Shown: positions 1 to 64,000 of the stretch, piece after piece | Position numbering within the stretch: the first letter of the stretch is position 1 | Layout: each line of letters starts with the position of its first letter | Assembly: GCA_965240325.2 (NCBI GenBank) | Contig: OZ251243.1 | Coordinates: forward strand, 124,001-188,000 | Reading direction: 5' to 3' | Origin: Rebecca billardiae RCC1528 | Lineage: Eukaryota; Protista; Haptophyta | DNA: 64,000 bases | The notes under the pieces: model-generated | Told to the model about the DNA's origin: nothing | The model's database searches: none | Seen by the model: the letters and a program-made list of their open reading frames with translations, nothing else | Translations under genes and position numbers: made by a program

Positions 1-1644
1 CGCCGCCTCCGCCTCGCGCTGGAAGGCAAGGCCAGCGAGCGCACCCTCGGCCGCGTGCGGCGCGAGCGCGTCCTCGCCGACCTGCGTCACCACCGCCGCG
101 TTCGCCCAGCCGCTCTGCCGCCTGCTGAAGCTCATCCCGTTCACGCACAGGTGCTCCGGGTCGACCGAGGTGGGCACCACCTGGCCGCCCGGGCACATGC
201 AGAACGAGAACGCGTCGCGCTGCCGTGGCTGCAGGGGGGCGGAGGCGGCGGCGGCGGCGGCGGAGGCCGGGGGCTGCCACGTGAGGCGGTAGTCCGCGGC
301 GGGCAGCGCGCCGCTCGCCACCGCCGCCGCGTGCGCCCCCAGCCGCGCGTCGTTCACGAACCCCTGCGGGTGCTCGATGCGGAAGCCGACGGCGAACGGC
401 TTTGGCGCCAGCAGCACGCCAGCCGCCTGCAGCGACAGCAGCAGCGCGCGAGCGGAGTGGCCGACGGCTAGGACGACGCGCTCGGCGAGGACGGTGCTCT
501 GCGCGCCCGCGCGCTCCTCGCCCGCCTCCGCCACGTGCACCCCCGCCACCCGCCCGCCCACCACGTGCAGCCCCTGCACGCGCGCCCCCCAGCGGAAGCG
601 CACGCCCCTTTCCAGCAGGTGTGCGCGCGCCGCGCGCAGAATGCGCACGAGTCGGTCTGTGCCCAGGTGCGGCTTGCCGTCCACGAGGATGCGCGGCGGC
701 GCGCCGTGCTGCACGAGCGCGGCCAGCACGCCGCGCACCGCGCCCGAGTTGCGCCCGATCCGCGTCGTCAGCTTGCCGTCCGACCACGTGCCCGCGCCGC
801 CCTCGCCGAAGCAGAAGTTGGAATCTTTGAGCAGCTGACGCCGCCCCATCATGCGGCCGATGTCGCGGCCGCGCAGCTCGACGGGCTGGCCGCGCTCGAG
901 GACGAGCACGTCGGTCACGCCCGCGTCGGCCAGCGTGAGCGCCGCGAACAGGCCCGCTGGGCCCGCCCCCACGATCACCACGCGCGCGCGCAGCTCAGCG
1001 GCGGCGGGCGGCGGCGGCACCGCCGTCGCCGCGGCCGCGGCCGCGCCGCCGCCGCCGCCGCCGCCAGCCGCCGCCGCCGCGCCCGCGCCCGGCGGCGCGG
1101 CGGCGGGCGCGGGCGGCGGCGGCAGCGGCGCGGCGGCGGCGGGCAGCGGCTCCAGCTGCGCGCACGCGCGCAGCCGCACCTCCGGCGGCAGCGCCAGCTC
1201 GACGATGTACACGTAGCGGGGGCCCGCCGCCGCGGCCGTCCCGCCGCCGCCGCCGCCGCCGCCGCCGCGCCGCGAGCGCCGCGCGTCGAGCGAGCGGCGG
1301 ACGACGGTGACGGGCGGCGGGGCGCCGCCATCGGCGGGCACGAGCAACTCCGCCCCGACGCCCACGCGCGAGGCGATCGCCTCGCGCAGCGCGTCGCTCA
1401 CGCCGTCGCCCGCCTCGTCCTGCCACCACGGCGCGCCCGGCTGCACCGCCGCCGCCTCGTACGGCACAGCGATGCCGGAGAGGCGGTAGCGCCGGAGGGG
1501 CGCGGGGCGGGCGGCGGGGCTCGGGGCGCACATGCGCGCGCGGACGCGCGGCGCCGCGCCGGGCGCGGCGCGCGCGCGCGCGAGCGGCGCGGCGCGGCCG
1601 TGCGCGAGCAGCGCGGCCGCCACGAGGACCGTCCAGCGCGGCAT
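1..1644 (-). CDS. FAD-dependent oxidoreductase (COG2509 / plant PDE327-like), 3' end runs off the window; hydrophobic N-terminus suggests signal/plastid targeting
   Basis: Open frame from ATG at 1644 (MPRWTVLVAAALLAHG...). Contains Rossmann motif VVIVGAGPAGLFAALTLA, ERGQPVE, NFCFGEGGAGTWSDGKLTTRIG, GKPHLGTDRL and FSFCMCPGGQVV...VNGMSFSRR. Absent from the ORF track because there is no stop in the window. Confidence 0.9.
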   Translation of the reverse strand, partial: MPRWTVLVAAALLAHGRAAPLARARAAPGAAPRVRARMCAPSPAARPAPLRRYRLSGIAVPYEAAAVQPGAPWWQDEAGDGVSDALREAIASRVGVGAELLVPADGGAPPPVTVVRRSLDARRSRRGGGGGGGGGTAAAAGPRYVYIVELALPPEVRLRACAQLEPLPAAAAPLPPPPAPAAAPPGAGAAAAAGGGGGGGAAAAAATAVPPPPAAAELRARVVIVGAGPAGLFAALTLADAGVTDVLVLERGQPVELRGRDIGRMMGRRQLLKDSNFCFGEGGAGTWSDGKLTTRIGRNSGAVRGVLAALVQHGAPPRILVDGKPHLGTDRLVRILRAARAHLLERGVRFRWGARVQGLHVVGGRVAGVHVAEAGEERAGAQSTVLAERVVLAVGHSARALLLSLQAAGVLLAPKPFAVGFRIEHPQGFVNDARLGAHAAAVASGALPAADYRLTWQPPASAAAAAASAPLQPRQRDAFSFCMCPGGQVVPTSVDPEHLCVNGMSFSRRQSGWANAAVVTQVGEDALAPHAAEGALAGLAFQREAEAA

Positions 1645-2422
1645 CGCCCGCGGAGCTGACCGCAGCACGAAGCCGCCGCGGTCCGGTGATGTGCGGGGCC
1701 GGACCACAGCAGCAGCGGGCCCTTCGCTGGGCCAAGTGGAATAGTGGACCGATGCATGCGCGCACGTCGCCGTCGGCAAGGGTGGTCCCGTCGGTCTGGG
1801 CGTCTTCGCCCTTGGCGGAGCCAAGGGACCTAACCCAAAAAGCGTTGAAGGCTATCTCCTTTGGCGGAGCACGGCCAAGATAGCCGCCACCAAGCTCAAA
1901 GCTGTGACCAACATCGTTACGTCGCGGCCCGGCCGCCGCCGACACGGGCCGGCGGACGCGGTACTACGGGCTAATGATAGACGCCGCATTAAGGCCTCCC
2001 GGGGCCACTTTCGGTCGCCATGCACTGTAGCCAGTCTGCTGCGCCGTCGCCAGTGCCACTACTTACTATGGGTCTATGTCTACTACTTATAATAATGCCA
2101 CTACTGGAGTACTACTGGACTCCGCCCGGCGCGCCTCGGCGGCTGCCGGGACCGCGCTCGCGGCAGCGGAGCAGCAGCAGCAGCGTGAGCTGCGCCGACG
2201 AGCAGCAGCCAAGCACACGCGGAGTCGTCGCACGGGGCGGTGCGTACCAGGAGCGCCGAGTGCGGCTGCATCAGGCGGCAGCGTGAGTCGCGCGCGCGCG
2301 GCCGAGCGCGCACGGCTCGACGCTCTCGGCCGTCGGCGGCGGCGGCGCGCGCGGCGCCGCGCGGCGGCTGCTGCTGCCGCGCAGCCGCGCCCGCGGCGAG
2401 CCCGGCCCGCCCGGGGCCGCGC

Positions 2423-5400
2423 TCAGACGAGCTCGAGTGCGCCCCCGTCGCTCTTGGCGCCGGCGCCGCCGCCGAGCGCGAGCGGCGAGAGCGCGTGCCG
2501 CGAGGCGGAGCGGCGCACGCCGCCGCCGCGCAGGTTGTGAAAGCTCATGTTGCGCGCGATCCCCGCCAACCCGCGCCCGGCCAGACGGTCGACTTCGCGC
2601 GCGTCCGCCACCGGCCGCGGCGGCGGGATGGCGAAGATGGCGTACTTGGTGTAGTTGTCCACCACGCCCACCGCCGCCAGGATCACCGCCAGCTGGCCCA
2701 GCCCGAAGAAGAGGAGCTGAAAGCGCACACGCACACGCACACACACACGCACACACACGCACACACACACGCACGCACACACAGCGCACACGCGCGCACA
2801 CACACACGCACACACACACACGCACGCACACACGCACACACACACACGCACACGCACGCACACACACGCACACGCACAAGCGTGCACACACATGCACGCG
2901 CACCGGGGGGCGGTGGCGAGCGGCGGTCGCGGCGTCGCGCGTCAGAGCGTGCAGCCCGTGCGGCGCGCGTGCGTGTGCGCGTGTGCGCTGCCTCCCTCCA
3001 CCCAACCGCACGTGCGCACGCCCGCGCACACGCGCGCACACGCGCGCACGCCCGCGCACGCGCACGCCCGCGCCCGCGCACGCCCGCGCCCGCGCACGCG
3101 CACGCACGCCCGCGCCGCGCCGCAGCCGCACCATCTTGTAGGAGCACGACCACTCGAGGCGGGCGATGGCGCTGCCGACGAGCGCGGTGGGCGCGTGCGG
3201 CCCGAGCAGCAGCTGACACAGCCGCAGCACGCCCAGGGCCAGCCCGTTCGCCAGCCCGACGCAGCCAAGCCAAACGCCCGTCTGCGCGAGCCACCACGAG
3301 ATGCGCGGCGGCAGCGACTGCAGGCGCTCGGGCGCGTCCGCCGCCGCGACCACCGCCTCGAGCCGCGCCGCCACCTCCTCCGCGGACTCGTCGAGGTCGG
3401 CGGGCGCGGGCGTGCGCGGCGCGGGCGGCGTGCGCGGCGAGAGCGGCGCGCCGCCGCCCTCGCCGCCGTCGGCCGCGCCCGCCGCGGCGGCCGCGTGGTG
3501 CGAGTGCGAATGCGCCGAGGGCGAGCCCAGCAGCGCGGCGTCGGAGCGCTGCGCGCGCAGCTGCAGCGTCGGCAGCATGGCGAGGGCGTGCAGGATCGTC
3601 TGCGGCGGCTCCTCCGCCTCGGCGGCGGGCGCGCCCGCGCCGCCGCCCGGCAGCGCCGCGCGCGCGAGCGACAGCGAGTCCGCGTACCGGCCGGACACGG
3701 CGATGGCCTGCAGCCGGCGGTGGCCGGCCGCAAAGTGCGCCACCGCGGCGCGCAGCAGCAGCGCGAGCGGCCAGGCGAGCACGGGCACGCACAGCAGCAC
3801 CGCCGCCGCGTGCGCGAGCGAGTCGCTCGTGACCGCCTCCACCTCCGGCAGGCGGTGCGCGTACCTGCGGCGGGGCGCACACGGCGGGGCGCGGTGGGCG
3901 CGCGGAGGCGGTGAGCGCGTGCGCGCGTGCGGTGCGGTGCGGTGCGGTGCGGTGCGGTGCGGTGCGGTGCGCGGTCGGCGCGCGTGGGCGCGCGAGGCGG
4001 GCACGCCCGCTCGGCGCCCGCTGCCGCCCATCCCTTCGGCCCGCGCGCTCCCCGCCCCCGCCGCAGCTGTGCGCCCCCTCCGCACAGCCCCGCGCACACG
4101 CACACACACGCACGCACACACGCACACACGCACACACGCACGCACACGCACCGGAAGTCGACGGCCATGGCTGTGGCGAGGCCGAGGCAGATCTTCGCCT
4201 CGTCGAGCAGGAAGGTGTGCCACGAGCGCCGCTCCTTCCACGAGCACGTGAAGCGGCGCACCGTGTACGTGACGGTGTGCAGCAGCAGCGCCGTCGCCAC
4301 CAGCCACGACAGCAGCGAAGCGCTCAGTTGCCAGCCTGCGCCGCACGCACGCGCACACACACACACACGCACACACACACGCGCGCGCACACACACACAC
4401 ACGCACACACACGCACACACACGTACACGCACACACACACACGCACACGCACGCACATACACACACACGCACGCCCGATGACACACGCACGCACACGGCG
4501 CACAGGCGGGCAGCGAGAGCGGCGCGGGGGCGGCTGGAGTCAGCCCGCGTGCACGCGTGGCGCCACGCGCCTTGCCCTGCTCGCCGCACGCCGCGTGCCG
4601 CGTGCTGCGCGCACGCTGCAGCTCGCACGGCGGCATGTCGTCCTCGTCCAGCGCCGCCTCCGCGCGGCGCATGGCCTGCAGCGGCCAGCGCGCCATCGAG
4701 ACGCAGGCCCAGAGCAGCCCGAGCAGCCCGACGGCCGACAGCGTGTATCCCATGTACATCATGAAGTATTCGCCATCCTCAAACGTCCAGAGGTCGCGGA
4801 TGATTGGCAGCGAGGCCATTTCTTTGGGCATCACGCACTGCGTGCACAGCGGCGGCGCGAGTGCGAAGCGCATGTCAGGCGGCAGCGCCCAGTGGCCCTC
4901 GACCATCAGCGGGCGCTTCCACAGCTTCTCGGGCACGGCGGCGTAGAGGGAGCGCGCGATGCGCCTGCGGGGCGGGGGCGGCGGGGCGGGGGCGGCGGGG
5001 CGGGGGCGGCGGGGCGGGGGCGGCGGGGCGGGGGCGTGGGAGGCTGAGGCCTGTGCACGCCCCGCCGCGGCCTCGCTGCGCCCCCGCCCCCCTCCCGTGC
5101 CGCGCGCGTACTGCCCGCCGCCCGCCCCTGCCCGCCGCCCGCCGCCAGCCGCCAAGCCGCGCCCAGCCAACCGCGGCCCCGCCCCCCCCCCCCGCGCGCG
5201 CGCCCTCCCTTGCGCGGGCCGCACCTGTTGAGCACATAGCAGTGCGAGGTGCCTGGGTTGGAGGTGCGACACAGCCCGTGGACGCCCACGGGGTAGATGG
5301 GGCCCATGGCGATGTGGCCCACGTGCAGAGAGCCCCACCGCCCCCACGCCTCGAGCTGCGAGAGCACGGAGCCGAGCTTCTCGCGCGCGTCCGCGAAGCG

Positions 5401-5995
5401 GAAGCTGCGGGGGCGGAGCGCGCGGGCGGAGTTGTGCGCGCGTGTGTGCGGAGGGGGCGGGGCGGAGGGGGCGTGTGCGCGCGTGTCAGGGCGGGGGTGC
5501 GCACGCAGAGCGTACCCGACAGCGCCCACTGCCGCCCCGCGCCGCCCCGCCCGCGTCCACGCCGTGCCCGCCCGCCCCCTGCCACGCACGCACGCACTCC
5601 GCACACGCCCACACCCGCCGCGCGCGCACCGCGCGTCGTCCTCGAGCACGAGCAGGTGGTACTTGGTGTCGAGCCGCTTCTCGAGGTAGAAGCCCACTGC
5701 CACGTGGTGCGCGCGGCACACGCAGTCGTGCACGGTGTCGCCCGGGCGCGGGGTGACGCCGGGCACCATGTACGGCGGCGGGAAGCCGTGCGAGATCACG
5801 TTGGCGATCGTCTCCGCGCACCGAGCCATGTTCTTGGGAAGATAGATCACGCAGATGAAGCAGCCCTTCCACACGTGCGGCTCGAACATCGAGAGGTCGA
5901 GCTCCTCGGCGGGAGCGGACTCGGGGCCGCGGCTCGGCAGCAGCGCGCCGCCCGCCGCCGCGTCCGTTGTCGGCGTCGCGCCCATCGCGCCGTTG

Positions 5996-6032
<37 letters not shown>

Positions 6033-6195
6033 ACGACGACGATTCCTCGCGCACCGACGCGAGCGAGCTGCCGGCGCGCTCGAAGGCGGAGGGCGGCTCG
6101 GAGCCGTCGGAGGCGGGCGGGGACGCCGTGTGCGCGTCCGCCGCGCGCACCCGGATCTCGCCGCTCGGCAGCCGCTCGAGCGTGCGCAGCGACAT
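2423..6195 (-). CDS. Membrane protein, about 768 aa, 6 exons: N-terminal glycosyltransferase family 25-like domain plus C-terminal STIMATE/TMEM110-like multi-TM region
   Basis: Exons 6195-5630, 5404-5225, 4964-4615, 4335-4152, 3864-3132 and 2716-2423 join in frame over five GT-AG introns. GT25-like motifs: [35 protein letters not shown]-like motifs: [22 protein letters not shown] and hydrophobic helices. Confidence 0.65.
2725..3115. repeat. (CA)n/(CGCA)n intronic microsatellite tract; similar tracts at about 4095-4150 and 4345-4495, and (CGGTG)n at about 3929-3970
   Basis: Simple repeats visible inside the predicted introns. Confidence 0.9.
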
Positions 6196-6870
6196 GGTGG
6201 CGCGCGCGGGCGTGGGTGCAATGACGCCGCGCGGACGCTCGTCTGCACGAGGCGGGAATCTGCGGCGGCTCAATTTGCTTTCGCCCGGCGGCTGAGCGGC
6301 CGGACGCACTGAGCGGCCGGAAGTCGGAACGGCCAGAGAGCCTCTGGATGCCCCCGATGTGCTTTTGGATTGACAGTCTTGACAGTGACGACAGCTGATG
6401 ACTGTAGAGGACCGTCCGTCGTTGACAATGATTGACTTCATAGTGTGAGAATGTCGTAGTCGTAGTAACTGATCCTACTACTTACTAGTAGTACGACAGC
6501 ATATGCTAACCTACACTACTAAGTCCATGTCCAGCGTCCGGGATATGCTGAGAGAGTCGCGCGTTGCTGCTGCTGAGACTGCAGATTCATCAGCCAGACG
6601 CGCTGAGGGAGCCGACGCCCGGCCGCTCGATCCCACAGAGCGCCTCCCACGACAGTGTCACTGTCGCAGTGTCGCGTCAGCAGTGACGACGGCACGCCGC
6701 CCACGGGCAGTCGGCATGGCGGCCGCGTTCGCCCCGCAGCTCCCAAGGCGCCAGCCAGCCGGCAACCGGCGGCGCCCGCGGCGCCCGCGCCGCCGCCGCG
6801 CTGCCGCTGCCACGCGGCCTACTGAGCGCCCAGCCCGAACCCTAGGGTTCGGGTATACTGAGCGGCCATC

Positions 6871-9570
6871 TCAGGCGGCGGCGGGCGCGTCCTCAGACGC
6901 GCCCGCCGCGTCGAGCGCGCCGCGGGCAAGCAGCTCGAGCAGCGCGCCGCCGTGGGCGCACGCGCGCGCGAGGCCGAGCGCGTCCACGCCCGTGACCGAG
7001 TCGGCGGCGGCGCCGTCCGCGCCCGCGTCGAGCAGCGCGCGCGCGCACTCGGCGGCGCCCGCGCCCGCCGCGGCGAGGAGCGGCGTCTCGCCGTGAGCGT
7101 CGCCGGGCGCGCGCGCGTCCGGCGTCGCCCCCGCGTCGAGCAGCGCGCGCGCCACCGCCGCGTGCCCGCCCGCGCACGCGGCGTGCAGCGCGCTCCAGCC
7201 GCCGGGCGCGCAGCCGTCGGCGAGCGCCGCGCGCGCGCCGCCGTCCGCGGCCGCGCGCAGCAACGCGCGCACGCAGCCCGCCGAGCCCGCCTGCGCGGCG
7301 ACGACGATCAGAGGCACGCGCGCCGCGGCGTGCGGCGCGGCGTGCTCGGCGGCGGCGAGCATGCACGGCGCGGCGACGGCGTCCGCGCTCGCGCCCGCGC
7401 CGAGCGCGAGCTCGGCGCACGCGGCGCGGCCGGCGGCGCACGCCGCGCCGAGCGCCGCGTCGAGCTGCGCGCTGCCCGCGTCGCCGCCGCGCGCGCCGAG
7501 CGCGCGCAGCGCCACCGCGGCCGCGTCGGCGTGTCCCGCGTGACACGCTAGCGCGGCGGCGCCCCATCCCTGCGGGGTGGTGGCGAGCACGTCCGCCCCC
7601 GCGTCGAGCAGCGCGCACACGCACGCCGCGTCGCCCGCGTGCGCGGCGCACAGCAGCGGGCGCAGGCCGTGCGCGTCCGCGGCCTCGAGCGCCGAGGCCG
7701 CGGCGGCGGGCGGCGCGGCGGCGGGCGCGGCCGCGGCGGCGGCGGAGCGCTGCGGCGCTGCCGCCCCGTCAGCCAGCACCAGCCCCAGCCCCAGCCCCTG
7801 CTCCAAGAGAACAGCCAGGCACGCGCCGTGCCCGCCGGCCGCGGCCAGCTGCAGCGCGGCCGCCGCGCCCGGCGGCGAGGCCGCCGCCGCGCCCGCGCGC
7901 AGCAGCAGCGCGGCCGCGGCCGCGTGCCCACCGGCGGCCGCCATGCTGAGCGGGGCGGCCATGCTGACGCCCAGCGGGGCGGCGGCCATGCTGAGAGCGC
8001 CGCCGCCGCCGGCCGCTGCCCCGGCGGGTGCAAGCAGCTCGGCGGCGGGCATGGCGGGCTCGGCGGCGGCGCCGCGCGCGAGGATCGCGGCGATGGCCGT
8101 CGCGTCGCCCGCGTGCGCCGCGCGCACCAGCGCCGCGCGCGCCGTCGCGCCGTGCGCCGCGTGCGCCGCCCAGCGCGGCGGCGCGCCGTCCGCCGCCGCG
8201 CCGTCCGCCGCCGTCGCCGCCGCCGCCGCCGCCCCGTCCGCCTCGGCCGCGCCGTCGGCTTCGGCCGCGCCGGCGGCGGCCGCGGCGGTGGCCTGGGCAT
8301 CGAGCACCGCCGCGGCATCCACCGCGCGCGCGCCCGACGCCGCACGCGCCGCCGCCGCCAGCGCCGCCAGCGCCGCCGCCTGCGCGAGCCGCGGCGCGGG
8401 TGGCGGCGCGGCGGCGCTCGGCGCGGCCGACGGCGGCGCCTCGAGTGAGGCGGCGCATGCGCCGAGCGCGCGCGGCAGCTCGGCGGCGAGGTGGGCGAGG
8501 GCGGCGGCGCCCGCGCCGCCGTCGGCGTTGAGCGCGGCCGCGCACGCCGCCGCGTCGCCCAGCGCGAGCGCGCCCAGCTCCGCCGCCGCCGCCTCCACCG
8601 CCGCCGCCAGCGCCTCAGCGTGCGCCGCCGCGCCGCCCAGCCGACGCTCGGCCGCGGCGCGCGCGTGCGCGTGCGCGGCCGCGGCCTCGAGCGCGGCGGC
8701 GGCGTCGAGGGAGGGGTCGGCGGCGGTGGGCGGGGTGAACTCGTCGGCCCACGCGCCCACGCTCGAGCCGAGCAGCCGTGCCACCTCCGACGCCGCCTCC
8801 GCCGCGTACAGCGCGAGCTCGCGCGCGTCGGCGCGCAGCGTGCGCGCGCGCGCGCACACGTCAAGCGCGCCTCCGCACGCACGCTCCAGAGCGAGCACGG
8901 ACAGCGAGGTGGGAAGCGGCGTGGCGGTGGCGAGCGTCTTGAGCGGGCGCGAGATGGCGGGGCTCAGGATCGCCGCCGCCTCCGCCGCGCTGCGCGCCGC
9001 GCGCGCGCGTGCGCTCGCCTCCGCGATCGCCGAGCGCGCCGCGTCGCACGCAGCCGCCAGGCCGGGGGCCAGCTGCCGCGGCCCGCCGCCGCCGCCGCCG
9101 CCGCCGTCCGCGTCGTCGGCGCCGGCGTGCTCGGGGGGGACGCCGGTGGCGTAGGAGGAGCTTGAGATCGAGGCCGTGTGCGCGCGCGCGCCGCCCTGCG
9201 GCGGCAGCGGCAGCGGCTCGTCCTCCGCGGGCGGGCGCTCCTCCGGCGGCGCGCTGCCCGCGCCCGCGTCCGCGCGCGCGCCGCCGAGCGGCGCGGCGGG
9301 CGGCGGCGCGGCGGCGGCGCCGCTGCCTGCCGGCGTGGGTGCAGGGGGCGAAGGGTCAGCGCCCGAACCCGCCGCGCCCGCCTTGCCGCCGCCATCCTCC
9401 GTGCCCGCCGATTGCGTGGCAGGCGTGTGCTGCACGGCGGCGCCGCCGGCTGCATCGGACGCGTCGCCGTTGGCCTTGGGGGCGGTCGGGGCCGCGTCGG
9501 GCTTGGCGGGCTTGGCGCTCTGTGGCGAGACGATCTCCTTGGGCGCGGCCTTCGACGCACCACACCCCAT
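6871..9570 (-). CDS. Ankyrin-repeat protein (899 aa) with N-terminal myristoylation/palmitoylation motif MGCGASK
   Basis: Single ORF. Ankyrin repeats such as GLRPLLCAAHAGDAACVCALLDAGAD, GWSALHAACAGGHAAVARALLDAGA and [29 protein letters not shown] at 9570 gives MGCGAS. Confidence 0.85.
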   Translation of the reverse strand: MGCGASKAAPKEIVSPQSAKPAKPDAAPTAPKANGDASDAAGGAAVQHTPATQSAGTEDGGGKAGAAGSGADPSPPAPTPAGSGAAAAPPPAAPLGGARADAGAGSAPPEERPPAEDEPLPLPPQGGARAHTASISSSSYATGVPPEHAGADDADGGGGGGGGPRQLAPGLAAACDAARSAIAEASARARAARSAAEAAAILSPAISRPLKTLATATPLPTSLSVLALERACGGALDVCARARTLRADARELALYAAEAASEVARLLGSSVGAWADEFTPPTAADPSLDAAAALEAAAAHAHARAAAERRLGGAAAHAEALAAAVEAAAAELGALALGDAAACAAALNADGGAGAAALAHLAAELPRALGACAASLEAPPSAAPSAAAPPPAPRLAQAAALAALAAAARAASGARAVDAAAVLDAQATAAAAAGAAEADGAAEADGAAAAAATAADGAAADGAPPRWAAHAAHGATARAALVRAAHAGDATAIAAILARGAAAEPAMPAAELLAPAGAAAGGGGALSMAAAPLGVSMAAPLSMAAAGGHAAAAALLLRAGAAAASPPGAAAALQLAAAGGHGACLAVLLEQGLGLGLVLADGAAAPQRSAAAAAAPAAAPPAAAASALEAADAHGLRPLLCAAHAGDAACVCALLDAGADVLATTPQGWGAAALACHAGHADAAAVALRALGARGGDAGSAQLDAALGAACAAGRAACAELALGAGASADAVAAPCMLAAAEHAAPHAAARVPLIVVAAQAGSAGCVRALLRAAADGGARAALADGCAPGGWSALHAACAGGHAAVARALLDAGATPDARAPGDAHGETPLLAAAGAGAAECARALLDAGADGAAADSVTGVDALGLARACAHGGALLELLARGALDAAGASEDAPAAA

Positions 9571-11063
9571 CACGCGCGCGTGCGGTCGGCTCGAGCTCTG
9601 GGCTGCGCGCGGCCGAAACGACGAGGGCGACGCTCGCACGTGGCCTGGCGGGTACGGCGCTGATGATCGAACCGAGTGGATCTGCGCATCCGTCCGTAGA
9701 TCGAGCGCAGCGCGCAGTGATGATTCTGATGAAGCGGCGATGCTCATCATCGGGAACGTGTCTCCGTTCGAGCGCGCCGTCGAAGTCGCTGTCCTGAATC
9801 TCCGGGACAGCCACGCGAGCAATCAATTGGTTTGTGACACATACGTTTCAGGCCTGGTTCAGGCCGTAACCGAATACCAGTACCGACAAGATTCGGCAAG
9901 CCAGTGATCGGCGGTAAAATTGGGATATGCGCCGGCGGCGGCCGCGCCGGAGGTCGGGCGCGTAGTGCCGAACGACGCAGATCATCGGAATCGTCGCACC
10001 CGGCGTGCGCCTGTCCCCGCGCGCCGCGCGGAGAAGACGGCGTGCACAGCATGGTATGACACGACACGCATGGCACGTCGTCGGGGCCATCCAATCGCGA
10101 CGAGTGGCTGGCGGCGAGCGGAGCGCGAGCCGCGCGCCCGGCGCCGGGGCCGTCGGCGGCGGCATGCGGCGGACCGCCGCCATCGGCGCCGCCATGGCTG
10201 TGTTGCGTGCGGCCGACGAGCAGCAGCATTACCTCCGGGAGACGTGATGGGCAGCGCAGGGCGGTCGACAGACTCAGTTGTGGCCTTGTGGGATGAGGCC
10301 GGGCCTCAGCGCTGGGCCGGGGAGCCCGGGTCGGGCGTGAGCACCATGCAGCGCCCACGTGTGCCCCCGGAGGCCACCGTTGATGCCGGATGTCCAGCGT
10401 ACCACGAGGCCCAGGCAGCCCAGCCCATCGAGGCCGACTCAATCGCGGAGAGTCGGCGTCGGCCAGCCGCGCACAAGGGGCTCGGCACTGATACGGTGCC
10501 GAAGTCCCGCCGGCTGGGGTCAGAAAGGGCCCCCGGCCGTGCTGCGCGCTCATCTGCCGGTACGCACAGCGGTGGGTGCATGTGGGTGCATGCAGTCGGC
10601 CACCCGAATGGCGCCACTTCTCCACGCATGGCACTCCGCGGGCCGTCGCCGACTGCAGCGCGGCTCACGCTGACTGGCACTTTAGTCCTAGCTTATTACG
10701 CACACGACTGACACCGCCAAATCGGCGGCGGAACCGGCCCCACGAGCAACGACGCTGGAGGGCGCTCGGCAGCAGGGGAACAGCGCCCGCACGGTGCGCG
10801 GGGCCGCGTTGGCGCCCGCACGCGCGCCGACGGCGAGCATCGACGCGGCGGTGGGATCGCGCGCCTACTCCCCGCGCACGAGCAAGCTCCATGCGCATTT
10901 CCCGCCTTTTTCTCCCGCGCGTTCCTGGTGCAGTCCGGTGTGAGAAATCCGGTGCCGTCACGTCGTGCGCGCCACTGCGCGGTCGATCAACGCTCGCGCG
11001 GGCCCCGCGCAGCGAAAGCCCGACTCGCACGCAGCGCGGCAGCAGCCTGCACGGCAGCGCAAG

Positions 11064-13539
11064 ATGGCTGAGACGGAGCTGAACGATGACGAGCTCGTCG
11101 ACTACGACGACGAGGGGGAGGCGCTTGATGGCGTGGGCAACGCGGCTGCGGGCGACGTGAAGAAGTGCGCGCGCGCGCGACCGGGCACGCGCGCGCAGCA
11201 GCGCGGCGGTGGGGCGGTTGTGGGCGCGGCGGCGGCGGCGGCGGCGGCGGCCGCGGGATGGCGCGGCGCGATCGGCCTGGGCGGCGCGGGTGTGGGCGCG
11301 GCGCGCTGGCCTCGTGCTCGCGCGCACGCCTCGGGCCCGTCCCCGCGCCGTCGCCGCGCCTTGGCCGAGGCCGCGGGCGCGGCGGGCGGCTCGCGCGGCT
11401 CGGCACGCCGCTCGCGCAACCGGCGCGCGCGCGCAGCGGCCTGACGCCTGGCGGCGCGGCGCTGGGCGCACGCGGCGCGTGCAGGGGCGGAACATACTCG
11501 GGCATCCACCAGTCCGGCTTCCGCGACTTCCTGCTCAAGCCCGAGTTGCTGCGCGCCGTGGTCGACTGCGGGTTTGAGCACCCGTCGGAGGTGCAGCACG
11601 AATGCATCCCGCAGGCGATCCTGGGCATGGACGTGATCTGCCAGGTGCGCGCGAGGCGCAGCGCGAGCGCGGGGCGAGGGCGGCGGCGGGGCGGCGGGGG
11701 CCGAGCCGCCGCGCGGGCCGCGCGCCCGCGGCCCGCCGGCCTCGGCGCGGCGCGGCGGCGGTCGGGCGGGCGTGCGGCGGGCCGGTCGGCGCTCCGAGCG
11801 GCGGGCGCACTCGGCTCGGCCGGCGCGGCGCGCACGGCGGCGTGGCGGGCGGCCCCGGCACGCGCGCGCGCCGCCCCGCCCCGCGCCCACCGCGCGCCCT
11901 CCCCGCCCGCCGCCCCGCTCCCCCCTCAGGCCAAGTCCGGCATGGGCAAGACCGCGGTGTTTGTCCTTGCGGTGCTGCACCAGCTGGAGGCGAAGGAGGC
12001 GGAGACGTCCGTCATCGTCATGTGCCACACGCGCGAGCTGGCCTTCCAGATCCACAACGAGTTCGTCCGCTTCTCGTGCGCGCACGCGCGCGGCGGGCGG
12101 CGCGCGGCGGCGCGGGGGGATGGGCGGGCGCGCACGGGCCGTGCGCGGCGGTTGGTGCGGCGTGGGCGGGGCGGCGGGCTGCGCACGGCGGGCGCGCGGC
12201 GCGCCGAGCGGCGCGCGCGCGCGCGGCGGCGGCGCGGCTGTGCGCGCTGACGCGCGCGCGGCGCGCGCGACCCCCCCTCCCCCCGCCCGCGCCGCGCAGC
12301 CGGTACCTGCCCGACGTGAAGACCCGCGTCTTCTACGGCGGCGTGCCCGTCTCCGAGCACAAGCAGATCCTGAAGACAGACCCGCCGCACATCCTGGTCG
12401 GCACGCCCGGCCGTGTGCTCGCGCTCGCGCGCGACAAGGACCTCAACCTGGGCAAGATCAAGCACTTCGTGCTGTGCGCGCACGCGCGCTGCGGGGGCGG
12501 TGGCGGCGCCCCCGCCGCGTCCGCGCGCGCGCTCGCTCACGCTGGCCTCTCGCGCCTCCCCCCGCTGCTCCGCCCGTCGCCGCCCTCGCCGCGCGCCCTC
12601 CCCCGCTGCCACGCTGCCGCGCTGCCGCGCTGCGCCCCCCGTCTGCTCGGCTGCTGCGCCGCGCCGCGCCGCGCCGCGCCGCGCCGCGCCGCGCAGCGAC
12701 GAGTGCGACAAGATGCTCGAGCAGCTGGACATGCGCAAGGACGTGCAGGACATCTTCAAGCTCACGCCGCACGAGAAGCAGGTGATGATGTTCTCCGCGA
12801 CCCTCTCCAACGAGATGCGCGCGGTGTGCAAGAAGTTCATGCAGGACCCGATGGAGATCTACGTGGACGACTGCAAGCTCACGCTGCACGGGCTGCAGCA
12901 GCACTACGTCAAGCTGGGCGAGCAGGAGAAGAACCGCAAGCTCAACGACCTGCTCGACGCGCTCGAGTTCAACCAGGTCGTGATCTTCGTCAAGTCGGTG
13001 CAGCGCGCCATTGAGCTCAACAAGCTGCTCACGGAGTGCAACTTCCCGTCGATCGCGATCCACCGCTCGATGACGCAGGAGCAACGAATCCAAAAGTACG
13101 AGGCGTTCAAAAACTTCCAGCACCGCATCCTGGTCTCGACGGACATCTGGGGGCGCGGCATCGACATCGAGCGCGTCAACATCGTCATCAACTACGACAT
13201 GCCAGGTGTGTGAGCGCCACACTCGCCCCGCGCCGCGCGCGCGCGACCGACCGGCTGCGGCCCGTGCGGCGCGCACGGCGCGCACGGCGCGCCGCGCTGA
13301 GCCGCCGCCGCGCCCGCGCCCGCCGCCGCGCGCCGCGCGCGCGCGCCCGCGCAGAGTCGTCGGACAGCTACTTGCACCGCGTCGGCCGCGCGGGCCGGTT
13401 CGGCACCAAGGGGCTGGCGATCACGTTCGCCTCGACCGAGGACGACGCCAAGGTGCTGGAGGACGTGCAGGCGCGCTTCGAGGTGTCCATCAGCCCGCTG
13501 CCCGACGCCATCGACGTCTCCTCCTACATGACGGCCTGA
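11064..13539 (+). CDS. UAP56: DEAD-box (DECD) RNA helicase UAP56/Sub2/DDX39, 424 aa, 6 exons
   Basis: Exons 11064-11164, 11485-11644, 11930-12075, 12300-12473, 12697-13205 and 13355-13539 join in frame. Motifs [62 protein letters not shown]. Confidence 0.97.
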
Positions 13540-14843
13540 GCGCTGGGGGCAGCAGCTGCTGCTGCTGCTGCGCGCTGGGCGCTGGGGGCCGAGGGGCGGC
13601 ACGGCACGCGCTCGGCGGCGGGAGCGCGCCGCCCGGCGGGGCCAGCTGCCCGAGCCCACGGGCGCGGGCGCACCGGCCAGCGGCTGGCTGGGGACGGGCG
13701 CGCGCGCGCGTGCGCGCCGCCGCGGGCCGCGCCTCTCGCTCTGCAGCGGGGCCCGCCGGCGGCGCGCGCGCGGCGCGTTGCGCACGGCGCCCGCTTGGCG
13801 CCCCGACTGCCCCAAGCTGATCGCAGCCGCTGACCGACGACCGCGGCGCACGCCGCCGCCGCGAAGTGGGACAAGGCAGCCCGGCAGCCGGGCGGCACCG
13901 AGCACGCCCGGGCGCCGCTCCATCGACCATCGTGTTGTGAACACCAGCATCGCACGCAGCAGCCGCGCGCGACCCAGCCAGCAGCAGCGCGGTGCACGCC
14001 GCACGCCGACGACGGCCCGACGGGTCGTTCCGCCGTGGCGTGGTCACGCCTCACGCCAGTCACGGCGGTCACGCAGCGGTCAGGGGATCGATTAATATTA
14101 ATAAAACGAATATGGTCATCGCGGTCCGTGGTGGTATAATAGAACGACGCAAGGCAGCGTCAGATTGACGTCATATCATATCAGCAGCAGAATATGCGCC
14201 GTTAAATGGGCGACGCGGCCGCCTGACGAGTGACGGGCACCGCTGGCAACGCTGCGGCCGCTGCCGCCGCGCCTGCGGCACCGAGCCGCGCCGCGGTCCA
14301 GCGGCGCCGCTCAGATCATCCGGAGCGTGATGTGCACGGGTGCGGCCGTGGGCCAGTGCGGCCGGCACCGTCTCCCTCCAGCCGCCAGCCGGCGCGGTGG
14401 CGGCGGTGGTGCATGCCGTGAGTGGCTGGGCTCGTCAGAGGAGGGCGCAGCACTGAGCACGGCCGACGGCCGCCAGGCCCTCAGTCAATCCCACAGCGTG
14501 CGGCCGCGGTGTGCTGCCGGGCTGCTGCCGCTAGGGTGCTCGTCGAGGGGGGCGAGCCCAGCGCGTGAGCAGCGCGTCGCGTCGGGAGCCAGCTGGCTGC
14601 CGCGCGCGGCGCGACGCCACGCGCCGCCCGGCGTGCCGCGCAGCTTCGCGGGCCGCGGCTGCCGCCGCGCACGCCAGTCGCCCGCAGCGGCGGCCTCGGC
14701 GGCGCCATCCGGGCTGCGTGGGCACCGCACGCGGCGCGCCCCTGCGGCGGGGGCGAGCGGCGCATGTAAGCGAGCGCCTCGCGCGTCGAAGGCCCACACC
14801 CTGCGTGCGGGCGGGCCCCGCCCCTCGGACCGGGCGCGCGCGC

Positions 14844-15191
14844 TCATGCGCGCCTCCTTGCGCGCTCGGCGTGCGTGCTGCGCGCGCCAGGCCGCGCGGC
14901 GGGCGCGGGGCGCGCCGTCGCCGGAGGGGATGGCCTCGGCGGGCTCGGCGGCGGCGAGTCGCTAGCGGGTTCGCTCTTCGACGTCAGCTTGGTGCTCGTC
15001 CACATCGGCAGGTCCGAATCCCGCCTGTCGGTCGGGTCGGCCGGGTGCGGCCTCGACATGAAACTGCCCTCCTGCTCGTCGCCACCGCCGTTCTTCTCCG
15101 CAGCGGCGGCGCTGAAGCCGCCGGTGCGGTTGCCCTTCACGGGAGGGCTCTCCGGCGGCGGCGGCTGAGCAGATGAGCCCATGCACCCCAT
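14844..15191 (-). CDS. Small hypothetical low-complexity protein with N-terminal acylation motif (MGCMGSS)
   Basis: ATG at 15191, GC3-rich codons and an MGC start; no recognisable domain and the 3' end is uncertain. Confidence 0.45.
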   Translation of the reverse strand: MGCMGSSAQPPPPESPPVKGNRTGGFSAAAAEKNGGGDEQEGSFMSRPHPADPTDRRDSDLPMWTSTKLTSKSEPASDSPPPSPPRPSPPATARPAPAARPGARSTHAERARRRA

Positions 15192-16680
15192 GCTTGCGCA
15201 AGTCAGCGCCGCGGCTTGCGCGACGGGGCGACCACGGGGTGCACCTTGATGCTGGGCAGCCCAGGGCGACCAAGCACAAAGCTCAAAGCACCGGCTTGCA
15301 CCGCCGCGCGCCGGCGCGCGATTCAAGCGTCAACGCCCACGTCCTGTGCGGGTGAAGCTACTGACCCGGTGTGCCCGTCGCTGCGCTTGCCGTGGAGGGC
15401 TCTCAAGGGCCGTACGTTCCAACTTGCAGAGAGCCCGATGTGTCGGTTCCGAGCCAAAACGGGTACAGCGCGCCACTTCGTGATGAGTACTGAGCAGTAT
15501 TTGGAAACGGTTCGCGCATAAGTATGGCCGCGTATCATGACGATCTCGATAGTATCTCCATCTGATGTGGACCGACCTCCCGGCTTGCAAACCAAGCCCC
15601 CCAAAACGGGATGGCGAGCACTGGGCGACGCGAGGGCCCGCCTGCGCAGCGCTCCCAAGGCCGCATGCGGGCGTGACAGCCGTGCGCGGGCACTTTGTGG
15701 GGGCTAGAAGACCCGTAGGCAGCAATCGTGCCGCCTCGCCGACGCCCTCGCCGCCCTCTCCGCGCGCAGAGACCTGCCGGATGGCAAGCGCAGTTCTGGA
15801 GAAGGCCTGTCCGACGAGCGTGATGGGCACGCGTGCGCCCCTGGGACATTCAAAGGTCGGCTTTTTCGCGTCTGCGAGATGGGCATGGGTGTACTCAATA
15901 TCACTGCTTCGCCGGCAGCCATGCCGACATCGATCAGACCGCGCACACACGCTCGACAGCTGGCAGGCCAGCAACCGGTTGAAATGGCGGCGCGCGTGAT
16001 CACAAGGCTGTCGGCGAGGAGACCGCAGTGCGAGCCAAAGGAGGGCGCGCAAGACATGCATCTCGGTCGTGAGGCGTGCATGAGCCGCGAGCACGGGCAC
16101 GACGTGCACGGCAAAGCCCGTCATGCGCCTCGACGCGCACGCGCCGCGGCGGACGACCGAGCATGAGGGCGCGCGCAAGGCTGGCCTTCTTGGCGGCGGC
16201 TGTCCGGGAGTGCCCGCGCACGCGCAACGCGTATTCAAAGAGCTCCCGGAAGGCATCGACTCCTAAGGAGTAAGGGACGGTGCCTTTCGCCGCGCGAGGG
16301 GTTTTGGGGGGCTTGGTTTGCAAGCTCCCGGGGCAGAACAGCTTAAACAGCGGGGGCCTAGCGGCCTTGTCCCGGTGGGGCTGGTCGAACACAGCGCGGC
16401 GACGGGCGCCGATTGAGACTATTAGAGTCGCGCGCTGCTAATAGTGCTATAATATGGCGTATTAATCTTTAATATAATCTTATAATATATTCAGGGGGCG
16501 GCCGCAATGTGTTGTGTGAAGTTCCGATCGTCTTGTGGTAAGTTGTGGTACGACAGTTACGCGAGCCGGGCAGTGACTGACGATGAGGTGGTGGCATCGC
16601 ACATCGTCATCTGTGGCTAGCGGCTATTTCCTGCAACGGAGCCGCTGCGTCGCGGAATGCATACGTGCTGTGAAATATAT

Positions 16681-17081
16681 TGTTGTATTAATTCCGAATT
16701 TCCTCCGTGCACGATTTCTTTTCTTCTCCAGGCGCTTGGATCCAACCGCCAGGAGAGGTCGAGTCCCAGGTACTACTCGCTGTCGTACCTGCCCTCCCTG
16801 AACCGGCACGAGCGCGCTCGGCCCCTAATCCTATTGCATTCGCCGCTGTCCGCAGGCGAACGCAAGCCGCCGGGTACGTATGTCCGTTTTCCCCCGGCGC
16901 TATTGGTCTAACGAGCAGTAACGACCTATCAGTTTACTGGTGCCGTTTGCTTTTGCACCTGTGTGGGACGACTCCCGCACCGCCCGCTCGTCCGCACGGA
17001 CGACGCTGCTGACGACGTCCGCAGGGACACTGTGATAAGCCCCTGCGTGACCGGGGAACTGGTAAGGCGGAATAAACATCA
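16681..17081 (+). repeat. 5' LTR of copia element A
   Basis: TGTTGTATTAATT...GGAATAAACATCA, repeated at 22385-22538 plus 29918-30164. Confidence 0.95.
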
Positions 17082-19197
17082 TGAGCTCAATCGTGCGTAA
17101 CCACGGACCGCCGGGCATGGCCCACCCAACCGGTCGCAGCGCCGCGGGCGCCGCGGACAGCGGATCCGCGCGGGCGACGACGTCCGCGCGCGAGCTCGGC
17201 CTCGAGCAGCTGGGCGACAGCGCGAAGACCAACCAGATGCTCACTGGCGTGACGAACGAGTTTGCCAAGTTCGCAAGCTCCAACTCCAGCGTGAGCACCG
17301 ACCTCTTCACCAGAACGGGCGGCAGCCTGAACCTGATGCCGGAGAGCACGTTCGTGACGCTTGCGCGGCAGCTGCCCTCGCTCGTCCCGATCACGAGCAA
17401 GATCAAGGAGAAGAACGAGCAAATCGCCACGGTGGACGCGGCGACGCGCTCCAAGGAGAAGGTGCTCCTCGTCCGCGCGAAGGTCGCGCAGCGAGAGCTC
17501 GACGGCAAGAACGAGCCGATGACACCGGTACCACTCGCGGCCGCGCCGGCGTTCCCGCCCGCGGCAGCGCCCTCTGACGCGTCTGCGGACGGCGACGACG
17601 CGAGCAGCGGGCCGGCGAGCGGTCTCCCGAGCGTTGAGGCGACGGTGAAGTTCGATGGCATGTCCGTCACGGCGGAGGAGCTGCACGAGCTCGTCGAGGC
17701 CAAGCTCGCGGAGATCACGGCCGAGAGGGACATCACCATCGGTAAGATTGCGATACTCGGAGAGGGCTTTGCTGGCGTCTCCGCGCTCGACAGCCCGAAC
17801 CTGATCTACCAGAAGGTGTATGAGAACTCCGCGGCCGTGCTGCTGAAGCTGTTGAAGTCGACGCTGAACGCGGAAGCGCAGCAGTACGTGGACGCGTGCT
17901 CGCGGCGCAAGGGCATGGGCCCCTACCCGAAGGCTGCCGAGCAGCTGCAGGCGTGGTGGATTGAGCTGCGTGAGCTGCGCGACGAGGTGAGCGTCGACCA
18001 CCTGATGGACATCATGGCCCCGTACCTGAACACGGGGGAGAGCGAGCACAAGACATTCTCGGACCTGCCGTCGTACCTGGCGTACTCGAAGGAGCGGCAG
18101 CTCGTATTCGAGCGCCTGCGGGCGCCGGCCGAGGCGCTCGAGCTGGCCCGCGTGCTGCAGCCGCTGCGCAGCATGAAGGGCGACCTCTCGCTCAAGTTGA
18201 AGCTCGACAAGTTCCTCAAGATGCCGTACGCGGAGGTGACGAACGCGACGCTCGTCATGATGAACTCCGACCTCGCGAGCCACCCGCCGCGCGGTGTGAT
18301 CACCGTGGGCAACGTGAAGGAGCGCCCGCCCCCGCGCCAGCCGCCGAAGCAGCCGGCGCACGAGGTGTCCGGCGCGACGACGCCGCACGTCCCGCCAAAG
18401 CTGAAGTGCGACTTGTGTAAGGGGAACCACTACTACGGCAAGATGTGCTCGCAGTTCAAGCCGGACGGCCCGGTGCCGCCAGCGGTGGTCGCTGCGCGCG
18501 AGGAGCGCGCTGCTGCGCGCGCGCGTGCGAGGCAGGAGCAACCGGGCGCGGGTGCGCGCCGCGCCGCGGACCGCGGGGCCATCATCGTGCCCGCGGGTGT
18601 CCCCGGCCGGAGCATCGCACCGGGCGTCCGCGCGGTCCAGGCGATCGAGAACATTGACGAGGTGGAGCCTCACGACGAGGTGATCGGCGGGCGCGTCGCC
18701 GCCGCGGTCGTCGAGGACAAGGGGGGCGCCGAGCCGCCCAACCGAGCGAACGGGCGCATTGACTCCGCTGCCGACCGGTCAGTCGGCGGGATGTGGATGG
18801 TCGACGCCGGTCTTGTGGAGAACTTGACGGCGCAGAACGGCGCGCTCATCGGCTTTGATGGCGGGGCCGCGGCCTCGTCGCTCAAGGGTGAGATCACCGC
18901 GCGCATGCTGAGCGTGGACGGCTCCGACTCGCAGCTGATCAAGTGCGAGATCTGGATTGCCGAGGGCGTGGAGACCATCCTGCTGTCCGCGGACGCGCTC
19001 GCGAGCGTCGGCGCGACGACCACCATCTCCAAGTGGCGGCAGTCGTCGTGCGACTTCACGGACGTCGGAGGCGGCTACATCAAGATCGGCTCGGACGCGC
19101 GCGTCATCCTCGAGCTCCAGCCCGTCGAGGAGGCGGCCGCCGCCGCGGCGGGGCGCGTCGAGCCGGAGGCCGAACGCGCGCCCGCGCCCGCGCCTGT

Positions 19198-19235
<38 letters not shown>

Positions 19236-19261
19236 TCGGGCGCGCGCCGGGAAACGAGTAG
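17081..19261 (+). CDS. gag: Copia A ORF1: Gag plus aspartic protease (726 aa)
   Basis: Zinc-knuckle-like CDLCKGNHYYGKMC, protease motif IDSAA and later ILLSADAL. Ends CCG GGA AAC GAG TAG. Confidence 0.9.
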
Positions 19262-19306
19262 GGCCCGAGCGCGCGGCGGCTGAGCGAGCTGCCGCCGGGC
19301 GTGCGC
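19249..19306 (+). promoter_or_regulatory. Predicted -1 programmed ribosomal frameshift signal of copia A (G GGA AAC plus downstream stem-loop/pseudoknot)
   Basis: Heptamer GGGAAAC at 19249-19255 in the correct phase, 7-nt spacer, then pairing GCCCG(19263-67)/CGGGC(19296-300) and GCGGCGGCT(19273-81)/AGCTGCCGC(19287-95). Confidence 0.8.
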
Positions 19307-22300
19307 GCACGCCCGGTGACAAGGAGCTCGGCCTGTGGGCCGCCCGCTTGGGCACGACGAACAAGACTTTGCTGACTCGCACTTGGCGCGCCACCGCTGG
19401 CATGCCGGAGGCGACGATGGCGCGCGCGCCGCTGGACACGCTGTCCGGCGCGCACATGAAACGACGGCCCTTTAACCGGCCCATGCCCCGCGCGACGCAC
19501 CCGCGCGAGGTGACGCACATGGACGTGGTGTCCGTGTCGAAGATTGACTTGCCGATCGGCGAGGCCGGGATCCCGGTCGGCATGAAGTACGCGCTGGTGT
19601 GTGTAGATGACTACTCGCGCCGGATGAGCGTCTACTTCTGCAAGTTGAAGTCGCAGATACCTGACCTGATCGCGATGTATTTTCGCGAGATGGGAGCGCA
19701 CGAGCTGTACGGCTCGCACATCGAGCTTGGACCTGGGTTCAAGCGATTCCACATCCACACCGACGGCGGCACCGAGCTGAACTCGGAGCGCGTGTCCGAG
19801 CTGCTGCTGCAGCTTGGCCTCGCCGCCAACGTGACGAGCGCGCCCGACACTCCCTCCTCGAATGGGGTGGCGGAGCACGCGATCCAGACTCTGGTGCGCG
19901 ACACGATTGCGCGCCTTGCGATGACGGGCATGCCTGCCCAGCATTGGCACTATGCGATGCGCCACGCGTGCGCGAGCAGAAACCGCTTGGCGTCCAGGCG
20001 AATCATGCGCGACGGCGCGCTGATGTTCGTGACGCCCTACGAGCTCTTTTTTGGCAAGCCGCCGGACATGCGTCACGTGATCGTGTTCGGCGCCCCGTGC
20101 CGTGTGGTCCTGCAGGGACTCGAGAAGCAGCGGCGGGGCAAGCTGGGCATGCCGACGGTGCGTGGCCGCGTCCTCGGTCACGGCATCGACGGCTCCCAGA
20201 TCGACAAGACGTTCCGGCTGCTGCTGGGGTACGTCGTGCTGCTCGATGACGGGCGCGTGATTCACTCCAAGCACGTGTACATTGATGAGCGGTCGCTGGT
20301 CGAGGGGGGGCACACTCCGTTCGCGACCAGCTATGACGGTGCCGAGCCCGAGGGAGACGCCGCTGACGGCGAGCTCACCGACGAGGGCGACGGGCATTTT
20401 GAGATTGAGGACGGTGCAGCCGACGACGGCGGCGCTGCTGCTCATGACGACGGGGGCGCGGCGAGCGAAGCTGCGCGACCGAGCGCCGACGGCGATGACG
20501 CCGGAGGCGATGACGACGCACGAGCTGGTGAGTCCGCGGCGCCCGAGCTGCCGCGCGACTACGACCCGATGCGACGAGACCGAGCGAGGCGGAGCAGACC
20601 CGCCGCGCAGACGGTGCAGGCTGTGACCGAGGCAGCGTTCCAGGCCGCGGGCGAGGAACCTACCGAGGAGAACAGCTTCGAGGCATTCGCTGCGACGACA
20701 ATCGCGCGGATGAATGGTGTGCCGATCACCATCCCCACGACGTGGGACGAGGCGATGAAATCGCCCGAGGCCAAGCTCTGGATGCAGGCCTGCCATGACC
20801 ACCTCGACGCGCACGGCGTGAGACACACGTTCTTCGAGGTGATTGTTCCGGACACCACGCGCACGATTCCTGTCAAGTGGGTGTTCGACGTGAAGACGCT
20901 TCCCGATGGCGAAGTGATCAAGTTCAAGGCGCGGCTGGTAACCCAGGGGTTCCGCCAGCGTGAGGGCATCGACTTCAATGAGGTGTTCGCCCCGACGATA
21001 CGACCAGAACAGCTGCGGCTGATGCTCGCGGTCGCGCTCAAGGCCAAAGGCGTCTCGATGACGGACGCGGCGAGCGCCAAGATCGTGGAGATGCGACCCG
21101 CCGACGTGCGGCACGCATACCTGAACAGCGACCTGCCGGAGGGCGAGGAGGTGATGACACCGCTCCCGCCTGGCTACACCCCGAAGAGCTCGACGCCGCT
21201 CGGCTCGAAGGTGGTCGCGAAGTTTGTGAAGGCGCTCCCAGGCATGCGCCAGGCCGGGCGCGTGTGGTACCTACACTTGCGTAAGTGTTTGCTCGAACAT
21301 GGGTTCGAGCCGTGCCCGAGCGCGCCGTGCATCTACTCGAAGGCAGTCGATGGCGGCTACGTGTTCGTCGGTCACTTTGTCGACGATCTGCTGATGATGA
21401 ACATCTCGAAGGACAAGAACGCATTGGACGCGCTGATGACGGCGTTGCTGACGCACTACGAGATGCAGGGCGCGGACTGCCTGAGCAAGTTCCTTGGCGC
21501 CGAATTTGAGACCACGGTGGACGGACTTTTTACCCACCTGAACCAGTACATCGGTGATGTGTGCGAGCGCTTCCACCTGAGTGGAGAGCGCCACCCACCG
21601 ACCCCCGAGTGCAGCGAGACGCGCGAGATCCCCCGCCCGCTGCAAGCCCTCCTGCTGCGCGCTGACCGCCAGCACTACCAGGAGATGACCGGTGCCCTCA
21701 TGTACTGCATGACGACGTGTCGCCCCGACATCGCGCACGCCGTGAACATGCTGGCACGCCGGATGTCCAATCCCCGGCTCTACGACTTGACCGCCGCGAA
21801 GCGCACGCTCCGATACTTGCTCGGCACGCGTCGGCGCGGCATCCTCTTCCGGCACGCGACGCACGCACAACACCCTGATTTGGTGGCGTACGCGGACTCG
21901 GACTGGGCGAACGATCGTGAAGATCGACGTTCTACGACGGGATACCTTGTTATGTACAACGGGGTCCCGATCTCGTGGCACACCGGACTGCAGAGCGTGG
22001 TCGCGTTGTCTACGTGCGAGGCGGAGTACATCGCGCTGAGCGAGTGCTGCCGCGAGGTGATCTACCTGCGCGACCTGGTCACGTTTTTGAACGAGCCGGT
22101 CGTGGAGCCCACGACGGTGATCTACGAGGATAACCAGGGCACGATCGATTTGACGAACAACCCGGTGCACCACAAGCGCACCAAGCACATTGACGTGAAG
22201 TACCATTTCACGCGGCGCGCGCAAGCCGACGGCGCCGTGCTGATCCAGAAGGTGCCGACCGACGACAACCGGTCCGACATCATGACCAAGGCTACCGCGA

Positions 22301-22371
22301 CGAGTACTTTTCTCAAGCACGTCGTGGCGATACTGCATGCTGTTCCACCACCTCCGCCGCCTTCGGCATGA
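19249..22371 (+). CDS. pol: Copia A ORF2: integrase-reverse transcriptase-RNase H, entered by a predicted -1 frameshift
   Basis: In the -1 frame relative to ORF1. LWAARLG pre-integrase; IN DDE (THMDV, HTDGG, NGVAEH); RT (KARLVTQGFRQREGIDF, FVDDLL); RNase H (YADSDWA, STCEAEY, EDNQG, DIMTKA). Confidence 0.93.
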   Translation, partial: GKRVGPERAAAERAAAGRARTPGDKELGLWAARLGTTNKTLLTRTWRATAGMPEATMARAPLDTLSGAHMKRRPFNRPMPRATHPREVTHMDVVSVSKIDLPIGEAGIPVGMKYALVCVDDYSRRMSVYFCKLKSQIPDLIAMYFREMGAHELYGSHIELGPGFKRFHIHTDGGTELNSERVSELLLQLGLAANVTSAPDTPSSNGVAEHAIQTLVRDTIARLAMTGMPAQHWHYAMRHACASRNRLASRRIMRDGALMFVTPYELFFGKPPDMRHVIVFGAPCRVVLQGLEKQRRGKLGMPTVRGRVLGHGIDGSQIDKTFRLLLGYVVLLDDGRVIHSKHVYIDERSLVEGGHTPFATSYDGAEPEGDAADGELTDEGDGHFEIEDGAADDGGAAAHDDGGAASEAARPSADGDDAGGDDDARAGESAAPELPRDYDPMRRDRARRSRPAAQTVQAVTEAAFQAAGEEPTEENSFEAFAATTIARMNGVPITIPTTWDEAMKSPEAKLWMQACHDHLDAHGVRHTFFEVIVPDTTRTIPVKWVFDVKTLPDGEVIKFKARLVTQGFRQREGIDFNEVFAPTIRPEQLRLMLAVALKAKGVSMTDAASAKIVEMRPADVRHAYLNSDLPEGEEVMTPLPPGYTPKSSTPLGSKVVAKFVKALPGMRQAGRVWYLHLRKCLLEHGFEPCPSAPCIYSKAVDGGYVFVGHFVDDLLMMNISKDKNALDALMTALLTHYEMQGADCLSKFLGAEFETTVDGLFTHLNQYIGDVCERFHLSGERHPPTPECSETREIPRPLQALLLRADRQHYQEMTGALMYCMTTCRPDIAHAVNMLARRMSNPRLYDLTAAKRTLRYLLGTRRRGILFRHATHAQHPDLVAYADSDWANDREDRRSTTGYLVMYNGVPISWHTGLQSVVALSTCEAEYIALSECCREVIYLRDLVTFLNEPVVEPTTVIYEDNQGTIDLTNNPVHHKRTKHIDVKYHFTRRAQADGAVLIQKVPTDDNRSDIMTKATATSTFLKHVVAILHAVPPPPPPSA

Positions 22372-22538
22372 TGTCGAGGGGGGGTGTTGTATTAATTCCG
22401 AATTTCCTCCGTGCACGATTTCTTTTCTTCTCCAGGCGCTTGGATCCAACCGCCAGGAGAGGTCGAGTCCCAGGTACTACTCGCTGTCGTACCTGCCCTC
22501 CCTGAACCGGCACGAGCGCGCTCGGCCCCTAATCCTAT

Positions 22539-23259
22539 TATTGGGTAAACGCGAGCTCCAAGCGTCTCGAGCCCTGCTAAAAGCTCACCGGCACGTCCTC
22601 GGGCGCGTCGTCGGTGACGCCCACGAAGGCAATCTCGACCCTCGCTCCTCTGACGAGCGAAGCTAATCCTCCTGCCGCAACCAACTTTCGGTTGCGCAGG
22701 GTGACACGGCGTTTTGCGGCCCGGCTCGGGAATCTTGTAACCTTCCTGAGCCCCGCTTCCGTGCGTCCGCCAATCGCAGGCGTTACCGACGCACCGCCGT
22801 AAGCTCATCTTTCCCCCAGGTACTCGGTAATGTCATCGGACCTGGGTAAGCTGCGCACGGACCCATGATCCCGGATTCTCGATTCTCAAAACTGAGAATC
22901 CGGGCGTCCATGAATGAAGTGATCGAGTCCGTTGTTCCTTGGACTCTTCCACGATGGCGCCCGCCTGTGCCGCCGGCGTGCCATCCGTGCCGCGTGCGCC
23001 GGGCCGTACCGCCCGCGCACGCGCCGCGTCCGTGTCGCTCCGCGTCCGCGCTGCCGCGTCCGCGCTCCGCGTCCACGTCGCTCCGCGCCAGCGCTGCTGC
23101 GCTCGCGCTCCTGCCGCCGCGCGCGCCGCGCGCGCGCGCCGCCAGAGCCAGCCACTGCGTAGCTGATGCCGCCGGCCCGCCTGGTGCGGCGCCGGCCCTG
23201 ACGTCCCAGCGGCGACGCCATCTGCTGAGATGCGCGCCCCAGGCTGCGTCAGCTCAACA
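22539..23259 (-). repeat. 3' LTR of copia element B
   Basis: Direct repeat of 29192-29912; the ORF track gives identical translations for both copies. Confidence 0.95.
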
Positions 23260-23295
23260 CCCCCCCTCGACAGCCATAGCCGCGAGCTGCGCCGC

Positions 23296-26200
23296 TTACC
23301 GCGCGCGCGTCGGGTGTCGGTCCACCATGATGGCGTCGACGTGCCGCTTGAACGTCGCACCGTCCGTCGCCTTCGTCATGATGTCAGAGTGGTTGAGCGA
23401 GGTGTGTACCTTGACCACCTTCACCTTGCCACCCTCCTGCGCGTCACGCACATAGTGATGCTTGATCTCGATGTGCTTCGAGCGCTTGTGGTGCACAGGA
23501 TTCTCCACGAGGTCGATAGCCCCCTTGTTGTCCTCTCGCACCTCCGTCGCGGCCCGCGGCGGCTGCCGCATGGACTCGAGTATGCTCCGCAAGTAGCTCA
23601 CCTCGCGGCAGCAATCGCTCAGCGCGACGTACTCCGCCTCCGTCGAGCTCAGCGAGACTGTACCTTGCAGCCCGCTGTGCCACGACACCGGCGCCCCATT
23701 GTAGAACACAATGTATCCACCCGTCGACCTGCCCTTGGTCTCCACCGGATTGCTTGCCCAATCGGAGTCAGCGAAAGCAAGTAGGTCGGGGTGCTCGGAA
23801 TCTGTCGCAAACTTGAACAAGATTCCCAATCGCGGGCATCCACGTAAGTAGCGCAGCACGCGCTTCGCACTTACCAGATCCACCGCCCGCGGACATGACA
23901 TGCGTCGCGTCAGCATGTTCACCGCGTGCGCGATGTCCGGCCGCGCCGTGACCATCGCAAACATGAGACATCCCACCATCGCCTGGTAGTTCTCAATCTC
24001 CGCGCGCTGCAGCAACGCCTCGTCGTCGTCGCTCAGCTGCGCCCGCGCCGCCGGCTCCGGCGTGCGCGCCGGCGTGCTTGCGTTCAAACCGAACCGCTGA
24101 AGCACGCTCTCGACGTACGGCCCCAGATGCATCAGGATGCCGTCGTCATGAACTTCAAACACGGCGCCCAGGAACTTATCGAGCCGCTCACTCAGCTTGA
24201 TCTCGTAGTGCTCCTTCAGGTCAGCCGCCAGCTTCTCCACCGCGCGCGCGTCGCGCGTCAGGTTGAGAAACAGCAAGTCGTCGACAAAGCCGCCCGCGAT
24301 GATGAACTCGCCCGGCGCCGACTCCTTGACGTAGATGCACGGCGCACTCGGACACTCCGAGAAGCCGCGCGCGAGCAGCTGGGTGCGGTGCGTGCGATGC
24401 CACGCGCGCCCAGACTGGCGTAGGCCCGGATACGCCTTCAGGCTCCGGCCCACGACTTTGTACCCCGGCGGCGCCTGCGTGCTCGGCACGTAGCCCGGCG
24501 GGAATGAGAAGAGAGGCCGCTCATCCGGCTTCAACTCCGAGTTGAGGTACGCGTCCTTGACGTCGCCCTTCGACAGTATGCCCAGCGCCGCAACCGACGC
24601 TGCACCCAAGTCGACCCTCGCGCCCGCCTGCTGAGCGGCGATCGCAACGAGTAGTCGCACTTGTTCCGGCCGGATCGTCGGAGCAAAGACCTCCTGAAAG
24701 TCGATCCCCGGCCGCTGTAGGTTCCCCAGTAGCACCGACCGCGCCTTGAAGCGCGTCACCTCGCCCTCCGGGTTCGACTTGACGTCAAAGACCCATTGGC
24801 TCGGCAACACCCGCGTGCCCTCCGGAACCACCACCTCTTCCGAGGTGCCGAGCAACTTGTGACCTTCCAAGTGCTCGAGCATGGCGCCCTGCCACTGGGG
24901 CGCCTCCGCCGACCGCATCGCCTCGCGATAGTTCGTCGGCACCTTCACGTTGATCTTCTGGAACACCGACGCGGCGCTGACGACGGCAGTAAGCAGCTGC
25001 GGCCGTCGGCGCGACGTCCGATCCCTGCGAAGCGGATCGTGTCCCATATCCAGACCGGGCGGCGGCGCGTCCTCGATCACGCCGTCGTCACCGTCTGCGC
25101 CGCGCGGCGGCCCGCCAGCATCTGCTGCGGCCCCGCGCCGTGATTCCGTCGGCGGTATCTGATCCTGCCGACCCGGCTGCGTCATCGACGCGCCTGCCCC
25201 GTCACGCCCGCCCTGCGGCGTCGGCGTCGACGGCTCTGCGCCAGCGCTGCTGCACCCGCGATGTCCCGCGTCCACGCTGCTGCGCCCGCGCCCCGACGTT
25301 GACGCATCTGCGTCGTCGTCGTACCCGACGTCGAACTCTGTCGCGTCGTCATTCCCGGCGTCGGCTGGCGTCTCGCCGCCGTCGCCGTCCTCGTCCTCAC
25401 AGTCGGCGTCACCACCGACCGGACGAAGTCCGCCGCTTACCGCGGCGCCGTCACCATCACCCACGTACGCGCCACCGTCAGGTGCGCCCAGCGACGAGTG
25501 CCCCCCCTCGACCAGGTCGGTCTCGTCGATGCGTACATCACGTGAGTGAACGAGACGTCCGTCGTCTAAACGACATACGTACCCAAGCACGTAGCGCCAT
25601 GTACCGCGCCACTGCACGCCGTGCCCACCCCAGAGATAGACACGTCCGGGTAGTGCGCGCTGCTTCAGCTGCCCCAATGCATTGCGCCGTGCGCCCAGCA
25701 TCAGCACGCGGCAGCGCGCGCCAAACGCCACGTGATGCTTCCACGTCGGACGTTTGCCAAAGAACAGCTCATCCGGCGTGAGCCACTCAATGTCTCCATC
25801 GTCACGAACGATACCACGTGACGCCAGTCGATTGCGCGACGCGCATGCGTGCCACGCCGCGTAGTGCCAATCGACCCTCGAGACTCCACGCGCAACGACC
25901 GTGGCGCGCAGTCTCGACTTCAGCGTGCGGATAGCGCGTTCCGCCACGCCATTCGAGCTCGGCGAGTCGGGCGCCGACGTGACCGTCGACGAGAACCCAA
26001 GCTTCGCCAGCTCACCCTCGACGTACGTACTCAGCAACGTCGAGCCACCGTCGGTGTGAATATGGCGTCGCGCCATAGTACACCCCGACGCCAGGACCCA
26101 ATGCGACATGTGCATGGCCCCTGTTCCAAGCAACTGCGCGTACCAGCGGAATGCCCGACCAACCTCGGCGTCATCCAAGCTGCGTAGCGCGTACACTTGC

Positions 26201-26580
26201 CATCGACGTGAATGCCCATCGATGAATATGATCCCATGAGGATACCCTCCACGTGCGCCATCGGCCCCAACTGGTAAGTCGATGCGCGCCATAGAGAAGA
26301 TGTCGACGTGCGTCACCTGCCCAGGGTAGTGCGCCGTCGGCATCGCGTCCGCGAACGACCGCCGCGTCATGCCCGCCGCCGACTGCTCGTCGAGCGACTC
26401 ACGCCGCGCGTTCGCCCCCTCCATCCCCTCGGCCACGCGTCGCGTGCGCTCGAGTAGACGTTGGTCATTGGTGCCCGTTCGAACCGACCAAGTGCGCAAC
26501 CACGCCGGATCAGCGCCTCGCGCCGCCTCCGTAGTGTTTGTGGTTCGCACCTGCGCGGGTTCCGGGCTTAGGCGTTTGGG
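23296..26580 (-). CDS. pol: Copia B ORF2: integrase-RT-RNase H, entered by a predicted -1 frameshift
   Basis: IN (THVDI, HTDGG, NGVAERAIRTL), RT (FKARSV, FVDDLL), RNase H (FADSDWA, SSTEAEY, EDNKG, DIMTKA); in the -1 frame relative to ORF1. Confidence 0.93.
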   Translation of the reverse strand, partial: PKRLSPEPAQVRTTNTTEAARGADPAWLRTWSVRTGTNDQRLLERTRRVAEGMEGANARRESLDEQSAAGMTRRSFADAMPTAHYPGQVTHVDIFSMARIDLPVGADGARGGYPHGIIFIDGHSRRWQVYALRSLDDAEVGRAFRWYAQLLGTGAMHMSHWVLASGCTMARRHIHTDGGSTLLSTYVEGELAKLGFSSTVTSAPDSPSSNGVAERAIRTLKSRLRATVVARGVSRVDWHYAAWHACASRNRLASRGIVRDDGDIEWLTPDELFFGKRPTWKHHVAFGARCRVLMLGARRNALGQLKQRALPGRVYLWGGHGVQWRGTWRYVLGYVCRLDDGRLVHSRDVRIDETDLVEGGHSSLGAPDGGAYVGDGDGAAVSGGLRPVGGDADCEDEDGDGGETPADAGNDDATEFDVGYDDDADASTSGRGRSSVDAGHRGCSSAGAEPSTPTPQGGRDGAGASMTQPGRQDQIPPTESRRGAAADAGGPPRGADGDDGVIEDAPPPGLDMGHDPLRRDRTSRRRPQLLTAVVSAASVFQKINVKVPTNYREAMRSAEAPQWQGAMLEHLEGHKLLGTSEEVVVPEGTRVLPSQWVFDVKSNPEGEVTRFKARSVLLGNLQRPGIDFQEVFAPTIRPEQVRLLVAIAAQQAGARVDLGAASVAALGILSKGDVKDAYLNSELKPDERPLFSFPPGYVPSTQAPPGYKVVGRSLKAYPGLRQSGRAWHRTHRTQLLARGFSECPSAPCIYVKESAPGEFIIAGGFVDDLLFLNLTRDARAVEKLAADLKEHYEIKLSERLDKFLGAVFEVHDDGILMHLGPYVESVLQRFGLNASTPARTPEPAARAQLSDDDEALLQRAEIENYQAMVGCLMFAMVTARPDIAHAVNMLTRRMSCPRAVDLVSAKRVLRYLRGCPRLGILFKFATDSEHPDLLAFADSDWASNPVETKGRSTGGYIVFYNGAPVSWHSGLQGTVSLSSTEAEYVALSDCCREVSYLRSILESMRQPPRAATEVREDNKGAIDLVENPVHHKRSKHIEIKHHYVRDAQEGGKVKVVKVHTSLNHSDIMTKATDGATFKRHVDAIMVDRHPTRAR
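26489..26580 (-). promoter_or_regulatory. Predicted -1 frameshift signal of copia B (C CCA AAC plus pseudoknot-like structure)
   Basis: Minus strand reads CCC CCA AAC GCC TAA GCCCGGA. CCGGA(26565-61) can pair with TCCGG(26509-05), and CAGGTGCGAACCAC(26553-40) with GTGGTTGCGCACTTG(26503-26489). Confidence 0.8.
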
Positions 26581-29192
26581 GGCGGCGCAGCGCCAATGCG
26601 CCCCCGCCCCGCGCCCACGCGCCGCACTGGCGCCCTGCGCCGTGCGCGCGCCTCCGCCGGCGCATCGCCGACGTCTGGCCCCACCTGGCGCCGTACGATC
26701 TCGGCGCGCAGCGTGGAATCGCGCGGCAGCTGCACGACGCCGCCTCCCAGCGCCGTAAAGTCCGCAGTGTTGCCGCGCTGCGAGTAGTGGAACTCGATGC
26801 CTGCGTCCGCGCAGTGCTCGACCGACAGCAGCGGCGCCGTGACGCGCTGCGACGCCCACGCCTCGATCTCGAGCGTGAGGACCTTGTCGCTGTCGTCGTC
26901 CGCCGCAAGCTTGACCACCAGGGTCCCGCGGTGAGTGACCTGCTCCCGCGCACCGTTCCCCCACTCGATCTGGCATGCGCCGTGCACCGGGGTAAGGTTC
27001 GTCAAATCCTCGGTCATGGCGATGTTCTTCCGTGCGCCAGTGTCAAACACCAACGCCCGCGTGTTGTCCTCCGGCTGCGCCACGCGTGCCTCGGCCGCCC
27101 GCGCCGCGACGATCTCGATGTCCTCGTCGCGCTGCGCCCTGCCGCCGATAGCCGCGCCAATAGGCGCCAAGCCGAGTCCGGCGCCGGTGCCGCCGCCGTC
27201 TCCGGCGTCTGCGCCACCGTCGCCACCAACGGCGCCGTCGGGCTCGTCACCCTGCTCGGGAGCGAACGCGACCTGCGTGCGGACCGTGCCGCCGCCGTTG
27301 CCATTACCGACCACGGCGCGGGTGCTGCCCCCCGCACCGCCGCCGCCACCGCCACCGCCGCTCCGATGTGAGCCACGGCTGCGATCCGACCGCGTCGACG
27401 CCGCGTCATCGCCAGCGTTCGAGTCGCGATCAGCCTGCGTCACCTGCGGGCAGTAACGCTTGATGTGCCCCACGGCGCCGCACTTGTAGCAGCGCGGCCC
27501 GTGCGCGTCGTCGGAGTCGCCGTGGCCTCCGCGGCCGGTGCCGCGGCCAGCACCGCCGCCACCGCCGCCGCCGCGACCTCCGCCGCCGCCACCACGGCCA
27601 GCCGGCGACGTCGCGTCGCCGCCGCCGCCACCACCCGCCGACGCCGCCGCCGCCTGCGCCAGGCGGAGCCCGTCGATTGGGTGCGCGCGGGTAGCGCCGC
27701 CGCCTCCTGGCGTGCGGCCACCCGCCCCTGGGCGCCCAGGGCCGCCGCGGTCAATCCGCTTGCCCTTGGAGAAGTCCCAGTCCTCGAACTTGCCGTTGAG
27801 CTCGTGCACGAGCTCCTGCACGTCGAAGTTCGTCACGGTCCTGTAGTCCTTCGACTCGTACCGCGTCCGCATCTCGATGCCCGCGCCCACCGACGGAATG
27901 AACTCGATGAGCCGCGCAAGCATCTCCGCCGCTGGCGCTGCGTCACTCAGCTCCTGCAGCAGCACGTGGTTGTGCTGTAGCACCTGGAAGAGCTCGAGTG
28001 CGCCGACGCCGTCCTTGCCGCAGTCCGGCAGGACCGTCCGATGCCAGCGTGCCCGCACCGACATGTACTTCCGCATGTCGTCGGGCTTGCGCATGCGCAG
28101 GATCGCCTTCCACAGGTACAGAAACTCGCGCCCCGGCGTAAGTGCGCCCCGGCGCGCGCGCTCCTCCTGCACCTCCGGCTGCGTCTCCATGAGGCGGTTG
28201 ATGTGCTGCCACGCAGCCTCCGTCACCCACGACCGCAGCTCGGTGCGTAAGAAAGCCGTCCCTTTCTCGTACTGCGCCCCGGCGTACTTGGCGGGGTCCG
28301 CCTCGTCGCCGTCCGGCGCTGCCTCCAACACGCTCTGTCGGAGCTTGATGTCCAGCATAGCATGCTCGCTCGCCTGCCGCTCATGCATCTGCTCCTCGGT
28401 CTCGCGCTCGCGGCGGTAGAGCTCGCGCGCGCGCGGATCGAGCGTCACGGCAGCGCCACCCGTGGGCGCCGCGCCACCGATCCCGCCGGCGCCGCCCGTA
28501 GGCACCGCGCCGACGCCGGCGCCGCCCACAGGCGTCGCGCCGTCAGTCCCAGCCGGCGCACCTGCCGCGCCGCCTGTGCCCACACCCGGACCGGGTGTAC
28601 CGGCCGCCGGACCCGGAAAAATTCCGGATCCGCCGCCCGCCGCCGGACCTGAACCCGGTCCGGTCGCCGTCGGGCCGCCCGGAGTGGCTAAACCACTCCC
28701 AGCGCCCGCCGAGGCAGCCTGCGCGTAGCTTGGCGCCTGCCTCGCCCCCGCCGCCGCCGCCGCGCGTTCCGCCGCGGCCCGGCGCTCGGCGTGCTCGCGG
28801 CGCTCGTGCTCGTGGCGATGATCGAGCAGCCGCTGCTGCAGCGCGTAGTTCTCACGCGCCAGGTCCATCCGCTCGGCACTGACCTTGATCATCTTCGCCG
28901 CGGATGGGTTGAATGTCTCCCACGTCGAGTTGTACTCCTCGAGCGTGTTGATGCGGTGCTCCGCGTTCGGGCCGTGCGTCACGATGATGCCGTTCAGTGC
29001 GGACATCGTAGCACCTTGCCCCGCCGGTAGCGCCGCCAGCTTGCTCGCCGATTGCGCGAGCCAGCGCTGCTGATTGCCCTTGTCGTTGAGCATCCCCACG
29101 TCGACCGAGCCGTGCATCCGGCCGCTCGTGCCCATCGGCGCGATCGATGAGAAAGCGCCGCGCGTACGATCCCTCCCGATCGCTGCATGCAT
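26568..29192 (-). CDS. gag: Copia B ORF1: Gag plus protease (874 aa)
   Basis: CCHC knuckle CYKCGAVGHIKRYC, protease motif LVFDTGA and later PLLSVE. Ends PPPNA*. Confidence 0.9.
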   Translation of the reverse strand: MHAAIGRDRTRGAFSSIAPMGTSGRMHGSVDVGMLNDKGNQQRWLAQSASKLAALPAGQGATMSALNGIIVTHGPNAEHRINTLEEYNSTWETFNPSAAKMIKVSAERMDLARENYALQQRLLDHRHEHERREHAERRAAAERAAAAAGARQAPSYAQAASAGAGSGLATPGGPTATGPGSGPAAGGGSGIFPGPAAGTPGPGVGTGGAAGAPAGTDGATPVGGAGVGAVPTGGAGGIGGAAPTGGAAVTLDPRARELYRRERETEEQMHERQASEHAMLDIKLRQSVLEAAPDGDEADPAKYAGAQYEKGTAFLRTELRSWVTEAAWQHINRLMETQPEVQEERARRGALTPGREFLYLWKAILRMRKPDDMRKYMSVRARWHRTVLPDCGKDGVGALELFQVLQHNHVLLQELSDAAPAAEMLARLIEFIPSVGAGIEMRTRYESKDYRTVTNFDVQELVHELNGKFEDWDFSKGKRIDRGGPGRPGAGGRTPGGGGATRAHPIDGLRLAQAAAASAGGGGGGDATSPAGRGGGGGGRGGGGGGGAGRGTGRGGHGDSDDAHGPRCYKCGAVGHIKRYCPQVTQADRDSNAGDDAASTRSDRSRGSHRSGGGGGGGGAGGSTRAVVGNGNGGGTVRTQVAFAPEQGDEPDGAVGGDGGADAGDGGGTGAGLGLAPIGAAIGGRAQRDEDIEIVAARAAEARVAQPEDNTRALVFDTGARKNIAMTEDLTNLTPVHGACQIEWGNGAREQVTHRGTLVVKLAADDDSDKVLTLEIEAWASQRVTAPLLSVEHCADAGIEFHYSQRGNTADFTALGGGVVQLPRDSTLRAEIVRRQVGPDVGDAPAEARARRRAPVRRVGAGRGRIGAAPPPNA

Positions 29193-29912
29193 ATTGGGTA
29201 AACGCGAGCTCCAAGCGTCTCGAGCCCTGCTAAAAGCTCACCGGCACGTCCTCGGGCGCGTCGTCGGTGACGCCCACGAAGGCAATCTCGACCCTCGCTC
29301 CTCTGACGAGCGAAGCTAATCCTCCTGCCGCAACCAACTTTCGGTTGCGCAGGGTGACACGGCGTTTTGCGGCCCGGCTCGGGAATCTTGTAACCTTCCT
29401 GAGCCCCGCTTCCGTGCGTCCGCCAATCGCAGGCGTTACCGACGCACCGCCGTAAGCTCATCTTTCCCCCAGGTACTCGGTAATGTCATCGGACCTGGGT
29501 AAGCTGCGCACGGACCCATGATCCCGGATTCTCGATTCTCAAAACTGAGAATCCGGGCGTCCATGAATGAAGTGATCGAGTCCGTTGTTCCTTGGACTCT
29601 TCCACGATGGCGCCCGCCTGTGCCGCCGGCGTGCCATCCGTGCCGCGTGCGCCGGGCCGTACCGCCCGCGCACGCGCCGCGTCCGTGTCGCTCCGCGTCC
29701 GCGCTGCCGCGTCCGCGCTCCGCGTCCACGTCGCTCCGCGCCAGCGCTGCTGCGCTCGCGCTCCTGCCGCCGCGCGCGCCGCGCGCGCGCGCCGCCAGAG
29801 CCAGCCACTGCGTAGCTGATGCCGCCGGCCCGCCTGGTGCGGCGCCGGCCCTGACGTCCCAGCGGCGACGCCATCTGCTGAGATGCGCGCCCCAGGCTGC
29901 GTCAGCTCAACA
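29192..29912 (-). repeat. 5' LTR of copia element B (TG...TA in element orientation)
   Basis: Minus strand TGTTGAGCTGACG...GTTTACCCAATA, followed directly by the gag ORF. Confidence 0.93.
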
Positions 29913-30766
29913 CCTATTGCTTTCGCCGCTGTCCGCAGGCGAACGCAAGCCGCCGGGTACGTATGTCCGTTTTCCCCCGGCGCTATTGGTCTAACGAGCA
30001 GTAACGACCTATCAGTTTACTGGTGCCGTTTGCTTTTGCACCTGTGTGGGACGACTCCCGCACCGCCCGCTCGTCCGCACGGACGACGCTGCTGACGACG
30101 TCCGCAGGGACACTGTGATAAGCCCCTGCGTGACCGGGGAACTGGTAAGGCGGAATAAACATCATATATGGATGCCGATATTCAGGATTTGCCATTATTT
30201 GTCGCCTGATGAGGAATGGGTTGGATGTGATGGGAGCGAGTGAATCGACAATCTTGCAATAATTCATGACCGCCCCGTGCCTCGCTTGTTTTGGCGCCCG
30301 CGCTCATGATAAAAGCTCGCATACGATCGTTCAAGATTGCGACGGTCTCCACTCTCCAATACCCACCCGATGCGAACGTATTCTGTGAGCGCCGCGACGG
30401 TGTGCCGGGGATCGGACGATCAGATTGTCCCGGTGCGCCAATCTACAGCGACTGCATGCAGGCTGATGTGCGCCGTGCGTGTGCGTGCCGTCACACCGTA
30501 GGCGAGTTGGTGTGCGCTTGCGGTCGGTGACCTGTGGGGCGGGGTATTACGGATCATCGCAACGCCGCCTGCTTAGCGGCCGTGCGAGCAATCGCGTGTC
30601 AGCCAGTGGCGGCACGTGTGTCGGTCTGCCGACTGATGCATCACCTGTGCTTTTTATTCTGAGTATATTCATGATATGTATTATAAATATAAATATTTAT
30701 ATATTATAACAAATTGCTCTGTGTTGCGACGCACTGAGCACGACATCATCCCGCGAATCGACGACA

Positions 30767-32526
30767 TCAATGCTGCGCGCGCGCGCCGTACACATCGTCG
30801 CCGACCCAGTCGGCCGGCCGGGGCTCGGAGACGAACCGCGGGGCGCCGCGGACCGTGTGCGTCGCCGCGCGCTGTGCGGCCGGCCTGATCAAGGTCTCGT
30901 CCATCGCGCCGCAGAACTGACCGACCAGCAACAGCGTGGCCAGCTCAGCCGAGAACAGCATGCTTGGGAAGTTGTTCTTCACCGCGCGCTCGTGCGTGAG
31001 CTCGAGGTCCACGGCGCGCTGCGCGAGCGATGCGGGCACGCTGCCCGACTTCTCGAAGGCCATGTCGTGCACGCGGCAGCGCTCGAGGCGCGCGCGGAAG
31101 GTGCCCGCCCGGTGGAGCTGCGGCGCGATGCCCGGCGCGAGGGCCCCCGCGCGCTCGAGCTTCCCCTCGTGCGCGATGTGGTTGACCGGGGCGATCGCCT
31201 CGTCGCGCGCGCGCGAGGCGCGGCCCGCGGCGTCAAGCAGGCCGTGCGCGGCGATCAACCACGCCGCGCCGCGCACGACCTCGTGCTGCTGCACCATCGA
31301 GCCGTCCCCGCCGGGCCGCGCGGCGAGCGGCACGCTGCGCGTGTACGCGATCGTCGGGTCGCGAATGCCGCACGCGCCGCACACGTGCATCGTGACCGCG
31401 CCGTCCGCGCGCGCGAACGCCCCCGTGACGCGCGCCACGTCCGCGTCGGTGAGCTCCGCGCACGCGCGAATGTCCGCCTTGACCTCCACGACCGTGGCGG
31501 CGTGATCCGGCGCGTCGGGCGGGCGCGCGGCGAGGCGCATGCTGTTCGCCACGCGGAAGCCGCCCGTCGACGCGTGGTAGTCGTGCAGCAGCTGCAGCTC
31601 TGGCCGGCGCGTGGGGTTGCGCGTGCGTCGTGCGCGCTGCTGCCGCCGCGCGCCGTGTTGGCGCGCGACCGCGTCGGTCGCGGCGGGGTCGCGCGCCACG
31701 CGCGGGGCGGCTCGTTGCGCGCGGCGTGTGTCGCGACGCTCCGCGTTGCGCGCCTCGTCCACGTCGTTCAGCGTGCTCGCCAGCCGCGCGCGCAGCTGCG
31801 CGAGGCACGCGTCGAGCGCCGCCGGCGTCTCGCAGCTTGGGTGCGAGGCCGCGGGCGCGCGCGCGCCCGAACGCGTGGCGTCGTGCGGCTGCACGGCGAG
31901 ACGCGCCAGCTCGACAAACGGCTCGTCGCGCAGTTCGGACGCGCGCAGCCCGGCGACGCGCTCGTCCCAGCGCGCGACGTGTTTGGACAGCGCGTCCGAA
32001 ATGCGCGCGCCGCCCGCGTCGCCCACGCCGCGGTACCGGCGAATGAGAATGGCCAGGGCTGCACGCACGTTGGCGAACTGCGCTCACGCCGCCGCGCTCC
32101 GCTTCCTCATCTGCACGACACACGCCGCGTACAGCACGAACAAATCGATCTCGTGCACGACATCGCCAGCCGACGCGGCCATGTCGAGCACGGCGGTGAA
32201 GACACTCTCGTCGCCCTCGTCGAGGCGGGAGTTTGGGGAAGGGCGTAAAGGCGGTACCGGGTAGGGGGTACCGTAAGATCGCCGCCAGATTTGTGGGAAT
32301 CGCAACGACATCCCTATAGCGCGCGCTCAAAAAGGTAACGACATGCGTTCTCGATTCCCGAGGCGTGCCTAATCAAAAAACGTTTGAGGCCCCATTCTTC
32401 GTATTCCTACTCCGGTATTACTTTGGACAGCAGTAGGTGACACCCAATTAAAGGGGGTCGGAGCTGGGTCTCCCAGGGCTTTGTCACGAATTAAAATTGT
32501 TTAAAGCTGTGTTCACCAGAATTAGA
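30767..32526 (-). pseudogene. Probable Helitron-like remnant: disrupted ORF with a candidate 5' TC terminus
   Basis: GC3-rich minus frame from ATG 32182 with one in-frame TGA (32084-32086). Contains LLHDYHASTGGFR and MHVCGACGIRD, resembling the N-terminal CxxC region of Helitron RepHel. A|TCTAATT at 32527/32526 fits a Helitron 5' end. No Rep/helicase core or CTRR 3' end found. Confidence 0.4.
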
Positions 32527-33070
32527 TGCGATTATTTTATGATAGACAGTCTGCGCGTCAGCGGGTCGGCCCAGCAGCGCAGCGGCACTTGCGTGCTGGG
32601 CCGCGGTCGCGGCGCCACTGCGGGCGCCGCGCCCCACGGCGCCGCCCCGCGCCGCCGCGTGGCGCCGTCAGGCCGCGTGGTCAGCGCGGGCGGCACCGCC
32701 AGGTGAGTGCCGTCCGGTCGGAAAGCGAAGTTCCGGCGTGATGTCGCTCGCAACCCGTGCCCGATAGGCGAGTAGTCGGACACACCACGCCGTGCGGGGC
32801 AGCCTGCAGCGGCGCAGCGGCCACGTCAGAGGACCCGCGGAGATGCACTGAGAGACCGAGTCAGACTGCCGACCGGCCGCGCAGTCCGTGAAGGGCGCAT
32901 TGCGAGGCCAGCGTTGCTCAGTGCGTCGTCGCGCCGAGCACGGGGGCGGGCCGTCAACGCCGCAGCGGGTAGGAGTGCATACCGGGCGGAGGGTGCGGAC
33001 GTGCGGCCCAGGTGCGTGCGTGCATCACACTCGCGAGGTTGGAGACAGCGGCGATCGGCAGTCGGAGTCA

Positions 33071-34952
33071 TCACGCGACGCCCATGGCCTTGCGCATCTC
33101 TGCAGCCGTGCCCACTGTCTGCCGCTGGCCGCGGCCGCGCGTCTGCAGGTGCGCGCGCGGCGAGCGGCGCGCCGATTCGGGCGTCACCTCCTCCTCCTCC
33201 GCGTCGTCGCACTCGGCGCACTCCGCCGAGTCGTGCGCGTTCGTGCGCAGTGACGACTTGAGCAGCCCTCTGCCCGCGCCGCGGTGCGCGAGCGCCCGTC
33301 GAGAACAGAAGGGACACGCGGAGTGGTGCAGGGCGAGGAGCTCCATCGAGTAGAGCGTGAAGGTGGACTGGCGCACCACCATCGCGTAGTCCGTGAGCTG
33401 CAGCAGCGCCATCTCCAGCCGGTGCAGCTCCACCGCCGAGAGGTGGTACATCTTCAGCGCGGAGACGAAGTCCTCCACCCACACCTGCTCGTCGTCTGCG
33501 CGCGCACAGGCGATGAGGCAAGGCGCACACGCACGCGCACACGCACACGCACACGCACGCGCGCGCGCGAGCACGCGCAGGCGGGCGGGCGGGCGGAGGG
33601 AGAGCGCGTGAGGGACGGCGGCGGCGGCGGCGGGTGCGAGGGGCGCGCGCGGGGCTGCCGCCGCGCGCCCTCTCCGCGCGCGCACAGTGCGCCTTGGACG
33701 CGACGATGATCGAGGTGAGCAGCAGACTCTTCCAGTTTGTGTGGCTGAGCCGCAGCCCGGAGCGGCGCGTCGCGCGCTCGAGGAAGATGACGGCCTCGAT
33801 GGCGACGGGCATGTCGAGCGTGTTGTTGATGATCAGCACCATCAGGAAGCGGTAGATGCGCTCGGGCGTCGCGCGCGGCGCCACCTCGCCCGGCGCCACC
33901 TGCTCCTCGAAGAGAGCCGCCGCCTGCGCGTCGGGCGCGCGGGCGCGCGGGCGCGCGCGCGGTGGCGGCGCGTCAGCCGGTGGCGGCGGCGGCGGCGGCG
34001 GCGGCGGGGGTGCGGTTGCGCGCGAGGGGGCGCGCGGCGGCGGGCCGGGTGCGCGGCGCGCGCGCGCGCGCGCGCGCACGTCCTCGAGCTCGGGCGTCAT
34101 CTGCTCCTTCACCACCTCGCGGTCCGTCGTCTCGACGTGCACGGCGAGCGCGAGCGCCGCGCCCATCGCCAGCGCGTGCACGGCCGCTGACGTGTGCGAC
34201 CAGTCCACGTCAGACCCGCCCGCGCCGACGGCGGCGGGCGGGGCGGCGCCCGCGCCGGCGCCCGCGCCGGCGCGCGCGATCGAACGGGCGCCGGAGACGC
34301 GCTGCCGCGGCGCGGACGCCGCCCGTCTCCGCTCCGCCGGCTGCCCGTCCGCGGCCGCCCAGGAGGGCGCCGCCTGCGCGGCCGCGTGGTGCACGTCGAG
34401 CGAGCACGAGAGCAGCGCGTTCGCGACGCGGCTGGCCTGCGAGGCGGCGTGCAGCGTGACCTGCGGCCGGCCGGGCAGGCGGCGCCCGTCGCGCGTCGCG
34501 TCCGCCTGGAAGTACGGCCGCAGCACCGTGCGCCGCACCGGCTTGGAGAGCACGGCGGTCGCGCCCATGCTCTCGCACTTGAGCCGCTGCTCGTCGGTCG
34601 CGCAGCCGGTCACCATCACGATCGAGCAGGGCCAGCCGGAGGAGGTGAGCAGGCTGAGCAGCGCGTCGCCGGGCGCCTCGGGCATCACGATGTCGCAGAA
34701 GATGCGCGTGAACGTCACGCACCCGTTGTCGCCGATGTCGGTCTGCAGCGCCTTGAGGCCCTCGGCGACCGACGAGCACGTCGTCACCGCGACGCCGAGC
34801 GCGGTGAGGAGCGACTCGAGCCGGCGGCGGGCGACGGGGTCGTCGTCGATGATGAGAGCGGTCGGCGTGGCCGTGAAGATCGCGCCCGACGCCACGCCCG
34901 TCGTGGGCACGACGCCGCGCTCGGCGCGGTCGCTAACGCGCGCGTGCACCAT
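33071..34952 (-). CDS. Response-regulator receiver (REC) domain fused to a cyclin Y/PHO80-family cyclin box, about 511 aa, 3 exons
   Basis: Exons 34952-34080, 33923-33686 and 33495-33071 (GT-AG). REC: LIIDDDP, IFCDIVMP, IVMVTG, LSKPV. Cyclin Y-like: ERIYRFL, VIFLERA, TNWKSLLLTSIIVASKAHYDEQVWVEDF, ELHRLEMALLQLTDY. Confidence 0.85.
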
Positions 34953-36855
34953 CGCTGGCGACGCTCACGCGGTGAGCTGCGGTGTGGCGCGCGGCGGGGG
35001 GCCGCGTGCGTGTGCGAGGAGGCGCGGTGTGCGCCTCGGCTGCTGCTGGCTGCCGGACGCGCTCGCTGGCGCAGCCCGTCGATGCAGCCGCTTGTTCGCG
35101 CGCGCTCGGAGCGAGGGCGCGAGGGTTGCGTTGCTGGGGCGACCGAGCCAGCACGAGTGAGATCAGACGGTTCGCAGGCTGCGCAAGGCGGGTTCGGGTA
35201 CAAAGATATGTCGAATATGACGATCGCTGGGTATGGATTATCAACTCCTCACCGAGGTCGGGGGGTGGGTCGCATGATTGCAGATATGGCCGGTAGGACC
35301 AGCTTCCCTAGGAGGGTCACCCCGAACGTGAACCGCTAATTACTTCTGAGAGTACGCGCGAGGGTTTCCGAAGAAGCACGGATGTATCGGCCCCGAACTG
35401 ACTAGTGAGATTGCAAGGAAGGCGTGCAAAAGTGCTGTAGGCCAACCAACCCCCGAGAAGGTGCGACAAAGATCTCACCACCCGAAGGGAAGATTTGGGC
35501 TTTTTGGGTTTTTTCGGATTCGTCAGAATGACGAGCGCAATCTAACACCCGAATACTTGGTAGGATACCGCCACAAACCAATTGATCAGCATGAATAGTG
35601 CTCAGACGACAGACGGTGATTCTGCATTAGCCTAATGAGGCGGGAACGATGAATCAGCTGACGGCATGGAGATTCCTCCATAGGTGTTGCCAGGTTGCGT
35701 CAATTCGTCCTCAAATTGTGCGTGATGATTACCCCAGATTCGGGGATGGGGCGAGGTATTCATATCCACCGCATTTGTCCGGAATTAGACGAAACGATAA
35801 GAACTCGACCTGGCCGGAGGTCAGTTCACCAGATCAAATATACCGCCTGGGTGTACTCAGCTTACTCATCGCTATGAATTTCGACGAAATGCTTCAATCC
35901 CCTATCTATATATCGTCCGGTGCCTTGGGCGGTCCGGTTGCGCAAAGCTCTGGCCGCGCGAGCCGACTGTCCCGATCATTGTGTGTCACGGTATGAGTGT
36001 GAGGTTGCTCACTGATGCATTATAACACTATTCACTGTGTCCTGCTGTTGATCTTTGAGGTCATACCAAGGTCAGTCCTGGGGCCGGAGCGTCTGCCTCG
36101 TCTCTCCCGCTGACCGACGCTGGCCGCTGCCGCTGGTCCGCCGCAGCGTGACTCTCCGAGACTCTCACTCAGTCGCAGCAGACATATCTAATGCCTGTAA
36201 TCATCAGAGACTGATTGCCACATGCTTATATTTATAATTGCTTAATGCTAGTTCACGCCAGCCCGCGGAGCGCCGAGCGGCCGGTCCACGGTCCAGGACG
36301 CGTAACAAGTCTCAGTCAACGACAACGAGCGCGGCCGCTCGTCACGCTTGGCCTCACTGCCGGTCGGCCGGCTGCCAGCGGTCCGCGCCCGTCGGGTGCG
36401 GGGGCATGGCGTCGGGCAGGGGCACGTGCGGCCCAGCGGGCCCCGAGGGCGGCATGGCGCCGTTGCTCCCAGCCAGCCGCGCGCGCGAGCGGCACCGCGC
36501 TGCGCCCAGCGCCTGTGAGCAGCGGTGTGGCGGCGGACGGGTGCCGTGCGCGTACCCGCCGCGCGGCAGCTGCCGCGTGCGGACGATTCTGGCCGCACGA
36601 CGTCCTCACCACCCCGGGGCGCCGAGCCTGCTGCCCACGCCTGACGCCACGGCAGACACGCCCCCGGCGGGGGCGGGGCGCGCCCGCCGCTCCGACCGCA
36701 ACCGTTGGGCGCGGGGCTGCGCGCCTTGCGCGCGCAGCCGAGCAAGCGGTGGCCGGTTCGCGCCGGCGGGATCCCCAGGGCGCGGGGGCGGGCGTGCCCA
36801 CGACACGCCGGGCGCGAGCCCCGCCGCGAGTGCGCCGGCCCGCACGCCCGCGCCG

Positions 36856-37488
36856 TCACGGCGCCGCGGGCCCGGCCTGGCGCGCGCGCTTGGCCGCCCT
36901 GGCCGCCTCCGCCTTGGCGCGCATGCGCTCGCGCATCTGCGCGCCAAAGTCGGCGGCGGCTGCGGACGAGGCCCCGGACGGGCGGGAGGGCGCGCCGGCC
37001 GGTGTGCTTGCGCCTCGACCAGCGCTCGGCTCGGACGCGCGTGCCCCGCCACCGCGTCCGCCCCGCACGCCGCCGCCGCTGCCACCGCGCCCAAAGTGCG
37101 CGCTCGGCGGCGCCGCGCCGAGCGCCGAGCCCAGCGAGGCCCAGCGTGCCACGCGCTCCGCCTCGACGTCCTCGCCGTCGAGCAAGTCGGCACCTCGCTC
37201 GTCGGCCGCGGCTGCTCCGGCGCTCGCGGCGCCCCGCGCGCGACCATCGCCTGCGCGCTGCGGCTCGCCCGGCGGGCGCTCGCCGAGCGCGTCGGCAAAC
37301 GCCGCCCAGCGCGCCGCGCGCTGCGCCTCCGTGTCCTCCGCGTCGTCGGCGCCGGCCTGCGCGCGGGGAGCCGCCGCAGGCGCCTCGCTGCTCGGAGCGT
37401 GTGGCGCGCCGTCCGCCTCGGCATCGCCGCGCGGCGTCGCCCCGTCCTCCGCGTCGGTCGCGTCCCTCGGGCGCTTGGCAGGCTCCAT
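36856..37488 (-). CDS. Hypothetical low-complexity protein (210 aa)
   Basis: ATG at 37488 (MEPAKRPR), GC3-rich, repeated motif EAQRAARWA/EAERVARWA; divergent from the Kelch gene. Confidence 0.6.
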   Translation of the reverse strand: MEPAKRPRDATDAEDGATPRGDAEADGAPHAPSSEAPAAAPRAQAGADDAEDTEAQRAARWAAFADALGERPPGEPQRAGDGRARGAASAGAAAADERGADLLDGEDVEAERVARWASLGSALGAAPPSAHFGRGGSGGGVRGGRGGGARASEPSAGRGASTPAGAPSRPSGASSAAAADFGAQMRERMRAKAEAARAAKRARQAGPAAP

Positions 37489-37901
37489 CCTGCCCGGTCG
37501 AGTCAAAAGGGCGAAAAGGCCGTCGCTCGCGCCAATCTGGATCCGGGGAGTGTGAGCGGCATTGATCAAAAGCGAGATCGAACATGGCGCTTCGATAGGA
37601 GCGGCTCGACCCGAATTTGTAGTCGCCGGAGCACCGCGTTCGCGCCAGCCAATCACCACCCTGGCCAGTTGTCCCAGGAGTGGCCCGCGCGAGGTGTGTT
37701 CGGGGCGCTCTGGGCCACAAACGAGCCCTCTTTCTTCCAAAAAGATCATTTCGCCACGGCCTTCGCGCATCTCAGATCGCGCTCTCTCGGCCGGGCGGGT
37801 CCACCTGCCGCCTCGTACTCCCCCGGGCGGGTGCTGCCCCTGCGCCCGTCCCCGCCCGCCGCCCCCCTTGCGCGAGGCGCTCGTGCCGCGGCGCGGGGCC
37901 G

Positions 37902-40805
37902 ATGCGCACGCGCCGCATGACGCCCGCGGCGCAGGGCGACTCGCTTCTCCTCGCGTGCAACGACGAGTGCCTGTGGACCATCGCGCACCGCCTCTCCGCG
38001 CCCGACCTGATTCGGCTCTCGCTCGCGTGCTCGCAGACGCTCGCGCTCGCGCGCGCGGTCGCGGAGGCGAAGCTGCGCACGCGCTGGTCGGCGTGGCGGC
38101 GGAGGATCGCGTCCGGCGAGTCGCTCCTCGTCCAGCTCGCCGCCTCCGAGCTCTCCTGCCTCCTCGCCATCGGCGGCACGTGGAAGGCGGAGGACTACTG
38201 GGGCTCGGAGCAGGTGCACACCTCTGCCACCGCCTCGGTCGAGGCGACGTTCGTGCGCGCGGTGCCGCGCGGCGGCGGGCGCGGCGGCTCGTCGAGCCGT
38301 GACGCCGCCGCGCCGCTCGCCGACGCCGACGCCGAGCTGCCCGCCGTCGCCGCCACCGCCGCGACCGCGGCCGGCGGCGCGGCGTGCGCGGGCGGCGCCG
38401 CCGCCGCCGCCGCGCCCGCCGCGCCCGCCGCGGCGGCGGCGGCGGCGTCGGCGGCGGGCGAGGTGGGCCTCGCGTGGCGCGCGGACGTGCGCCCGCTCCC
38501 GTACGCCTGGCGCCGCGGCTGCACCGTCTCCCTCGAGAACCTCGTCCTCATCGCCGGCGGCTGCATCGCCAACCGCCAGACGTCGCTGTGCTACGCATAC
38601 GCGCCCGAGCACGGCGGCTGGGCGCGCGCGCCCGACCTGCGGCAGAAGCGGAACGTGGCGGCGGCGGCGGCGCACGGCGGCGCGCTGTGGATCATGGGCG
38701 GGTACGACGGCCTCGCCCACCTCGCCACCGTCGAGGTGCTCTGCCCGCCAGACGACGCCGAGCCGACGGCGGCGGGCGGCGGCGCGTCGGTGCCGCCGCC
38801 CGCCGCCGCGCACTCGGCGCGCGCGCGCGCGGCCGAGCCGGCGGCGGCGGGCGGCGTCGCCGATGCGCCCTCGGCGGCGCGGGTGCGCTCGCTGCGCCCT
38901 CGCCGCGCGCGCGGCGTCGCCGTCACCGCGTCCGCCGCGCACGCCGCGGGCCCAGCCGACGCGTCTGCGGCCACACCCGGCGGCGGCGGCGGCGACGGCG
39001 ACGGCGGCGGCGCGGCCGGCGGCGCGGCCGGCGGCTGCGGCCGGCGCGGCGCGGGCTGCGCGCAGGCGAGCAGCCTCGAGGCGGAGCTGGGCACGTGGAC
39101 GTGGCGCTCGGCGCCGCCGCTGCACACCGCGCGCTCCAGCCTCGGCGTCGCCTCGCTCGGCGGCTGCCTCTACGCGGTCGGCGGCTATGGCTCGCCCGGC
39201 GCCGCGGCGGGCGGTCTTGGGGTGTTGCTCCCGACAGCGCTGCCCTCGGCGGAGGTGCTGAGGCCGGGGGCGGGCGCGTGGGAGCCGATCGCGCCGCTGG
39301 CGGAGGGGCGCTCGGACGTGGCGGTGGTGGCGTACCAGGGGCAGCTGCTCGCGATCGGCGGCGCGTCGGCCAGCGGCCGCGCGCTCGCAACAGTCGAAGC
39401 CTACGCGCCGCAGCCCGCGGCCGCGGCCGACGGTGGCGCGCCCGCCGCCGAGCCGGGCGGCGCGGCCGCGGCCCCCGGCGGCGGCGCGCTCGCGCTCGGC
39501 GGCGCGGCCGGCGCGCCCGCGGCCGAGGGCGCCGACGCCGGCGCGTCGGGCCCGCGCTGGGTGCGCGCGCCCAACCTCCTCGTCCCGCGCTCCGGCTGCG
39601 GCGCCGCAGTTGTGCGCGGCCGACTGATCGTGGTGGGCGGCAAGGGCCCGTCGTCTGTGCGGCTCTCGACCGCGGAGCTGTGGTGCCCCGGCGCGCGGCG
39701 CTGGGTGCTGGTGCAGTGCGCGCAGCCGCCGCACAGCGCGCTCGCGCCGAGCCCGCAGCAGCCCGCGGCCGAGCCGGGCGCGCCTGCCCTCGGCGTGTGG
39801 GCCGGCCGCTCGGCCCACGACCACAACCCTAACCACAACCCTAACCACAACCCTAACCCTAACCCTAATGCGCCGCACCTCGTCCAGCGAGCGCTCGCCG
39901 AGAGCGCCGCGCCGCGCCGACCGCCGCCGCCGACGGCCGCCGAGCCCACAGAGCGCTCGGCGGCGGGCGCGGCCGACGCGGCGGCGGCCGGCCCGAGCGG
40001 CGCGGCGGCGGCGCGCGCGCACGCGCCGCGCGCACCGGCGGAGCTCGCGCTGGGCCGGGCGGGCGGCGCGTCCGCGCCGGGCAAGCGCCGTGCGCGCGCC
40101 GCCGCCGCGCCGCGCTCGCCGCCACCGTGCGCGCGCACCTCGCAGCCCGCGCCGCCGCCGCCGCCGCTCGCGCTCGCGCCGCCGACGGGCGGCGCGCGCG
40201 TTGGCGCGGGCGCGGCGCCGCCCAAGCCCGGCGCGCTCGGCGCCGCGGCCGCCTTCTCAGCGGGCGACGGCCCCGGCTCGCCCTCGGCGGATGCGGCCGA
40301 CGGCGCCGACGGCGCCGCGGACTCGGGCCTGGCGCTGCCGCCGCCGTGCGACGCGTCAGACGCCACCGCGCCGCCGCCGCCGGCGGCGGCGCCGGCGGCG
40401 GCCGCCGCGCGCGCGCCGCCGGCCGGCGCCGCGGGCAAGCGCGCGCTGCGCTCCACCCTCGGCGCGCCGGCCGCGCGGCACGGCACGCGCGCGGGCGCGC
40501 GCGGCGGCGTGGGCGCCGAGGAGCCCAAGGGCTCGCCCGCCGGCGGCGTGCACGCAGCGCTCGCCACGCTCGCCGCCAGCCACAAGCCGAGCAGCGCGCC
40601 GGCGCCGGGCGCGGCGGTCGCGACGCGCGAGACGAGGCACGCCCACCTGGGCACGCCGCGCGACGCCTTTGGCCTCGTGGCGCTCGGCGCGTGCGGCGGG
40701 GGCGGCGCCGAGGGCAGCTGGTGGGGCGAGAGCGACGACGACGAGGGCGGCGCGGACGGCGCGCCGCCGTGGGAAGACGGCTGGGGTGGCGCCGCCGAGA
40801 GCTGA
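37902..40805 (+). CDS. F-box-like/Kelch-repeat protein
   Basis: N-terminal LLLACNDECLWTIAHRLSAPDLIRLSLAC is F-box-like. Kelch GG motifs LIAGG, LWIMGGYDG, LYAVGGY, LLAIGG and LIVVGGK with W..xxPL..xR linkers. Confidence 0.85.
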   Translation: MRTRRMTPAAQGDSLLLACNDECLWTIAHRLSAPDLIRLSLACSQTLALARAVAEAKLRTRWSAWRRRIASGESLLVQLAASELSCLLAIGGTWKAEDYWGSEQVHTSATASVEATFVRAVPRGGGRGGSSSRDAAAPLADADAELPAVAATAATAAGGAACAGGAAAAAAPAAPAAAAAAASAAGEVGLAWRADVRPLPYAWRRGCTVSLENLVLIAGGCIANRQTSLCYAYAPEHGGWARAPDLRQKRNVAAAAAHGGALWIMGGYDGLAHLATVEVLCPPDDAEPTAAGGGASVPPPAAAHSARARAAEPAAAGGVADAPSAARVRSLRPRRARGVAVTASAAHAAGPADASAATPGGGGGDGDGGGAAGGAAGGCGRRGAGCAQASSLEAELGTWTWRSAPPLHTARSSLGVASLGGCLYAVGGYGSPGAAAGGLGVLLPTALPSAEVLRPGAGAWEPIAPLAEGRSDVAVVAYQGQLLAIGGASASGRALATVEAYAPQPAAAADGGAPAAEPGGAAAAPGGGALALGGAAGAPAAEGADAGASGPRWVRAPNLLVPRSGCGAAVVRGRLIVVGGKGPSSVRLSTAELWCPGARRWVLVQCAQPPHSALAPSPQQPAAEPGAPALGVWAGRSAHDHNPNHNPNHNPNPNPNAPHLVQRALAESAAPRRPPPPTAAEPTERSAAGAADAAAAGPSGAAAARAHAPRAPAELALGRAGGASAPGKRRARAAAAPRSPPPCARTSQPAPPPPPLALAPPTGGARVGAGAAPPKPGALGAAAAFSAGDGPGSPSADAADGADGAADSGLALPPPCDASDATAPPPPAAAPAAAAARAPPAGAAGKRALRSTLGAPAARHGTRAGARGGVGAEEPKGSPAGGVHAALATLAASHKPSSAPAPGAAVATRETRHAHLGTPRDAFGLVALGACGGGGAEGSWWGESDDDEGGADGAPPWEDGWGGAAES
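39821..39868 (+). repeat. Telomere-like (CCCTAA/CCACAA)n tract inside the Kelch CDS
   Basis: ccacaaccctaaccacaaccctaaccacaaccctaaccctaaccctaa, translating as HNPNHNPNHNPNPNPN. Confidence 0.85.
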
Positions 40806-42083
40806 CGCCGCACGGGAGGCGTGCGCGCACGCCGCGTGAGCGCTCGCGCGCCATGGCGGCCGCGCCTGGCGCGTCGGCCCGCCCGAGCGCGATATGCAGC
40901 ATCGTCATCAGTGATGACTACATCATCAGCGTAGGCTTCGTCGTATATAGCTAGTAGGCTCTGGCTCCGGTTGACCCGCCCTGCCAGTCCGGTCATAGAA
41001 ACCGGGCGTACCGAATATATATATATATATGTGATCTTCGTCTCGTCGACATTATTTCACAACCATCAGCGAACTACGGACGAATGTCGTCATCACGCGA
41101 TTTTCCCTCACATCACTCCGGACGACTCGGACTCGATGCCGATATGGCCCACCTGCGCCGCGGATGATATGAATAGTGTGACGATCTGTCGTCGTTGTAC
41201 AGGCAATTGCGGGCAATAAGGAGCTACTGTCATACGTTAAGAAACTGGGGCTTGACGATATCTGCGGATCTGGCGCCTAGAAACTGATGATGAGACTAGC
41301 GATTGGCTGGTTCGCTATACGCATATATAGTATCGTCAACTAAGAAACTGACGAGACTACAGTATGTCGTCGCGGCTGACGAGTCGTGGTCCGCCGAGGC
41401 GCATTGCCCGTGGGACCGGCGGCGCGCGGCCCGACTACGAGTACAGCAGGCCAAGGATTCCCGACTTCTCCTCGGATGACTTAACTTCTGGCCAGTGCAC
41501 TGCAGCAGCGGCCTTGCAACATCATGCGCCAGATTTGCTCCAATAATAAAATGGCGGCCCGATTTTTTCTTCGGCCTCGCGCCGGCCAGGCCTAAAGACT
41601 CCCGGAGTCGGGGGGCTCAGCCCGGCCCCTGCGCCCGCCCGGCGCCTGCGGCGGGCGGACGTAGCTAAGAAACTGAGACTCCGTAGGCGGGCGGGCTACC
41701 GAACGGCTAAGAAACTACCGAGGGCGAGACGACTATGAGTATGATCCGGGCCGTGCTGAGTCGATCTCTGACTTCTTATTGCCCGCGATTGCCTGCTGCG
41801 TAGTGATGGACTACTCATTCTATAATATCATTTAACGACACGGGTAGGACGATACGGCGCAGGTCTCCTGCTAATTCGTCGTCCATGGACGAGTCTCGGT
41901 CCGCGTGGGGGACAGCAGCTGGAGCAGGCGCAGGTGCTGCGGGCAGAGAGGCCGCCTGACGGCCGGCCCGAGCCGCGCCGCCCGTACGGTGCCAGTGCGC
42001 GCTCCTGGCGTTTCTCCGAATTCTCGACGGCGCGCCGCGACGAGGTGCGGCGGCTCGATCAGTCGATGGGCACGCGGCTAGAA

Positions 42084-42493
<410 letters not shown>

Positions 42494-45400
42494 GTCATAT
42501 CTGTCGGCGCTCTCGTCAGCCTCCGGGATACGCGATCACTCGGGCGCATTGCTGTTAATTGCTGAGAGTCCGTCGGACCGCGGCGCGGGCGGCGGTTGCC
42601 ACGCCTAAGTCGGGCCGCTGCGTTCCTGAGCCGCAGCGCCAGAATTACGCGAGATCAGAGAACCTTTCTTTCATCCCACGCGCGCCATTGGTCGAGACGT
42701 CGCTGAAGGGGGCCGAAAGTTGAGCAGCGGGTAACCTTCTGTTAATGACGTGAGTAAGTCTCGCCGTAGTGGGCCCAAAATTGCAACCTATGACTTTCGC
42801 TTGATCGAATAATCTCTCGAACATCTGCCCCGAAGCGTCGCTTTTGTGAGGATACACAGCAGCATCTCTCCATCGGTTGATCCTGCAGGCCCTCAACGCT
42901 CCTAGACCCTTCGTCGGCGGACGGTCTACGAGTGGCGACAGGCGACGCCTCCCCGGCACACTAGTACGAGGTCGATGGCGAACAAACGCTCGTGCACGGA
43001 CTAGGGGATGTTTGAGTGCGCGTAGCCTCGCTCGATACGACTGCGGGCAGGCGCGGCCGACGCAGTCCCGGCAGCTCCTGTTGTTTCTGCCTGCCACGCC
43101 TGCGCCGTTCATCATCCGTGCCGCGCGTGGCCCGACAACTTGCCAGCGCCGCCGACAAGTTGGTGATCGAAGGGCGCGATTTGAAGGTTCAGCCACCACT
43201 CAGGTGGGCATCCCGGGCCCACTTCGAGTTGTCTTCGATGCTGCCCACCGCGCTGCTCTCGACAGCCTGCGTGCCCTCGTGACAGCGCGCGCGTCCCGGC
43301 AGCTGCACGGTGCGGCATGTCGGCATGGCTTGCTCAGTCGCTCTTCATCTCTGCAGTGCAGAGGATGGGCCACAGCGATTACAGCGATATTGCGGTCGGT
43401 GGCAACGAGCATACTTCTCATGACCGCCGCCGCCGCGTGCCGCAGCTACCCGCCACCGGACGTGCTGCATCACACGTCGATGCTCATGGCTCATTAGACA
43501 GGATCTCACGCTCATCTGTGGGCACCGTTGTACGTGCGGCATGGCAAAGCCCTACTGACTTGGATGTGTGGATGCGTCGGCACGGCGGCAGTCGTCAGTG
43601 GCAGTGCTTGGCTCTGTGTCGCAGACGTGGCGCGGCGCCTGGCGCAGTCACGACGCACTCGTTGACCGGGCCACGCGCTGTCTCGGACACTGGACGGCGC
43701 GGCTCCGAGCAACACTCGCTCGCCGCTGGGCCTGGGCCTGCCGGCCCACAGGGCCTGGGCCGCCTCTGCCCACGCCGAGGCCTGGCCTAAGACGGTAAGA
43801 CCCCGGGTCACATAGCACGACGGCTCAGTGCCGCTGCCCTCTGGACCAGTGGCGGTGCTGCTCTGCCGGCTCGGGGCGACCCGCTCGCGCCGCGGGCCGT
43901 GGCAGCGCTCATCGACTCAAACGTGCCGCCGACTCGCGCTCAGCTTCATGGCTGACGGGCTGCGCGAAGCGTCGGCGCTACCGAGAACAGTCGTGCGCCC
44001 TACCCTCTATGCGCCTGCGATCATACGTACTCCGAAGCAGCGCCAGACATGGACGGTGGGCGGTCTCAGCGCCGCGGCGGCACCGCGGGGCGCGCAGCGC
44101 ATCGGTGCGCGCCCGGTCATGCATCACCGCGAGCCGCAGAGTCTGAGCCCGAGGAGGCGGAGGACGGCCGGACTCCGGTGGCGCCGCTGGAATGTCACAT
44201 GTGGTGCGGTTCATCGGACTCAGGATATTCGATCACAGACACGGTCGTCACTACGGTACAGTCGTCATCATGCATTTAGCGCAGCATGCCGCGTATAGCG
44301 GCGTGACTCACCTAGTATTGGGTCCGCGGGCGCGTGCTGACTGCTGCATCATCAGTATTCAGCCGTGCGCATAATATGGCAATGCATGCTGTCAAGTGTC
44401 AGCATCAGCTGCGCGCGCACGGACAGACGGTCAACGGAACCTTAGCCGCGTGCCCGTTAGTGAATAGTGCGGACGGTCCGCAGTATCGAGTGATGAGCAG
44501 TAGTCTTATAAAGCCCCGCGCCCGGTCGTATTCGTACCGAGGCTCCGTAGTAAATGTTGCAGTGACTGGGCCCGGCGGGCGTGCGCCGGCAACACGCCGA
44601 CGGCTGACCCGGCTACGCCTCCAGTCTGAGTCGCAGATTACGGGCGCCCGCGCACTGGCAGCGGTCGAGCCGACTGGATTGTCAGAGTTAGTCAGCGAGT
44701 CGAGCCGCGGGCGCCGGCCAAGGCGGTACGGGCGGTACAGGCATTGCGTGCGCTCGCGTGCAGCCCCCGGAGCCAGCCTGGGGCTCCGAAGGTGTGCTTG
44801 CAGCTGGTGCGTGACCTTACGAGTACTGCACACCGCTTGTTGACACTGCACGCCAAGCCGATCGAAGGCACAACGTGAGGATGTGAACTGGCGGCAGCTT
44901 TCTGCGGATCTGGGCCGTGACCTCTGTAGGCGCGTGGGCACAGAGTGTCCGACGGCGAGGAAAGAGCTCGAGTGGCCGCTATCGGGGCCGAATAGGAAAC
45001 GTGCGACTCGCCGTACATCGCACGCCGACTGCTGGCAGGCTCGCCCCCCCCGCCCGCACCTGCACGATCAGCGTCAGGAGCAATGATTGCGGAGTGCGCA
45101 TTAGCCGCAGAAGAGGACCAGGTACGCACGCGCGTGTGCAAGCAAAGGGCGACGCCCAATGTGGACCTACGAAGGTGTGCACGCGGCTGACACTGAGCGC
45201 TGATGTCCCTGGACCCGCGCGAGAGCTCCTCAGCCACGCCAGCAATGTCGCAGAGACTCTCTGGCGGCCTGGCCTGGCCGGGCTGCGTTCGAAGCCCTGC
45301 CGCCCGCCGACGACCGGCGAGTCGGCGACAAAACACTCTCGTCTTGGCCTCTTGAACCCTCGGTGGCAATCTCTCGCGATCTGCCTCGCCCGCATAGCAC

Positions 45401-45983
45401 GGCTTTGGGCTCGTTCGCTCATCAATCGAAGACCGCCAACCGATGCGGGTGCGCTGAAAATGCGATTCTTCGTATGTGAACAATTCCGCGGCTTTATTCT
45501 CGCGTAATTCTGGCGCTGGGGCTCAGGAACGCAGCGACTGCCGGCAGTGTAAAGTGAGTGGCTGCTGCTGGCAGCGCCGCAGCGCGGTCCAGAGGCTAGC
45601 GCCGTGCGGACGGCTGACCGAGTGAGAGGGCTGATGAGGCCACGAGGGTCCCAGGGTGGCGGTGCTGATGCTCTGCTGATGACGATTGACGAGAGTTGGG
45701 TGCCTGCTGCTGCTGCCGCTGCGCACGGTCGAACGAGCGGCCCTGTGCAAGCGAGCACGGGGCGGCAGTAACCGTCGACGCGCGTGCAGCCCAGCTGCGA
45801 CGCGCGAGCGCGCCACCCGAAACACCCGCCGGGCCGGCTTCAGCTGACGCGCCGCCGCACGCGCCACCACGGGGCGCGCACGCCGTGGCCGCGGCCGTGT
45901 GGCGTCGGCGGCGCGCCCCTCGGCTGCGCGGCGGCATGCTCCGGATCCAGCGCTCCGTGCCGCCCACTCGGCCCGGCTCCCCC

Positions 45984-47317
45984 TCACACCTTCTTGGTGA
46001 GTCCGGGCATGAGCTCCTCCTTCTTGGCCTGCACCCAGCCGAACACACTCATCAGGCCGCCCTGCGCGCGCCGGGGCCGGCCGCCCAGGCCAACCTGCGC
46101 AGCGCGGCGGAGCGTGGGCGCGCGTGCGTGCCGGGGCGCAGGGACATGAGCGGCCCCAAGCCGCGGCCCCGCCCCGCCCTCCCGCACGCCTGCGCGCCCG
46201 GACGGGTGGACGGCTGGGCAGATGCACGGCCGCACGGCCGCACGGCTGCGCGTGTGCGCGTGCGCGCGTGCGTGCGTGCGCGCGTGCGCGCGTGCGCGCG
46301 TGCGCGCGTGCGCGCGTGCGCGCGTGCGCGCGTGCGCGCGTGCCTCTGTGTAAGTCTCAGACGCACCGAGGTGCTGAGAGCCGCCCAGCCCGCTGCCCGC
46401 CTGCGGCAGCACGCTCTCGTTCACGGAGAGCGAGATGAAGAAGCCGAACGGCACCAGCCACGCGTTCAGCAGCAGGAAGCCCAGCACCTGCGCGCGCACA
46501 CACCGAGCACACGCGCGTGCACACGCACACGCGCGCATGCGCACACGCGCGTGACACACGCGCGCGTGTGTGTGCACACAGGCGCGAGGGGGGGCGGTTG
46601 GGGCGCGGTGGGAGGGCCGAGCATGCGCGGCGCGGAGAGAGCCGTGCCCTGCCCCCTGCCCCCGTCCGAACACCCCTCCCCATCGTCCCCGCGCGCCCCG
46701 CGTGTGCCCGGCCGCCAGCCGCGCACGGCCGCAGCCGCACCTTGGGCAGCGGGTGGTAGTCTGCGAGGAAGTGGCGGAGCCAGCCCCAGCTGCTGCCGAC
46801 GACCGCGGCGCACGAGCCCAGGAAGGCGGGCGAGGTGAGCTGGATGAACGGGAACGCGCGCAGCAGCTGGAAGTAGCACGCGTGCGCCGCCATCCCGCCC
46901 AGCACCAGCCGCAGCGGCAGGCGTTCAAACAGCAGCAGCAGCACGTGCTCGGCCTCGACCAGCACGATAGCCCAGTAGATCACGCGCTTGGTCAGCGAGG
47001 TGAACTCTTCGCAGAGCTCGGCGAGGTAGTACAAGCCGCATGCTGCACACCCGTCCGAGAGCGCGCGCGGTGCCGGGCCCTCAGCCGAGCGCGCGCGCGC
47101 ACGCGCGCGCGCGCGGTGTCCGGATGCGCGAGCTGCGGCGCGCACCGAGGCAGATGGCGACGAAGACGAGGAAGAGGTAGCCGGAGAGGTATGTTACTGC
47201 GGTTACGATCAGTCCCTGCGCGCCGCACACGCCGCGCGCGCGCGCGAGCGGGCAGCACCGCGCCTCAGCTCGACGCCGCGCCGCGGTTGACGCCCGCGCG
47301 CGTGCCGCGGCCACCAT
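45984..47317 (-). CDS. TEX261: TEX261/Svp26 (Erv26) ER-Golgi transmembrane adaptor, about 209 aa, 5 exons
   Basis: Exons: ATG only (47317-47315), 47215-47146, 47042-46741, 46487-46344 and 46094-45984 (last intron GC-AG). Motifs ACGLYYLAELCEEFT, FPFIQLTSPAF, WLVPFGFFISLSVNESVLP. Confidence 0.9.
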
Positions 47318-47440
47318 CGTGCGGAAAAGTCTACTTCCTGCACTCACCCAAGCACCTCTCGCGGGCAGGTTTGCGCGCAGTTGGTTACAGGTGCCCCACT
47401 GTGGCGTCGTGGACGTGGGCGCTCACAGAGCGCGCGCGCG

Positions 47441-48261
47441 ATGCCGGACACGACCAACGTCGTGCACGTCGAGGCGCGGCTGCGCGAGACGATCACGCGC
47501 GAGGAGCGCCGCACCACCCGCTGGCAGCACGAGTTTGGCAACACTCTCGGCACGGACGCGGGCTACAAGCCAAGCCGCATCTGGCGGCCGGATGAGCTGG
47601 GGCCGCAGATCGTGCAGTTCAAGAAGCGCGTGCCGAAGAGCGTGCGCGCGCGCGCGCGCGGCGCGGCGGCGTGCCGTCTGGGCTGTCGACCCTCGCCTGA
47701 AGCGCCCACGCCGCCTCGCGCGCCGCGCGCACGCCGGCCGTGCTCACCACGCGCACCGCCGCGCGCCGGGCCGGCCGCTGCTCGCGTCGCGCGCGCCCGC
47801 AGATGCACGACCACACGACGACGATCGTGCAGGGCCCGCGGTACGAGTGGGCGCAGCCGCACTCGACCGTCCCGGCCCTGTGCCGCTCCGAGCTCATGCA
47901 GCGGCGCAAGCTCGAGCTCGCCGCGTCGACCGACGCGGCGATCACGGGCGGCGTTGCACTCCGCATCGACCGGCCCACGTTCGGTGCCAACGAGGTGTAC
48001 AACTCGTGCGCGTCGTCGGGGGTGATCGGGCAGGCGGCGCCGTACGCGCTGCCGGTGCGGCCGGCGTACGGGCTCACCTCGTGGGCCGTCGGCCCGGGCA
48101 CCGCCCTCGACTGCAAGAACGACGCCACGCAGTTCATGTTCAGCGCGCGGACGAGCGGTGGGATGGGCCGCGCCCTCTCCACGCGGCCGGGCGAGCTGCC
48201 GCCGCCCGCGCCGCTGCTCGCGAGGGCAGGCGACGGGCCGCTGGCGCCGGGACCGCGATGA
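47441..48261 (+). CDS. Hypothetical protein (219 aa, 2 exons); N-terminus resembles ciliary microtubule-inner proteins (FAM183/LLC1-like)
   Basis: Exons 47441-47641 and 47803-48261 (GT-AG) join in frame; NVVHVEARLRETITREERRTTRWQHEFG. The family call is weak and from memory. Confidence 0.6.
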
Positions 48262-48728
48262 GGGCGAGGCGCGGCGCAGCGCCACCGGCCTGCTCCGCCG
48301 TGCCGGCCAGAGCCGCAGTGCGCCGTGAGCAAAAGGGATCGAGCATGGCACCGTGCCGTGTGACGGCATCGGATGATCGGATCATCCGACTGACCCGGGG
48401 CTCAGCTATCGGCTATGCAGATGACACTGACGATCACGATGGCGCGTATGCGTAGTCGAGCTGCACGCGCATATGATGTGGCGCGCGCGCTCTACTGTCG
48501 ATCGTCGCGATGATTTAATTATATATATATATATATATTGCGCGCTGATGATATATATATATTTATTTATTTATTATTATTTAGACGATAGGTATATTAT
48601 TGGTGCTGCGACGGCGGATATCGACTGCTATCGAGCGCAATTCGAGCATGGGCGGTCGGCTCCGCGCCGCCTCATCATAGTCATCGATCACTCCTCAGCG
48701 TCCTCAGCCGATCGCCTCGTCCCACGCC

Positions 48729-51700
48729 CTACTCGTCTGCCGCCGCGCCGGGCAGCCTTGCGCGCTCGCCCAGCTGCTGCGTGTACCGGCTCATCTCCAC
48801 CAGCACCGTGTTGAGCTCGGCGCGCGCCAGCTCGAACTGCACGCCCAGGTAGAAGGGCGCGCTGCCGTCCGCAGCCGTGCACGGGTGCAGCGACAGGAGG
48901 TTCCAGAAGCCCACGCCCGCTGCGGGCGCGGCGCGGCCGGGGCGGCGCGCGGCGTGCGCGCAGGGTGAGCGCCGCGCATCGCAGCGGGCGCGCACGCGCG
49001 CGCGCAGCCCACGCCACGCGCACCCCCGCCCTCGCCCTGCTGCGCTCACCGCGCGTCTCGTTGTACAGGTGCACGCGGCAGCTGCGCCGCTCCGCGATGC
49101 TCAGCTTGAGCAGCTGCACGCTCGACGGGTCGGTGCACTCGGTCTGCAGGAAGCGGCAGTTGCGCCCGATGCAGTCGGCGGCGCGGTACCCGCACGTGTC
49201 CTGCGCCGCGCGGCGCAGGGCGGGCGCAGCGCGCGAGCGCTCGAGTGAGCGCGCGCCGGCCGCCGCGGTCACGCGCGCCCGCGCGCGCGCGCGGTGCGCT
49301 GCAAGAGCGCTCGCGCCAGACACGCGCGCAGCACGCGCGGCGGCGCCCCCGAGCCCTCCCTCCCGCACCACGCGCGCGCGCAGGCGTGCGTGCGTGTGCC
49401 CTGGCTGGGGCTGGGGCGGGCTGGGGCTCGGCCGCCGGGCGGGGGCGGGCTGGCTGCTGCTGGGGCTACGGTGCTGAGTGCCGGGGGCGCCCTGGCCGGC
49501 GCGCGCTCACGCCACCGCGGTGCGGTGCGCGGCCACACATGCACACACGCACGCGCACGCCGCCCGCTCCGCCCGCGCTCGCTGCTCACCAGGAACCCCT
49601 CTGAGATGTGGACCAACGGCTGGTCCGGCAGTTGCATGGCGGACACGACGACGGCAAAGCCGCGGCACTCGAGCAGCGTGCGCACCAGTAGCAGCTGCAG
49701 CGCGCCCGCCGCCTCCGCCTCGTCCGCGACGGCGGCGGAGAGCACGTCGGGCGTGGCGTCGACGTGGGGCACGCCCGCGGGCGGCAGCGCGGCCGCTGCG
49801 CCGAGCGCGCGCGCTTCGAGCTCTGCCGGCAGCGGGCCCATGGGCCTTGGCACGCCCAGCAGCTGAGGCCGGCCGTGCAGCAGGCGCGCGCGCGCCGGCG
49901 CGGCCGCGGCGCCCTTCGCGCCGCCGCGCGCGGCCGCCGCCTCCGCCGCCTCGTCCGCGCCCAGCCGTGTGCGCGCGTCAGAGTGCGCAGAGAGCTCCGA
50001 GCTGCGGCGCGGCGAGATGGCGGAGGCGGTGGGCCGCTCTGGCGAGCTGGCTGCAGAGCTGCTCGTCGCGGCGCGCGGCCCGCCGGCCGCCGGTGGCAGC
50101 GGCCCCGCCCCCTCGCCCTCGCCCTGCGGCCACAGCGCCTCCTCCGGCGAGAAGCTGAGCTCGAGGTGCGCCACCGCGTACAGCTGGCCCGCCTCGAGCG
50201 TGCGCCGCAGGTGCTCCACCCGCTGGCAGCCGACCAGCTCCGCCAAGGCGAACGAGTGCGCGTCCTCCGGGTCGGGCGCGGTGGCCATCGCCTCGGCGGC
50301 GGCGGCGGCGGCGAGCACGCTGCGCCGGCGCCACGCGCCCAGCAGGCGCTCGCTCGGCTCCACGCGCGAGACGGCGCACAGGCTGACGAACGGCCGCCCC
50401 CCCTTGGCGTACTGCACGAGCAGCACGCGCGACGACGGCCCGGCGGCGCGCGACGCGGCGGCGCACAGCTGCCCCTCGGCCGCGGCGGAGGTGAGAGGCC
50501 CGCTGAGCAGACGGACGCCGGCGGGCGCGGCGCAGAGCTCCGAGGCGCTGTACCCGCTGATCGCCTCCAGCGCGCGGTTGGCGTACACGAAGGTCGGCGG
50601 CGACGCCGAGCCGTCGAGCAGGCTGAAGCCGTCGCCGCACTGCGAGTCAAACAGCCGCAGGGCCACGGCCTCGGCCAGCGCGCCGCACGCGGGCGGCGGC
50701 AGCTCGCGCAGGCGGAGCGCGGCGGCGGCGGCGGCGGCGGTGCCGAGGGCGGCGGGGGCGTTCGCGCCGTCGGGCGCGCGCGCGAGCCGCGTGATCTGCG
50801 CGCGCAGCCCGGCCTCGTCGAAGAAGAACGCGTGGCGCACGATGCGGCCTGACGAGATGCTGTCGATGGTCACGCCGCTGCTGAGCACGGGCGCGCCGGT
50901 GGGCACGAGGGTGAGCGGCGCGCCGTCGTAGTCGAGAGTCGTGTACGCGCCCGTGTGCGTGCCGCGCAGCACCCAGTGCGTCGTCACCACCGCGTCGTCC
51001 GCCGAGATCTCCTGCGAGAGCGTCTGCATGCTCAGGTCCGGGAACGCCGTCCGGAAGCGCTGCATCCGCCGCGCATAGCCCTCCAGCCCGCCCAAGCCGC
51101 CGCCGCGCTCGGCGCCGCGCTCGGCGCCGCGCTCGGCGCCGCGCGCGCGCGCGCCGTCGTGGCTGTCGTCGCGCCCCGCGCCCGACGCGCCGAGTGACAG
51201 CGCCGCGGCCGACGCGGACTCCTGGAAGAGCGCGTCCGGCGCGAAGAAGCGCAGCAGCCTGGACGCGTGGAGCGGCGTGGCGCCGCCGCCAAACACGCAC
51301 GCGTCGCGCGCGCGCACGAGCCGCCTGCAGCGCTCGCCTTCGGAGCGGTCCTCCGCACTCACGCACAGCCGTAGCTCGGCGGACGCGGACGCGGCGTCCG
51401 ACGAGGCGGCGCCGCCCGCCGCGTGCGCCGGCGGCCCGGTCGTGATCGCGTCGGGCGACCAGAAGCTCAGCCGCAGGTAACGCACCGAGCCGAGCTCGTC
51501 GTCGTCCTCGACGTCGTCGTCGCCCGCGCCGCCGCCGCCCGCCGCCGCCGCCGCCTCGGCCGCGTCGGCCGCCTCGGCCATGCGCACGAGGGCGGGCTTG
51601 GGCGTGGACGCGCCGCGCACGCCGACGAGCAGCGTGGCGAGCGGCGCCGCGGCGCTCGACGAGCGCCGCGCCCGGCGCCGCGCCGGCCGCCGCTGCGGCG

Positions 51701-53087
51701 GCGCGACTGCGTCGGCGGTGCCGCCGGCCGCGCGCTCGGCGGCGAGCGCGATCGCTTCGCGCAGCCGCGGCGCGTCCGCCGGCTCGAGGCCCGGGAGCTC
51801 GCACACGTCGCTGCCGACGAGGGTGGAGAGCGCGCCCGCCGTGTCGAAGCCGAGCAGCGCCTCGAGCTCGATCGACGCGCGGCTCACCACCGCGCGCGCC
51901 GCCGAGGCTGCCGCAGCCGACTCCGCCGCCGCCGCGCCCGCGCCGCCGCCCGCGCCGCCGCCCGCGCCGCCAGTCCGGACGATCAGCTCGAGCCACAGCC
52001 CGTCCTGCGGCCCGCGGTCCCGCGCCGGCCTGCGCGCCGCCGCCTTGGGCGAGAGGTACCGCTGGAAGCCGCGCTCGAGCTCGACCATCTTCTCCTGGTG
52101 CTGCTGCGCGAGCTTGCGCCCGGCGTGCGGAGAGAGGCTGGTCGAGGGCGGCACGGGCGGCGGCGCCGCCTTGCGCTCGAGCGCCTCCCAGTCGACGCGC
52201 GCGAAGAAGGGGTGGGCGGTGATGCTGCGGAGCCCCTTCTGCGGCCCGCCGAGCCGCGCGCGCGGGTCCACCGTCAGCAGCCCGCGGATCAGCCCCTGCA
52301 GATCGGCGGACAGCCACCACGGCATCTCGAACTCCGCGGCACCCACGAGCGCGGTCAGCTCGTTGAGCGAGCGCGCCATGAACGGCGGCTCGCCCGTGCT
52401 CAGCTCGTAGAGGAGGCAGCCCAGCGCCCACCAGTCGGCGCACTGCGTGTACGGCCGGCCGCACAGCGCCTCGGGCGCCATGTACACCGGCGTGCCGCAC
52501 GTCGTCGTCGTGGTGAACTGCTCGGCGGGCTTGTCGCTCGCGCCCGGCGGCACGATCCGCTTCGCAAGCCCAAAGTCTGTGAGGAGGAGGTGGCCGTCGA
52601 TGCCGACCATCACGTTCTCGGGCTTGAGGTCGCGGTACACGATGCCCGCGGCGTGCACGTGCGCCAGCGCGAGCACCACCTCCGCCGCGCACGCGCACAC
52701 CGTCGGCTCGTCCAGCTTGTGCTGCCGGTCGAGCAGCGCGTGCAGGTCGCCGCCGCCCGCGTAGTCGAGGATCATGTAGAGGTGGGCCTCGTCCTGGAAG
52801 GCGTAGTGCAGCGAGACGACGAACGGGTGGCGCATCGACTGGAGCAGCTCGTTCTCCGCGATCGCCTGCGCGATCGACGTCTCGCCCTTGGTGACGATGT
52901 GGTTCTTCTCGATGCACTTCATCGCGTACACCGACTCGTCCGCGCGGTGGCGCACAGAGAGCACGCGGCCAAAGGCGCCGGAGCCCGCCACGCCCACGAC
53001 CTCAAAGTCCTCGCGGCGCACCTCGTGCGCCCCCGCCGCGCCGTCGCCCGTCGCGGAAGCCGGCTGCGCGGTGCTGGGAGAGCCCAT
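48729..53087 (-). CDS. AGC-family Ser/Thr kinase - SnoaL-like - degenerate PAS/LOV - canonical LOV protein (about 1279 aa, 3 exons); candidate blue-light receptor kinase
   Basis: Exons 53087-49590, 49200-49050 and 48919-48729 (GTGAGC donors, CAG acceptors) join in frame. Kinase GSGAFG, YAMK, YRDLKPEN, DFG, TCGTPVYMAPE. SnoaL-like FRTAFPDL..HWVLRGTHTG..PTG. LOV PDQPLVHISEGFL|DTCGY..IGRNCRFLQ..LYNETR|AGVGFWNLLSLHP..YLGVQ. Confidence 0.9.
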
Positions 53088-55057
53088 CGAGTTCACGCGC
53101 GGATCGACGCACTGATTGTCGTCCCAGAGACGGGCAGGCGGCAGCTCGAGGAGCCTCCTGACTTGATGCGCGCATCGGCCCCGCGCAAAGTGCCGCCCCA
53201 AGATTTCTACTTTTATGGGTGGTAGGGAGGCGGGAATCTCAGGCTGCGGCGGAAGTTATGATAGACCGTCGCAACTTGGCCGCTCCACCACAAAAACCAG
53301 TTGTGGAATGATCGCGCAGCCTGGAAGGTCGCATAAAAGAATTGTCCGCGGCCCGCCATTGGCTGAGCAAAATACCTGTTGGTATAACCCCCACTGCATT
53401 GAGTGCGCCATTGACGAGTCCCCCAAACCCAGTTAGCGCTGTGTGATATTAATCTGTTTGGTACCCATCATATACCGCTGCACAATCATCGTCATAGAAC
53501 CCGCTTTCGTCGATGGAGATTAATACTCATGTCGATGAGGAGTACGATGAGTTGAGAGTCCCATACCCAGTATCCAGCCGCGCGGCCGCGATGAATCTGC
53601 CGCTCCTGGGCAGGATGCCGTCAGCACAGCAGGACGCGCTCCATCCACGATGCGTTGGAGGTCGGGTAGTCATACCCCTGGCCGACACACACCCTTACCG
53701 CTCTGCGCATGGGGAACCCATGCTCGCAGAGCGGCCGGGGCGAATCTCAGGGGCCTGAGGCGGTCCCGGACGCGCGCCCCGCGGCCACGCCTGAGGGTGC
53801 GGGCGGGCTCTTCCGGATCATGTTGGTGAGCTCTCCGCCATCGGGGCGCGCTTCATTGCGCCGCCTCGCCTCGCGTACGGCGTTCCCGTCGTGCTCGCAC
53901 TGACAAGGCTGAGCAGAGCGTAGAGTGCCATCATGATTGCATTCGGTTCCAACTTGCTCGCCAGCCACTTCCAGCCAGGTGCGCGCGGCTTGGGAATTAG
54001 TTCCGTGTGCCCGGGGCCCGGGCTCGTCGTGACACCGGCATGCCGATCCCTCCCCAGCCGAGATGTCAGAGCGCGTGCGCACAGGCAGTCACAGGCAGTG
54101 CGCACTGGTAGCCAAGTGGACGCGTGTGAGCGACGACAAGCCACCACAAGAAAACGGCCGCATCCATGATCCAACCTTCTCACATACCGCCACCAGACCA
54201 CCGTCCTCCACCGCGCAGAATGCGTCTGAGCCCGCCCATTCCCGCCCATAACGAGTTACAGCGGCTCGATTGTGAGGCGGGTGCACGGGCGGCTGGTGAA
54301 AGCGAGCCCCGTGCGGACGGCGAGAGAGACGCGCGTGCATAGACCTGATGCGGGAGTGCCCGAACAACGTGAAGGTGCGTCCATCTTGCAAGCGCGCGAC
54401 CGGTCCGACTCACCGCGCCACGCCAAACGAGCACCACGCGTGTCGCCCCCCAGCGCCGGCCACGCGTCCCGAGGCGCTGCCATGTTTCGTCACGGGCCCG
54501 ATCTCTGAGGTTAGCCCCGGCCGCTCTGCGAGCGTGGTTCCACCACGCGCACGGTGAGCTGGCCGGGTGTGCCGCTCATCGGACCAGGTCATACCCCGGC
54601 ATGGCGGCATGCCCAGCGGCGCTCTTACCCCGACCTGGCATGCCATTCTCGCCTGTCCCCGATCCATTGCCCACGCGTTGGCGCTCGGCTGTGGGTCGTC
54701 GACGATCATCCAGGCACCACCTAACTTATTCCGAAACCGCTACTATAGTACTACTGCAGAGTCGTCGGCGCGCCGCGCGCCGCAGCTGCATCCTGACACG
54801 GTCCGGAGTGCGGCACAGCATGACTCATGAGACTGAGTGCCGTCCACTTAGGCGCCCGTGTGCTGAGGGGCACCTTCGGATCGCGCGAGCAGTGCCATGG
54901 CACATTGGCGGGTCCGAGACAGAGGCTCCCTGCGCGGCAGCCGGGTCAATACTACCAGCGCGACCGCCGAATCGAACTCCTTGACCGGCCGCGCGCGTAT
55001 TATATATATATATATATAAGCAGTTTGATTTATATATAATTATATATAATATATATA

Positions 55058-55475
55058 GCGCGCTAGGCGGCGCGCTCACTCTCCAAGCCCCTCTTCTGCA
55101 GCTGCGCGCCGCTTGGCCGGCGCGCGGCGACGCGCACTACGACCTCATCCTCATCCAGGCGCCCACGCGGGCGCACGGGGGCGACAGCCGCGGCTGCCGC
55201 TTGCCGGAGCTGCTCGCCGCTAGGTCGGCGGGCGGCGACATCGACTACGACCTCACCCTCATCCAAGTGCTCCGGAAGGCGCTCGGCCGCGGCGGCATCT
55301 GCCGTCGCCGCCGTGTGCCCGGCAGGCCGAGGCGGTGCTCCATCCCGGCCCCGCTCCCGTAGGGGGGCAGGGCTGCGGGTGGCGCACTGTCTGACCTGGT
55401 CGGAAGGCGCGGACGCATTCTATGTGTCTGTTGCACTCTGAGCCTGACGCTTGTCCGATGCTGCCACGTCGTTAA
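55058..55475 (-). mobile_element. About 420-bp dispersed repeat flanked on both sides by (TA)n; longer copy of the 42222-42380 repeat
   Basis: TA tracts at about 54998-55057 and 55476-55500; shared sequence with 42222-42374; internal direct duplication with about a 100-bp period. Confidence 0.65.
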
Positions 55476-56203
55476 ATATATATATATATATAATAATATA
55501 AGTTCTTTCTGCGTCGATCGCGGCGTCATCGCGAATACCAGTTATACTTATTTTGATCGACTACTTTAGTGAGGTCGGAAGGGTCGGTGCTACGACGTTT
55601 CGCCACCTCTTCGCCGCCGTGTGTCCATCATCCTTATCCATGCGGGATGGCACCTGCTCGGCGCCGAGTCCCGCTGGCCGCCCCGAGGTACCGTGAGGTC
55701 AGTGCCACGCCCGGCCCCGGCCCGAGTCCCGAAGGCGGGCGCCGAGCGAAGTGGCGGGGCCCCGGCGGCGGATCCGCGCCGCGGAGTGCGGCGCAGATGC
55801 GTACGGCGCCGGTGTGCGGATGAGCCACCCAGAGCAGCTGCAGACGATCACCCTTGCGTCACATCATCTGATCATCATCTTCTTGGGCCTGAGTGCCCAT
55901 CCGCGGATGACCGAGCCGCCGGGGGCGTAGTGGCGTTCCGGAGCAGCTCCACGGGTCAAATCGACACCAGTGTCGAGTCGGAGGCTCGGAGCCGCCGGGC
56001 CGGCCACAAGACATGCCGGACTGCGCGATGTGGCTGCCAGCCGGCGCGGGCAGAGGTCGCCGCCCGTGAGCCGCGTGCAGAACCACGCTGCGCCCACTGA
56101 TCGGCATCCGGCGCCACACTGCCGCTGCCCGCCGAGCCGGCAGAGACGGGGTGCGGTGGACTCAAAAACGCTGCGGCGTGTGAGCGGTCGTGGGTGGGCC
56201 GCG

Positions 56204-57274
56204 TCACCGCGCGCCGAGCGCTCCGGCCGAGCCCGAGCCCGGCACGCTGCTCGTGCCCGGCGGCGCGCCGAGGTTGCCCGAGAGCGCCTGGCGCAGGAAC
56301 TCGATCTGCTCGCGCAGCAGCCCGTTCTCGGTCTGCAGCACCGTGTTGTGCTGGGAGAGCGAGACGTTCTGCCGGCGCAGCTCCTCGAGCTCGTGCTCGA
56401 CGGCCTCGATGGTCATGCGCTTGCGCTGGCGGTACCCCTTCGCCGCGAGCTTGTTCCGCTCGCGCCGCATCGCCGTCGACTTGTCCACGAACCCGCCGGT
56501 CGCCGGGTCGAACTCCGAGCCGGTGTCGGACGTGTGGAAGCCCTCGCGCCGAGGGCCGTCGCCGCGGAAGGACGGGAGCGCGCCGCGCTCGGCGTGCGCG
56601 GCGAGGCCGCCGATGCTGCCACCCGCGCCGCCGCCGTTGTACGACGAGGGCAGCGATTCCACGTCGTCCTGGTCCGAGCCGTTCCCGCCCAGCCGCGGCG
56701 GGCCCGCCGCCTTGGCCGCGGCGGCGACCGCCGCGCGCAGGTCGACCGCCGCGTCCGCGGGCGCGGGCGGCGCGGGGGCCTGGTGCGGCAGGTGGCCGGC
56801 CGCGGCGGCGTGCGGGAACGCGCCCGGGAACTGACCGAGCGTGGTGAGCGAGTGCTGCCGCTGCAGCAGCGTCACGTACTCGCCGACGATCTGCGACGCG
56901 AGCGGCTCCATCGCCATCGCCTTGGCCATGATTGTGTGGATCACGGACGAGATCACGTCGCGGTACTCCTTGTTGACCGGGCCCTCGCCGAGGACGACGT
57001 GCTGCCACATGTTGGCGCGCGTCTGCTCCTCGCGCGCGAGCAGCTCGCCCAGGTCGACGAACGAGTTCGCCTTGAGCTTGTCCACGGCGACGCGCGCCTC
57101 GCGCGCCATCTGCTCGTCGAGCGCCGTCGCCTCGCGCTCAAACTGCGCGCGGTCGGCGGCCATCTGGGCCTCGCCGATGGCCTCGTTCACGTCGAGCAGG
57201 CACTGCTGGAGCTCGTCCACCGAGATCATCGCGTTCGCCTCCATCACCTCCGAGCCGTGGTGGCGCGACGTCAT
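56204..57274 (-). CDS. bZIP transcription factor (356 aa, intronless)
   Basis: Basic region RRERNKLAAKGYRQRKR followed by a leucine heptad repeat (IEAVEHELEELRRQNVSLSQHNTVLQTENGLLREQIEFL). Confidence 0.92.
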   Translation of the reverse strand: MTSRHHGSEVMEANAMISVDELQQCLLDVNEAIGEAQMAADRAQFEREATALDEQMAREARVAVDKLKANSFVDLGELLAREEQTRANMWQHVVLGEGPVNKEYRDVISSVIHTIMAKAMAMEPLASQIVGEYVTLLQRQHSLTTLGQFPGAFPHAAAAGHLPHQAPAPPAPADAAVDLRAAVAAAAKAAGPPRLGGNGSDQDDVESLPSSYNGGGAGGSIGGLAAHAERGALPSFRGDGPRREGFHTSDTGSEFDPATGGFVDKSTAMRRERNKLAAKGYRQRKRMTIEAVEHELEELRRQNVSLSQHNTVLQTENGLLREQIEFLRQALSGNLGAPPGTSSVPGSGSAGALGAR

Positions 57275-57676
57275 TGTTGCGGAAGCCGGTGAAGGGGGCG
57301 CCGTGGCAAGCGGCGGACTCACTGTCGGGTGCTGAAGTTGGGCAGGCCGATTGCGGCCCAGCCGAAGCGTTTGCCCGAGCCGCCCGCGGAGTGGAAGTTG
57401 TAATCCGGGGGCGAGCAAGTTCCGAAGGACTTCCCTGCCAGCCCGATTTTGTATGAGGTGGCAACCAGGCCGCTCTAATCAGTGAGCGGCCTGCTCGCGA
57501 TCTCGGGTACGGCCGGCGGCCTCGACGTTTCCGCGACCCGGACACTGGCGACAGGTGATGTCATCGATGTCCGGGTCCGACAGCCGGAAGAGTCCGAAGA
57601 GGCGAGGACTCTCACAGGACTCTCGGACCTCGCTCCCCGGACTGGGCGCCCGTGGTTGGTGGGTGTGATCGGCACG

Positions 57677-58214
57677 ATGGCCGATGCCGAAATGCCCACG
57701 GCGGACATCCCGCCGAATCACACGGTGTACGTGAACAACCTGAACGACCGGATCAAGAAGGACGAGCTGCGCAAGCAGCTGTACTGCCTCTTCTCGCAGT
57801 TCGGCGTCATCCTCGACGTCGTCGCGCTCAAGACGCCCAAGATGCGCGGGCAGGCGTTCGTCACGTTCCGCGACATCAGCTCGGCGACGCAGGCGGTGCG
57901 CTCGTTGCAAGGGTTCGACTTCTTCGAGAAGAAGATGCGCCTGCAGTACAGCAAGCACAAGGGGAACGTTGTCAAGCAGCTCGAGGGCACCTACGACCCG
58001 CGCAAGCTCGCGAAGAAGAAGGTGATCGAGTTTGGGAAGCCAAAGGACGAGGCGGGAGCGGCGGGAGCGGCGGGCGCGGCGGCGGGCGACGGCGCGGCCG
58101 AGCCGGGCGGCCCCGCGGCGGGTGCTGGCGAGAGCGCAGCCGACGCGGCCGCGCGTCTCATGCCGCCGCCGCCGCCGCCGCCGCCCGCAGCCGCCGCTGG
58201 CGAGCCCGACGGCC

Positions 58215-58245
<31 letters not shown>

Positions 58246-58489
58246 GGCAGAGCCGCCGCACCGCATCCTCTTCGTGCAGAACCTGCCGGAGCAGGTGAAC
58301 GAGATGATGCTCAAGCTGCTCTTCCAGCAGTTTGACGGGTTCGGGGAGGCGCGCCTCGTGCCGGGGAAGCCGGGCATCGCGTTCGTCGAGTTCGCCTCCG
58401 AGCCCGAGGCGACGGTCGCGATGGGCGCGCTGCAGGCATTCAAGGTCACGCCGACACACCTCATGCAGATCAGCTACGCCAAGGCGTGA
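57677..58489 (+). CDS. SNRPB2: U2 snRNP B''/U1A/SNF family two-RRM spliceosomal protein
   Basis: PNHTVYVNNLNDRIKKDELRKQL, DVVALKTPKMRGQAFVTF (loop 3 of U2B''/SNF type), and a second RRM PPHRILFVQNLP...GIAFVEF...MQISYAK. Confidence 0.9.
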
Positions 58490-58818
58490 CTGACGCGCGT
58501 GCGGCCGAGCTGCGAGGGCGGCGTGAGCCGAGCGGTCGAGCTCGGGCGCGTTCCAGAAGCTGCTCCCTGCTCGACACGTCGGCTGAGCGCCGCCTGGTCA
58601 TATGATGCCCGTGCAGTGATTCGAGGATGAATTTTGACACATGGGCATCAAGCGACGGCAGCCGGCAACGCCAAAGGGCCGTGGAAGCGCCAAGCGGCGC
58701 GGCGGCAGCAGGCTGCACGAGGCTCGGAGAGGCCGAGCTGGTCTGAGTATAAGATGTCCTCACAGACCTCAGGGTCTGAGAGTCAGACTCATCATCTCAG
58801 AGCAGCATAGGCTCTGGT

Positions 58819-59746
58819 CACTGTCCGGGACGTCCAGCAGGGGTGCATTTAACCATTTGGGGGGGTCTGGGGGGGCTCCCCCCAGCCGATCGAAGGACCA
58901 AATACGCCTCAATAAGGCCCCAACTCGCCAGAATTCGCATAGCAGACCGTGTTCGCTGGTGTTGGCTGAGGGCTGCGTCGTGCGGCGTCGGCTCTGCGCC
59001 GGGCGGCCATGACGCATTACACACAGCCCCGATATCGGCGCCTCCCTCGCGAGTCAAGACGTAGCGCAGTGCAGGATCGAGCAACGCATTGACCGCTGCG
59101 GCGCACCGCGCAGGCCACGCCGCACCTCAGCACTCGCGAACAAGCTCTGAGCCAGCCAGCTGTGGCAGTCCTCTGAGGAGCTGCAGCCAAGCACGAGCTC
59201 GTGCGCATACCCGTGGCACCACGAGCTGACGGCGCGGCCCGGGGCGCGAGCAGCTAGAAGCCGACAAGCTCATGCGCACGCCCGCACCGCCGCGAGGTGT
59301 GGCCGCCGGCGCGAGCAGCTCGACGCGGACCGCACGCAGCTTGCTCGAGTCGACGAGCAGCTTCTCGCCCATCGGTGACTCTCAGTGCACGAAGGTGCAC
59401 CCGGGGCGCGAGCGCGACAGGGTGCCGCGGCCAACCAGCGGATGCGCCCGGATCAAGGCCTCCAAGGCGTCTCGTCTCCTCGCCCGCTCGGCGGAGCTCC
59501 ATCGTGCGAGAGACCGGTCCGGGAGCCCAAAAAAAAGTTCAGCACGATGGAGTCCTCCGTGTTCGGCTGTGACGACGCGTTCAAGGACAAAGAAACATAC
59601 GAAATCGTCTGCGGCTTCGGTTTTGAACCTGCGGCTTCGTCCGCCGCCCCGGAGATCTTTCGATTGGTACCCTCATCGCTCCCTGGCTCCCAGGGGTTCG
59701 TCTAAATGCACCCCCCCCATAGGGTCAGTGGACGTCCCTGACTGTG
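58819..59746. mobile_element. Non-autonomous TIR element (MITE-like, about 930 bp) with CAC...GTG ends
   Basis: Left end CACTGTCCGGGACGTCCA..GGGGTGCATTTA; reverse complement of right end CACAGTCAGGGACGTCCA..GGGGTGCATTTA. No clean TSD. Confidence 0.65.
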
Positions 59747-59875
59747 GCTGGAGCCCACACTGCAGTACCTACCCACCCATACGGCCACTGTGTGCTCACT
59801 TGATGTCATTGTAGTTTGTACATGTACTCAATCGATGAAATCGGAAAGATTCTGCATTATTTTCTGCTGCTGTTA

Positions 59876-60936
59876 GAGGCCACTTCACCGAAATCCAGGT
59901 TGGGGAGGATCTCCGCTGCACTGGTGGGGAGGATGTCATCCTCCCCGCTCGCCACGGCTGGGGAGGATGTCCGCCGCGCTGTCCGGTCTTTCGCCGCTGA
60001 CAAAACTTTCGAAAACGAAAGTCGCGCCATGGCGGACCCGGTGTTCCCGCCCGGCGGCGAAAGGGGCGCGGGGCCGGTGGCTCGCGATCCGAAGGGCAGT
60101 AGCTCGCGACCTCGCTTGGGCGGTGGCAGCGGCGCTGTGGCACGGCGTGTACCATCCGCGCGGCTGTGCGCGATCGCGCGGTCCCGTTCGTCGCCACGCC
60201 GCGCGCGACCGTTCACGCCACAGTCTTTCCGCACTGGCATGCACCCGTTGCAAGCGCATGACGGCGGAGAGCTCAGAGAGCCCGTCACGCGCGTGACGAC
60301 CGTGTGGGATGGGTTGTGCCGATATGAAGGCTGCCCTTCGTAGGCTTTCTGATGAGCCCATCCAACGTTCAGACCATTCCTAATTGCTGAAAGCCACACG
60401 GCCATGGAGTTGTGGACAGTACAGCAGCCGTCCATGATCCTCATGCCCGCCTCATGGGCCGGCGCGTGCCTCCCTGAACATGAAGACAAGCTGTACAACC
60501 CATCCCACACGGTCGTCACGCGCGTGACGGGCTCTCTGAGCTCTCCGCCGTCATGCGCTTGCAACGGGTGCATGCCAGTGCGGAAAGACTGTGGCGTGAA
60601 CGGTCGCGCGCGGCGTGGCGACGAACGGGACCGCGCGATCGCGCACAGCCGCGCGGATGGTACACGCCGTGCCACAGCGCCGCTGCCACCGCCCAAGCGA
60701 GGTCGCGAGCTACTGCCCTTCGGATCGCGAGCCACCGGCCCCGCGCCCCTTTCGCCGCCGGGCGGGAACACCGGGTCCGCCATGGCGCGACTTTCGTTTT
60801 CGAAAGTTTTGTCAGCGGCGAAAGACCGGACAGCGCGGCGGACATCCTCCCCAGCCGTGGCGAGCGGGGAGGGTGACATCCTCCCCACCAGTGCAGCGGA
60901 GATCCTCCCCAACCTGGATTTCGGTGAAGTGGCCTC
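59876..60936. mobile_element. Foldback-type non-autonomous DNA transposon: 442-bp near-perfect TIRs, 177-bp spacer, 5-bp TSD TGTTA
   Basis: Arms 59876-60317 and 60495-60936 (one mismatch seen), GAG...CTC termini, TGTTA at 59871-59875 and 60937-60941. Confidence 0.9.
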
Positions 60937-62646
60937 TGTTAACACGGCCTCGGAACGTCGACGCGTCGTACAAGTACATGATGACCAAGGCCGGCGACGA
61001 CTGCAAATACTTCAGCGGCATCCCTGGGCACCTACTGCCTCCGTGTGATCAGCATCGGCGACGACTAGGTCCTCACCCGCGGCTTGTGACTCAAACCCGT
61101 GAAAGGCGGCACCGTGCCCCCGGTGCCGCTGCGAGCGGACCTCGCGAGCGTCGGTGCGGACGAATACGGCCCGTGCGCGCGGACGCGACGAGCCTGGTAG
61201 TCGACCAAGGTCATACGTAGTCCCCAGGTACGCGTCGGCGGTCGCTCCTCGCCTCTCTCCGCCAACGCGAGCAGCGCGCGCAAAGGCGTCGCGGCTCGGA
61301 TGCAACTCGCACCGCGCACGCACGTGCACTGCGCCCACCTGATGACCGTGCAGGACCCAAAATCGTTGGTGTCGGGTAGGCCTATGGTTACTGCGACCAG
61401 GCGCGCGCGTGCGCCCGCAACATGAGGACGTACACTGCCCACGCACGGGCATGACAGAGTGCGTCGACACGCGCAATTCAAACGCAGTCGTGTAGCAGAG
61501 CCAACAACTCACTCTAGAGACGCCTCGAGACAGACCACTGAGCGCGGGGAAGACGCATAACATCCATGTGCACGCTGCCCACCGGGCGCACCAGGGGCTA
61601 GAGCGCAGCTCGGCCTCTGGGTGCAGCTTCTCATCCGGCGTGTGCAAGCTGAGTCACGTCGCCGGCGTCGCACGGCGCCCGCGCTGAGCAACGCGGGTGA
61701 GATGAGGTGACGAGCGGCGGCAGAGGGCGGCAGTACACGTGCTCTTGCTCGGCGCACCACGCGCCGCGCGCGCGGGGACGTCCTCGCGGCCTACGTCGCG
61801 TTCTCGCGCGGCGGCGCGACGTGGGAAGGGCGACCCGGACTCAAACCTCGCAGCGCCCGCGGCAGCGGCGGCCGCGCCCGGACTCGAAGAATGCCTCAGG
61901 AGGGGGGGGGGGCCTCCTGAGGCCAAGGAGACTTTAAAAATCCACCTGAGGCATTCGCTTCACGCGTTTGTCTCAGAAGCCCGCGGCCAACGCGCTCGAC
62001 ACCCTCTGTCTCCAATCAGTACTTCGACAGACGAATCAGGGACGGTAATTTTCTCTCGTCTGAAGCCTGCATATTTAAAACACGAAGCCGGTCGAAGCGG
62101 CACGAAGCCGGTTCTGCCGCGGGGCGGCGGATCGCGCAGGCCGCGCGAGCAACGATCCCCGCCGTCTACGCCTTCATGCGAGGCGCGAGAGCGGCCGATG
62201 CGGATGGTGGAGTCTCTGCCTCCGCGTAGAAGACACCTGACCCTGTCCGCCCCGCTGACCAGGAGCCGCGCGGCAGCCGGCGCAACGGCGGCGCGGCGGT
62301 GGCGCCAACCGAATACCGGGCTGCGCCGGCTCGGCTGCGAGTTCGCCATCTTCCACGAAGACACGAACGCGAGACAGCTGGCATGATGATGAGGAGGGCG
62401 AAGATGATGTCTTGTTCCGATACGCCTCTCGCGGATTGGATCATGCTCAGCATGGTTACGTGCTCGGGCGCAAGCGCATCCAGTCCCTGCTGAGGCTGTA
62501 AGGTTCCGGCAGCAAGCGGACGAGGTGGGGCGGTGCGAGCGCGATGCTGAGGCGAGCGGCAGAGCCCCTTCCAACTCGGATGCCATCAGAAGCTGCCTGC
62601 GCGCCCGCGACGTCGAAGACTCAGCGGACAACCGGGCCACGGTAGT

Positions 62647-63130
62647 GGTAGCGCGGGTGAGATCCAGCCACGCCCCGGAGGCTGTTGGCGGGCAGACCGT
62701 GCGCGGCGCGGCTGCGCGGCTGCGATGCCACTTCTCGCTGGCTCGCGGCTACAGTCGGCTGCGTGGACTGATCCTAGTAGCGGGTGTGTGTGGAGGGCTA
62801 GCCCGCCCGCGGTGGTGGTGGTAGCGCGTGTGACATCACAGCCGCGCCCAGGGCTGTCGAGTGCCGGCGGGCCAGGCGATCGCATGCTATTGCTGCGCGG
62901 CTGCGACACTGCTGGCTCGCGGCCACAATTGGCCGCTGACAAGGGCGCGCGAGGGCTGGTTTCAATACTAGCAGCGGTTTGCGCGTGCGTGCGCGCGGAG
63001 CCTCTGCGCCTTTGCGCCGCAGGGCTCGGCTCAAGCCGGTGGTGAGGGTAGCGCGGGTGAGATCACAGCCGCGCCCAGTGGCTCAGCTCGGCTGGCGCGC
63101 GGCGGCGCCGAGCCGTGCGACGCTGCTCGG
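62647..63130. repeat. Degenerate tandem repeat, three units
   Basis: GGTAGCGCG(G/T)GTGA(G/C)ATC(A)CAGCC(G/A)CGCCC at 62647, 62820 and 63047. Confidence 0.7.
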
Positions 63131-63750
63131 TGTCAGGCTGCACTCACGGCCGGAATCGGCCGCCGGCGAGGGCGCACGAGGGCCCAATAGACACGCCCCG
63201 GCCCAGGCACGCCCCGGTCTGCCTCAAGCTGCTGATGGTCTGCCTCCAGGTGCTGCACCAGCTCGGCGGGCTGCGGCCGCGCGGCGGCGCCGAGAGCGGC
63301 TACGCGGGGACGGGGACGGGGAGCCGGCGGTGATGGCGGGAGCTGGGACAAACGAGCGGGCACGCAAGCTCACGAGCGGGCCACGCCGGGGCGGGCGCGC
63401 GACCACGAGCGGGCCATGCAGGGGCGGGCCAGGGGCGGCGGGCGCCGGCACGGCGGTGGCGGGAACCGGGACCGCCATTTTTTGCTCTTGCAGGCGCGCG
63501 TGGCGCTGGTCCGGGCGTTCGCTGCTCGGTCCGGCAGCCCGCTTCTGCGCGCTTCAGAACGGCTTCAGCCGGGGCTGAAGCCGTATGTGGGCAAAGACGA
63601 GATGAGACAGCCTCACACCTTGAAAACTTATGCCAGCTTCTTGTTTTCTATATGTGTACGAAGTGTATACAGGAGAGCTGCGCCCTCGTGCCTGTGTCTT
63701 TAAATCATAGAATTGGTCCGCTCTCGCTTCCAACCGGCCTTCGATCGGGC

Positions 63751-64000
63751 ATGCCATGGCAGCAGGTCGCCAGCGGCGTGGCGTGCTTGCTCGCTGCGCT
63801 GCTGTGCCTCGGCACGTGGCCATCGCTCCTCGAGCTCAGCGCGCGTCGTGGGCGCAACGCTGCGCTGGCGTTCGCCGACTACGTCAGCGCCTACTTCGGG
63901 CTGACGCTCGTCGTGGGCGCGCTGTGCGCGCGAGACGAGCTGCGCGCGCTCAGACGTGAGAGCGCACCGCTCGTGGCGGCTGCGCTCGGCGGCGGCGCGT
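63751..64000 (+). CDS. Ureide permease (UPS)-family transporter, 5' part only
   Basis: MPWQQVASGVACLLAALLCLGTWPSLLELSARRGRNAALAFADY...VAAALGGG resembles the plant ureide permease N-terminus (LGTWP...RRGR...DY). Confidence 0.8.
   Translation, partial: MPWQQVASGVACLLAALLCLGTWPSLLELSARRGRNAALAFADYVSAYFGLTLVVGALCARDELRALRRESAPLVAAALGGGA

What the first reader, a model, noticed from the sequence alone, without database searches (positions are those of the whole stretch)
26489..26600. Copia element B shows the same frameshift cassette (C CCA AAC - 1 codon - stop - GCCCG)
Seen: B has unrelated LTRs and a divergent Gag, yet breaks frame at the same PR/IN position in the same -1 direction. It uses a different but canonical heptamer, CCCAAAC (26580-26574). 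Layout is conserved: A = GGGAAAC GAG TAG GGCCCG, B = CCCAAAC GCC TAA GCCCGG. Both have interleaved stems (S1-5', S2-5', small hairpin, S1-3', S2-3') consistent with a pseudoknot. Inference: the same layout in two young, otherwise intact, divergent elements argues for a lineage-wide recoding mechanism rather than decay.
Basis: partly seen in the sequence, partly recalled or inferred. Interest (0 to 1): 0.85.

Follow-up and report, generated by a model that had tools for sequence, protein, structure and literature searches.

The report
Copia frameshift signal between protease and integrase
A whole branch of Copia-type jumping genes in a GC-rich haptophyte alga and in environmental (metagenome) DNA splits its polyprotein after the protease and carries a conserved ribosome-slippage signal there, so the break is a working expression device, not decay.

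Summary
Element B (minus strand) has C CCA AAC GCC TAA GCCCGG at 26580-26562. The heptamer is in the ORF1 frame and ORF2 (IN-RT-RH) lies in the -1 frame. Element A has G GGA AAC GAG TAG GGCCCG at 19249-19267.

- All 39 B-type and 7 A-type signals in the genome are identical over 26 nt, and no copy has fused frames.
- An independent run's contigs show no indel at the site.
- In 13 of 14 related families (A, B and 12 from metagenomes and other public run assemblies, about 40-65% ORF2 identity), one in-frame XXXAAAZ heptamer lies 0-9 codons before the ORF1 stop and the integrase is in the -1 frame.
- The heptamers are GGGAAAC, GGGAAAG, GGGAAAU, CCCAAAC and AAAAAAC. Their background rate elsewhere in these elements is 4 per 9,581 codon positions.
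- The 13 families placed on the tree (L066 and L068 were not included) form one clade, next to single-ORF Copia families of the same genome.
- Eleven of 13 have a stable stem starting about 1-8 nt after the heptamer.
- In five (A, B, L061, L062, L072) this is a long nested hairpin. Its 3' arm is the coding sequence of a conserved integrase N-terminal motif, and compensatory changes are seen.

There is no RNA, protein or reporter evidence. First readers of this scan flagged the same signal on two other pieces of this genome.

The parts
26574..26580 (-). Element B slippery heptamer C CCA AAC (X XXY YYZ in the ORF1 frame)
   Evidence: Only in-frame XXXYYYZ in the 475-nt overlap. Identical in all 39 genomic copies.
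26568..26573 (-). 6-nt spacer GCC UAA; it contains the ORF1 stop codon (26570-26568)
   Evidence: A 6-nt spacer before GCCCG is also seen in A, L061, L062 and L064.
26473..26567 (-). Predicted stimulatory RNA: a nested extended hairpin of about 95 nt that starts with GCCCGGAACC immediately after the stop
   Evidence: MFE -54.3 kcal/mol, z -2.8 to -4.0. Lowest z of 97 windows along the element. The B2 30-nt insertion lies in its internal loop, and an A>G change keeps a pair as G-U.
26470..26505 (-). 3' arm region: the codons of the conserved integrase N-terminal motif AWLRTWSVRTGT, complementary to the 27 nt that follow the heptamer
   Evidence: Duplex -31.9 kcal/mol. Matched or beaten by 0.2% of shuffles and by 0 of 239 other 27-mers of the element.
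26568..29192 (-). Element B ORF1 open frame (Gag with a CCHC knuckle, then protease). The true start codon is not determined.
26670..27074 (-). Protease domain of B (FDTGAR ... LLS ... G), inside ORF1 and upstream of the shift site
   Evidence: Alignment A3. AF2 model pLDDT 67. Top fold matches are FIV, XMRV, M-PMV and RSV proteases. Weak PF22936 hits in 5 relatives.
23296..26579 (-). Element B ORF2 frame from the shift site onward (linker, integrase DDE core, RVT_2 reverse transcriptase, RNase H), in the -1 frame relative to ORF1
   Evidence: At least 35 near-identical copies in the genome keep this frame open and unfused.
29192..29912 (-). Element B 5' LTR (721 nt, TGTTG...CAATA)
   Evidence: 100% identical to the 3' LTR. 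TSD CCTAT.
22539..23259 (-). Element B 3' LTR, preceded by the polypurine tract GAGGGGGGG
19249..19255 (+). Element A slippery heptamer G GGA AAC; GAG then the stop TAG (19259-19261) follow
   Evidence: Identical in all 7 genomic copies.
19263..19353 (+). Element A predicted nested extended hairpin that starts with GCCCGAGCG; its 3' arm CGCUUGGGC is the Arg-Leu-Gly codons of the integrase motif
   Evidence: MFE -70.6 kcal/mol, z -3.5. Rank 4 of 87 windows. Duplex test: 0 of 500 shuffles as good.

Best explanation
This is a programmed -1 ribosomal frameshift signal of a distinct clade of Ty1/copia LTR retrotransposons.

Proposed mechanism. Ribosomes translating ORF1 (Gag-protease) mostly terminate at the stop 0-9 codons after the heptamer. 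A fraction pauses on a GC-rich stem that begins about 1-8 nt downstream. The P- and A-site tRNAs then slip back one base on X XXA AAZ (C CCA AAC in B, G GGA AAC in A). Translation continues in the -1 frame through a Pro/Ala/Arg-rich linker into integrase, reverse transcriptase and RNase H.

Expected products. Abundant Gag-PR and scarce Gag-PR-IN-RT-RH. This resembles the way alpharetroviruses keep protease in the gag frame. For B the predicted transframe junction is ...PPPN|RLSPEP....

Shown here: the sequence layout, its conservation, the clade, the predicted structures and the compensatory changes.
Inferred: the slippage itself, its efficiency and the stoichiometric role.
For: 1. In-frame canonical heptamer, -1 ORF2 and adjacent stop in both window elements.
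2. Activity with the break in place. There are 39 B-type and 7 A-type copies with a 26-nt signal identical in every copy. LTR pairs are 100% identical. At least 35 B copies and 6 A copies keep ORF2 open and never fused.
3. It is not an assembly error. Contigs of another run cross the site with no indel. Short-read metagenome relatives show the same arrangement.
4. In 13 of 14 families (ORF2 identity about 40-65%) there is one in-frame XXXAAAZ 0-9 codons before the ORF1 stop, with the integrase in the -1 frame. The heptamer changes only among slippery forms: GGGAAAC x6, AAAAAAC x3, GGGAAAG x2, GGGAAAU, CCCAAAC. The encoded residues and the linker are not conserved. The background rate of such heptamers is 4 per 9,581 codon positions.
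5. In L062 and L066 the overlap is only 37 and 49 nt, which pins the shift to the heptamer. In A, L062 and L064 the -1 frame has no AUG before the conserved integrase motif.
6. The 13 families on the tree are one clade (SH-aLRT 99), sister to a single-ORF Copia family of the same genome. Other Copia families there have open frames of about 1,950-2,290 aa.
7. Eleven of 13 families have a stable stem starting 1-8 nt after the heptamer. The site window ranks 1 of 97 (B) and 4 of 87 (A) by z-score.
8. In A, B, L061, L062 and L072 the 27 nt after the site are complementary to the integrase-motif codons. Shuffle fractions are 0-0.03 and other-27-mer fractions are at most 0.004. L061 and L062 share 20 pairs, with 3 double-sided compensatory changes and none broken.
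9. [quoted passage not shown]
Against: - There is no direct evidence of frameshifting. No RNA run holds the element, and there is no proteomic or reporter data.
- Two families (L068, L073) have no predicted stable downstream structure.
- The stimulatory structure is not conserved as one fold across the clade (local hairpins versus a long hairpin). True covariation statistics were therefore not possible. The compensatory evidence rests mainly on one pair of families.
- Folding z-scores are moderate (-2 to -4.8) in very GC-rich RNA.
- GGGAAAG (L061, L062) is, from my own knowledge of eukaryotic in-vitro studies, a weak A-site context.
- L065 carries the same A AAA AAC plus hairpin as its close relative L069, but its integrase is in the +1 frame because the linker differs by 53 nt. 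At least one copy therefore does not fit.
- The families share ancestry, so the heptamer counts reflect conservation and not independent origins.
Confidence: 0.85

Rival explanations
1. The frames are joined by something other than ribosomal slippage: a small intron or RNA editing, transcriptional slippage by the polymerase, or separate translation of ORF2 by internal initiation or termination-reinitiation.
For: No transcript data could be obtained, so splicing or editing is not directly excluded. B, L061, L066 and L068 have an AUG in the -1 frame upstream of the integrase motif. Other Copia elements use splicing to balance Gag and Pol (PMC5580714).
Against: None of these mechanisms predicts a conserved in-frame X XXA AAZ followed at a fixed short distance by a stem in 13 families. 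A3 runs are too short for known polymerase slippage (my knowledge). In A, L062 and L064 no AUG precedes the conserved integrase motif in the -1 frame, and in L062 that frame opens only 27 nt before the heptamer. DNA contigs show no alternative joined form.
Confidence: 0.08
2. The break is decay: A and B are dead copies that happen to carry a 1-nt deletion at similar places.
For: Single-base frame breaks are the commonest lesion in old retrotransposons. L065 and L076 show that defective copies of this clade exist.
Against: LTR pairs are identical, TSDs are intact and both long ORFs are open. Dozens of near-identical copies all carry the same break. The same -1 relation, heptamer and position occur in 11 further families from unrelated samples, and the families on the tree form one clade.
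Confidence: 0.02
3. Assembly artefact: a systematic homopolymer under-call (C5A3 or G3A3) in a long-read assembly mimics a -1 shift.
For: A 1-nt deletion error gives exactly an apparent -1 frame. The site contains short homopolymers.
Against: Contigs of a separate run cover 26534-27186 and 25513-26565 with no inserted or deleted letters. That run may come from the same sample as the assembly. Relatives assembled from short-read metagenomes show the same arrangement. The ORF1 frame ends in a stop codon within 0-9 codons in every family.
Confidence: 0.01

Closest known systems
Canonical -1 programmed ribosomal frameshifting of retroviruses and animal LTR retrotransposons (X XXY YYZ heptamer, spacer, 3' stem-loop or pseudoknot; for example G GGA AAC in PEG10, A AAA AAC in MMTV gag-pro)
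   Same: Same heptamer classes, the same 5-8 nt spacing to a stable 3' structure, the same -1 overlap of a structural ORF and an enzymatic ORF, and often a stop codon just after the site (PMC5009743).
   Different: The host element is Ty1/copia, a group described as mostly single-ORF or using +1 shifting, readthrough or splicing (PMC5580714). In five families the stimulator appears to be a 60-100 nt nested hairpin closed by pairing to the integrase coding sequence, not a compact pseudoknot.
Alpharetrovirus (RSV/ALV) gag-pro / pol organisation
   Same: Protease is translated in the Gag frame, so it is made in the same amount as Gag. A -1 shift just after protease gives the rarer polymerase fusion (my knowledge). 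In the elements here PR lies in ORF1, about 100-160 aa before the site.
   Different: In Copia order the first domain after the shift is integrase, not reverse transcriptase. The two are unrelated in sequence, so the arrangement most likely arose independently.
Saccharomyces Ty1/Ty2/Ty4 +1 frameshift (CUU AGG C)
   Same: The same superfamily, and the same purpose of lowering Pol relative to Gag (PMC5580714).
   Different: The direction is +1, not -1. The mechanism depends on a rare tRNA and not on tandem slippage with a structure. The shift lies between Gag and protease, so protease is in the Pol frame.
Single-ORF Copia strategies (Drosophila copia, Arabidopsis EVD and barley BARE1 splicing; Ty5 Pol degradation; Tca2 stop codon)
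   Same: The same need for an excess of Gag. Other Copia families in this very genome have a single open frame of about 2,000-2,290 aa.
   Different: Those use RNA processing, protein turnover or a stop codon, not slippage. They have no frame break.

Membership tests
-1 programmed ribosomal frameshift signal | Heptamer X XXY YYZ in phase with the upstream (0) frame | tested here: met
   C CCA AAC (B) and G GGA AAC (A). It is in phase and unique within the overlap in the 7 families checked and in phase in 6 more.
-1 programmed ribosomal frameshift signal | The downstream ORF is in the -1 frame, overlaps ORF1, and can only be reached without its own initiation | tested here: met
   A -1 relation in 13 of 14 families. 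Overlaps are as short as 37 and 49 nt. A, L062 and L064 have no AUG before the conserved motif.
-1 programmed ribosomal frameshift signal | Stable RNA structure beginning about 5-9 nt 3' of the heptamer | tested here: met
   Present in 11 of 13 families, with predicted stems starting at +1 to +8. z is -1.5 to -4.75 in most. The L069 hairpin is not distinguishable from shuffles (z -0.8). L068 and L073 have none predicted.
   Nested hairpins account for all arms. No pseudoknot-capable predictor or probing was available.
-1 programmed ribosomal frameshift signal | Phylogenetic conservation of the site with compensatory change in the structure | tested here: met
   The site is conserved across the clade. 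L061 versus L062: 3 double-sided compensatory pairs and 0 broken of 20. The 5'-arm/3'-arm complementarity is significant in 5 families. There are too few alignable sequences for R-scape-type statistics.
-1 programmed ribosomal frameshift signal | Measured frameshifting, or a detected transframe protein | not testable with these tools
   No RNA runs. No proteomics or reporter assay.
Ty1/copia (Pseudoviridae) LTR retrotransposon | Domain order Gag-PR-IN-RT-RH with an RVT_2-type reverse transcriptase | tested here: met
   zf-CCHC in ORF1. RVT_2 at E 3e-33 (B) and 1e-41 (A). Weak rve and SH3_retrovirus hits in A. PR motifs and fold upstream of the site. RNase H motifs in alignment A1.
Ty1/copia (Pseudoviridae) LTR retrotransposon | LTRs with TG...CA-type ends, a 5-bp target-site duplication and a polypurine tract | tested here: met
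   A: TGTTG...CATCA, TSD TATAT. B: TGTTG...CAATA, TSD CCTAT. Both have the tract GAGGGGGGG. B's LTR ends in TA, not CA.
Ty1/copia (Pseudoviridae) LTR retrotransposon | tRNA primer-binding site next to the 5' LTR | not tested
   This is the subject of other first-reader notes (s1-360847, s1-360848) and was not examined here.
Ty1-type +1 frameshift | pol in the +1 frame with a CUU AGG C-like site between Gag and PR | tested here: not met
   The frame relation is -1, and PR lies upstream of the site.

The most novel reading that the evidence does not exclude
A previously undescribed Copia clade, found here in a haptophyte genome and in metagenome and other public assemblies, has independently evolved an alpharetrovirus-like Gag-PR | IN-RT-RH expression plan. 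It is driven by canonical -1 frameshifting. In part of the clade the stimulatory RNA is a long hairpin whose 3' arm is the coding sequence of a conserved integrase N-terminal motif. That motif replaces the usual HHCC zinc finger. One stretch of sequence would then be under joint protein and RNA-structure selection.
Probability: 0.6. Interest if true: 0.6.

Novelty: new variant of a known kind. Interest (0 to 1): 0.55.

Why it matters
Copia elements are usually described as single-ORF, or as using +1 shifting, readthrough or splicing to make more Gag than Pol. This work adds a whole clade that uses classical -1 slippage. The clade has active, young copies, and the shift is placed after the protease, not before it.

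- It widens the known repertoire of Copia expression strategies.
- It gives a natural series of 13 related cassettes (five heptamer types, local and long-range stems) for studying frameshifting in haptophytes, where no such signal has been characterised as far as I could find.
- It warns annotators that these two-ORF elements are intact. One public gene model already bridges a related, internally deleted copy with predicted introns.
- It offers a rule for recognising autonomous copies of this clade in algal genomes and marine metagenomes.

Tried and rejected
- Pfam on the whole ORF1 of A and B found no protease. At relaxed thresholds there were only sub-threshold PF22936 hits, in 5 of 8 ORF1 tails.
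- A profile of the protease region found nothing meaningful among PDB sequences. The fold search gave retroviral proteases only at E 0.03-0.2, from a model of pLDDT 67.
- No RNA-seq run holds the element, so expression, splicing and editing could not be examined.
A-family copies and the PR/IN junction of the sister single-ORF families could therefore not be read. Only their open-frame lengths are known.
- Gao et al. 2003 (RNA 9:1422) is not held. Its content is cited through PMC5009743 and PMC5580714.
- Literature searches for a -1 site in Copia, or for haptophyte Copia elements with a frameshift, found no description.
- The first sliding-window run timed out. It was repeated at coarser settings.
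- L076 (an NCBI assembly) turned out to be an internal-deletion derivative lacking the site, so it is uninformative.
- L065 could not be reconciled with a single -1 shift.
- The idea that the stop codon position (one codon after the heptamer) is part of the conserved layout was rejected. It varies from 0 to 9 codons.
- The long-range pairing to the integrase motif is not universal. It is absent in L064, L066, L068, L069, L070, L073, L074 and L075.
Full report
**1. What is at the coordinates**

Read on the minus strand, 26580-26562 is CCCAAAC GCC TAA GCCCGG.
- ORF1 (29192-26568, 874 codons from the first ATG of the open frame) ends at that TAA.
- ORF2 (open 26976-23296) lies in the -1 frame relative to ORF1.
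- In the ORF1 frame the heptamer reads C CCA AAC, which is X XXY YYZ.
- Element A, on the plus strand, has G GGA AAC GAG TAG GGCCCG at 19249-19267. This string occurs once in the window and is not expected by chance. The -1 relation is the same.

**2. The two elements**

- B has 721-nt LTRs (29912-29192 and 23259-22539) that are 100% identical, and a 5-bp duplication CCTAT.
- A has 401-nt LTRs and a duplication TATAT.
- B is inserted inside A's 3' LTR, which explains three direct-repeat families in the region.
- Both share the polypurine tract GAGGGGGGG and the LTR start TGTTG.
- ORF1 of B carries a CCHC knuckle. ORF2 of both carries RVT_2 (E 3e-33 and 1e-41). A also has weak rve and SH3_retrovirus hits.
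- The apparent ATG at the LTR edge is only the junction of the LTR end and the next bases. The real Gag start is not determined.

**3. Is the break between protease and integrase?**

Yes.
- About 100-160 residues before the site, ORF1 has D(S/T)G, a downstream LLS and a conserved Gly. These align across 11 families.
- Five ORF1 tails give sub-threshold PF22936 (Copia protease barrel) hits that start at the DSG motif.
- An AlphaFold model of the B segment (pLDDT 67) finds FIV, XMRV, M-PMV and RSV proteases as its best PDB matches. Foldseek probability reaches 1.0, E is 0.03-0.2 and TM is about 0.5.
- After the site, the -1 frame runs through 11-95 unconserved, mostly Pro/Ala/Arg-rich residues into a conserved motif, W-x3-W-x2-R-x-G-T. 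The DDE integrase core follows.

**4. Not decay, not an artefact**

All have ORF2 open for 1,207-1,258 codons and never fused to ORF1.
- There are 6 full A copies with open frames of 1,159-1,170 codons.
- A 26-nt pattern across the signal, searched with up to 2 mismatches allowed, finds 39 B-type and 7 A-type sites. Every one has zero mismatches.
- The flanking 280 nt of B copies carry scattered substitutions and a subfamily-specific 30-nt insertion.
- Contigs of a separate public run cross the site (26534-27186) with no inserted or deleted letters. This argues against a homopolymer miscall.

**5. Relatives elsewhere**

- A protein search with B's ORF2 found 41-57% identical proteins of 1,045-1,171 aa that begin with the integrase. 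These are ORF2-only products.
- A profile search of 1.8 billion representatives found 38 at E <= 1e-30. Nearly all full-length ones likewise start at the integrase.
- I fetched DNA for 12 further families and read the junctions.

| Family | Site |
|---|---|
| L061 | G GGA AAG TAA |
| L062 | G GGA AAG TAG |
| L064 | G GGA AAC, stop 5 codons later |
| L066 | G GGA AAC, stop 6 codons later |
| L068 | G GGA AAC ACC TAA |
| L069 | A AAA AAC, stop 9 codons later |
| L070 | C CCA AAA AAC |
| L072 | A AAA AAC GGC CUG UAG |
| L073 | G GGA AAC |
| L074 | G GGA AAU |
| L075 | G GGA AAC |

- In all eleven of these, and in A and B, the integrase is in the -1 frame.
- In the seven families checked exhaustively, the heptamer is the only in-phase XXXYYYZ in the overlap.
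- In L062 and L066 the overlap is just 37 and 49 nt.
- Elsewhere in the coding sequence of seven families, in-phase heptamers with Y = A/T occur at 4 of 9,581 codon positions.
- The heptamer moves only among slippery forms, while the encoded dipeptide (GN, GK, PN, KN) and the surrounding linker are free to change. That is the signature of selection on slipperiness.

Exceptions:
- L065 has the same A AAA AAC plus hairpin as its close relative L069, but its linker is 53 nt longer, which puts the integrase in +1.
- L076, from a public genome assembly, is an internal-deletion derivative without the site.

**6. One clade**

- On a maximum-likelihood tree of ORF2 proteins, the 13 split-ORF families included form one group (SH-aLRT 99). 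L066 and L068 were not placed on the tree.
- This group is sister to a Copia family of the same genome whose copies have single open frames of 2,227-2,289 codons.
- Two more single-ORF families of the genome, and 13 ordinary Copia proteins, lie outside.
- This fits one origin of the split. The tree is midpoint-rooted and was built with the quick method.

**7. The RNA structure**

*Elements B and A*
- In B, six nucleotides after the heptamer (GCC UAA), an extended hairpin of about 95 nt begins with GCCCGGAACC. Its MFE is -54.3 kcal/mol and z is -2.8 to -4.0.
- A has the same plan after GAG UAG G. Its MFE is -70.6 kcal/mol and z is -3.5.
- Among 120-nt windows tiled along each element, the site window ranks 1 of 97 (B) and 4 of 87 (A) by z.
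- The arms are nested (outer stem, inner stem, apical hairpin, inner, outer), not interleaved.
- The 30-nt insertion of subfamily B2 sits in an internal loop. The accompanying A>G change turns an A-U pair into G-U.

*The 3' arm is coding sequence*
- The 3' arm of the outer and inner stems is the coding sequence of the conserved integrase motif.
- The 27 nt from +4 after the heptamer pair with those 36 nt far better than shuffles or other 27-mers of the same element in A, B, L061, L062 and L072. Shuffle fractions are 0-0.03 and other-27-mer fractions are at most 0.004.
- L061 and L062 share 20 pairs, with three double-sided compensatory changes, one single-sided and none broken. Substitutions are at 7 of 40 paired columns against 13 of 39 unpaired columns.

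*Other families*
- L064, L066, L069, L070, L074 and L075 have compact local hairpins whose main stems start at +4 to +8. In L064 and L070 a short outer helix begins at +1.
- Their z-scores are: L064 -3.4, L066 -2.4, L070 -4.75, L074 -3.7, L075 -1.55, and L069 not significant.
- L068 and L073 show nothing stable.

The stimulator is thus evolutionarily labile, while the heptamer and the spacing are kept.

**8. Mechanism proposed**

This is tandem -1 slippage on X XXA AAZ, stimulated by the downstream stem. It yields mostly Gag-PR and a minority of Gag-PR-IN-RT-RH.
- Classical heptamer sites are common in animal LTR retrotransposons (PMC5009743).
- Copia elements, in contrast, are described as using +1 shifting (Ty1), a stop codon (Tca2), splicing (copia, BARE1, EVD), protein turnover (Ty5) or a single ORF (PMC5580714).
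- I found no description of a -1 site in Copia, or of this clade, in the held literature. That is a limited library, and Gao et al. 2003 itself could not be read.
- The nearest functional analogue is the alpharetroviral arrangement, where protease is in the gag frame (my knowledge).

**9. What remains unproven**

- There is no RNA, ribosome-profiling, proteomic or reporter evidence. Efficiency is unknown.
- Splicing or editing is unlikely, given the conserved signal, but it is not directly excluded.
- Pseudoknot formation was not tested.
- Formal covariation statistics are not possible with the few alignable sequences.

**10. Verdict**

It is a new variant of a well-known mechanism and not a new kind of system. 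First readers of this scan flagged the same heptamer on two other pieces of this genome. These are further copies of the same families.

Noticed in passing
window 16681-30164: Element B (22539-29912, minus strand) is inserted inside the 3' LTR of element A and splits it into 22385-22538 and 29913-30164, with the target duplication CCTAT. Both elements have 100% identical LTR pairs, so two very recent insertions are nested.
   Followed up: yes
window 26400-26510 (-), 19330-19420 (+); alignment A1 columns 128-180: The integrase N-terminus of this clade lacks the usual HHCC zinc-finger residues. Where ordinary Copia has LWHxRLGH...CxxC, these elements have W-x3-W-x2-R-x-G-T ... LDxxSAAxM. The DDE core is intact.
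   Followed up: partly
window 18794-18811 (+); L066:2938-2955; L070:90-107: The protease active-site triplet is non-canonical in some apparently active families: D-A-G in element A, D-T-R in L066 and D-S-Q in L070. The other families have D-T/S-G.
   Followed up: no
L011, L016, L020-L030 (B2 copies); loose end at window 26534: A B subfamily carries a 30-nt in-frame insertion 38 nt after the ORF1 stop (ORF2 open frame 1,258 versus 1,248 codons). Both subfamilies have many copies. The variant is also seen as a loose end in the independent run.
   Followed up: yes
L065:1480-1840 versus L069:2333-2760: L065 keeps the A AAA AAC plus GC hairpin signal of its close relative L069 almost unchanged (34 of 36 nt). 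However, its linker is unalignable and 53 nt longer, which puts the integrase in the +1 frame. It may be a defective copy, a chimeric contig or a different route.
   Followed up: partly
L076:2501-5930 (public assembly GCA_019448385.1, contig JAGTXO010000101.1): An annotated 981-aa gene model joins Gag-PR and a truncated integrase of a related element by predicted introns. The copy has an internal deletion that removes the shift site and the first ~136 residues after it (linker and integrase N-terminal region).
   Followed up: partly
G000 copies listed (e.g. C19:403414-405573, C17:738316-739458): The A family has two groups of shortened derivatives. Their open frames are about 867 and 667 codons and match only from residue 322 or 655 of ORF2 onward. 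They are probably non-autonomous deletion derivatives.
   Followed up: no
L061:43-648: The last 200 codons of ORF1 in L061 look like a coiled-coil Gag region with no protease motif, although the frameshift signal and integrase are intact. Either this is a PR-less derivative or the PR lies elsewhere.
   Followed up: no
L066:3410-3530: L066 has a second GGGAAAC inside the integrase-motif codons (W G N). It is out of phase for shifting from the ORF2 frame.
   Followed up: no

What the first reader, a model, noticed from the sequence alone, without database searches (positions are those of the whole stretch)
33071..34952. Two-component receiver domain fused to a cyclin Y-type cyclin
Seen: exon 1 encodes a REC domain with the full catalytic set (acidic DDD, phospho-acceptor Asp in FCDIVMP, Thr in MVTG, Lys in SKP). 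It continues in frame to a cyclin box that, after splicing, reads NWKSLLLTSIIVASKAHYDEQVWVEDF, close to cyclin Y ([27 protein letters not shown]). The REC domain and the first half of the cyclin box lie in one uninterrupted ORF, so the fusion does not depend on my splice model. Established: eukaryotic receivers are usually joined to His kinases, transcription factors, PDEs or Rim15-type kinases, and cyclin Y/PHO80 cyclins activate CDKs. Inference: a direct His-Asp phosphorelay input into CDK activity; I know no described REC-cyclin fusion.
Basis: partly seen in the sequence, partly recalled or inferred. Interest (0 to 1): 0.82.

Follow-up and report, generated by a model that had tools for sequence, protein, structure and literature searches.

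The report
Receiver-cyclin Y fusion in haptophyte
A very GC-rich haptophyte alga carries an intact, conserved gene that joins a two-component "receiver" phosphorylation switch to a cyclin Y-like kinase activator; I found no description of this architecture, and it could let a His-Asp relay act directly on a cyclin-dependent kinase.

Summary
On the minus strand, 34952..33071 encodes a 511-aa protein. An N-terminal receiver (Pfam Response_reg, 1.7e-14) has all catalytic residues: D36-38, acceptor D87, T115, K137-P138. The C-terminal module is cyclin Y-like. It scores 135.9 bits against a profile of 65 receiver-less cyclin Y relatives, while shuffles reach at most 3.2. Human cyclin Y is the best solved match by sequence and by fold.

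A complete MMETSP transcript ORF of a relative (80% identical end to end) carries the same junction. Transcripts of Pavlova sp. CCMP459 carry both domains on one mRNA.

One correction: a 156-nt in-frame, stop-free intron probably lies between the domains, so the "uninterrupted ORF" is coincidental.

Both domains are under purifying selection (dN/dS 0.07 and 0.14). The cyclin residues that contact CDKs are kept.

A profile search of 1.84 billion representative proteins found the architecture only in a small family, pavlovophyte wherever labelled. A sister clade has a degenerate receiver (acceptor Asp replaced by Glu or Ala). Pfam thresholds miss one domain in each clade, and I found no paper describing the fusion.

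Phospho-Asp gating of CDK activation is plausible but untested. No RNA data exist for this genome itself.

The parts
33071..34952 (-). Whole coding region of the REC-cyclin Y-like gene. Three-exon model, 511 aa.
   Evidence: The model is 80% identical end to end to the complete MMETSP ORF P0001 (512 aa).
34080..34952 (-). Exon 1 (aa 1-291): N-terminal tail, receiver, linker and the cyclin Y-type alpha-N helix.
34518..34856 (-). Receiver (REC) domain, aa 33-145.
   Evidence: Pfam PF00072, E=1.7e-14. The best solved relatives are the RcsC and SLN1 receivers. dN/dS is 0.07 against L001.
34839..34847 (-). Acidic triad D36-D37-D38 (metal-binding pocket).
   Evidence: Aligned to the DD of RcsC. Conserved in all six canonical-clade members.
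34692..34694 (-). Predicted phospho-acceptor Asp87 (FCDIVMP).
   Evidence: Aligned to the acceptor Asp of the RcsC and SLN1 receivers. Replaced by Glu or Ala in the paralogous clade.
34608..34610 (-). Switch Thr115 (MVTG).
34542..34544 (-). Conserved Lys137, followed by Pro138.
34305..34331 (-). Basic R-x-x-S-A-P motif in the linker (RRRAASAPR, Ser213). Possibly a 14-3-3 or basophilic-kinase site.
   Evidence: Conserved in every canonical-clade member whose sequence covers it. It sits upstream of the alpha-N helix, as Ser100 does in cyclin Y. Its function is inferred only.
34131..34196 (-). Helix HTSAAVHALAMGAALALAVHVE (aa 253-274), the counterpart of the cyclin Y helix that precedes the cyclin box.
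   Evidence: Aligns with ...KCVALAIYYHI of the cyclin Y family. Modelled as a long helix at high pLDDT.
33924..34079 (-). Probable intron 1: 156 nt, phase 0, in frame and free of stops, GTGCGC...GCGCAG. If retained it would add a 52-residue Pro/Arg/Ala-rich insert.
   Evidence: Absent from P0001/L001. A frame-shifting intron occupies the same site in L002. The GenBank model P0160 reads straight across the site. The profile score rises from 129.1 to 135.9 bits when it is removed. No RNA evidence from this genome.
33686..33923 (-). Exon 2 (aa 292-370 plus 1 base): LFEE motif and the first half of the cyclin box, including W355 and K368.
   Evidence: Scores 64.6 bits alone against the cyclin Y-family profile. 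W and K are invariant in 69 of 69 aligned sequences.
33496..33685 (-). Intron 2: 190 nt, phase 1, GTGCGC...GCGCAG, containing a CA/CG microsatellite.
   Evidence: The junction is identical to that of transcripts P0001 and P0003. The homologous 145-nt intron in L001 is confirmed by P0001.
33071..33495 (-). Exon 3 (aa 371-511 plus stop): second half of the cyclin box (E398), the C-terminal helices, a CPFC motif and a poorly conserved acidic/basic tail.
   Evidence: Scores 49.0 bits alone against the cyclin Y-family profile. E398 is invariant. dN/dS is 0.38 for the tail.

Best explanation
This is a real, expressed-type nuclear gene of a pavlovophyte-like haptophyte. It encodes one polypeptide with two parts. 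The first is a catalytically complete two-component receiver. The second is a cyclin Y-type module: an alpha-N helix, a single cyclin box and C-terminal helices. The architecture is shown here; I put it at about 0.95.

The mechanism is inferred, at about 0.45-0.5. An HPt protein or hybrid histidine kinase would phosphorylate Asp87. The resulting receiver switch (T115/K137 face) would change how the receiver and linker pack against the cyclin module. That would expose or hide the CDK-binding surface centred on K368 and E398, and so switch a Pho85/CDK5/PCTAIRE-type CDK on or off.

This would be a phospho-Asp counterpart of the way phospho-Ser and 14-3-3 unmask the CDK16-binding surface of animal cyclin Y. 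The sister clade has Glu or Ala at the acceptor position and would be a phosphorelay-independent, possibly phosphomimetic, version of the same device.
For: Architecture:
- Pfam REC, E=1.7e-14.
- The catalytic residues align with those of RcsC and SLN1.
- Human CCNY is the top solved match by sequence (2e-11), by profile (1.2e-94 for the neighbour set) and by fold.
- The window's protein scores 135.9 bits against a profile of receiver-less cyclin Y relatives.

One mRNA: complete transcript ORFs P0001, P0003/P0152 and P0009/P0155 carry both domains. Splicing L001 reproduces P0001 exactly.

Selection: dN/dS is 0.07 for REC and 0.14 for the cyclin module, at dS of about 0.5-0.6.

CDK-binding competence:
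- The equivalents of CCNY W217, K225 and E253 are invariant in all 69 aligned sequences, including the fusions.
- K225 and E253 form the CDK-contacting and intramolecular pair in the CDK16:CCNY:14-3-3 structure (PMC13168255).
- The D229 equivalent is kept, and Y271 becomes Phe.

Single origin and diversification: the cyclin modules of the fusions form one group (99/92), with a canonical and a degenerate-receiver clade.

Possible phosphodonors: earlier unverified notes report rhodopsin-HK-REC-HPt genes in the same genome.
Against: - No experiment or RNA data exist for this genome.
- No CDK partner has been identified.
- The protein lacks the N-terminal CCNY segment (residues 38-53) that grips the CDK16 N-terminal extension, the myristoylation signal and the C-terminal 14-3-3 site. 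Its partner and mode of activation may therefore differ from animal cyclin Y.
- The CCNY W227 equivalent, which matters for CDK16 activity (tested there only in the W227A+Y271A double mutant), is His here.
- The full-length AlphaFold model was poor (pLDDT 43). Nothing is known about REC-cyclin contacts.
- Pfam cyclin scores are at or just below the gathering thresholds.
Confidence: 0.5

Rival explanations
1. The cyclin module binds and activates a CDK constitutively. The receiver controls something else: protein stability, dimerisation, localisation, or recruitment of the CDK complex to a phosphorelay partner or substrate.
For: Receivers often act through dimerisation or partner binding. The linker is long, fast-evolving and predicted disordered (dN/dS 0.35; low pLDDT), which argues against tight packing of REC on the cyclin box. 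The conserved RxxSAP site suggests additional, independent regulation.
Against: Nothing distinguishes this from direct gating with the present data. The helix just before the cyclin box and the region after REC are conserved within each clade, which is compatible with an intramolecular interface.
Confidence: 0.2
2. The cyclin fold here is a CDK-independent output domain. It would be a scaffold that binds some other partner, so the protein would be an ordinary response regulator with an unusual effector domain.
For: Several cyclin-fold proteins act without CDKs (established knowledge). The CCNY N-terminal CDK16-gripping segment and the 14-3-3 sites needed for CDK16 activation are missing, and the W227 equivalent is His. 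The Pfam cyclin scores are borderline.
Against: The K/E pair and the Trp that are invariant across the cyclin Y family are retained in all fusion members. The module is under strong purifying selection. Its nearest structural neighbours are all CDK-bound cyclins: CCNY, Pho80 and Pcl10.
Confidence: 0.2
3. The receiver is never phosphorylated. It would act as a structural or pseudo-receiver domain even in the canonical clade.
For: A sister clade has clearly lost the acidic pocket and the acceptor Asp yet keeps the same architecture. The fusion can therefore function without phospho-Asp chemistry.
Against: All five catalytic positions, plus the DxxMP and KP signatures, are intact in six canonical-clade sequences from several species. 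REC has the lowest dN/dS in the gene (0.07). Such conservation is hard to explain without catalysis.
Confidence: 0.08
4. The fusion is an artefact: a gene-model or assembly error, or a chance ORF in very GC-rich DNA.
For: GC-rich DNA here produces many long spurious ORFs on both strands, and none of the five I scanned has a Pfam hit. No RNA reads are available for this genome.
Against: The same architecture occurs in independent transcriptomes and in genomic contigs of several relatives, with a conserved intron position. The junction is exact, and both domains are under purifying selection.
Confidence: 0.02

Closest known systems
Animal cyclin Y (CCNY/CCNYL1), activator of PCTAIRE/PFTAIRE kinases CDK14-18 (structure 9r2i; PMC13168255)
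   Same: It is the best sequence and fold match. Shared features are the single cyclin box, the preceding alpha-N helix, an FDE-like motif and the C-terminal helices. The invariant W217, K225 and E253 equivalents and D229 are kept. A basic RxxS motif lies upstream of the alpha-N helix, like Ser100.
   Different: There is no N-terminal Gly for myristoylation. There is no counterpart of residues 38-53, which bind the CDK16 N-terminal extension, and no C-terminal RSxS-x-D 14-3-3 site. W227 is His. The whole N-terminal region is replaced by a receiver domain and linker. Identity is only about 25% in the module.
Yeast Pho80/Pcl-Pho85 cyclins
   Same: They are the second-best structural and profile neighbours. 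They are single-box cyclins that couple an environmental (nutrient) signal to a CDK.
   Different: In yeast the signal enters through a separate CDK inhibitor (Pho81), not through a sensor domain fused to the cyclin (established knowledge, not tested here).
Response regulators of eukaryotic His-Asp phosphorelays (Ssk1, Skn7, Mcs4, plant ARRs, Dictyostelium RegA, Rim15-type kinases)
   Same: An N-terminal receiver with the complete catalytic set. The nearest solved receivers are those of hybrid kinases such as RcsC and SLN1.
   Different: The output domain is a cyclin. Known eukaryotic outputs are DNA binding, MAPKKK binding, phosphodiesterase or protein kinase. Known links from phosphorelays to the cell cycle (cytokinin to CYCD3 transcription, Skn7 to G1 cyclin expression, Mcs4) are indirect. 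This comparison rests on my own knowledge.
Plant pseudo-response regulators (PRR/TOC1 type)
   Same: The paralogous clade (P0009, P0014, P0017, P0019, P0021) has the acceptor Asp replaced by Glu (Ala in P0009) and has lost the acidic pair, while keeping K-P.
   Different: The output domain differs (cyclin rather than CCT), and the origin is independent. This applies to the paralogue, not to the window's gene, which is canonical.
Phytophthora, ciliate and Theileria CDKs with integral cyclin domains (PMC3019232)
   Same: A precedent for a protist lineage-specific fusion that hard-wires a cyclin domain to a signalling partner.
   Different: There the cyclin is fused to the (probably inactive) kinase itself. 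Here it is fused to an upstream sensor-pathway domain.

Membership tests
Response regulator receiver (CheY-like, PF00072) | Profile match above the curated threshold | tested here: met
   54.4 bits against a gathering score of 30.2, E=1.7e-14, aa 33-145.
Response regulator receiver (CheY-like, PF00072) | Catalytic quintet: acidic pair, acceptor Asp, Thr/Ser, Lys | tested here: met
   D36/D37/D38, D87, T115 and K137(-P138) align with the same residues of the RcsC and SLN1 receivers. They are conserved in six canonical-clade members.
Response regulator receiver (CheY-like, PF00072) | (beta-alpha)5 fold | tested here: inconclusive
   The full-length AlphaFold model was poor (pLDDT 43, REC region 30-58). 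It shows alternating helices and strands but is not reliable.
Response regulator receiver (CheY-like, PF00072) | Phosphotransfer from an HPt or histidine kinase to the Asp | not testable with these tools
   Needs biochemistry. Earlier notes report HK-REC-HPt genes in the same genome (unverified).
Cyclin Y family | Sequence profile match to cyclin Y and its relatives | tested here: met
   P0001 C-terminal half against human CCNY, E=2e-11. The window's spliced protein scores 135.9 bits against an HMM of 65 receiver-less relatives, which themselves match CCNY at 1.2e-94.
Cyclin Y family | Fold: alpha-N helix, single cyclin box, alpha-C helices | tested here: met
   The AlphaFold model of P0001:240-465 (the 80%-identical orthologue) has pLDDT 90.6. 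The top Foldseek hits are CCNY 9r2i_D and 9r2n_D, followed by Pho80 and Pcl10.
Cyclin Y family | Conserved CDK-interface Lys (K225) and Glu (E253) | tested here: met
   K368 and E398 are invariant in all 69 aligned sequences. Their role is taken from PMC13168255.
Cyclin Y family | Pfam cyclin models above the gathering score | tested here: inconclusive
   Cyclin_N scores 20.7 bits on full-length P0001 (below 23) and 24.2 on the isolated domain (above 23). PF08613 scores 15-21 bits against 21.
Cyclin Y family | N-terminal myristoylation signal (MG...) | tested here: not met
   The protein starts MVHARV and continues into REC. Several cyclin Y relatives start with MG.
Cyclin Y family | Two 14-3-3 phospho-sites (Ser100-like and Ser326-like) | tested here: inconclusive
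   A conserved RxxS213-A-P motif lies upstream of the alpha-N helix. No RSxS-x-D motif occurs in the C-terminal tail.
Cyclin Y family | N-terminal segment that binds the N-terminal extension of PCTAIRE kinases (CCNY 38-53) | tested here: not met
   Homology to cyclin Y starts just upstream of the alpha-N helix, at about aa 205. The receiver and the start of the linker lie before it, and no counterpart of CCNY 38-53 is present.
Cyclin Y family | Binds and activates a CDK | not testable with these tools
   Needs pull-down and kinase assays, or co-folding with this organism's CDKs.

The most novel reading that the evidence does not exclude
A His-Asp phosphorelay, possibly fed by the light-sensing rhodopsin-histidine kinases reported elsewhere in this genome, phosphorylates a cyclin directly. 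Phospho-Asp then gates CDK activation without any intervening transcription or kinase cascade. A duplicated pseudo-receiver copy (Asp to Glu or Ala) provides a constitutively 'on' or 'off' version. This would be a new class of response-regulator output and a new principle of cyclin control.
Probability: 0.4. Interest if true: 0.82.

Novelty: new variant of a known kind. Interest (0 to 1): 0.66.

Why it matters
Two-component signalling and cyclin/CDK control are among the best-studied regulatory systems. In eukaryotes they are known to meet only indirectly, through transcription or MAPK cascades. A receiver fused to a cyclin would be the shortest possible wire between an environmental sensor and a CDK.

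The system also offers a natural genetic contrast: a canonical receiver clade beside an Asp-to-Glu/Ala pseudo-receiver clade. It is easy to test with Asp mutants, BeF3- and kinase assays.

It also shows an annotation blind spot. Pfam thresholds detect only REC in one clade and only Cyclin_N in the other. The GenBank model in Pavlovales sp. CCMP2436 is N-terminally truncated and named 'hypothetical protein'. Domain-architecture surveys would therefore not have found it.

Tried and rejected
- RNA evidence on this genome. No RNA run was listed. The single listed run gave only one identical 189-nt contig at 33124-33312, which says nothing about splicing.
- Full-length AlphaFold with the shallow family alignment gave pLDDT 43, unusable for REC-cyclin contacts.
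That collection is prokaryotic anyway.
- Word-based searches with the cyclin region and with the divergent member P0047 found only close relatives or the query itself.
- The ESM Atlas returned only generic bacterial response regulators.
- Zinc-ribbon idea for the conserved CPFC after the box. The Pfam hits are far below threshold (IFT122 zinc ribbon 17.8 against 27.3). The second Cys pair is not conserved among relatives. The model places CPFC between two helices. Rejected.
- Neighbouring long ORFs (30.7-32.2 kb and 36.2-37.9 kb, both strands) have no Pfam hit and look like GC-driven spurious ORFs. I found no linked CDK, HPt or kinase gene next to the gene.
- The 708-aa ORF 32826..34952 is a read-through of both introns into another frame, not the protein.
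Full report
**What is in the sequence.** The window is very GC-rich (about 0.57-0.82 in 2-kb windows). The feature is a minus-strand gene. It starts at ATG 34952, and the reading frame runs without a stop to 33686. It continues, after a GT...AG interval, in another frame to the stop at 33073..33071.

Pfam places a Response_reg domain at aa 33-145 of exon 1 (E=1.7e-14, 54.4 bits against a gathering score of 30.2). In HMMER alignments to solved receivers the catalytic positions coincide: D36-D38, acceptor D87 (FCDIVMP), T115 (MVTG) and K137-P138 (SKP). The best matches are RcsC, a fungal hybrid kinase and SLN1.

**Gene model.** It yields ...IIVASKAH|YDEQVWVEDF..., and two transcript-derived ORFs of relatives have exactly this junction (P0001, 'type:complete', 512 aa; P0003 from Pavlova sp. 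CCMP459).

The contig L001 is an unspliced copy of the P0001 gene. Removing its 145-nt GTGCGC...GCGCAG intron at the homologous site and phase reproduces P0001 residue for residue.

I add a second probable intron, 34079..33924. It is 156 nt, phase 0, in frame and stop-free, with the same GTGCGC...GCGCAG ends. The evidence:
- P0001 and L001 lack this segment.
- The homologous gene on contig L002 (P0004 plus P0007 on one strand) has an interruption of about 150 nt there that changes frame, so it must be spliced.
- The GenBank model of Pavlovales sp. CCMP2436 (P0160 = KAJ1638119.1) reads straight across the site, with nothing corresponding to the 156-nt segment.
- Removing the segment raises the cyclin Y profile score from 129.1 to 135.9 bits.

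The three-exon model gives 511 aa, 80% identical end to end to P0001. It holds only because this intron happens to be in frame. The fusion now rests on better evidence, the transcripts of relatives.

**The C-terminal module is cyclin Y-like, not just 'a cyclin'.**
- The C-terminal half of P0001 hits human cyclin Y as the only significant solved sequence (E=2e-11).
- An exhaustive profile search (below) returned cyclin-type neighbours. I aligned 68 of them with P0001 (alignment A2). As a profile, A2 matches CCNY at 1.2e-94, PHO80 at 3.5e-8 and cyclin A2 at 7e-4.
- With that alignment, AlphaFold models P0001:240-465 at pLDDT 90.6.
- Foldseek ranks CCNY in the CDK16:CCNY:14-3-3 complex first (E=6.5e-7, TM 0.62), then CCNY:14-3-3, then Pho80 and Pcl10.
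- An HMM built from the 65 receiver-less sequences alone scores the window's own spliced protein at 135.9 bits. Exon 2 alone scores 64.6 and exon 3 alone 49.0, while 200 shuffles score at most 3.2.

The similarity extends upstream of the cyclin box. The conserved helix HTSAAVHALAMGAALALAVHVE aligns with the cyclin Y helix ...KCVALAIYYHI, and LFEE aligns with the family's FDE motif.

W355, K368 and E398 are invariant across all 69 aligned sequences. They correspond to CCNY W217, K225 and E253. [quoted passage not shown] W227, D229 and Y271 lie at the interface with the CDK16 activation segment (PMC13168255). Here D229 is kept, Y271 becomes Phe416 and W227 becomes His370.

The Pfam cyclin models are borderline. 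Cyclin_N scores 20.7 bits on the whole protein and 24.2 on the isolated domain (gathering score 23). PF08613 scores 15-21 bits against 21.

**What is missing relative to animal cyclin Y.**
- There is no N-terminal Gly for myristoylation.
- There is no counterpart of CCNY residues 38-53, which grip the N-terminal extension of CDK16.
- There is no C-terminal RSxS-x-D 14-3-3 site.
- A basic R-x-x-S-A-P motif (RRRAASAPR, Ser213) is conserved in the canonical clade upstream of the alpha-N helix. This recalls the RKRAS(100) site of CCNY, but its role is only a guess.

**Distribution.** I searched a full-length family profile against 1.84 billion representative proteins. It found ten close family clusters (E<1e-27), then a sharp drop to proteins that have either receivers or a cyclin Y-like box.

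I scanned the 151 proteins then on file (150 of them from that search) with separate REC and cyclin HMMs. Both domains occur only in P0001, P0002, P0003, P0009 and P0047. The other family hits are gene-caller fragments of the same genes, for example P0004 plus P0007 on L002.

The labelled members are Pavlova sp. CCMP459 and Pavlovales sp. CCMP2436. The remaining members are unlabelled MMETSP, JGI or Logan records.

The family splits in two:
- A canonical clade (window, P0001, P0003, P0004, P0005, P0008) has DDD / D / T or S / K-P.
- A second clade (P0009, P0014, P0017, P0019, P0021) has lost the acidic pair. The acceptor Asp is replaced by Glu (Ala in P0009) and followed by an acidic run, while K-P is kept.

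This is the pseudo-receiver pattern known from plant PRRs (my own knowledge). P0047 (contig L003, intronless) is colinear over about 390 residues at 25% identity and is also degenerate.

In a maximum-likelihood tree of cyclin modules, the five fusion proteins form one group (99/92). This is consistent with a single origin, although P0047 sits on a long branch.

An earlier first-stage note reports a 'receiver-like domain fused to a cyclin-Y-like box' on another piece of this same genome (s1-372011). I could not inspect it. It may be this organism's copy of the second clade.

**Selection.** Codon comparison of the window with L001 gave the following.

| Region | dN/dS |
|---|---|
| Whole gene | 0.23 (dS about 0.6) |
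| REC | 0.07 |
| Cyclin Y-like module | 0.14 |
| Linker | 0.35 |
| C-terminal tail | 0.38 |

Both domains are maintained by selection in the fused state.

**How it probably works (inference).** The receiver has everything needed to accept a phosphoryl group. The cyclin module retains the residues that hold a CDK's PSTAIRE-type helix.

Animal cyclin Y cannot bind CDK16 until phospho-Ser/14-3-3 binding rearranges the alpha4-alphaC1 loop and the C-terminal helices. Its CDK-binding surface is therefore intrinsically gateable.

The simplest reading is that, in pavlovophytes, a receiver supplies this gate. Phosphorylation of Asp87 by an HPt or hybrid kinase would switch the cyclin between CDK-competent and incompetent states. 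The pseudo-receiver paralogue would be a phosphorelay-independent variant. Earlier, unverified notes report rhodopsin-HK-REC-HPt genes in this genome as possible donors.

I give the architecture about 0.95 and this mechanism about 0.45-0.5. The alternatives are:
- the receiver controls stability, localisation or dimerisation;
- the cyclin fold acts without a CDK;
- the receiver is never phosphorylated.

**Novelty.** Eight full-text searches combining receiver/response regulator with cyclin, cyclin Y, CDK, Pfam names or Pavlovales found no description. The nearest precedent is the CDK-cyclin fusion of Phytophthora and ciliates (PMC3019232).

Public annotation hides the architecture. The precomputed Pfam annotation lists only PF00072 for the canonical clade. 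For P0009, only Cyclin_N is detected. JGI names P0005 'CheY-like chemotaxis protein'. GenBank KAJ1638119.1 starts at the Met right after the acceptor Asp and is called 'hypothetical protein'.

I rate it a new variant of known kinds: a new domain architecture and potentially a new response-regulator output. It is taxonomically narrow and functionally untested.

**Limits.**
- There is no RNA evidence from this genome.
- No CDK partner has been identified.
- There is no reliable full-length model.
- The literature library excludes most subscription journals.
- InterPro and UniProt architecture tables could not be queried.

Noticed in passing
window 33924-34079 (-): A 156-nt in-frame, stop-free probable intron. 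If retained it would insert a 52-residue Pro/Arg/Ala-rich segment, including a run of 11 Pro, between the alpha-N helix and the cyclin box. It is present at the same site in L002 and absent in L001, so intron presence varies among relatives.
   Followed up: partly
P0009, P0014, P0017, P0019, P0021 (relatives; possibly also another piece of this genome, note s1-372011): A paralogous clade of the same architecture has a degenerate receiver. The acidic pair is lost, and the acceptor Asp is replaced by Glu (Ala in P0009) and followed by an acidic run, while K-P is kept. Pfam sees only Cyclin_N in P0009.
   Followed up: partly
window 34305-34331 (-): A conserved basic R-x-x-S-A-P motif (RRRAASAPR) in the otherwise fast-evolving linker. 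It fits a 14-3-3 mode-I or basophilic-kinase site and lies upstream of the alpha-N helix, as Ser100 does in cyclin Y.
   Followed up: partly
P0160 = GenBank KAJ1638119.1, Pavlovales sp. CCMP2436: The public gene model of a family member starts at the Met just after the phospho-acceptor Asp. It therefore lacks half of the receiver, and it is named 'hypothetical protein'.
   Followed up: yes
L003 445-1764 (Logan ERR14847148): An intronless, very divergent (about 25% identity) but colinear REC-like-cyclin homologue (P0047) from an unidentified organism. It has no other relatives in the word-based search.
   Followed up: partly
window 33519-33644 and 33929-34092: Both introns contain CA/CG- and GC-rich simple repeats. 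The read-laying tool skipped these stretches as repeats.
   Followed up: no
window 30767-32330 and 36215-37920, both strands: Overlapping ORFs of 365-560 aa on both strands have Arg/Ala-rich translations. The five I scanned have no Pfam hit. They look like products of the high GC content rather than genes, as does the 708-aa read-through ORF 32826..34952.
   Followed up: partly
window 35200-36200: A patch of visibly lower GC lies immediately upstream of the gene's 5' end, with T-runs and no long ORF. Its nature is unknown; it could be promoter, UTR or a repeat fragment.
   Followed up: no
window 33305-33319 (-): A CPFC motif directly after the cyclin module is conserved in the canonical clade (CPY in the pseudo-receiver clade). 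The zinc-ribbon Pfam hits are far below threshold, and the model places the motif between two helices.
   Followed up: partly
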